Of a stretch of DNA of 31,768 nucleotides, positions 1 to 31,768 are shown piece by piece. Location of the stretch: NCBI GenBank assembly GCA_041746255.1, contig JBGTHM010000084.1:1-31768 (forward strand), read 5' to 3'. Below the pieces are notes generated by a model that searched no databases, was not told the origin of the DNA, and saw only the letters and a program-made list of their open reading frames with translations. Source of the DNA: Fibrobacteria bacterium (GTDB taxonomy: Bacteria; Fibrobacterota; Fibrobacteria; UBA11236). A program made the position numbers and the translations under genes. Each line of letters starts with the position of its first letter. The first letter of the stretch is position 1.

Positions 1-3000
1 CGGCCAGCAAAGCCGGTTTCTTGGCATGGGCTTCGGCGAAGTAGCCGGCTGCCTTCCCCGGATTTCTTTCACCATGGCCACGAGCCACCATAACCAGCAA
101 CTCCGCGCTGGCATCGGGTTTACGCGCCAACTTTTCCAGCAAATCCAGGTGGCGAATCACCTGGTCTTCACTGACGATAACAGCAGGAAGCAGCGCCTCG
201 TATTCGGAATTTCCGGGTGCATTGGAAATAGCCTTGGCCAGGTAGTCGTAGGCATTATTCCTGTCTCCGGCCGCAAGATAATCCTTGGACAACAGGAATT
301 GCACATCGTGCGCCTTCGGATTGGCGCGCTCTGTAGTGATAAGCACATCACGCAACTCCGACTTCTTTCCCTGCTTTTGCAGAAGGGATATCAGTTTCGT
401 TCGCACGGCGACATCCTTGCCGTCCAACTCAAAGGCGCGGCCATAGGCCTCGGTCGCCTTCGCAACATCTCCCTTGGCGTCGTAGGCGGCGGCGAGTTTG
501 AGAATCAAGGCCCGGTCGCGCCCATCGGACTCCAAGGCGATTTCATGGTACTTCAATGCCAGCGGCGCTTGTCCCAAACGTTCAAACAATCCGGCAAGAT
601 GCATATTGTATGCTTTATCCCCCTTGCGACTCGGGGCCAATTCCTCAAAGATTTTGGCGGCATCTGCGGTCCTGCCGCTTTTTTCGTAATTGCGCGCCAA
701 CTCAAGCCGGGCGCCTTCATCTCCGGGGTTTACGGCAACGTAACGTGCATGATACTCCAACCCCTTGGGGTTTTGCGGTCCCAGTAGATCAGATAATTCC
801 TTCAGCAAATCGGCGTCTTTGGGCGTTTTCGCCAACTTCATTTCCAATCGGGGGATCAGTTTTTCCTTTTGCAGCGGATTACGGAAGAAGGCAATGAGAA
901 ATTCCAGGGCTTCTTCGCTGTCCGAATGTTTGATAAGGTATCGTTCATATTCCTGAGCGGCAGCCGAGCGCTGTTTGGCCTCAATTAGCGACCGGATGTA
1001 CTTATCCCAATCGGAGCGGTTATCCGCCAAATTGGGAACTTTTTTGAAGGCCGGAACCGCTTTGTCGAACTGATTGGTTTCGTATAAGCTCAAGGCCAAC
1101 ATGCGACTTGAAGCCAAACTATGGCTGGGGAGCTTTTGCAATACTGATGCCGCCCGTCCGAAATCGCCCTTGCGAAAATAGATTACGCCTTCCGCCTCTC
1201 GAAGCCTGTCACCACTATCTTTTTTCTGCCTGCTTAGGACCTCCTCAAGAAAAGCGCTGGTATCGATGTCGGCTTGAGTACCAGCGATAACCGCGCTGAT
1301 ACGCCGCTGGAATTCCCTTTCGGCCTCTGCTTTGGCCCTGCGGTCTGCCTCGATAGCCTCCAAACTGTCGGTGCGGGCTTTGGCCCTGCGCTCCGCCTCC
1401 TCCCGCGCCAATTTCGCCGCCTCTACCCGGGCGATGGAATCCGCAGTGATTTTCGCGCGGCGATCCCTTTCCGCCTGCGCTATGGAATCGGCACGGACTT
1501 TCGCCTTCAGTTCCCTCTCCTCCTTGGCAATACGTTCAGCCTCGGCGCGAACCGCTGCTTCCGCTTTGGCCTTCGCTTCAGCTTCCACCTTGGCTCTCGC
1601 ATCCGCTTCCGCCTTAGCCTTCGCTTCTGCTTCCGCCTTAGCCTTACGCTCAGCTTCGAGAACGGCCAAACTGTCGGCGCGGGCTTTAGCCTTACGTTCC
1701 GCCTCCTCCCGCTCCAATTTCGCCGCCTCTACCCGGGCGATGGAATCCGCAGTGATTTTCGCGCGACGATCCCTTTCCGCCTGCGCTATGGAATCGGCAC
1801 GGACCTTTGCCTGCCGCTCCCTCTCCTCCTTAACCATACGTTCAGCCTCGGCGCGAGCCGCTGCTTCCGCTTTGGCCTTCGCTTCCGCTTCCACCTTGGC
1901 TCTCGCATCTGCTTCCGCCTTGGCTCTCGCATCTGCTTCCGCCTTCGCCTTCGCTTCTGCTTCCGCCTTGGCCTTTGCCTCTGCTTCAGCCTTAGCCTTT
2001 GCTTCCGCATCCATCTTGGACTTCGCATCTGCATCCGCTTTGGCCTTCGCATCGGCTTCCGCCTTGGCTTTCACCTCTGCTGCCATCTTAGCCTTTGCGT
2101 CCGCTTCAGCCTTAACCTTCGCCTCTGCATCCATCTTGGCCTTTGCCTCTGCTTCAGCCTTGGTCTTCGCATCGGCTTCCGTCTTGGCCTTGGCCTCTGC
2201 TTCTGCATCCGCTATGGACTTCGCTTCCGCTTCCATCTTAGCCTTTGCCTCTGCTTCCGCTTTGGACTTCGCTTCCGCTTCCATCTTGGCCTTTGCCTCT
2301 GCTTCAGCCTTAGCCTTCGCCTCTGCATCCATCTTGGACTTCGCCTCTGCTTCAGCCTTAGCCTTTGCTTCCGCATCCGTCTTAGCCTTCGCATCCGCTT
2401 CAGCCTTGGCCTTAGCCTCTACTTCCGCCTTGGCTTTCACCTCTGCTGCCATCTTAGCCTTCGCCTCTGCATCCGCCTTAGCCTTCGCTTCTGCATCCAC
2501 TATGGACTTCGCTTCCGCTTCCATCTTGGCCTTTGCCTCTGCTTCAGCCTTAGCCTTTGCTTCCGCATCCATCTTGGACTTCGCCTCTGCATCCGTCTTA
2601 GCCTTCGCCTCTGCATCCGCCTTGGCCTTCGCTTCAACATCCATCTTGGACTTCGCATCCGCTTCCGCCTTGGCCTTCCCATCCGCTTCCGCCTTGGCGG
2701 CAATGGCAACTGCAGGATCGGGAATAGTTTCACTCGGCGCTGGAGTTACCGCTACCGTACCGGACTGCTTCGGTGGTTCCGTAGTTTTGAGTTCCGCCGC
2801 CCGCTTTTGGAATTTTGCTCTTTCCGGAGCCGAATTCGTGAATAACGCCGCCTTCTCATAAGCATCCTTCGCGCCCTGCGCATCGGTTTTTTCCAGTGCC
2901 TCGGCGAGACCGGCCCAATGCTCCCAAGACTCGTCCTGCACTTCGAGTAATTCCCGGTAGATTTTCGCTGCTTTTTCCCGTTCTCCGGCTCGGAGATAAG

Positions 3001-3523
3001 CCCCCGCTAATTTGGAGTCGTAATCGAGGTTGGACGCGGACGCGAACCGCAAGTCCTCAAGCAATGCGATGTAATCGCCTCGATTCGCGTTAAGATCACC
3101 GGCCTCAAGTGCGGACAGGTATTTGATTCTGATAACGAGATCGTTTTTATTCAGCGCGTAAAGTTTTTTCAGCACAGGCAGTTGGGCCGACTTGTCATCC
3201 GAGTTTTCCAAAGCATTCAAATGCGAATTCAAAATGGCATAGTCGCCCGGCTTGATTTCGGACGCGCGACCGAACGCCTTTGCGGCCTGTTGAAACTCAC
3301 CCATCTCCAACCGGGCGTTTCCCAGCATAATCCAGGCTTCTACATAATCGCTTTTAGCCTCAACGGCCTTTTCCAAGAGCGTTATGGATTTCCCGACATC
3401 TCCCGATTCATATTGCTTGGAAGCCTGCTTATAGAGATCTGCGGCCTGGCCAGACTGACCCATCGACCCAGACGGCAGTGAGAGAAGAATGAGAATTGCT
3501 CCCAGAATCAAGGTAGGGTTCAT
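1..3523 (-). CDS. Large secreted TPR-repeat protein with an internal TolA-like Ala/Lys/Glu-rich helical repeat region (3' end runs off the window; >=1,174 codons)
   Basis: Hand translation from ATG at 3523 gives [22 protein letters not shown] (signal-peptide-like), then TPR-like helices ([65 protein letters not shown]), a Pro-rich linker, the AKAEAEAK repeats and more TPR-like sequence to the edge ([19 protein letters not shown]). No in-frame stop was found in the parts read. The + ORFs 26..787, 1274..2845 and 3182..3481 are antisense shadows in the same codon register. The ORF track omits it, consistent with no stop inside the window. Confidence 0.9.
1361..1921. repeat. Intragenic direct duplication with a 306-bp (102-codon) period
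   Basis: caaactgtcgg...ccaatttcgccgcctctacccgggcgatggaatccgcagtgattttcgcgcg...gctatggaatcggcacggac starts at 1361 and again at 1667; similarity continues for about 250 bp. Confidence 0.9.
1853..2698 (-). repeat. Degenerate 24-bp (8-aa) coding tandem repeat, about 35 units of (A/S)K(A/M)(E/D)AEAK
   Basis: Read directly: [56 protein letters not shown] and others, with occasional 2-aa phase slips. The unit count is approximate. Confidence 0.9.
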
Positions 3524-3801
3524 GGAAGCTCGAGATAGGATCGCTTTTAAAATAATGGACATTTATTTCACCTTTTACTTCGTGTAACCGTTTTACGGAT
3601 CGCTATGAATAAGCCGGAATACTGAATGGCAAGTCCAATATATTGATAATTGATTTGCCGGAAAAATTAAATTGATGTTAACAGAGATAAAACTAATGTA
3701 ATTCCACGCGTTTAGCAGGAGAATTATGGAGTTTTAAGCCACATCTCCGGTTGCGAAAGCCCAAGGAAAAACCCTTGCGCTAGCCTGATGCCGCGATTAT
3801 T

Positions 3802-4737
3802 CTAGGTCGTTTCCCAGGGAAATGCCAATACTTCGTGAAGCCCGTCAGTACCGGCCGCCAAAGCTATCAACCTGTCCAATCCCAATGCCACACCCGCGCA
3901 AGGCGGCATGGAAACGGACATTTCCCTTAAGAATTTTTCGTCCAGCGGCAGAAGGGGCTTATCCTCGAGTAAACGTCTGGAATTTTCGGCTTCGAAGCGG
4001 CTCCGATACTCGGATGCATCCAATAACTCTAGATAGGCGTTGCACAACTCTACCCCCCGGTAATACATCTCGAACCGATGGGCCGTTCCCTGGTTTTCGG
4101 CATCGAAAACGGCCAAGCAGGCCAATTCGGCCGGAAAGTTGTGTACGATCACCAGGACATTGGCGGGCAGAGTAGCTTCCACATAATTGCCCATGATGTA
4201 ATTGAGATAATCGGCCCTGGCGGTAAAGCGTGCCTCATCCCCCTTGTCGGCCAAGAAGGCGGCGCAATCCGGCACGGACACCCGCAAAGGATCGATCCCG
4301 GTAGCGGACCGGAAACAATCGGCGTAGGCGTACCGCGCCACAGGTATATCCCCCAGCAAGGTACGGCAAACACCCGCCACCTCCTCCATTAAATCGGTAA
4401 GGGAAAAACCTTTACGATACCATTCCAATAGGCTGAACTCAGGGTTATGCCAGCGTCCGGATTCGCCATTTCGAAAAACCTTGGAGATTTGGAAAATGTC
4501 GGGATAGCCTTGGCATAGCAGCCGTTTCATGTGGAATTCGGGTGAGGTTTGCAAGAATACATCTCTGCCCTGCGCCCTTTTCCCCGTGCCATCCGGGAAG
4601 AATCGGGTTGCGAAAACGTCGATATGGCAATCCAGGGAAATTCCGGCGGACAACACGGGAGTTTCCACTTCCAATACCCCTCGCTTGTGGAAATAAGCCC
4701 GTAGGGCGGACAGGCAATCGGCGCGAAAACGCGCCAT
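3802..4737 (-). CDS. epmA: EF-P lysine aminoacylase (EpmA/PoxA/GenX)
   Basis: 311 aa, catalytic domain of a class II LysRS without the anticodon-binding domain: EVETP, LQTSPE, FRNGESGRWHNPEF, GVALGLDRL. Directly downstream of efp. Confidence 0.95.
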   Translation of the reverse strand: MARFRADCLSALRAYFHKRGVLEVETPVLSAGISLDCHIDVFATRFFPDGTGKRAQGRDVFLQTSPEFHMKRLLCQGYPDIFQISKVFRNGESGRWHNPEFSLLEWYRKGFSLTDLMEEVAGVCRTLLGDIPVARYAYADCFRSATGIDPLRVSVPDCAAFLADKGDEARFTARADYLNYIMGNYVEATLPANVLVIVHNFPAELACLAVFDAENQGTAHRFEMYYRGVELCNAYLELLDASEYRSRFEAENSRRLLEDKPLLPLDEKFLREMSVSMPPCAGVALGLDRLIALAAGTDGLHEVLAFPWETT

Positions 4738-4745
4738 TTCCGGGG

Positions 4746-5312
4746 TTATTTGGCGCGCTCCACGTAGGCGCCGGTTCGGGTGTCGACTTTGACGCGCATA
4801 CCCTGATCGAGGAAGAGGGGAATATCGATTTCGGCGCCGGTTTCAACCGTCGCTTTTTTGGTCACACTGTTGGCGGTATCGCCTTTTACCGCAGGTTCGG
4901 TGTAGGTGATGGTCAGGTCCATGAAAATCGGGGGGGTAACGGAAATCGCCTTTTCGCCCCAGAAGGCAATTTCGCATTCGGTGCTTTCCAGCAGCCATTT
5001 CTCCGCGCCGTCCATGCCGTCCTTGGGAATCTCGACCTGCTCATAGGATTTGGTATCCATGAAAGTCCAGGTTTCGCCGTCGTTGTAGAGATATTGCATG
5101 GTGGTATAAGTGATGTCGGCTTCCTGAAAGGTGTCGCCGGACTTGAAAGTCTTTTCCAACTGGCGGCCCGTAAGCAGGTTTTTCAGCTTGACGCGGTTGA
5201 AGGCCTGGCCTTTTCCGGGCTTGACGAATTCGTTCTCGACGATTGCGCAGGGTTGGCCATCCAGTAAAATGCGCATTTTCTTCCGGAATTCATTTGTACT
5301 CACCATGCCCAT
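4746..5312 (-). CDS. efp: Translation elongation factor P (188 aa)
   Basis: VKPGKGQAF loop, YLYNDG, TEPAVKGDT and VDTRTGAYVER motifs. Start reassigned to ATG at 5312 because GGAGG lies 6 nt upstream; this makes the modifiable lysine residue 34. Confidence 0.97.
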   Translation of the reverse strand: MGMVSTNEFRKKMRILLDGQPCAIVENEFVKPGKGQAFNRVKLKNLLTGRQLEKTFKSGDTFQEADITYTTMQYLYNDGETWTFMDTKSYEQVEIPKDGMDGAEKWLLESTECEIAFWGEKAISVTPPIFMDLTITYTEPAVKGDTANSVTKKATVETGAEIDIPLFLDQGMRVKVDTRTGAYVERAK

Positions 5313-5438
5313 GCGAAACCTCCAATAGCCCAATTCGGTGCAAAAACGACCGAATAAGGCCGCTGCAAGACCGGTTAAATTTACATTATCAGGCGAATTC
5401 CTCAAAACCTCGCCGGAGAGTCGGACTCATTCGCTTCC

Positions 5439-6458
5439 ATGCCACTTCAGATCTACTCCGAAATCATGCCTGAAAAAGCCTGGCAACAAGACCTGGCTTC
5501 GGCTTGGCGCGACTCTCGCTCCTTGTGCCGTTTTCTGGAATTGGATAGCGAGTCTCCCCCCTACCCTTTGGCATTTAATACCCCTTTTCCCTTTTTGGTT
5601 ACCCAAAGCTTTGCCTTGCGGATGCGTCCCGCTGATTGGTTCGATCCCCTTCTTCTCCAGGTTTTACCCCGTGAAGAAGAAAAGACGGTTGTTCCGGGAT
5701 TCGTGCAAGACGCCGTTGGGGATGCGGCAGCGGAAGTGGTTCCCGGACTTTTACACAAGTATGGACAACGGGCATTGGCGGTGGTAACCGGAAATTGTGC
5801 GATTCATTGTCGCTATTGCTTCCGCCGGGAATTTCCCTATGCGGATTTGCCTAAGTCGGAAACACGCTGGAAAGCCGCCTGGGATTATTTACGGGGTAAT
5901 CCGGATATCAATGAGCTGATTCTCAGCGGGGGCGATCCGCTCTTTCTGGACAATGCGCGCTTGGAGCGCTTTTTACATCCCCTGGAAACCACACCCCATA
6001 TCCAAACTTTGCGGATCCATACGCGACTACCCATCGTATTGCCATCGCGGATAGAGAAGGGTTTGCTGGAGATTTTGTCGAAATTCCGGAAAAACAGTCA
6101 GGTTGTAATTGTGATCCATGCCAATCATGCAAATGAATTGCGCGAAGACGCCTCGGCAGCGTTAGGCCGTTTGCGACAAGCGGGGTGCCTCCTGTTTAAC
6201 CAGGCCGTTCTACTCAAGGGTGTAAACGATACGGTGGAGGCTCTGGAAAACCTATCGCGTTCACTTATACGCGAAGGCGTCGCGCCCTATTACCTGCACC
6301 AACTTGACCGCGTAACCGGTACGGCCCATTTCGAGGTTTCCGAAGCAATCGGCAAAAACCTGATGCGCCAATTGCGGGCCCGGCTTCCCGGCTATGCCCT
6401 GCCAAGTTGGGTGCGGGAGATTCCCGGAGAGGATTCCAAAACCCCGTTGGCTTTTTAA
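5439..6458 (+). CDS. epmB: EF-P beta-lysylation protein EpmB (KamA-family radical SAM lysine 2,3-aminomutase)
   Basis: CAIHCRYCFRR radical-SAM motif, ILSGGDPL, LRIHTRLP, NQAVLLKGVND, PYYLHQLD. Short YjeK-like length (339 aa) and divergent from efp. Confidence 0.93.
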   Translation: MPLQIYSEIMPEKAWQQDLASAWRDSRSLCRFLELDSESPPYPLAFNTPFPFLVTQSFALRMRPADWFDPLLLQVLPREEEKTVVPGFVQDAVGDAAAEVVPGLLHKYGQRALAVVTGNCAIHCRYCFRREFPYADLPKSETRWKAAWDYLRGNPDINELILSGGDPLFLDNARLERFLHPLETTPHIQTLRIHTRLPIVLPSRIEKGLLEILSKFRKNSQVVIVIHANHANELREDASAALGRLRQAGCLLFNQAVLLKGVNDTVEALENLSRSLIREGVAPYYLHQLDRVTGTAHFEVSEAIGKNLMRQLRARLPGYALPSWVREIPGEDSKTPLAF

Positions 6459-7285
6459 GGAAAAACATTCAGGAAAACCGCGAAATGATAAGAAGCTTTA
6501 TCGCGATAGCCCCATAAACTATGGCCGCCTTTGAGGCCCAAGTGCGTTTTCGGCGTGAGGCGGGTTTCCACCGATAAGCCCGGCACAATCCCTGCGCTGC
6601 GATCGGCCGCCGGGCCCTGCGCACCCCATAACGATTGCGATACCGAAACGCCTCGGCTCCAATAATATGATTTGTAATAACTGTATAGATAAAATTCTCC
6701 TTTGAGTCCGGGATGGAAACGCTTCCAGATTTTCACGGAGGGAGAGAGGCTGAAGGAGCCTCGTTTGGCTAGGCCATCGTCGAGGGAATAGCTTCCGTCC
6801 GCCTCCAGGGCGCCTCCCGCACCCGAGCCGAGTAAAGTGAGAGGGAGCCGCGCGGCCGTTCCCAGCACTAATTGCCGGTTACCCTGGCCTATCCAAGGAT
6901 CGCCATTCCGGGAATCGTAACCCGCCGGCAGCGAAAAGCCCAGCCGCGCATTATAGAGTCCCCACCTCTTGGATAGATAGGCGGTAAGGTCTCCCGGATC
7001 GATACGGTTTACACTTCCCTCCGGCAGGCTTTTCACCGTCCATTGCCACGGGAGGCCGATATGATATCCGTAACGCCCCAATCCTCCATAAAGGGATACC
7101 GCCAACAGTTTATTGAAGACGTACTTTTCAATTTCGCCTTCATAGGGTGAAATTTCAAATCCATCCAATTCACCATAGGCCGCCCAGCTTCCGCTGGAAA
7201 GGCTGATAAGCCCAAGTGAGGTTTTCTCTCCGATTTCCGGCATGCTGACAATGAGCAGCAAAAGTAAAAGCGATGGGAAGACCAT
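6455..7285 (-). CDS. Hypothetical secreted protein, possibly an outer-membrane beta-barrel
   Basis: Hydrophobic N-terminus (MVFPSLLLLLLIVS), Gly/aromatic-rich amphipathic strands, C-terminus YHFAVFLNVFP. Starts 16 nt after the Omp85 stop; its stop overlaps the convergent epmB stop (TTAA). Confidence 0.65.
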   Translation of the reverse strand: MVFPSLLLLLLIVSMPEIGEKTSLGLISLSSGSWAAYGELDGFEISPYEGEIEKYVFNKLLAVSLYGGLGRYGYHIGLPWQWTVKSLPEGSVNRIDPGDLTAYLSKRWGLYNARLGFSLPAGYDSRNGDPWIGQGNRQLVLGTAARLPLTLLGSGAGGALEADGSYSLDDGLAKRGSFSLSPSVKIWKRFHPGLKGEFYLYSYYKSYYWSRGVSVSQSLWGAQGPAADRSAGIVPGLSVETRLTPKTHLGLKGGHSLWGYRDKASYHFAVFLNVFP

Positions 7286-7301
7286 TACCCTGCGGTCCCA
7301 G

Positions 7302-8924
7302 TTAAAAAGAATTCAAGACGCGTAAATGCAGGTATCCGTTCCCAGGAGACCGTTGGGGATTCAAAGCATAACTGATGCCGAAATTCCATTCCTTTCCTCC
7401 CAAGTCCATGCCGAGGCCGTATCCCAGCACTTTTTGCCAGTAAACGCCCTCGTGTCCGGGCCGGTTTATCAGTCCGGGAACGGCGAATAACGTTACCGCC
7501 GTAGCGGCTCCCATCCAGTATTGCGCTTCCAGGTTTCCATAGAAATAAAGGTTGGTGGAGAAGGCATTCTCCGGGTATCCCCGCACTGTGTTGGCTCCCC
7601 CCAGTAAATGGCGGTCTCCCCGGTTCTCGCGTGCGCGCAAAGGCCAGTTCGCCCCTCCCACGAAACGCCCATGTCCCATGAAGCGGCCTCCCAGGTTTTG
7701 CCATACGGCGAGCGTTCCGGAACTTTTGGCGAAATAGCGGGAGGTATCGGCCTCGGTTCGGCGAATGGCGCGCAGGGTTTGCGAAAAACGATACCCACCC
7801 AAGGTTCTGGAGGCGCCGCGTCGAGCGTCGTATATAAACTCCACCCCGCTGGAAAATGCCCGGGAATCTTCGCCGCTTATGCGATCGCTATTGGATTGTC
7901 GTCCGAACAGGATGCGATAACGCGACCGGAAATCAAGATCGTGAAACAACCCCAGCTCCGTATCGATTTCGCTATAGACAGTATCCTGCAAAAGCAGGTT
8001 GAATTCGAACGTGGCTCCCAAAGGCAACAGTGGCAACCAGGGCTCCTGGTAGAAGAGGCTCACCTCCCTCTCGGGGCCGCCGCCGGGAGAGGAACGGGAA
8101 GCAAAGGTGAAATCGAGATCCCGGGCCGTTCCCAAGAGGTTGACTAATCGAATGTCGACGAATCCGGTCAATTGGTCGATATCTTCCCTTTCGGAATCGA
8201 AGCCAAGCAGTCCGTTGATATGGCTTCCCCGGTAATCCTGCAGCCGTAAGGCCGGATACAGGAGATTGCGCACGGAATCGCGATAAAGCGTAGCGCGATC
8301 GAGGCTTTCGAAATATCCCGTGCGTGCAAGTTTTTCCAATGCCAGGTTCACGCGGCTCTCGCTATAGGTTTCCCCGTATCGTAACAGCGACAGCCTATCG
8401 AGAACCTCAGGGCGCATACGGCTTCCCTCCGCACGAAATCCACCGAATTTGAACCCGGCGCCGCCGTGAACCTTCACCGAAACATCGATGGCCGCTTCAC
8501 CCTTGACCACCTTGAAGTCCATATCCGCCCGCGCGAAGGGATGCCCGGAATCCAGGAAATGTTCGCTGAAAACACGGCTCAGATTTTCCAGATTTTGGCG
8601 GGATGCCGTCTTGCCTATAAAAGCCCCTAAACGGGTTTCCCCAGGTTGCGACGTAAACTCGCCGGTTACCGTTACGGAATTGATACGGTAGAGAGAGCCC
8701 TTCACGATGTTTGCCGCTCCATCGCCTTCCAGATCTGAACTGTCTTCGACGGAGGCGGCGAGGTAACCTTCAGCCATGGCCTCGCTCAGAGCCGACCAAA
8801 CCGAATCGGGAGGAGGCGATTCTGGAGCCAAGGCCAGTACCGATGGGCAAAACCAAAATATGGCCAACAACGCCCGCAAGTAGGCTTTCCCGCGCCGAAA
8901 TCGCTTGCCTTCCCGTATTCGCAT
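7302..8924 (-). CDS. BamA/TamA-family (Omp85) outer-membrane protein with POTRA domains
   Basis: Signal peptide, POTRA-like segments (SGHPFA; YSESRVNLALEKLARTGYF), NLLGTAR at the barrel start, loop-6 motif LGGANTVRGY, and GYGLG plus C-terminal YLHLRVLNSF. At 540 aa it is TamA-sized. Confidence 0.85.
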   Translation of the reverse strand: MRIREGKRFRRGKAYLRALLAIFWFCPSVLALAPESPPPDSVWSALSEAMAEGYLAASVEDSSDLEGDGAANIVKGSLYRINSVTVTGEFTSQPGETRLGAFIGKTASRQNLENLSRVFSEHFLDSGHPFARADMDFKVVKGEAAIDVSVKVHGGAGFKFGGFRAEGSRMRPEVLDRLSLLRYGETYSESRVNLALEKLARTGYFESLDRATLYRDSVRNLLYPALRLQDYRGSHINGLLGFDSEREDIDQLTGFVDIRLVNLLGTARDLDFTFASRSSPGGGPEREVSLFYQEPWLPLLPLGATFEFNLLLQDTVYSEIDTELGLFHDLDFRSRYRILFGRQSNSDRISGEDSRAFSSGVEFIYDARRGASRTLGGYRFSQTLRAIRRTEADTSRYFAKSSGTLAVWQNLGGRFMGHGRFVGGANWPLRARENRGDRHLLGGANTVRGYPENAFSTNLYFYGNLEAQYWMGAATAVTLFAVPGLINRPGHEGVYWQKVLGYGLGMDLGGKEWNFGISYALNPQRSPGNGYLHLRVLNSF

Positions 8925-8927
8925 AAG

Positions 8928-11900
8928 CTAAAACGCCGCCCTGGCTTCCGCCGAAAAACGCTGCAACAAATCCTGGCGGTCCGGTTCCTTGCGGGCCACA
9001 TAATTCAAGTACAAGAACATATGGGTTCCCACCCGGAAATTGGCCCCCGCCTCCATACGCTGGGTCAGTCCCAATCGATGCCCCCCCGCCGCGTAGAGAC
9101 CCGCCTCTCCACTTCCTTGAAAATACTCCATGCCATATTCGAGGAATGCACGCCCGTCATAAAGCGCTCCTTTTTCCACGCGCAGTCTCGGCTTATACCC
9201 GAACCACGACGCTTTCCCGTCTAAGGAACCTGGAACGCTTCCTTCGATATGGCTGACTTCGAATGAAGGTTTCAAGGCGTAATGGCGCGGAAAATGCCGC
9301 GTAATTTCACCGCCCCCGGCCTGGCTTCGACCTTCGGCGCCTCCACCCGACTCCCGCAAACTGGTCCGTCCCCGGTAATCGTAGCTTTGGTAAAAAGAGT
9401 ATTCCCAACGCGAGCTGACTTCATGGCGGAAATCCGTTTTCTCGCGCCAGCGCTTTTCCCGGTAGGCCCGCTCACCCGCAGCGCGATCGTAAATTCGCTC
9501 CAAGGTGATATTCGCCACACGCGCGGCGCCCGGGTGCGTCCAGGACAGCCGGCCTTGGTAGCGGCTGGCGCCGGAAAAAACCCCGTCGATTTGCGCGTCG
9601 GTAAAAAGGGGGATAAGACTTTCTACGCTTGTGCTGTCCTGGTGTCGAAGGTCCCAATCCAATTGCAATTGGATATCGGCGAGAAAACCGCCGGGCGAAA
9701 ATCCGAAGCGGGCGGGGCGGAGAAACACGTCCCCCAGCCACCCCAATTCTTGGTAAGGTCTTTCTCCCAACCCTTGATCGCGTTGCAAACCTACGAGTAT
9801 GAAATCGCCTCCCACTTCGACGGGTTGGTAAAGATCCAGCGTTTCGTCGTAGATGTAATCGCCTTGGCCGTCGGGTACGCGGGCATAACTTTCGATCAGC
9901 GGAATCTGGGCGGTGCGGTTTACCCGATAGGTGGAGGAAAATGAATAGCCCCGAGCCGCATCCTGTACTTGATTGTTCCATTCGGCGAGTACGAAATCCG
10001 CCGTCTCCGATTCGGCCGGATAGTCGCCTTCGGGAGACAGCCTCCACTCTTCGTGCTTACGCAGCGAATAAAAAATATCCGATGACCATGGACCCATCCG
10101 GAACAAATTGGCCGCATGCCTGAAGCCGATGGCTCGCACCGAATCGCGCGGGGAATCAAGCCGGCCCCCGAAATTGGAATATTGCCGCAGTACCGAAATT
10201 CCCGGCGTCCATTGCAATCGCTCCCACCACCTGGGAAACGCCAGGGAAAAATCGGCTTCTTCTTTGATGGAACGGGAAAACTCCATATCCGTCCCCTGGT
10301 CGGCAAGCCATTCGTTCCGCGTCCAGGCCGCCTCCGGTGTCAGACCACCCGCCTCCAGCCGGGCTAAAGCGGACTGCCGGTAATTATCCGCGCGCAAAGG
10401 CGATAACGCTTTTCTCGCGCCGGTTTCCATGCGGATAAAAGTTCTATCCCCTCCCATTTTGGCGAAGCCCACTTGCCGAATCGATTGGAGATCGTCCGCT
10501 CGCGCTCCGGATATATCCCGTGTGTGGGCTTTAGCCCAACCCATTTCTCCGCCCACGCGAATATTGCGCAACAGGTGATCTTCCAATGTTATTACATCCG
10601 AACTGAAATCCCTTTCACCGGCCTCCGGTTCCAGATTCCAGGCGTCACGAAAAGCGCGAGGATCGATATATTGTTTGAAAGCCTGGAAATTTGGGGACCG
10701 ACGGTGGTTATCGAAACCCAGGCGCAGCCGCCCGAACCCTCCCTCCCCGAAGGGGCGGCCCCAAATTTGTCCCATGCGATATTGCGTCATATATCCGAAG
10801 TTGTCCTCATTATCCAGGGTCGAAAAGAGGTTGCGATCCAATTGCGTGCCCTTTACCACCAAGTGGGATTGATGGTTCTCTCCTAATTCCAGCCGGGTTT
10901 CGGCCACGGCCGCAGACTGGCGCCGAGGCGGCGTAATGCGTCCCAGGGACGTATCCAGGAGGGGATCACCATCCCCGAGTGCCCGTAATTTTTCAATTTT
11001 GAGACTGTCGAGAGAAATCCTGAGAGGATGGTCCTGGTTTTCCCATTCCTGAATCGCCCGTACCGACCATTGCCAAGCGCCCTGTCCATCCTCGACCTCG
11101 CCTCCGTAGAGATAGCGCGGAAAATCCTGATCCGTATATTGGAACTCCACCGAGAAGAGGTTTTCGCTGGATACGATGACTTCCTTGAGGAAATCCAGCC
11201 TGCCTTCACCATAGTCGATGGTGTAATGGCGGCCCCGCTGCAATTTTTCCCCGTTGCGATAGACGGTTTCCGTGCCCGAAAGTACGGTGATGAAACGGTT
11301 GCCGTCGCTTCCTCTCAAGTAATAACCTCGCTGCTTCCCATCCACTCCCCAAAGCGTATCGGTTTGGTATTGCCCATTGCTGCTGGAAAAATGCCCCCGC
11401 ACCTTCAGCTCTTCGCGACCATACTCGGCTTGTACGCCTTCAACCTTGGCGGTATAAGCATCCACTCCCGACTTCCCGTGACGCAGCAGATAATCCCCCA
11501 GCATATAGGAGTAGTCATCGCCGTAAACGCGCACGAAAATGGCATCCACCTCCTTAAGCGTGGCGGTGTTGCCTTCGGGCTGTATGGGTACGTTCTGGTC
11601 GGATAAATGCCCTTCGATGAAAACGTTCTTGGCCAATTGTCCCTTGATGTCGAGAAACAGAGCCTGGTCCAAACCGAGCCCGCCTCCCTCGCCGAAAGAA
11701 AGGGAGAGCGAATGGCTGCCCCCGTATTCCAGGTTATAGGGCTCGGCTTCCGCAGCGGAAGGTCGGGCGAAACCGGAGCTGGACATTTCCTTTCCCAATT
11801 GAGTGGACTCGTTCCATATCGGTACCTCTTCCTGGCGTAGCCAGGGTCCTGGTCCTTGAGAAAGCAAAGGAGAATGGTAAATATCCAGGCAGAGGGTATC

Positions 11901-12209
11901 GGAATCGCCGGGTTGAAAGGCCAACTGCAGACTCGCGGAATCCGGAGCGAGGCGGTAATCCCTTTCGCGCAAAAGCAGTCGCCCATTGAGGTGGACCGTT
12001 AGGAGATCTATGGCCCCCAGACCCGAGGAGGGCCGCCATTCGCTCCCTTCAGGCCCGGTATGACAATGGGTTCGTTTCAACCATCCCGGCGGACCGGCGG
12101 TTGAACGGGGATCGGCATGAGGCGACGGGAGGAGTATCCCGCCGGTGACCATGCCGATCAATAGGTATAGCTTAACCACTTTGCGCGAACCCTCCACGGC
12201 ATCCCGCAA
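8928..12209 (-). CDS. Large (~1,090 aa) putative outer-membrane beta-barrel protein of unknown function
   Basis: Long ORF with an N-terminal hydrophobic segment, many amphipathic strands and C-terminal FSAEARAAF. Contains DQNVPIQPEGNT and two YxxDY/ERDY-type modules. Annotated start is TTG; GTG at 12179, with GGAGGG 10 nt upstream, is an alternative. Confidence 0.75.
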   Translation of the reverse strand: MRDAVEGSRKVVKLYLLIGMVTGGILLPSPHADPRSTAGPPGWLKRTHCHTGPEGSEWRPSSGLGAIDLLTVHLNGRLLLRERDYRLAPDSASLQLAFQPGDSDTLCLDIYHSPLLSQGPGPWLRQEEVPIWNESTQLGKEMSSSGFARPSAAEAEPYNLEYGGSHSLSLSFGEGGGLGLDQALFLDIKGQLAKNVFIEGHLSDQNVPIQPEGNTATLKEVDAIFVRVYGDDYSYMLGDYLLRHGKSGVDAYTAKVEGVQAEYGREELKVRGHFSSSNGQYQTDTLWGVDGKQRGYYLRGSDGNRFITVLSGTETVYRNGEKLQRGRHYTIDYGEGRLDFLKEVIVSSENLFSVEFQYTDQDFPRYLYGGEVEDGQGAWQWSVRAIQEWENQDHPLRISLDSLKIEKLRALGDGDPLLDTSLGRITPPRRQSAAVAETRLELGENHQSHLVVKGTQLDRNLFSTLDNEDNFGYMTQYRMGQIWGRPFGEGGFGRLRLGFDNHRRSPNFQAFKQYIDPRAFRDAWNLEPEAGERDFSSDVITLEDHLLRNIRVGGEMGWAKAHTRDISGARADDLQSIRQVGFAKMGGDRTFIRMETGARKALSPLRADNYRQSALARLEAGGLTPEAAWTRNEWLADQGTDMEFSRSIKEEADFSLAFPRWWERLQWTPGISVLRQYSNFGGRLDSPRDSVRAIGFRHAANLFRMGPWSSDIFYSLRKHEEWRLSPEGDYPAESETADFVLAEWNNQVQDAARGYSFSSTYRVNRTAQIPLIESYARVPDGQGDYIYDETLDLYQPVEVGGDFILVGLQRDQGLGERPYQELGWLGDVFLRPARFGFSPGGFLADIQLQLDWDLRHQDSTSVESLIPLFTDAQIDGVFSGASRYQGRLSWTHPGAARVANITLERIYDRAAGERAYREKRWREKTDFRHEVSSRWEYSFYQSYDYRGRTSLRESGGGAEGRSQAGGGEITRHFPRHYALKPSFEVSHIEGSVPGSLDGKASWFGYKPRLRVEKGALYDGRAFLEYGMEYFQGSGEAGLYAAGGHRLGLTQRMEAGANFRVGTHMFLYLNYVARKEPDRQDLLQRFSAEARAAF

Positions 12210-12212
12210 CGC

Positions 12213-12998
12213 CTATGCGTCGGGACAGGGTTCGAGGGTTTTTTTCTCCGGTGCATAACAAAGGCCCGCCGCCGTGGATTGGCCCGAGGCGGTTTCCGGA
12301 AGCTTAAAATACAAGCTCCCGTATTTTTCTCCCGCGAAGGTAGTGGGCGCGGTTCCACTTTCGGATCCACGTTTGGGGTTCATATAATCATCGAAACATT
12401 TCCATTCCGAGCCGGCCCGGCAGCATAAATCCGGACTATAGGGAAGCCAGACGCATTGTTGTAAACCCAGGGAAATATCGAAAGTCTGTCTTAACTGTAA
12501 TTGGCTGCTTTGCCCGCGCAACGACATTTCCGCGAAACGCGCGACCTTGCCCCTATTTTTGTCTATGGCTGTAAAGGCCCCATCGGGGGTCCAGAATAAA
12601 TCGATGGACTCCAGCCCTCCCAAAGGCCAGGGACGCGGTAAGGACATGCAGCTTAGGAGCTGCGCGTAACCGTCGAATTGACAGATGCGATGACCGGCCT
12701 TATCCAGTAAGAAGAAGTGCCCCCGGCGGCCCGCCGCCGCCTGAACGGGGTAGAAAGGCATCTCCGGAACGGAAAGGGAGAGCCAGCGCGTTCGGTCCTG
12801 CAAATAGGCGCGCGCGGAATCGGCCGGGATTCCGGGATTCCATTTCTGATAGGTCAAGTCGGTGAAATTAAGCAACAGTACCGATCCCTCCCCGGGAACG
12901 ATGGCATCCACCGATCGCGGTGCGAGGGGCCCGTTTTGCACGGTCGGCGCGCATGCCGATAAAACCGCCAGCACGTACCCGAGAAGAATTTTCAGCAT
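12213..12998 (-). CDS. Putative lipoprotein, Cys-rich, with an NHL/beta-propeller-like segment
   Basis: Lipobox LSAC (Cys16), eight further Cys, and GHFFLLDKAGHRICQFD resembling an NHL repeat. 3-nt gap to the next gene. Confidence 0.7.
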   Translation of the reverse strand: MLKILLGYVLAVLSACAPTVQNGPLAPRSVDAIVPGEGSVLLLNFTDLTYQKWNPGIPADSARAYLQDRTRWLSLSVPEMPFYPVQAAAGRRGHFFLLDKAGHRICQFDGYAQLLSCMSLPRPWPLGGLESIDLFWTPDGAFTAIDKNRGKVARFAEMSLRGQSSQLQLRQTFDISLGLQQCVWLPYSPDLCCRAGSEWKCFDDYMNPKRGSESGTAPTTFAGEKYGSLYFKLPETASGQSTAAGLCYAPEKKTLEPCPDA

Positions 12999-13065
12999 GC
13001 GAATATTGTAGCCTCTTTTACCCCAAAAAACGATAGGAGCGCCTGCCGGTAGGGTATTTGCGCGA

Positions 13066-13099
13066 AGTGCGCAAAATCCTGCGCAGAACTCTGCGCACT
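13066..13099. promoter_or_regulatory. Putative upstream activator sequence: three TGCGCA palindromes at 12-bp spacing within a 34-bp quasi-palindrome
   Basis: AGTGCGCAaaatccTGCGCAgaactcTGCGCACT, with TGCGCA at 13068, 13080 and 13092 and partial copies at 13059 and 13103. About 110-140 bp upstream of the predicted sigma54 start site. Confidence 0.6.
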
Positions 13100-13180
13100 C
13101 ACTGCGCCTTCCGAGTGGCTTATTCCCCCAAAGGCCTGGAAATCGAAGAAATACATGCCTTTCACCGTACCCAAAATAAA

Positions 13181-13195
13181 TGGCACGGCCATTGC
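13181..13195 (+). promoter_or_regulatory. Sigma54 (-24/-12) promoter of the ECF sigma gene
   Basis: TGGCAC-GGCCA-TTGC matches TGGCAC-N5-TTGC exactly, with an A-tract just upstream and a sigma54 activator gene encoded next door. Confidence 0.8.
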
Positions 13196-13209
13196 GTTAC
13201 CCTCATTCC

Positions 13210-13755
13210 ATGATGAATACAATGACCCAATCCGCTCCCACTACTCTTCACCTTGACGCTTGGTACCAAAGCCACAAATCCGCGGTTATGCGTATTTGCA
13301 GCCGATACGTATCGGATAAGATGTTGGCCGAAGACCTCGTGCAGGAAATCTTCATGAAGCTTATCGACGGACGCTCAAGTTTCATGGGACTCAGCCAGGA
13401 GTCGACATGGATCCATCGCGTCGCGGTGAATCATTGCATCGACCATTTGCGACGGAGTAAGCGGCGCCGGGAGTTGTTGGACCAGTTCAGCCCCGAACTC
13501 ATGGTGGATTACGAAGAGGCTGACCCCGTCGCGGAAGAGAACCCCCTACTGGGATTACTGCGAGAGTCGCTGGAAGAACTGGATATGGGTTGGAAACAAA
13601 TCGTCTTCTTACGCTACGAAGTTGGAATGACTCATGTTCAAATCGCCGAAATTTACGGGCTCTCGCGGGTGGCCATAACCCGTCGGCTCAATCGCTTTCA
13701 ACAGCGTCTGGAAAAGAAGTTGCGCGCCAAACAAAGCTTAAGGGAAGTCAATTAG
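13210..13755 (+). CDS. ECF-type (sigma70 group 4) RNA polymerase sigma factor
   Basis: Region 2: AEDLVQEIFMKL and STWIHRVAVNHCIDHLRR. Region 4: LRYEVGMTHVQIAEIYGLSRVAITRRL. The track's start at 13180 falls inside the sigma54 promoter, so 13210, 13213 or 13222 is more likely. Confidence 0.9.
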   Translation: MMNTMTQSAPTTLHLDAWYQSHKSAVMRICSRYVSDKMLAEDLVQEIFMKLIDGRSSFMGLSQESTWIHRVAVNHCIDHLRRSKRRRELLDQFSPELMVDYEEADPVAEENPLLGLLRESLEELDMGWKQIVFLRYEVGMTHVQIAEIYGLSRVAITRRLNRFQQRLEKKLRAKQSLREVN

Positions 13756-13801
13756 GCTTGGATGAATCTCTACCCCGCAGCGGACGGGCTGGTCTGAACC
13801 C

Positions 13802-15157
13802 TCAGGCCAGCCCGTACTCCTTGATTTTATAAAGCAGCGAGCGACGGCTGATACCCAGGCTCTCGGCGGTTTGGGTCTTATTCCAACGATTCTTATCCAA
13901 GGCTTTGAGAATCACATCTTTCTCGGCGGATTGGCGGCTTTCGCGAATCCCACCTTCCTGAGTTGCCGCCGTCGTTTCGGCATCGGCCGCAACATCGAAG
14001 GAAAAGTGCAACTTGCCTTCGGAACCCAAAACCACGGCCCTTTCAATCAGATTGCCCAACTCACGGATATTCCCGGGCCACCGATGCCGTGCCAATTGCG
14101 CGCGATCGGAGTCGGAGAACACATAGGCGCATCCATAACGTTCATTGAAATAAGCGAGAAAATAATCCGCCAACAATTGGATATCGTTTCCCCGGCTGCG
14201 CAAGGGCGGAAGTTCGCAGGGAATGATGTTGAGGCGGTAATACAAATCCTCGCGAAAGGCGCCATTACGAACTTCTTGCATGAGGTTGCGGTTGGTGGCC
14301 GCTATCAAGCGGAAATCCACTTTGCGAGGCCTGACGCTTCCCACCGGATCGATACTTCTTTCCTGGAGGGCGCGCAGAAGTTTGACCTGCATCGAGAGAG
14401 GCATCTCTCCGATTTCGTCCAGAAACAGGGTACCACCGTTCGCGAGCTCGAATTTTCCCGGCTTTGAGGACACGGCTCCGGTAAACGCCCCTTTTTCATG
14501 GCCGAAAAACTCGGATTCCATCAGGTTTTCCGGAATCGCTCCGCAGTTAACCGCGATGAAGGGCCCTTCCGCGCGTTGGCTGTGGCGATGGATGGCGCGT
14601 GCCAAGACTTCCTTACCCGTTCCGCTTTCACCGCAAACCAACACCGTGGTATCGTTTTTCGCAGCCTTCAATGCCTGTTCGAGACAAGCGATAAAAATCG
14701 GGCTTTGTCCTATGATTCCGTCCCGTCCCTTCTCTTCAGGGGGAACGAGACCCGGTTCCAGTACACTGTTTTTCTCGGCTAACAAGCGGGAGACGATTTG
14801 ACGCACTTCCGGATTTTCGAATGGCTTGGTTAAAAAATCGGACGCGCCGTAGCGCAAGGCCCGCACCGCGGTGTCGAGGGAGCCATGCGCGGTAATCATG
14901 ATGAACCGCACCGAAGGGTGCTCTCTTTTCACCTCCTTCAGAAACTCCAGGCCGTTTTGTCCCGGCATTTGAACGTCGCAGAGAACGATGTCCAGATTCT
15001 CCTCTTGTACGATTTCCCGCGCGGATTCGGCGGAGGCGGCCATGAATAAGGCGGAGGCGAGTGGCTTCAGGGTTTCACCGAGAATCTCGCGGATATGCTC
15101 TTCATCATCGATGATAAGGATCCGGCCTTTGATCGATTCGTCCATGTTTTTATCCAT
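13802..15157 (-). CDS. Sigma54-dependent response regulator, NtrC/AtoC family (REC-AAA+-Fis HTH)
   Basis: REC (ILIIDDE, LCDVQMPG, MITAHG, LTKPF), GESGTGKE, GAFTGA, LFLDEIGEM, FREDLYYRL, WPGNIREL, C-terminal HTH. Start at 15157 (overlapping the HK stop) or 15145, not 15358. Confidence 0.95.
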   Translation of the reverse strand: MDKNMDESIKGRILIIDDEEHIREILGETLKPLASALFMAASAESAREIVQEENLDIVLCDVQMPGQNGLEFLKEVKREHPSVRFIMITAHGSLDTAVRALRYGASDFLTKPFENPEVRQIVSRLLAEKNSVLEPGLVPPEEKGRDGIIGQSPIFIACLEQALKAAKNDTTVLVCGESGTGKEVLARAIHRHSQRAEGPFIAVNCGAIPENLMESEFFGHEKGAFTGAVSSKPGKFELANGGTLFLDEIGEMPLSMQVKLLRALQERSIDPVGSVRPRKVDFRLIAATNRNLMQEVRNGAFREDLYYRLNIIPCELPPLRSRGNDIQLLADYFLAYFNERYGCAYVFSDSDRAQLARHRWPGNIRELGNLIERAVVLGSEGKLHFSFDVAADAETTAATQEGGIRESRQSAEKDVILKALDKNRWNKTQTAESLGISRRSLLYKIKEYGLA

Positions 15158-16472
15158 CTCCTTCGCTCCAGGCGCGCAAGGAAAGTGTGAAACGCGCACC
15201 GGGTTCTTTGGGGGTAAAATAAAGTTCTCCACCCATCTCGCGCGCGATTTTCCGGGACAGGGCGAGTCCAAGCCCCGTACCCTGGGAAGAGGTGGTAAAG
15301 AAGGGGGAAAATAGTTTTTCCTGGTGCTCAGCGGAAATTCCGGGACCTTCATCTTCAATGGCGACTTCGATTAAAGCGTCCCGAGTACCCACGCGTACTT
15401 CCACGGGCTTGTCCTTGGGCTGGTATCGCAAGGCATTCTGGCAAAGGTTGAGGAGGATTTGCCGCACTCCCTCGGGATCCGCCTGCACCAGGGCGGCTTG
15501 TCCGCTTTCCCGGAAACGCACCTTGGGAGTTTCATGCAAATCGTTTTGCTGGTCACAGAAATCACTCGCCAGTTCCGAGACGTCCATTCGGCAGGGAGCC
15601 AAACTGAAAGGCCTGGAAAATTGCAGGAATTGCTGTACGACGTCGTTCAGCCGCACGGCGTCCTTCAATATCATGGAAATGAATTTGGGATTGCCTTTGC
15701 CCTCGTCCCGCAAAATCTGGGCCGCCCCGTATATGCCCTCGAGCGGGTTCTTGATTTCATGCGCCACTCCGGCGGCCATGGCGGCCCGTTCCGTGGCCCG
15801 ATGCGCTGACTCCGATTCGTTTACGCGTAAATGTACCAGGCGCTTTACGTTACGCACGAGAAACATGATGAGGTAGGTGAAAGTACCGAGATAGATCACG
15901 TTGTACCCGACATATAATCCGCTTACCCGTGAAGTGACCGCATGATCGAGCGAAGTACCCAGTTCCAGATTGCCGTCGAAAAGGAAATAAACGAATAACA
16001 GCGAATAAAGCCCCATGGCGAGCGCGCCGCTATAAAAAGCCAGTCCCCGGCTGAAACGCAAGGCCGCAAGGCCCATGCAGCAAAAATAGCTGAGAAAGGT
16101 GGGAACCTTTAGGGAATAAGCCGGTCCCAAGGTGTATTGGTAGATGAAGATCATTCCCGTAATCACCAGCATGTCCATGGTGGTGGAAAGGTATTTGAAC
16201 CAAGGCCGGTAGGGTCGTTTCAACAAATAGATATGAAAACCGATGGCCCAGGTAATCCAAACGACGCCTCCTCCGATATTCGCGATATTGCTGTGATAGG
16301 CATTATTCGCGGCGTTCATTCCCGTGACGGTCAGCCAAGCCACCAAGTAAAGGGTGCGGATGAAATTGGAAGTCCTTTCCGCCCGCGCCTCCTCCTGTAA
16401 CCAAACGTCCCGCCGCCTTTCCGCCGGATGCAGGCGGGTTAGACGATGGAAAAGAACCAGGAAGGCCTTCAT
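15150..16472 (-). CDS. Multi-pass membrane sensor histidine kinase
   Basis: About six hydrophobic segments, then H-box VAHEIKNPL, N-box LLNLCQNA, G1 EDEGPGI, F-box LFSPFFTT and G2 GTGLGL. Confidence 0.95.
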   Translation of the reverse strand: MKAFLVLFHRLTRLHPAERRRDVWLQEEARAERTSNFIRTLYLVAWLTVTGMNAANNAYHSNIANIGGGVVWITWAIGFHIYLLKRPYRPWFKYLSTTMDMLVITGMIFIYQYTLGPAYSLKVPTFLSYFCCMGLAALRFSRGLAFYSGALAMGLYSLLFVYFLFDGNLELGTSLDHAVTSRVSGLYVGYNVIYLGTFTYLIMFLVRNVKRLVHLRVNESESAHRATERAAMAAGVAHEIKNPLEGIYGAAQILRDEGKGNPKFISMILKDAVRLNDVVQQFLQFSRPFSLAPCRMDVSELASDFCDQQNDLHETPKVRFRESGQAALVQADPEGVRQILLNLCQNALRYQPKDKPVEVRVGTRDALIEVAIEDEGPGISAEHQEKLFSPFFTTSSQGTGLGLALSRKIAREMGGELYFTPKEPGARFTLSLRAWSEGDG

Positions 16473-16473
16473 A

Positions 16474-19400
16474 TCAAGCCGCGATGCGGCTGGCTTCGTC
16501 GAGCTGCACGCTCACCAGCTTGGAAATGCCCTTGTTCTCCTGGGTTACGCCGTAGAGCATGTCGGAAGCCGCCATGGTTCGTTTATTATGGGTAACCACG
16601 ATGAATTGCGTCTGATGGCTGAAACGCCGGAGCAAGTGGACAAAGCGCCCGATATTGGCGTCGTCCAAAGGACCGTCCACTTCGTCGAGAATACAATAAG
16701 GGGATGGCCGTACAAGGTACAGGGCGAACAGCAGGGATATCGCCGTCAAGGCGCGCTCACCGCCGGAAAGCAGGCTGACGCCGCGCATTTTCTTACCGGT
16801 GGGCCGGGCGTTGATTTCGATTTTGGCGTCCAGCGGATCGACATTTTCTTCGAGGGTCAAATGCGCTTCACCGCCTTCGAAGAGGCTGGAAAAAACTTCC
16901 TGGAAATTGGCCTGCACCGTGGCGAAGGTATCGAGAAAGCGCTCTTTGGCAACCTTGTCCAGTTTGCGTATGGCCCTATCGAGGTCGTTGCGGGCTTTAT
17001 TCAAATCTTCGTATTGACGGCGCACTTCTTCCAGGCGCTGTTTCTCGGCTTCGTAGTCTTCCACGGCGCCGGTATTGATATTACCCAAGCCTTTGAGCTT
17101 TTCCTTCAACTCGCGGATTTCGATTTCCACCGCGCCTTCTTCGTAGGCAACTCTTTCGAAGGCCGGCTCCTCAACATCCAAATCGACTTCGTGCAATTCG
17201 AACATGCGTTCGCGCACCGAAGCCATATAGGCGCGCGTCTGTTCGATTTTGATTTCCAGATCATGGGCCTGTTGGGTAATTTCCCGCAGGCGTCCGCTCA
17301 TGGAACGCACTTGCGTGCGGATTTCCTCCAAATGCGAAGCCTTCCCGTCGTATATCTGGCGGACTTCGTCGCGGCTCTCTTCCTCCTCGGAGAGTCTTTG
17401 GTGCAAGACCTGGATTTGCTCTTCCATCTCCACCCGTCGCTCGCGTAATTGCCGCGATTGGCTATCCAATTCTTCTTTTTGCGCAGCCTGCTTCCCCACC
17501 AATTGCAATTGTTCGGTTTCGGATCGCTCCAGGTATTCGAGACGGCTGGCGAAAACACGCACCTGTGCCTGAGCTTCGCCCAGGTTTTTTTCCAGATTCC
17601 GCACCTCATCTTCAAGGGATGCCTTATTTCGTTCGGCCACTCTCACTTCGTCCAAAGCGGTTTGAAAGCGCGTTTCGAGAGTGCGGCGGCCTTCTTCCTC
17701 ACGCTCCATTTCCTCCCTAACCCGCGCTAAGCCGCCCTCGGCTTCCGCCCATCTTTCGTCCACTTGCTTGCGCTTGCTGTCGGCTTGGGCCTTTTCCCTT
17801 TCCAAATTGTCCAGGGCCGGCACCAAAACCTTTAATTTAGACTGGGTTTCCTGCATCTTGCGCTCCTGGACGCGCAACTCTTCCAGGATATCCTCCACGG
17901 AGTGGGAAGTCGATTCGGTTTCCGCCGTCAAACCGGTCACGTCCAGCACCATAGCGGCGTGGGTTTCCCTAACCTCGATAAGCCGAGACTCGGTTTGCTC
18001 CAATTCTATTTTGCGATGCAATAACCCTACTTGACCGCCTTTGCGCGAGCCGCCCGTCAGCATGCCGGAAGCATGCAACATTTCTCCCTCAGCCGTAAGC
18101 AGCCACACATCTTGTCCCTGCAAGGCAGGCAGTAACTCATACGCGGCCGCCAGCGACTCGACCTCGGCGCAATGCCCCAGAGCCACTTCCAGTGCCGTGG
18201 CCAAAGACTCCGGCGCTTTGACCCTGTCGATAAGCCAGCCCTTGAATCCCGCTCGGCCATCAAGCGATGGCCGGGTGCGGCGAAAGTTGTCGGACCCCGA
18301 TTGCGAGTCGAAGAATATCGCTTCGCCTTTTTCCTCTTTACGGATTTCCTGCAACAACTCCAAGGCCGACCCGCGGCCATCCACCAAAAGCGCTTGCAGA
18401 AACTTTCCTAGGGCTTTTTCCACCAATTCGGTATCGCCGGCATCGACTTCCAACAAATCCAGGAGGAGGCGTTGGCGATCCGGATTCTTGGAGAGCAGGT
18501 ATTGTACCCCGCTTTCCACCCCGTCCATACCCTTCTTCAAGCTTTGCAACATGCCGAAGCGGGTTTCCAAAGTCACTTTTTCATGCTCCAATTCACGCAG
18601 CCCCGACTTCATTTCGTCCAGTCGTGCCCGCATGGTTTCCCATCGGGTTTGCTGGGCTTGCCTTTGTTCGGACAAATCCCCGCACAAGCTTTGTAAAGCG
18701 ATTTCCTGGGATTCCAGACTTTGCTTCTCACCCGCGAATTGCGCTTCCCGCTCGGCCAAAGCGGCCAAGACGGATTCGGATTCTTCCTGCAGGGCCTGCA
18801 TATGGGCGGCTTCCTGGGAAAGCGCCGCGAAGCGGTTTTTAAGCTCTGAATACGATTCCAGCGCGCCCATGCGGTTTTCACCCAATTCGTCCGCAATCGC
18901 GCGCTTCTCGCTGACGATGGCATCCAGCCGCTGCCGTTCTTCGCCGTGTCCCCCCGCCAATTCCTTGAGGCGGAGCACTTCCTTTTCGGTAGCGATTCGC
19001 TCCAGTCGGCAATGCTCTTGCTGCGCTTTGAACTCCTGGATACGGCCTCGCGCCTGTTCATCGTCGCGCACCAATTTGTCCACCGACTCTGACAGATGGG
19101 AGAGGCGGTCTTTGACCCGCTCGCACTCGTTTTCAACCCTCACCAATTCGGCGTTGGTGGCCGCCACTTTCTGATTCAAGGCGTTCAACTTCTCTTCGTC
19201 TTCGGTCAACAGCAGTTTTCTTTCTTCGAGTTGGGCTTCCAACGTGCCCACCTTGGCCTGCAAACCCTGACCCTCGTCGGAAACCGTAGTCAATTCCTTT
19301 TGCATGGCCCGGAACTTGGTGTTCGCCTCCAAGTAGAGATCATACTGATAGCTGAGCTCCAGGGAGACATGGCGCTGTTTAAGTTCGCGCCACTTCTCGG

Positions 19401-20037
19401 CCCTTTTCGCCTGGCGTTCAAAGAGAGAAACGTTCTGTTGCACATGCCGCATATTGTCTTCGACGCGCGCCAAATCGATGGCGGTTCGATCGAGCTGACG
19501 CAGGGTTTCTTTGCGCTGCTGCTTGTATTTGCTGATACCGGCCGCCTCTTCGAACATGACCCGGCGCTCTTCCGCCTTATCGCTCAGGATACTGTCAATC
19601 ATTTTGGCTTCCATCAACGAATAGGAAGCCGCCCCCATGCCGGTGTCGTAGAAGAGGTTCTGGATGTCTTTGAGCCGGCAAGGCTGATTATTGATTAGGT
19701 ATTCGGAATTTCCGTCACGAAAGGCTCTTCGCGTAATCATAATCTGCGTGTAATCGGAAGGGAGGATTTTGGAATCGTTATTGATGAGAAGGGAGACCTC
19801 GGCCAAATTCATGGCGATGCGGTCGGCGGTGCCTGAGAATATCACGTCTTCCATTTTACTGGAGCGCAGGGCTTTGGCTTTTTGCTCGCCCAATACCCAG
19901 CGGATGGCGTCGATAATATTCGACTTTCCGCACCCATTGGGGCCGACTACCGACGTGATGCCTTCGCCGGGAAAATTGACTTCGACTTTATTGGCGAAGG
20001 ATTTGAAGCCGAAAATACGCAACTTGGATAGATACAT
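16474..20037 (-). CDS. smc: Chromosome segregation protein SMC
   Basis: GFKSFA, Walker A GPNGCGKSN, FEEAAGISKY, coiled coils with a central hinge, LSGGE signature, Walker B CILDEVD, QFIVVTH; 1,187 aa. Confidence 0.97.
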   Translation of the reverse strand: MYLSKLRIFGFKSFANKVEVNFPGEGITSVVGPNGCGKSNIIDAIRWVLGEQKAKALRSSKMEDVIFSGTADRIAMNLAEVSLLINNDSKILPSDYTQIMITRRAFRDGNSEYLINNQPCRLKDIQNLFYDTGMGAASYSLMEAKMIDSILSDKAEERRVMFEEAAGISKYKQQRKETLRQLDRTAIDLARVEDNMRHVQQNVSLFERQAKRAEKWRELKQRHVSLELSYQYDLYLEANTKFRAMQKELTTVSDEGQGLQAKVGTLEAQLEERKLLLTEDEEKLNALNQKVAATNAELVRVENECERVKDRLSHLSESVDKLVRDDEQARGRIQEFKAQQEHCRLERIATEKEVLRLKELAGGHGEERQRLDAIVSEKRAIADELGENRMGALESYSELKNRFAALSQEAAHMQALQEESESVLAALAEREAQFAGEKQSLESQEIALQSLCGDLSEQRQAQQTRWETMRARLDEMKSGLRELEHEKVTLETRFGMLQSLKKGMDGVESGVQYLLSKNPDRQRLLLDLLEVDAGDTELVEKALGKFLQALLVDGRGSALELLQEIRKEEKGEAIFFDSQSGSDNFRRTRPSLDGRAGFKGWLIDRVKAPESLATALEVALGHCAEVESLAAAYELLPALQGQDVWLLTAEGEMLHASGMLTGGSRKGGQVGLLHRKIELEQTESRLIEVRETHAAMVLDVTGLTAETESTSHSVEDILEELRVQERKMQETQSKLKVLVPALDNLEREKAQADSKRKQVDERWAEAEGGLARVREEMEREEEGRRTLETRFQTALDEVRVAERNKASLEDEVRNLEKNLGEAQAQVRVFASRLEYLERSETEQLQLVGKQAAQKEELDSQSRQLRERRVEMEEQIQVLHQRLSEEEESRDEVRQIYDGKASHLEEIRTQVRSMSGRLREITQQAHDLEIKIEQTRAYMASVRERMFELHEVDLDVEEPAFERVAYEEGAVEIEIRELKEKLKGLGNINTGAVEDYEAEKQRLEEVRRQYEDLNKARNDLDRAIRKLDKVAKERFLDTFATVQANFQEVFSSLFEGGEAHLTLEENVDPLDAKIEINARPTGKKMRGVSLLSGGERALTAISLLFALYLVRPSPYCILDEVDGPLDDANIGRFVHLLRRFSHQTQFIVVTHNKRTMAASDMLYGVTQENKGISKLVSVQLDEASRIAA

Positions 20038-20088
20038 GGACCGCCTTGAAATGAAACAGGTGTGAAACTGTGTGCGGAAAAATAGTCA

Positions 20089-20101
20089 AATCAAGGGCTT
20101 A
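20089..20101 (+). promoter_or_regulatory. IHF-consensus-like site in the smc/typA divergent intergenic region
   Basis: AATCAAGGGCTTA matches WATCAANNNNTTR. The motif is short and could occur by chance. Confidence 0.3.
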
Positions 20102-20235
20102 AGGCGCTTGGCCCCCCCTCAAAATTCAATAAATACTCACTAATTACGCCGGAACTCGGCAGGGCAAGCAGGGCGGTTCATTTGCGAAACCCACTCCCTA
20201 AAACCATGCCAGGGATATTGTCAGTCCCAACCCGC

Positions 20236-20264
20236 TTGACAAAGTACCTGATTTCTGTTTCTAT
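20236..20264 (+). promoter_or_regulatory. Possible sigma70 promoter for typA
   Basis: Perfect TTGACA at 20236-20241, but only a weak -10 (TGn-TTCTAT) at 17-bp spacing. Confidence 0.3.
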
Positions 20265-20419
20265 TTGCGCCACCGGCCACTGACCGGGGGTGATTTTACC
20301 GGATTTTTGTAAATTACGCGAGTCCTCCGCCCCATCCAGCCTAGCGCCGAAATGCCCAAATCAGTCCATTAAAGGGCGGCATTTCGTCGGCAACCCATCA
20401 AGGAGTAATTCCGGAACTT

Positions 20420-22228
20420 ATGAACAGCAACCACATCCGCAATGTGGCCATCATTGCGCACGTCGATCATGGCAAAACTACGCTGGTAGACGCTCTACTT
20501 AAACAAAGCGGCGCCTTTCGCGTCGGTCAAGTCGTCAATGAACGGGTCATGGACTCGAACGATCAGGAACGCGAACGCGGCATTACCATTTTTTCGAAGA
20601 ACGCATCCGTGCGTTACCTGGATTATCTCATCAATATCGTCGACACGCCGGGGCATGCCGACTTCGGCGGTCAAGTGGAACGCGTACTGGGAATGGTGGA
20701 TGGAGCCTTGCTCATCGTCGACGCTTTCGAAGGCCCCATGGCTCAGACGCGCTTCGTAACGAAAAAAGCCTTGGAACTCGGCCTTTCCATCGTGGTCGTA
20801 GTGAATAAAATCGACCGGCCCGGATGCGAGCCCCATAAGGCGCTCGACAAGGTGTTCGATTTATTCGTGGAGTTGAACGCCAGTCCGGAACAACTCGATT
20901 TCGCCCATATATTCGCCGCGGCCCGAAACGGTATTTGCCGGCGTGAGATCACCGATCCCGATTCCAATCTGGCTCCGGTTTTCGATCTCATCGTATCGCA
21001 TATACCGGCGCCTTCGGTAGGATTCGCGCCTGAACCCCTGGTGCAAATCACTTCGCTGGATTACCAGGAATTCATGGGTCGCTTGGCCGTGGGCCGCCTC
21101 CGCCAGGGGACCTTGCGTACAAACCAAACCCTGTCGCATATCAACGTGGATGGCCTGGTCAAAAAGGTGCGCATCAGCAAAATCCTTTTTCCCGAGGGCA
21201 TCAAGCTTACCGAAATCCCCGAAGCCATCGCCGGACAAATCGTCTGTCTCGCCGGCATTCCCGATTTCACCATCGGGGACACGCTTACGGGTGTCGAACC
21301 GCCGACCGCCCTTCCGCGTATCCATGTCGATCCTCCCACCATCGCCATGCGTTTTTGGGTAAACGACTCCCCCTTTTGCGGCCTGGACGGTGGTAAATTC
21401 CTTACCTCCAACCATCTAGCCGAGCGCCTTGAACGCGAATCGCTGAGCGATGTGGCCTTGCGCGTGGAAAAGGGTGAGGAATCGGGCAGTTATATCGTAT
21501 CGGGCCGCGGAGTGCTCCATCTTTCCGTGCTCATCGAAAAGATGCGACGCGAAGGTTATGAATTCACCGTCGGCCGACCCCGGGTAATCACGCGGGAAGA
21601 AAATGGAAAGACCTTCGAGCCGGTGGAAACCATCACGGTGGACGTTCCCGAATCGTACTCCGGTCTGGTGATCGAGGAAATCAACCGGCGTAAAGGTGAA
21701 ATGCAGGACATGCAGCTGGAAGGCAAGCAAGTGCGCCTGGTCTATGATATTCCGGCACGCGGTCTTATCGGTTTGCGTACCAGACTTCTCTCCGCCAGCA
21801 AAGGCTACGGGGTATTCCAACAAATTTTCAAAGGTTATGAGCCGCAAAAGGGCGAAATCGAACAGCGTTCTACCGGAGTGCTCATCGCCAAGGAAAAAGG
21901 CGAATCGGTCACCTACGCCCTCTGGAAGCTGGAAGAACGGGGAACCCTTTTCATAGGCGGTGGCGTGGACGTCTACCCGGGTATGATTGTAGGGGTAAAT
22001 TCGCGGGCCGACGATTTAGTCGTGAACGTGTGTAAAGCCAAGCAGCTGACCAATATGCGCACCACGTCTTCCGACGAAGCTACGGTATTGACTCCACATA
22101 AGCAAATGACCCTGGAAGAATGCTTGGAATTCATCAACGACGATGAAGCCCTGGAAGTCACCACCCAAAACATGCGCATGCGGAAAATTATATTGGATGA
22201 AAACGGTCGGAAACGCACCAAATTCTGA
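20420..22228 (+). CDS. typA: Translational GTPase TypA/BipA
   Basis: IRNVAIIAHVDHGKTTLVD, ERERGITI, DTPGHADFGG, NKID, GRGVLHL, EFINDDEALEVT; 602 aa. Confidence 0.97.
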   Translation: MNSNHIRNVAIIAHVDHGKTTLVDALLKQSGAFRVGQVVNERVMDSNDQERERGITIFSKNASVRYLDYLINIVDTPGHADFGGQVERVLGMVDGALLIVDAFEGPMAQTRFVTKKALELGLSIVVVVNKIDRPGCEPHKALDKVFDLFVELNASPEQLDFAHIFAAARNGICRREITDPDSNLAPVFDLIVSHIPAPSVGFAPEPLVQITSLDYQEFMGRLAVGRLRQGTLRTNQTLSHINVDGLVKKVRISKILFPEGIKLTEIPEAIAGQIVCLAGIPDFTIGDTLTGVEPPTALPRIHVDPPTIAMRFWVNDSPFCGLDGGKFLTSNHLAERLERESLSDVALRVEKGEESGSYIVSGRGVLHLSVLIEKMRREGYEFTVGRPRVITREENGKTFEPVETITVDVPESYSGLVIEEINRRKGEMQDMQLEGKQVRLVYDIPARGLIGLRTRLLSASKGYGVFQQIFKGYEPQKGEIEQRSTGVLIAKEKGESVTYALWKLEERGTLFIGGGVDVYPGMIVGVNSRADDLVVNVCKAKQLTNMRTTSSDEATVLTPHKQMTLEECLEFINDDEALEVTTQNMRMRKIILDENGRKRTKF

Positions 22229-22234
22229 TGTAAT

Positions 22235-22264
22235 TTGAGGTTTGGCCCTTCCTGGGGGTATACT
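22235..22264 (+). promoter_or_regulatory. Possible sigma70 promoter for the SH3b/ruvX gene group
   Basis: TTGAGG-N18-TATACT directly after the typA stop. Confidence 0.35.
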
Positions 22265-22299
22265 TCCAACGGATGCGATATCGTTGCTATTATGGCCTG

Positions 22300-23478
22300 A
22301 TGGCTTCACTTCTCCGCCCGACAAGGTCGCTGTTGGGCCTTTGTATTTTGCTGGCCCTTTCCGGAAATAGGGTCCAAGCTGACCCCATCGATTCGGGAGA
22401 GAGGCCTACCCAATGGGCCCGGGTGCAGGAAACGTTGGTCCCCGTCCGATCCGGCACGACCCGTAATGCGGAAATCATCACCACGGTGAGAAAAAATGAA
22501 GCCTTGGCGGTTCTGGCGATTAAGGGCGATTGGGTAGAGGTGAGGCTGGACTCATCCCGCAAAGGGTTCGTTCCGAAAACTTCCGTGGCCCTCGTCGACG
22601 CTCCGATAAAAATAGACCCCCGGGTTTTCGGAGGGACCCTTTCCGTGGTACTTTTCATCTGCCTGCTCCTCTTGGTATTCGCTGCCATTTCGGTTTACCT
22701 GCTAAGGCGCCGCCAGGCAGGCGCCCATCCTTCGCATTTAATGGAAACCCGCCAGCAAAACAAAATCCAATTGCTATTCTCGCAAGAACCGCGAATCCAC
22801 TCCCAATTGATGAATCAGGAAACCGATTTGAGCGCCTGCCTGCGCGCATTGGGATACCAACCTGCATTGGAGAAGAACCCAGATCGGTTTCTCGCCGCCT
22901 GTAAGGCGCTCCGGCCTCATTTAGTGTTGGCGGGAGCGGATCACCTGGAGGCTGTTGAGAAATCCATGACCGCCGATGCGCAACTGATAAATACGCCGGT
23001 GGTCTATTTTTATGAGGAAGAAAAACCGAAAGGATTGAAAGCGCGTATTCGCTCCTGCCTACCGATGCATTCGACCGATCGGGACCTCGCCCGGGAAATC
23101 GCCGCCTGCCTGAAAAAATCACCCCGGAAGATTCAATATTCCGTCAACAAGGTCGCCCTGTCCGGAGCCATTCGCAACGGAACCCTTCCGGAACTGGTGC
23201 ATTTCCTCTCCACCATGCGAAAAACCGGTGAACTGCTGCTTTCCTCGCAAAATGCGCAAGGCAAAGTGATTCTGATAAAGGGAGAAGTGATCCGCGCGAC
23301 TTGGGATGCGGAATCGGAAAAAGCCCTTGAGAAAATCCTCGATCTTTCGACCGGAACATTTGAGTTCCAGCATCGACGTTTACAGGCAAAAGATTCCCTT
23401 CCCTCAGGCCATACCGAAACCCTGTTACTCCAATGGGCGAAGCACAAAGATGAAAGCGACCACCGTACTCGGAATTGA
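22300..23478 (+). CDS. Membrane protein: signal peptide, SH3b domain, TM helix, degenerate receiver-like domain, DUF4388 (PatA_N-like) domain
   Basis: SH3b-like VRSGTTRNAEIITTVRKNEALAVLAIKGDWVEVRLDSSRKGFV; TM helix VVLFICLLLLVFAAISVYLL followed by RRR; REC-like RPHLVL...NTPVVY; DUF4388-like LSGAIRNGTLPELVHFLSTMRKTGEL...GTFEF...ETLLLQW. Start at 22300 or 22273. Confidence 0.75.
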   Translation: MASLLRPTRSLLGLCILLALSGNRVQADPIDSGERPTQWARVQETLVPVRSGTTRNAEIITTVRKNEALAVLAIKGDWVEVRLDSSRKGFVPKTSVALVDAPIKIDPRVFGGTLSVVLFICLLLLVFAAISVYLLRRRQAGAHPSHLMETRQQNKIQLLFSQEPRIHSQLMNQETDLSACLRALGYQPALEKNPDRFLAACKALRPHLVLAGADHLEAVEKSMTADAQLINTPVVYFYEEEKPKGLKARIRSCLPMHSTDRDLAREIAACLKKSPRKIQYSVNKVALSGAIRNGTLPELVHFLSTMRKTGELLLSSQNAQGKVILIKGEVIRATWDAESEKALEKILDLSTGTFEFQHRRLQAKDSLPSGHTETLLLQWAKHKDESDHRTRN

Positions 23479-23893
23479 TTTCGGCGAGAGGCGGATCGGC
23501 GTGGCCGTCAGCGATGTCGGGAAAACCCTGGCGGTGGGAGTAGGTACTATCGATCGACGTTCCCACGATGCGCTACTCTATCTGGATGAGGTCATTCGCG
23601 AGGAGAATGTCGAATCGATAGTGATCGGTTACCCTTTGCGCACGGACGGCAAGGAGGTAGCGGGGGGTAAAACCGACGCCGTCGATGCTTTTATACGAAT
23701 ACTTGAGACGCGCTTTGGGCTTCCTGTCCATCGGGAGGATGAAAGCTATACCAGCCAACTCGCCGAGGAAAGCCTGCGCGGCCGCCGCAAGAAAAACGGA
23801 AAACAGGCAAAACGATCTCGCAAAGAGGAAATCGATCGTGTGGCGGCCTGTTATATTCTTCAGGACTACCTGAACAGGACCCCCGCTCCATGA
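23450..23893 (+). CDS. ruvX: YqgF/RuvX family nuclease (putative pre-16S rRNA nuclease)
   Basis: VLGIDFGERRIGVAVSD, IVIGYPL, DESYTS, IDRVAACYILQDYL. Start reassigned to ATG at 23450 (147 aa). Confidence 0.95.
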   Translation: MKATTVLGIDFGERRIGVAVSDVGKTLAVGVGTIDRRSHDALLYLDEVIREENVESIVIGYPLRTDGKEVAGGKTDAVDAFIRILETRFGLPVHREDESYTSQLAEESLRGRRKKNGKQAKRSRKEEIDRVAACYILQDYLNRTPAP

Positions 23894-24318
23894 TGCACGT
23901 TTCACCTTGCGCCTGGTATTGCTTCGAATTCAGGGAAACCGGGGATTGGTCCGTAGAGGACGATCCCGAAAAGACCCTCCTCACCTCCTCCGACCGCACC
24001 GCCATCATCGAGCTGATAGCGGCCCGTAAAACCTCCGAGATGATCGACGTGGAAATTTCGGATTTTCACGAGGCCTACTTGAAGGAGGAGAAGATTCTTC
24101 CCGATAAAACCGTTATGACCGAAAACCCGCACAAGGTCATGATCATCGTGACCCGCGGAGTTGGACCCGACGAACGGTATTGGATCATCTGCCATGCCTT
24201 CTGGGGTCATTATTGCACTTTCATCCGTTTCCATGGACTGCCCCAAGGAAACCTGGACGGAAAGATCCAGACCTATTTCAATATCATCAATTCACTGCAG
24301 CCCCTCGCGCTCGAATGA
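23890..24318 (+). CDS. Hypothetical protein (N-terminus loosely DUF3805/PsbP-like)
   Basis: ATGA overlap with the ruvX stop; 142-aa acidic soluble protein. The family resemblance (SPxAW...W..ED; IINSL) is from memory and weak. Confidence 0.6.
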   Translation: MMHVSPCAWYCFEFRETGDWSVEDDPEKTLLTSSDRTAIIELIAARKTSEMIDVEISDFHEAYLKEEKILPDKTVMTENPHKVMIIVTRGVGPDERYWIICHAFWGHYCTFIRFHGLPQGNLDGKIQTYFNIINSLQPLALE

Positions 24319-24366
24319 ATTTGTTCGGGCCGGCAGGGGTGGAGTGTCCCGGCCGTTGACAACCGA

Positions 24367-25548
24367 TTATCGCTGGTACAAGGCGATGTTGGTTCTGAGG
24401 AACTTGATTTGCTGGGAGCTGAGCATGATTTGCGACTCTCCCCCGCATTCGAAGGGATGCATTAAATTGCTGAGTTGGCAGCTGCGGGAACAGGCATCCG
24501 CAGCCACCCGCATACAGCGGTAATCCTCACCCGTGGTCGCGATTTTGGCCAAAGCGATTCCACTCTCCACCTCGCAAAAAGGGGTATCGTCAAACCCGTC
24601 GTCGCGATTGGACAGGTCGCGGTCATATTCCATGTCGAGACGTGTGGCTACCGTATGGCGCAAACCGAAAAAGTGGCCGATCTCATGGGCGGCGGTAACC
24701 CCCACCTTTGCGGCATCGGTAATCTGGTTTGATAAAATGACGCGACTGTCGAGGGACCAATCCATGTCTGCGGCCTCGCGGGGAGCGAAACCTAATACGG
24801 TTTCCTCCGAAGGGCCTTTGATATTTTCTACCAAATAGATGTGAACGTGCCCGATTTCGCGGGATCCTGGCAGCGTGCGGGCCAGATTGCTCCAGGTCAC
24901 CGTGGTGAATTCGGATTCCGGACCGGCCCATTCAAAAGAACCCTGTATGGGAATGTTGGCTTGTTGAAAAACCGCGGACAGAGTGGCGAAAAATTTTTTC
25001 GCATAATCTGCGCGTTTGGATACGGTGGCTATATCCGTCAGCTGGTTCACGAAAATCAGGCGGACTTTTAGGGTGTCGGGACCCGTGGCGAGAGCGGATC
25101 TCAGTCGCACGCTCGAAAAACCGGTCAGGGGTTCATTGCCTGGCGGGTCCAAGCGAGCCACGTAACGATGGGATTGCGCTTGGGGAGATGTCAGTTCAAA
25201 ATAGGAACCCATTGCTCCAGCGTTAACCTCCCGAATGCTCCGGTCCCGTCTCAAGCGTCGATTGGAGTCGAAGCGATAGAGTTGCAGCGTCCGTTTGTCG
25301 TAAGCCGCGCCTTGCAACGACAGGGAATAAACCTTTCCCGGTTGCAGCCAGAATTGGACACCGTCGAATACCAATGCCTTGCGAAGGGAATCCCCGGCCG
25401 CTGCATCGTTCGCGTAGACACGCAAGAACGGCCCGTTACCGATGTCAGGCGGTACGGGGTCCACCACGATATCTCCGCAACCGGAAAGCAACAGGAGGCA
25501 AAGAGCCGCCACCGGCCACTGAGTAGATCTCTTAACGACTTCACGCAT
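24367..25548 (-). CDS. Lipoprotein zinc metalloprotease, metzincin / M43 (pappalysin-like) family
   Basis: Lipobox LLLSGC, zinc motif HEIGHFFGLRHT, then DTPFC and Met-turn NLM. The likely ATG at 25548 overlaps the DUF4416 stop by 8 nt. Confidence 0.85.
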   Translation of the reverse strand: MREVVKRSTQWPVAALCLLLLSGCGDIVVDPVPPDIGNGPFLRVYANDAAAGDSLRKALVFDGVQFWLQPGKVYSLSLQGAAYDKRTLQLYRFDSNRRLRRDRSIREVNAGAMGSYFELTSPQAQSHRYVARLDPPGNEPLTGFSSVRLRSALATGPDTLKVRLIFVNQLTDIATVSKRADYAKKFFATLSAVFQQANIPIQGSFEWAGPESEFTTVTWSNLARTLPGSREIGHVHIYLVENIKGPSEETVLGFAPREAADMDWSLDSRVILSNQITDAAKVGVTAAHEIGHFFGLRHTVATRLDMEYDRDLSNRDDGFDDTPFCEVESGIALAKIATTGEDYRCMRVAADACSRSCQLSNLMHPFECGGESQIMLSSQQIKFLRTNIALYQR

Positions 25549-26131
25549 GCAAAGACTCTTCGGGACTTGGCCCACTTTGGGTGTTTCGCTTCCGTAGATC
25601 AGATTTCAACTTCTCCCGGATAACGATAAGGCTTGCATGATAACGGGTATCCTTGAAGTCCGGAAAGGCCCATGGCATGGGCTCGAACCGGCCATTCCCG
25701 TATTTTACCAAGATATCCGCGAAAACGCCATTTCCAAGATAAACCTTTAGAGGCCCGCTCTTAAAAGACCCCAGAACCAGCTTGTCCGGGTCGAGGTAAC
25801 CTATATCGATATTACAAATCCGCTTGCCGGATGGGGAAATTTCTTGCTCTATCTCCCGGGTTTTCCGCTTCCACTCTACGAGGTTTTCCGGGTTAGCCAC
25901 TCCACGAAAGGATAAGATTCCCCTCCACAAACCCTCTCCGAATTCATCCCGATAATAATCCGTATGGTCGAATGCATGCATTTTCCCCCGGTAATCCACC
26001 GGCCCAAAGCGGTTTTCGAGGGCGCGCAGCACTTCCGGAAGCCATTTAGGGCCGTGCAAGAGCACGGCGGCAACTATTTTACAGAGGGGACGGCCAGCCG
26101 CAGCCATCTTTGATTCGTCCTTAACCTCCAT
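25541..26131 (-). CDS. DUF4416 family protein
   Basis: FDHTDYY..EFG, RICNIDIGYL...LVL, VYLGNGVFAD, PWAFPDF; AGGAGG ribosome-binding site upstream. Confidence 0.85.
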   Translation of the reverse strand: MEVKDESKMAAAGRPLCKIVAAVLLHGPKWLPEVLRALENRFGPVDYRGKMHAFDHTDYYRDEFGEGLWRGILSFRGVANPENLVEWKRKTREIEQEISPSGKRICNIDIGYLDPDKLVLGSFKSGPLKVYLGNGVFADILVKYGNGRFEPMPWAFPDFKDTRYHASLIVIREKLKSDLRKRNTQSGPSPEESLHA

Positions 26132-26350
26132 GTTCCTCCTTACGGCACGATCGCTTTAGTTCGTTGAGTGATAAGGGGTTGAAGCGTTCAACCAGAGACC
26201 GTTCTACCGGAATGGTCATTTTCCCGCCCATTAAAACGCCTTTCGAATGGGTCACGCATAAGATTCATACGGTAATTCGCTCAATTTTTTCTTAGAATCC
26301 AATTTACCGATTAATTATCTTTTTTACATCACCTATCTGAAAGGATCTCT

Positions 26351-26680
26351 ATGGCAGATAAAGCATTGACCCAGGCGCAAGTCGTTGAACAGCTTTCCAA
26401 GGTCACAGACCTCACTAAAGTGCAGGTACGAGGATTTTTGGATGAGCAGGCACGGCTTGCATACAAGAACGCCAAGAACGGATTTACCATTCCCGGTCTC
26501 GGCAAGTTGGTACTCGTACAACGCAAGGCTCGCATGGGACGTAACCCTGCTACCGGCGAAAGCATCAAAATCCCAGCTAAAAAGGTCGTGAAGTTCCGCG
26601 TTGCGAAAGCTGCGAAGGACGCCATCTCCCCCAGCTCATCGGCTCCGAAGAAAGCCGTAAAGAAAGCCAAGAAGAAATAG
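26351..26680 (+). CDS. hup: HU-family DNA-binding protein with a short Lys/Ala-rich C-terminal tail
   Basis: IPGLGKL...RKARMGRNPATGESIKIPAKKVVKFR followed by the tail SSSAPKKAVKKAKKK; AAGGA ribosome-binding site. Confidence 0.93.
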   Translation: MADKALTQAQVVEQLSKVTDLTKVQVRGFLDEQARLAYKNAKNGFTIPGLGKLVLVQRKARMGRNPATGESIKIPAKKVVKFRVAKAAKDAISPSSSAPKKAVKKAKKK

Positions 26681-26700
26681 ACTTCGCTTTCAAGTCCCTT

Positions 26701-26741
26701 AAGAAGCCCCTGGTTCCTTGAACCAGGGGCTTCTTGTTTTT
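26701..26741 (+). terminator. Rho-independent terminator after the HU gene
   Basis: Perfect 16-bp stem AAGAAGCCCCTGGTTC / GAACCAGGGGCTTCTT with a 3-nt loop, followed by GTTTTT. Confidence 0.9.
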
Positions 26742-26797
26742 GCCTGTCTCCTAAGGTCACGGCGCAAAACTTCGATAGGGATTAAGTCTTCACGAAT

Positions 26798-26813
26798 TGT
26801 GATTTCAGTCACT
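26798..26813. promoter_or_regulatory. CRP-family-like binding site upstream of comEC
   Basis: TGTGA-TTTCAG-TCACT is a 9/10 match to TGTGA-N6-TCACA, with AT-rich flanks, 65 bp before the comEC ATG. Confidence 0.45.
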
Positions 26814-26878
26814 TAATCCTTCCCCACCCCTAGCTAATTTCACCTTCTCTCATCCGCTTAGAGCGGAAGGAAGGAATC

Positions 26879-29269
26879 ATGCGGATCACTTTGCCCACTG
26901 CGGCGATTCTGCGGGAATGGTCCTTTGTAAAGGAATGGCAAAGGGAAGTCGAAACCCGTTTTCGCCGCCATTGGGGCGTGCACCTCGGTTTGTCGGTGCT
27001 CTGCGGAACCCTGGCCGCGCAGGTCTCCCTGACGGTAGGGGTGGCGGCGCACGCGGTATGCCTGGTAGTCCTTACTTTACGGCATAAGTCCGCCCGCCGC
27101 TTTTCCATGGCGGCCTTCGCAGTCGCCTTCCTCCAGGTGTGGTTCCTATTTCCGCATTTACGCGCTTATTCCCCCACCGCCGCCTTCGTGGAGCCTGCCG
27201 GTCAATCAGAAATCTGGGAGGCAAGGGTCCTGGAATTCCGTCGCGCGCATAAGCCAAAACGCGTATTAGTACGCGTTGAAGGCCACGATTATACCGCGAG
27301 GATACCAGCCACTCCCTTCGCCCTATATCCCGGCATGCCTCTTCAAATAATGGCAACGTTCGAAAATCCCGAACCACCCACCAACCCCGGACAATTCGAC
27401 ATGCCGGCATTCCTCAAGTCGAAAAATCTCCGCGGAATTCTGAAAGTCCATTCCGTCCATCGGCCCGTCTTCTCCCATCAAGCGCTGCCTCTTTTGGCGC
27501 GGGTCCGGTTTTCGCTGGAGGAGAAAATGGATGCTATTATCCCGCCGGATAAACGCGCGATGACCCAGGCCTTGTTGCTGGGAGATGCGGGGGATATCGA
27601 ATCGTCCGAGTTTGCCCTGTTCCGCGCCACGGGACTATTGCATTTACTGGCCATTAGTGGGCAGCATATCGGAGTCCTATCCGCGGTGCTGCTCCTGGTT
27701 CTGGGTTTTCTTCGCTTACCACGCAAACCCGCCATGATCACCGCGGCGCTACTGCTGCTTGCCTACATCCCCATTGCCGGTGGTTCTATCAGTATCTTAC
27801 GCAGCGGCCTGATGTTCGCTTGCCTGCTTCCCTGTTTCTTATGGGAGCGGCCGGCGTCATCGCTCAACAACCTTTTTTTGGCATTGGGAATCTGCCTGCT
27901 TGGCTTGCCGTATCAGCTGCAGGGATTGGGTTTCCAGCTTTCCTTTTGCGCCAGCTTTTTCCTGATTTACTATGCGAAACCCGCAGCCGCGCTTTTTTCC
28001 CGAGCCGGGTTGCCTCCGGTTTGTCAAATCGTGGGAACGGCGATTGGCTTGAGCGCGGTAGCCTTTTTAGCCACGGCTCCAATAGTGGCGGGACGCCTAC
28101 ACCTACTCACACCGTTTTCCATTCCCGCCAGCGTTGTCTCCAGTCCCATACTCGGAGCATCGCTAGGCGCTTCCGCCCTGGGGTTACTCACAGGATACCT
28201 GTGGGTTCCGCTGGGAGAACTGTTCGGTTACGCCTCCGCCGTTTGGATGGACTTGTTGGGAGCAGTGGTTAAAATTTTCGCCTCGCTACCCGGACATAGC
28301 CGGAATGTCGCGCCCCTACCGCCATTGGCCACCATCCTCCTTTATCTATTGCTGTTAGGGTTTCCGAAAGCGGTTCGCAGCGGTAGGTTCCGCCCCCTCC
28401 TGGTTTTCATGATGCTGGCGTCGTCCTTTGTTTTTGCCGGCTTCGGCTTGAAGAACCTATGGGAGCGCGAAGGCCGTGTGACATTCCTGGATGTCGGACA
28501 GGGAGACGCGGTGTTGTTGGAACTACCCCATGCCAACCTGCTAATCGATGCAGGACCGGGAAAAGGGGACTCGGGAGCCGGACGAAACGTAATAGTGCCC
28601 TTTCTCCGCCATCGGGGCATCGACAGGCTGGACCGGGTGATCATCACCCATGCCCATGTGGATCATTTCGGCGGCCTTTTCCATATCCTCACCAACATGA
28701 ACGTTGGACAAGTCCTCTATTCCGGCCACCGTGGGCATTCCTCGACCTGGAAGGCCTTGGAGGATTCCCTGCGAATTCGCGGTGTTCCCCTGCTTCCCGT
28801 TGCATGTGGCCAGGTTCTCTACGGCTCTCCGACCGCCTCATTGCAGGTTTTGGCGCCCTGCATGGGCGATGCATTGACCTCCCTCAATGATCTGTCCGTA
28901 GTGGGACTGCTACGAATCCATGGGAAAAAAGTGATGCTGACGGGTGACTCCGAGCGTGCGGGGGAAGCGGCCCTCTTGAGCCGATATGGAGGCGGACTGA
29001 AAGCGGATATCCTTAAGGCCGGCCACCACGGTAGCTCCACCTCCAGCACGCCGGCGTTTCTGAAAGCCGTCGCTCCCGAAATGGCGATTATCTCGGCGGG
29101 CCGTAAAAACCGGTACGGGCACCCCTCACCCGAGGTGATGGAACGGCTGAATCGCCAGGATATCCGCGCGGTTGTCACCAAGGATTCGGGCGCCGTCACC
29201 TTCAAAATAAACCGCTCCCGAACCGCTTGGAGCACCTTCACCTCGTCTTCCTGGCAGGTTTGGCGATAA
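26879..29269 (+). CDS. comEC: DNA internalization competence protein ComEC/Rec2
   Basis: NPGQFD, TGLLHLLAISGQH, GFQLSF in the multi-TM competence domain; metallo-beta-lactamase domain with FLDVGQGDA, THAHVDH, LTGD, GHHGS and NRYGHP. Confidence 0.96.
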   Translation: MRITLPTAAILREWSFVKEWQREVETRFRRHWGVHLGLSVLCGTLAAQVSLTVGVAAHAVCLVVLTLRHKSARRFSMAAFAVAFLQVWFLFPHLRAYSPTAAFVEPAGQSEIWEARVLEFRRAHKPKRVLVRVEGHDYTARIPATPFALYPGMPLQIMATFENPEPPTNPGQFDMPAFLKSKNLRGILKVHSVHRPVFSHQALPLLARVRFSLEEKMDAIIPPDKRAMTQALLLGDAGDIESSEFALFRATGLLHLLAISGQHIGVLSAVLLLVLGFLRLPRKPAMITAALLLLAYIPIAGGSISILRSGLMFACLLPCFLWERPASSLNNLFLALGICLLGLPYQLQGLGFQLSFCASFFLIYYAKPAAALFSRAGLPPVCQIVGTAIGLSAVAFLATAPIVAGRLHLLTPFSIPASVVSSPILGASLGASALGLLTGYLWVPLGELFGYASAVWMDLLGAVVKIFASLPGHSRNVAPLPPLATILLYLLLLGFPKAVRSGRFRPLLVFMMLASSFVFAGFGLKNLWEREGRVTFLDVGQGDAVLLELPHANLLIDAGPGKGDSGAGRNVIVPFLRHRGIDRLDRVIITHAHVDHFGGLFHILTNMNVGQVLYSGHRGHSSTWKALEDSLRIRGVPLLPVACGQVLYGSPTASLQVLAPCMGDALTSLNDLSVVGLLRIHGKKVMLTGDSERAGEAALLSRYGGGLKADILKAGHHGSSTSSTPAFLKAVAPEMAIISAGRKNRYGHPSPEVMERLNRQDIRAVVTKDSGAVTFKINRSRTAWSTFTSSSWQVWR

Positions 29270-29293
29270 ATTTATATTATCGCAAAAGCCCAT

Positions 29294-29806
29294 ATGCAAC
29301 TCGATCCCCAGCAATTAAAAGAGATTTTCGACCAAACCGATATCCGCAAGGTACCCCTGACCGGAATCGTCGCCGGTTACCATACCTTGCCTTTCACCCT
29401 TGTGGGGCCAAACGATGATTCGGAAGCCGGAGAAGGAACCGGCGGCTCTCTCAAGCTTACGGGGAAGATCACCGTAAGCCCTAAGTTGATCCTGTCGGTG
29501 TCGCGGGAGGACGAACGATTCGCCGAAATATTTCGGGAAGACGAACCTTTCATGGATAAAAGCATTACGGGACGCGTATTCTCCTTCAGCACGGCTTTCC
29601 GGAACAAGAACCTGAAAGTCCGAAATGAGTATCTGAACGTGGAGGAGTTAGGCGAATCGGCGGGACAGGTGATTGAAACCGTTCTAAACGATATGGCGCG
29701 CGCGGAAATCATCAATATGGGCGTCATTTGGTGCCCGGTTCCGCGCTTCTACCCCATCAGCTTAGAACGCTTCATCCTTTCAGTGCTGGAAAGGGAGTTG
29801 CGATAG
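29294..29806 (+). CDS. Hypothetical soluble protein (170 aa)
   Basis: Fills the gap between comEC (24 nt) and the convergent argA; protein-like composition; no recognised motif. Confidence 0.7.
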   Translation: MQLDPQQLKEIFDQTDIRKVPLTGIVAGYHTLPFTLVGPNDDSEAGEGTGGSLKLTGKITVSPKLILSVSREDERFAEIFREDEPFMDKSITGRVFSFSTAFRNKNLKVRNEYLNVEELGESAGQVIETVLNDMARAEIINMGVIWCPVPRFYPISLERFILSVLERELR

Positions 29807-29851
29807 CCGAGCTCGTAAATCGGCGCTTCCTAAAACGAAAGAGCCCAGGTC

Positions 29852-31186
29852 CTATACCTCAATGGCGAAAATGCGAGAGTTGCGGCTGCGGTTATAGCTG
29901 TTTTGCCGCTCGGGAGGAAGGATGGAAAGGGGCGCCTCGCGAAACCCGTTCCGCATGAAGAAATCACTGCTTTGCGTCGTCAATAAAAAGACGGTTTTCA
30001 ACCCCATTTTACCGGCCTTGTCGACTATATAAGAAACCAGCTTGCGGCCGGTTCCATGACCGGAATAATTCTGGTCCACCACCAGCGCCTCCAATTCGGC
30101 CGATTGATTGGAAAAAACCGTCAACGCAGCGCAGCCATGCAGCGAATCATCCACCTTGTATACGTAATACTTCTCAATCTCTTCAGTCAATGATTCTGCG
30201 GTTCGCTGGATAAGAATGCCCCTATCCACATAGGGTTGCATGATCCGCAGGATTTCAGGAACATCTTGCACCGAAGCGGGATGGATTTTGTCATAATGGT
30301 TGGCATAGAACATGGTTCCATGTCCCGAGCTGGAAAAAATTTCCTTTAGCAATATTCCATCCTGAGAGCCGTTGATGATATGCACGCGGTCCACACCGAA
30401 CCGGGTGGCATTGACCGCCAGGGTGGTGAGTTCCTGGTGTTCCGCGGATAAGTGCTTGCCGAAATCCCGCAACAGCAGGGAGGCTTCCTCCAGGTCGAGA
30501 TTAGAAAAATATCCCGTGGCGATTTCCCCCGCGTCCACGAAACCGGCGTCGGGAACAATGGAGATGCCGGGATTGAGACCTATGAAGAAAAGCTTGCTGG
30601 CATGCAAAGCCTTGGCCGTCTCCACCGCCAATTCATTGCTCGACAGATTATAATCCTTGCCGACTGCGTTCCAACCAATATTGGGCACGATGGGGATTAA
30701 GCCGTCATCGAGCATATTCTCGATCAGCTGGACATTCACTTTTTCGACGCGTCCGGTATTTTGATAGTCGACGCCGTCCAGCACTCCGATGGCGCGGGCC
30801 CGCACCCAATTCCCCACAACTCCATGCACGCCATTTTCCGATAGCAACGAAATAAGGGCGTTCACAACATTCGAGGCGCCGAGCTTGACCAGCGGCATGG
30901 CCGCGTCGGAGGTAATGCGTACCCCGTCCTTGCTTTTCGAGGCTACCTTATAGGTTTTCAAAACTTTGTTGATGGAGTGCTTCGAACCCGGAACCAGCAC
31001 CACCTTTATGCCGATTTTATGGATGAGGACGATGTCCTTGACAAGCAGCGAAAACAAAGGCTTGTCCATCAAGCTGTCTTCGAGCTTGAGCACGAAAACC
31101 TGGTTCTTGTGACGGGTTAGGTACCCGAATACCTCGCGAATATCCTGAACGGGTTGTATCGGCGGCGATGGAATCGGTTCAATCAT
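29852..31186 (-). CDS. argA: Amino-acid N-acetyltransferase (two-domain N-acetylglutamate synthase)
   Basis: N-terminal AAK domain (GVRITS, GVDYQNTGRVEKV, GVDRVHII...DGILLKEIFS..GHGTM) and C-terminal GNAT (CAAL, AELEAL, GHGTG, FLLTT..FF...GF); 444 aa. Confidence 0.93.
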   Translation of the reverse strand: MIEPIPSPPIQPVQDIREVFGYLTRHKNQVFVLKLEDSLMDKPLFSLLVKDIVLIHKIGIKVVLVPGSKHSINKVLKTYKVASKSKDGVRITSDAAMPLVKLGASNVVNALISLLSENGVHGVVGNWVRARAIGVLDGVDYQNTGRVEKVNVQLIENMLDDGLIPIVPNIGWNAVGKDYNLSSNELAVETAKALHASKLFFIGLNPGISIVPDAGFVDAGEIATGYFSNLDLEEASLLLRDFGKHLSAEHQELTTLAVNATRFGVDRVHIINGSQDGILLKEIFSSSGHGTMFYANHYDKIHPASVQDVPEILRIMQPYVDRGILIQRTAESLTEEIEKYYVYKVDDSLHGCAALTVFSNQSAELEALVVDQNYSGHGTGRKLVSYIVDKAGKMGLKTVFLLTTQSSDFFMRNGFREAPLSILPPERQNSYNRSRNSRIFAIEV

Positions 31187-31343
31187 GGCATTTCAATTGT
31201 ACGAAATTTCCACGGAAAATTAGGTAAATTCGCCATCGATGTGCAGACTGCCCGTCCGCTGGAGGAACATTGGCAAACCCGGACGACCACCTAGCGGCCC
31301 CCTCCGATGAAGCAGCCAGGTATATGCTATATTTCTCCCGATT

Positions 31344-31768
31344 ATGCAGGAAACTTCCGGGAACCCCACCACCAACAGCACCTTCCAAAAAGCTTCCTTT
31401 CTCCTCTACCTCCTAGTGGTAACGGTCGGTTTTCTCGTATTACTGCGGCATTTTCTTCTGACGATATTCATGGCGGCCATCTTCGTAGCCCTGACATACC
31501 CTATCTATACGTGGATATCGGCAAAAACCCGGACCCGTTACCTGGCATCCCTGCTTACTTTACTTATGCTTATCTTGATACTGTTTCTACCCATCGTAGC
31601 GGTGGGATTTGCCGCTTATCAAGAAGCCAACCAACTGCTCCAAGCCATTAATCTGAATGACCTCCGCGGCTCAATTGAGGGTATCATCACATCCATACAG
31701 GAACGATACCCTTTCCTGACCCAACGCTTTACACCGGAAGATATCACCTCGACCGCCTTCGGCTGGGT
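31344..31768 (+). CDS. AI-2E (PerM-like) family transporter, 3'-truncated
   Basis: Hand translation: MQETSGNPTTNSTFQKASFLLYLLVVTVGFLVLLRHFLLTIFMAAIFVALTYPIYTWISAKTRTRYLASLLTLLMLILILFLPIV..., open to the window end. The pattern of TM helices with AxLTYP and LILFLP fits the AI-2E N-terminus. Confidence 0.8.
   Translation, partial: MQETSGNPTTNSTFQKASFLLYLLVVTVGFLVLLRHFLLTIFMAAIFVALTYPIYTWISAKTRTRYLASLLTLLMLILILFLPIVAVGFAAYQEANQLLQAINLNDLRGSIEGIITSIQERYPFLTQRFTPEDITSTAFGW

Follow-up and report, generated by a model that had tools for sequence, protein, structure and literature searches.

The window analysed here, a 31,768-nt stretch of a Fibrobacteria bacterium genome (contig JBGTHM010000084.1), carries four co-oriented minus-strand open reading frames at 6455..12998 (Table 1). 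The ORF listing of the window bears out the four genes and the intergenic gaps of 3, 3 and 16 nt given in a preliminary description of this DNA. The protein ends that it gave also agree with the translations. The 261-aa lipoprotein has a lipobox (L-S-A-C, Cys16), and hydrophobic signal-like segments open the 1,093-, 540- and 276-aa proteins. As read from the translations, the giant barrel, the Omp85 protein and the small protein end in ...EARAAF, ...VLNSF and ...LNVFP, that is, two in Phe and one in VFP. A scan of positions 6200-13400 found no sigma-70-type promoter, and the 6 terminator-like sites detected there lie below the shuffled mean of 10.6; a single transcript therefore meets no objection.

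Table 1. Genes of the locus and segments of the predicted giant barrel, in window coordinates
Feature	Position	Strand	Description	Basis
Lipoprotein gene	12213-12998	minus	261 aa, ATG start	
Predicted giant barrel gene	8928-12209	minus	1,093 aa, TTG start	
N-terminal small beta domain of giant barrel	11874..12080	minus	residues about 44-112	DSSP, pLDDT
Inserted small beta domain of giant barrel	11130..11342	minus	residues about 290-360, after about eight strands	TIGR04189, hhalign
Barrel proper	8931..11741	minus	residues about 157-1093, ends in Phe	DSSP
BamA-like Omp85 gene	7302-8924	minus	540 aa	
Small beta-rich envelope protein gene	6455-7285	minus	276 aa, ends in FP	

The 1,093-aa protein models as one giant barrel

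A Pfam scan assigned the 1,093-aa protein to no family, and neither did NCBIfam, where the sole match was to SprA (TIGR04189) at 14.7 bits. Its 60 homologues are all hypothetical proteins without Pfam domains. The public gene call comprises 952 aa only. The long 1,093-aa form is supported because the homologues span 95-100% of the query and the AF2 model shows a helix near the N terminus (residues 10-23).

AF2 gives the protein a confident model (pLDDT 83, pTM 0.69), a single giant barrel with about 38-42 strands. Between residues 160 and 1092, 41 strands of at least 8 residues were counted from DSSP; strand number and single-barrel closure are based on DSSP and alignment ranges, not on inspection of coordinates. 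Among the 50 VIA matches listed, 34 align from residue 166 or earlier to residues 1089-1093, ranges that fit a barrel whose first and last strands adjoin. A linker at residues 119-156, disordered by DSSP and pLDDT, follows the N-terminal beta domain. The model is lean overall, with short loops and no large cap. The giant barrel is an outer membrane protein whose family carries no annotation and occurs across the FCB superphylum.

Several known identities were considered and rejected. For LptD, there was no Pfam match and no OstA/beta-taco domain, and Foldseek gave TMt values of 0.19-0.28; the genome has an LptD on contig C123 (Pfam LptD_2, E 1.8e-66). For a TonB-dependent receptor, no Plug or TonB_dep_Rec match appeared at E up to 1, and TMt was at most 0.32. 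TamB/AsmA gave no Pfam match, and the model is of a closed-barrel type ending in Phe. Foldseek TM-scores of the giant barrel to LptD, TonB-dependent receptors and ushers were all 0.32 or lower. The proposal that a very large barrel, and none of TamB/AsmA, LptD or a TonB-dependent receptor, neighbours the TamA-sized Omp85 is thus upheld.

The giant barrel and SprA have one small domain in common

SprA was the top match of the giant barrel in both VIA searches (Z 15.8-16.4, rmsd about 9 Å), in one case as first of 48,161 chains (Z 15.8, 749 residues, rmsd 9.0). Small porins reached Z values of about 15, tying with those of SprA, and SprA alone aligned 684-749 residues across the whole giant barrel in both searches.

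In profile comparisons, sequence homology between the two proteins is seen clearly for the small inserted domain only. TIGR04189 positions 603-651 match window positions 11142-11288, which lie in this domain. Compared with a 20-sequence SprA alignment, the inserted domain gave an hhalign probability of 95.5% (E 1.4e-8, 97 columns), and controls against Omp85 profiles gave 0.1-0.2%. The N-terminal domain (profile columns 36-104) aligned at 51% with SprA columns 579-649, the same SprA region as that aligned by the inserted domain. The barrel region scored 17% for its first strands and at most 1.1% elsewhere. When eight members of the family were tested, four matched TIGR04189, and only at model positions of about 604-688. 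Since the same TIGR04189 positions also match a FlgK gene in the window's genome, the inserted domain is promiscuous; it also resembles phage tail domains.

The giant barrel is not SprA/Sov itself: its 14.7-bit match extends over 49 residues, against a TIGR04189 cut-off of 200 bits, and the true SprA of this genome is a separate 1,922-aa ORF elsewhere. SprA/Sov (PDB 6H3I, 8GL6), the 36-strand T9SS translocon, is a single-chain barrel comparable in size to that predicted for the 1,093-aa protein; the two have a small beta domain in common, share the same FCB distribution and co-occur. However, SprA/Sov has about 2,000-2,700 aa (TIGR04189, about 2,300 aa) compared with 1,093 aa here, and it has a large extracellular cap, whereas the giant barrel model has none. 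To our knowledge, neither a dedicated Omp85 nor an NHL partner accompanies SprA.

The 540-aa protein is a BamA-like Omp85 paralogue by profile comparison

Pfam detected POTRA in the 540-aa protein (E 2.1e-7), and NCBIfam BamA matched it at E 2.8e-9 (35.9 bits, far below cut-off). The Omp85 family profile matched BamA structures at E 1.6e-47, with query residues 63-506 on BamA 208-664, and TamA at 6e-26. By these comparisons, the protein is a BamA-like Omp85 paralogue, predicted to consist of about three POTRA domains (POTRA3-5) and a barrel. Pfam Omp85 gave no match at E up to 1 in the window's 540-aa sequence, nor in the genome scan. Among 13 orthologues, POTRA was detected in 12 and Omp85 in 11, and weak Pfam ShlB/FhaC matches were seen in 6. 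The protein carries the loop-6 motif VRGY and a C-terminal Phe; R448 and G449 are invariant and Y450 is nearly so.

Housekeeping BamA has about 800 aa and five POTRA domains. The 540-aa protein is not this BamA: apart from its length, its 35.9 bits compare with a TIGR03303 cut-off of 297 bits, and the housekeeping BamA of the window's genome is a separate 823-aa frame on contig C125. Nor is it TamA (24.2 bits versus an NCBIfam cut-off of 625 bits), TamB being encoded elsewhere, on contig C8, beside another, 703-aa Omp85. Separate bamA and tamB genes, which the preliminary description had proposed to look for, are therefore both present elsewhere in the genome. TpsB was also rejected: the neighbour is a barrel in which Pfam detected no TPS/haemagglutinin domain, and the ShlB matches are weak (6/13).

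The lipoprotein is probably a diverged NHL-type propeller

The AF2 model of the lipoprotein (pLDDT 86.7, pTM 0.82) is all-beta, and DSSP delineates about five or six blades of four strands each. Its best Foldseek matches are NHL domains (TM about 0.45). In VIA searches, NHL domains scored Z 11.1, 10.9 and 10.5 and other propellers 9-10; the best of these, Mei-P26 NHL (Z 11.1), aligned over 202 residues with an rmsd of 3.9. The model and the fold searches thus agree with the earlier call of a propeller-like lipoprotein. The accompanying analogy to BamB holds for the general propeller fold, but the best matches are NHL domains and not the PQQ-type eight-blade BamB, which was absent among the fold matches listed. 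A propeller chain of the P. gingivalis BAM complex scored Z 9.7, tied with many propellers.

At the sequence level, Pfam matched none of 39 members of the lipoprotein family at E up to 0.01, NHL and PQQ included. Comparison with NHL partners from other phyla gave an hhalign probability of 37% (E 3.6e-4). The lipoprotein gene, placed immediately upstream of the barrel gene, was found in all four genomes of the window's family and in 0/37 other phylum genomes. Elsewhere, NHL genes were found at this place: 4 phylum genomes have an NHL-profile match immediately upstream of the barrel gene, 11/11 triad loci outside Fibrobacteria encode a Pfam NHL protein there, and an NHL gene precedes the barrel in a Bacteroidota clade as well. 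The window's lipoprotein gene occupies the position of the NHL genes of other phyla. Taken together, the model and the gene order make it probable that the barrel has in this lipoprotein a partner with a diverged propeller of NHL type.

Distribution of the module

The giant barrel was present in 41/41 sampled genomes of the window's phylum and in 58/81 Bacteroidota genomes. As raw genome counts, uncorrected for shared ancestry, the 81 Bacteroidota comprise 51 with both barrel and Omp85, 7 with the barrel only, none with the Omp85 only and 23 with neither; the Omp85 subfamily is thus found in 0/23 barrel-less genomes. The 7 of 58 barrel-bearing Bacteroidota that have no Omp85 resemble, by SprA score, the group from which the SprA model derives, and they indicate that barrel production need not involve this Omp85. 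SprA was found in 40 of the 41 barrel-bearing phylum genomes and in 5/5 further ones from other lineages. Among Bacteroidota, the barrel occurs in 58/64 SprA-positive and 0/17 SprA-negative genomes, and all 6 SprA-positive genomes without the barrel are also without the Omp85 subfamily. Because these 6 of 64 genomes have T9SS and no barrel, the barrel is no obligatory component of T9SS. The SprA-less Bacteroidota genomes, all of only 1.8-2.8 Mb, may have undergone a joint loss of numerous envelope genes.

The Omp85 gene lies directly downstream of the barrel gene, on the same strand, in 22/41 sampled phylum genomes, and the two are adjacent in 12 of the best 80 loci from other lineages. Adjacent loci outside the phylum belong to a KSB1 bacterium, a MAG labelled Cytophagia and unclassified MAGs. 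Since the adjacency recurs in this way, the arrangement is not due to chance. In most Bacteroidota and Ignavibacteria loci, barrel and Omp85 are unlinked and their neighbours vary, and many Bacteroidota have the barrel gene on its own.

The fourth gene, for a putative small barrel, shows a different pattern. The 276-aa protein has only four other homologues in 5.8 billion clusters, and Pfam found no family in the four members scanned. Its gene was found near the barrel in the window's own genome and in 0/40 other phylum genomes, and contig C99 carries one paralogue. ESM Atlas leads are hypothetical clusters and a Phenol_MetA_deg barrel cluster at 0.96. This gene is lineage-specific and lies outside the conserved three-gene module, and it may be a recent add-on in the window's close relatives.

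The preliminary reading is therefore retained in part. The barrel neighbour, the propeller and the expected co-location in other genomes stand, barrel and Omp85 being adjacent and co-distributed across phyla; the BamB analogy extends to the general fold only, and the four-gene unit gives way to a module of three genes. This module recurs across Fibrobacterota-Chlorobiota-Bacteroidota bacteria that carry type 9 secretion.

Discussion

The module shares features with several known systems. It resembles TAM, as an offshoot of the BAM principle in which a TamA-sized Omp85 with about three POTRA domains lies beside a large partner gene. However, the partner here is predicted to be an outer membrane barrel, whereas that of TAM is an inner-membrane-anchored TamB/AsmA protein, and the Omp85 profile favours BamA (1.6e-47) over TamA (6e-26). 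BAM likewise combines a BamA-like Omp85 with a beta-propeller lipoprotein, but the Omp85 here has the equivalents of POTRA3-5 only, and the best matches of the propeller are six-blade NHL-type domains and not the eight-blade PQQ type of BamB. In two-partner secretion (TpsB/FhaC-TpsA), an Omp85 also lies beside one large dedicated partner; TpsA, however, is a secreted beta-helix with a TPS domain, whereas the partner here is a predicted integral barrel ending in Phe, and TpsB has two POTRA domains compared with about three BamA-like ones. A large barrel and a lipoprotein in an FCB envelope also recall LptD-LptE and the expanded LPS translocon of Bacteroidota, except that the lipoprotein is a predicted propeller unlike LptE and that Pfam detected no OstA domain in the barrel.

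We found no description in the literature of a module of barrel, Omp85 and propeller as a system. Solan et al. (2021; PMC8346858) predicted from contact maps that two unannotated families, 002 and 003 (1,194 and 849 sequences), are single barrels of 40 and 38 strands, numbers that exceed that of SprA. Their strand counts, compared by description only, are like that of the giant barrel, and these families may include the giant-barrel family. The parts of PMC8346858 considered here give no partners, gene context, distribution or function for either family. The earlier term 'undescribed' thus applies to the module as a system, but not to barrels of 38 and 40 strands, which were predicted in 2021.

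Our working interpretation, which we put somewhat below an even chance, is that the giant barrel, the propeller and the private Omp85 form a self-contained outer membrane module in which the Omp85 serves the barrel. Alternatively, the three proteins could form a permanent hetero-complex that translocates a substrate, with the Omp85 as a working partner and not an insertase. Its POTRA domains would then receive cargo, as in two-partner secretion or Toc75, and the barrel would be the exit pore, possibly a second translocon of T9SS type. The SprA-like scale of the barrel, the domain in common with SprA and, among Bacteroidota, the confinement of the barrel to SprA-bearing genomes are consistent with this, as are the lack of the Omp85 from all 23 barrel-less genomes, its adjacency to the barrel across phyla and the weak ShlB/FhaC matches in 6/13 orthologues. 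We nevertheless consider it somewhat unlikely, given that the Omp85 profile fits BamA far better than TamA, with no TpsB among the matches listed, that the module has no conserved neighbour that could be a cargo gene, and that the Omp85 is missing from 7/58 barrel-bearing Bacteroidota. An improbable reading, in our judgement, is that the barrel is a structural, diffusion or uptake channel (for example, for large polymers) with no link to secretion, the Omp85 merely aiding its folding and the match with T9SS reflecting shared loss in reduced, host-associated genomes. About 40 strands would make a pore that greatly exceeds all known nutrient channels in width, the barrel showed no TonB box, Plug or receptor domain, and a conserved propeller and a private Omp85 point to a machine more than to a porin. 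These points weigh against the lean, short-looped, capless model, the small size of all 17 genomes lacking both SprA and barrel, and the housekeeping or varied neighbours in Bacteroidota (TonB-C downstream in 3/57 neighbour proteins scanned), all of which would suit a channel.

It seems very unlikely that the barrel is a subunit of an enlarged FCB machine, be it an LPS/surface-lipoprotein translocon (LptN-like) or an enlarged BAM. Such machines have extra barrels and some FCB-conserved subunits, as far as the parts of the sources considered here describe them (10.64898/2026.10.03.756453; PMC12611786). In 4 Ignavibacteriales-type loci, the genes upstream of the barrel include LolC/E-like ones, and the P. 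gingivalis BAM propeller chain matches the lipoprotein, if only at the Z of 9.7 that ties with many propellers. However, LptN, found in Bacteroides thetaiotaomicron, is described there as a 22-strand barrel and as part of the invariant core in Bacteroidota (10.64898/2026.10.03.756453). The giant barrel, set apart from it by description only, has about 40 strands and occurs in just 58/81 Bacteroidota and 0/17 SprA-less genomes. In the portion of that source considered, LptP and LptT, and not LptN, are named as FCB-conserved, and no F. johnsoniae or P. gingivalis BAM chain stood out in our fold searches. Finally, that these are unrelated envelope genes, co-oriented by chance and forming no module, is disfavoured and hardly credible: the conservation of the other genes does not extend to the fourth and the barrel gene is alone in many Bacteroidota, but the adjacency in 22/41 phylum genomes and in other phyla and the nested 51/7/0/23 pattern argue otherwise.

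Returning to the self-contained module, the barrel would be a single chain of about 40 strands, on the scale of SprA at half its length. The Omp85 paralogue would fold and insert this oversized barrel as a client-dedicated insertase, or might stay bound to it. The propeller, diverged and lipid-anchored, would dock at the periplasmic mouth of the barrel, where it could be a plug, a chaperone or a receptor for cargo. Once complete, the barrel could provide a wide passage for folded proteins or polymers in envelopes in which type 9 secretion operates as well. We infer that the function is most likely that of a large-pore outer membrane machine with a client-dedicated insertase.

Layout of the four-gene run

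The four genes on the minus strand are separated by gaps of 3, 3 and 16 nt. The list of open reading frames (ORFs) thus bears out the preliminary description of co-oriented genes with small gaps and export signals; the first product carries a lipobox, and the N-termini of the other three are hydrophobic and signal-like as read from the translations. No sigma-70-type promoter was found within 6200-13400, and terminator-like sites are not enriched there (6, versus a shuffled mean of 10.6). The genes around the cluster are housekeeping genes; besides those in the table, they comprise SMC, a histidine kinase and a sigma-54 response regulator. The plus-strand EpmB-like gene and the small minus-strand gene converge, and the stop of the former shares 4 nt with the 3' end of the latter (6455-6458). 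The ECF sigma factor, divergent from the operon, may be its dedicated regulator; in three Bacteroidota loci (L031, L037 and L047), an ECF sigma gene likewise comes immediately 3' of the barrel gene. The closest named relatives of the cluster proteins come from Fibrobacteres/Fibrobacteria MAGs, pointing to Fibrobacterota as the probable phylum of the organism.

Features of the four-gene run and its immediate neighbours
Feature	Coordinates	Strand	Description
Lipoprotein	12213-12998	-	ORF, 261 aa; lipobox LSAC, Cys16
Giant barrel	8928-12209	-	ORF, 1,093 aa, TTG start; C-terminus ...RAAF
Omp85	7302-8924	-	ORF, 540 aa; C-terminus ...LNSF
Small fourth protein	6455-7285	-	ORF, 276 aa; C-terminus ...NVFP
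EpmA-like gene, EF-P and radical-SAM EpmB-like gene	3802-6458		Neighbours of the four-gene run
EpmB-like gene	5439-6458	+	Convergent with the small fourth gene
ECF sigma factor	13180-13755	+	Divergent from the operon

The giant barrel protein and its predicted structure

The public call of the barrel gene (P0001) is 952 aa long and starts 141 codons downstream of the TTG. Because homologues span 95-100% of the 1,093-aa form and the AlphaFold2 model has an N-terminal (signal) helix at residues 10-23, we accepted the long form; the shorter one would be without the signal peptide and an N-terminal domain kept in homologues. The protein has no Pfam family match, and its sole NCBIfam match pairs residues 308-356 with positions 603-651 of the SprA model (TIGR04189) at 14.7 bits. 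Its 60 homologues in a search of 5.8 billion clusters are all unnamed or 'hypothetical' and without Pfam domains. Half of these (30/60) are full-length, with 37-74% identity; the others resemble the N-terminal third, those of named origin belonging to Neomarinimicrobiota, Chloroherpetonaceae and Ignavibacteriaceae. The 30 nearest clusters in the ESM Atlas are all hypothetical, with SprA_N at 0.86 as a lead only, and a sequence-profile search of the PDB gave one chance match (E 0.98). Two orthologues from one genus (G006:C50:1701-4751 and G016:C72:3118-6168) carry one in-frame TAG each, which could reflect a pseudogene, a sequencing error or readthrough.

The AlphaFold2 model, built from an alignment of 43 family members (A1), reached a pLDDT of 83 and a pTM of 0.69. 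It has a small beta domain at residues 44-112, a disordered linker at 119-156 and, over residues 160-1092, a nearly unbroken beta structure with 41 predicted strands of at least 8 residues; a further small domain is inserted in the barrel at residues ~290-360. Some confidence in the model comes from the finding that AlphaFold2 recovers the 36-strand barrel of SprA when no templates are given, as stated in the accessible part of 10.1101/2022.10.09.511469. Foldseek detected generic barrel similarity only (SlpA, SprA, MtrB, TonB-dependent receptors, LptD and ushers; TM <=0.32). In structure alignments scored by Z (VIA), the top match was SprA both among Foldseek's top 1,000 (8GL6_A; Z 16.4, 684 residues aligned, rmsd 8.8) and among 48,161 representative chains (6H3I_A; Z 15.8, 749 residues, rmsd 9.0). 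This last alignment pairs residues 156-1093 of the model with 132-2401 of the SprA chain. Porins tie with SprA in Z-score (~15) while aligning just 240-360 residues.

The same alignments held a hint of two tandem barrels (~160-750 and 755-1093), in that ushers and VDAC align to residues 154-747 and CymA to 707-1060. The rmsds of those matches are 5.7-11.8 Å, SprA aligns over 749 residues, and 34 of the 50 rows from the 48,161-chain search extend from the first strand through to the last, which argues for a single closed barrel, both the strand number and the closure being predictions of the model. Identities with known large envelope proteins, several of which the preliminary description had named as readings that would overturn its own, were also rejected. 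The genome encodes a separate BamA (an 823-aa frame on contig C125) and a TamB (on C8, adjoining a 703-aa Omp85), as well as an LptD (on C123; Pfam LptD_2, E 1.8e-66). The barrel protein has no Pfam match to TamB or to TonB-dependent receptors, its Foldseek matches to LptD are generic, and those to TonB-dependent receptors do not exceed TM 0.32. A PF04453 scan of the genome found nothing; that profile also misses Bacteroides control genomes, and the result was therefore given no weight. LptN, a 22-strand barrel that the available part of a preprint on extra barrels in the Bacteroidota LPS translocon (Liu et al. 2026; 10.64898/2026.10.03.756453) describes as invariant in Bacteroidota, does not fit the family in size or distribution, a comparison by description. 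Porphyromonas gingivalis PorF, listed without a Flavobacterium johnsoniae counterpart in the part of PMC7463736 at hand, was likewise set apart by its description only.

Relationship to SprA

The true SprA of the window's genome lies on contig C37 (a 1,922-aa ORF, 603 bits summed), and the barrel protein is not classed as SprA because it falls below that family's own score threshold. An hhalign comparison of A1 with this single SprA matched only 60 columns, at 55% probability. When A1 was compared with an alignment of 20 SprA sequences built from the fetched loci, columns 273-377 matched SprA 579-679 with 95.5% probability (E 1.4e-8). The N-terminal domain of the barrel protein matched the same SprA domain at 51%, the first barrel strands (138-284) matched SprA 134-290 at 17%, and the remainder did not exceed 1.1%; controls gave 0.2% (barrel family versus Omp85 family) and 0.1% (Omp85 family versus SprA). 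The same positions of the SprA model also match the FlgK gene of this genome, and some members of the barrel family weakly match phage distal-tail domains; the domain shared with SprA is therefore promiscuous. That FlgK gene, with the shared small beta domain, lies on contig C34 (L094:799-5323) with genes for a rod-binding/SLT protein, FlgN and a flagellin-like protein. The barrel protein thus resembles SprA in scale and carries a SprA-type domain after its first strands, and common ancestry of the two barrels is possible.

The Omp85 protein and the lipoprotein

The Omp85 of the window has one Pfam POTRA match and weak NCBIfam matches to BamA/TamA, and is absent from the ten PF01103 matches of its genome. 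A profile of 13 orthologues, all encoded beside barrel genes (A4), matched BamA structures with an E value of 1.6e-47, query positions 63-506 aligning with BamA 208-664, which comprises POTRA3-5 and the barrel; the match to TamA was weaker (E 6e-26). Pfam finds POTRA in 12 and Omp85 in 11 of the 13 orthologues, and the VRGY motif of loop 6 is kept across them. At the level of sequence, the protein is a BamA-like paralogue with about three predicted POTRA domains. Three loci, one each from KSB1, an unclassified MAG and a Bacteroidota genome (L016:12743-13588, L018:13464-14306 and L117:108-911), have a gene for a UbiA-family prenyltransferase (E 1e-39 to 4e-42) immediately 3' of the barrel-linked Omp85; this gene may be a fourth recurrent cluster member in other lineages.

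In a HMMER scan of 1.84 billion representatives the lipoprotein had 41 relatives, and none of the 39 aligned matches Pfam. Its AlphaFold2 model (pLDDT 86.7, pTM 0.82) is all-beta with four-strand blades. The best Foldseek matches are the NHL domains of Brat, Thin and TRIM71 (TM ~0.45), and VIA ranked Mei-P26 (Z 11.1), Brat (10.9) and NHL-2 (10.5) above other propellers (Z 9-10). In loci outside Fibrobacteria that hold a propeller, a barrel and an Omp85 gene, the gene at the lipoprotein position encodes a bona fide NHL protein in 11 of 11 scanned; three Fibrobacteria versions match nothing in the same Pfam scan. The hhalign probability between the lipoproteins and these NHL partners was 6.6% with 4 sequences and 37% (E 3.6e-4) with 39. 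Its predicted fold and gene position suggest that the lipoprotein is a diverged NHL-type propeller.

Conservation of the gene set

The barrel is present in all 41 genomes sampled from the window's phylum (its own included) and SprA in 40, the exception (G028) being 95% complete. Counting an Omp85 as adjacent when it matches A4 at E <=1e-25 and immediately follows the barrel in the same orientation, we found it in 22 of the 41 (families f1, 4/4; f2, 12/14; f5, 1; f7, 4/4; f8, 1); in the other 19 the best A4 match lies on another contig, or there are BamA-like matches only. The lipoprotein family is confined to the window's family (4/4), always just upstream of the barrel, and jackhmmer over the fetched loci found relatives in Fibrobacteria loci only. 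A match to the profile of the NHL partners occupies that place in four genomes (G009, G018, G021 and G024). The small fourth protein, which had been counted as a small barrel belonging to the unit, drops out: it is matched in 4 of the 41 genomes, and the three matches outside the window's genome are weak and lie on contigs other than the barrel's. The 5.8-billion-cluster search gave it just four homologues, and jackhmmer over the fetched loci no relative. A distant paralogue is encoded in the window's genome (C99:77595-78317, E 1.7e-14).

Outside the phylum, at least 588 barrel relatives emerged from a degenerate-motif scan of species genomes. Among the best 80 of these loci, the ORFs are ~1,130-1,230 aa where complete, not SprA-sized, and Omp85 lies directly downstream in 12 (Fibrobacteria, a KSB1 bacterium, a Cytophagia-labelled MAG and unclassified MAGs); the others, from Bacteroidota, Ignavibacteria and Chlorobi-labelled MAGs, have varied neighbours. 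Co-location thus extends to other genomes for the barrel and Omp85, but not for the four-gene set or in most Bacteroidota loci. Strong Omp85 orthologues occur elsewhere in Chlorobi-labelled and Ignavibacteria genomes (506 and 534 bits), and weaker ones in two Bacteroidota (209 and 231 bits, versus 57-83 for their BamA). Barrel and Omp85 lie ~6 kb apart on one strand in five Bacteroidota genomes.

Several loci show other neighbours. In the scanned loci of one Bacteroidota clade with the ~6-kb spacing (L117-L120, from G070, G050, G060 and G065), the barrel is preceded by an NHL gene, and the stretch between barrel and Omp85 encodes a ComF-like phosphoribosyltransferase, a phosphate acetyltransferase and a 1,170-aa Ig/cadherin/He_PIG-repeat protein, the last divergent from Omp85. 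LolC/E-like permease genes (MacB_PCD and FtsX) are found just upstream of the barrel in L026 (labelled Bacteroidetes) and in L027, L028 and L075 (Ignavibacteriales or Melioribacteraceae), with a NUDIX gene downstream in three of the four. Two records labelled 'uncultured Bifidobacterium' MAGs (L011 and L012) carry this diderm operon at 38-47% identity, and the labels are probably wrong.

Among 81 Bacteroidota genomes, counted without regard to shared ancestry, 58 have the barrel, 64 SprA and 51 the Omp85 subfamily (E <=1e-35). On the same raw counts, barrel and SprA occur together in 58, SprA alone in 6, neither in 17 and the barrel alone in none; barrel and Omp85 occur together in 51, the barrel alone in 7, neither in 23 and Omp85 alone in none. 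The six genomes with SprA and no barrel are also without the Omp85 subfamily, and the 17 without SprA are small (1.8-2.8 Mb). SprA was also present in 5 of 5 further barrel-bearing genomes of other lineages.

A candidate machine beside the T9SS

The propeller, the giant barrel and the BamA-like Omp85 constitute a conserved three-part outer-membrane gene set. The distributions of barrel, Omp85 and SprA are nested, and within the Bacteroidota sample the barrel is confined to carriers of the T9SS translocon. This comparative evidence, together with the recurrent adjacency, strengthens the earlier proposal that a very large barrel has an Omp85 dedicated to it and a propeller lipoprotein as partner, in which the insertase role is the part that we infer. 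The Omp85 would be either a client-dedicated insertase or a permanent partner of the barrel, the propeller would dock on the periplasmic side, and the barrel would serve as a wide conduit. Against obligatory coupling stand the seven Bacteroidota with a barrel and no Omp85 and the six genomes with a T9SS and no barrel. We take the set to be a putative Omp85-centred outer-membrane machine with a SprA-scale client; that it is a new translocon is a real possibility. The fullest reading, that the FCB superphylum has a second, unrecognised giant-pore machine beside the T9SS, with a single-chain barrel of ~40 strands (more than SprA), an NHL propeller and its own Omp85 acting as a new translocon or surface-assembly system, is one that we offer tentatively and consider rather doubtful.

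Our literature search returned no SprA paralogue, no NHL/Omp85/SprA or giant-barrel system and no Fibrobacter T9SS work describing the module, in keeping with the suggestion that the system is undescribed. That suggestion needs qualifying for the barrel itself: the available part of PMC8346858 (Solan et al. 2021) predicts single barrels of 40 and 38 strands from contact maps (1,194 and 849 sequences), giving no context or function for them, and our family may be one of these. The accessible text of PMC12611786, a 2025 Nature paper on BAM, associates enlarged BAM complexes with complex FCB proteins, SprA among them, and does not mention a dedicated Omp85.

How barrels far above the usual 8-26 strands are folded and inserted is an open question in outer-membrane biogenesis, and a barrel of ~40 strands that co-travels with a private BamA paralogue is a natural client-insertase pair for its study. 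This unnamed family, found in all sampled genomes of the phylum and in most T9SS-bearing Bacteroidota, is a widespread envelope component; cellulose degraders and gliding bacteria are among these groups. If the barrel is a conduit, it would provide a new export route for a superphylum in which secretion is attributed to SprA, and would be a compact model for SprA-scale pores.
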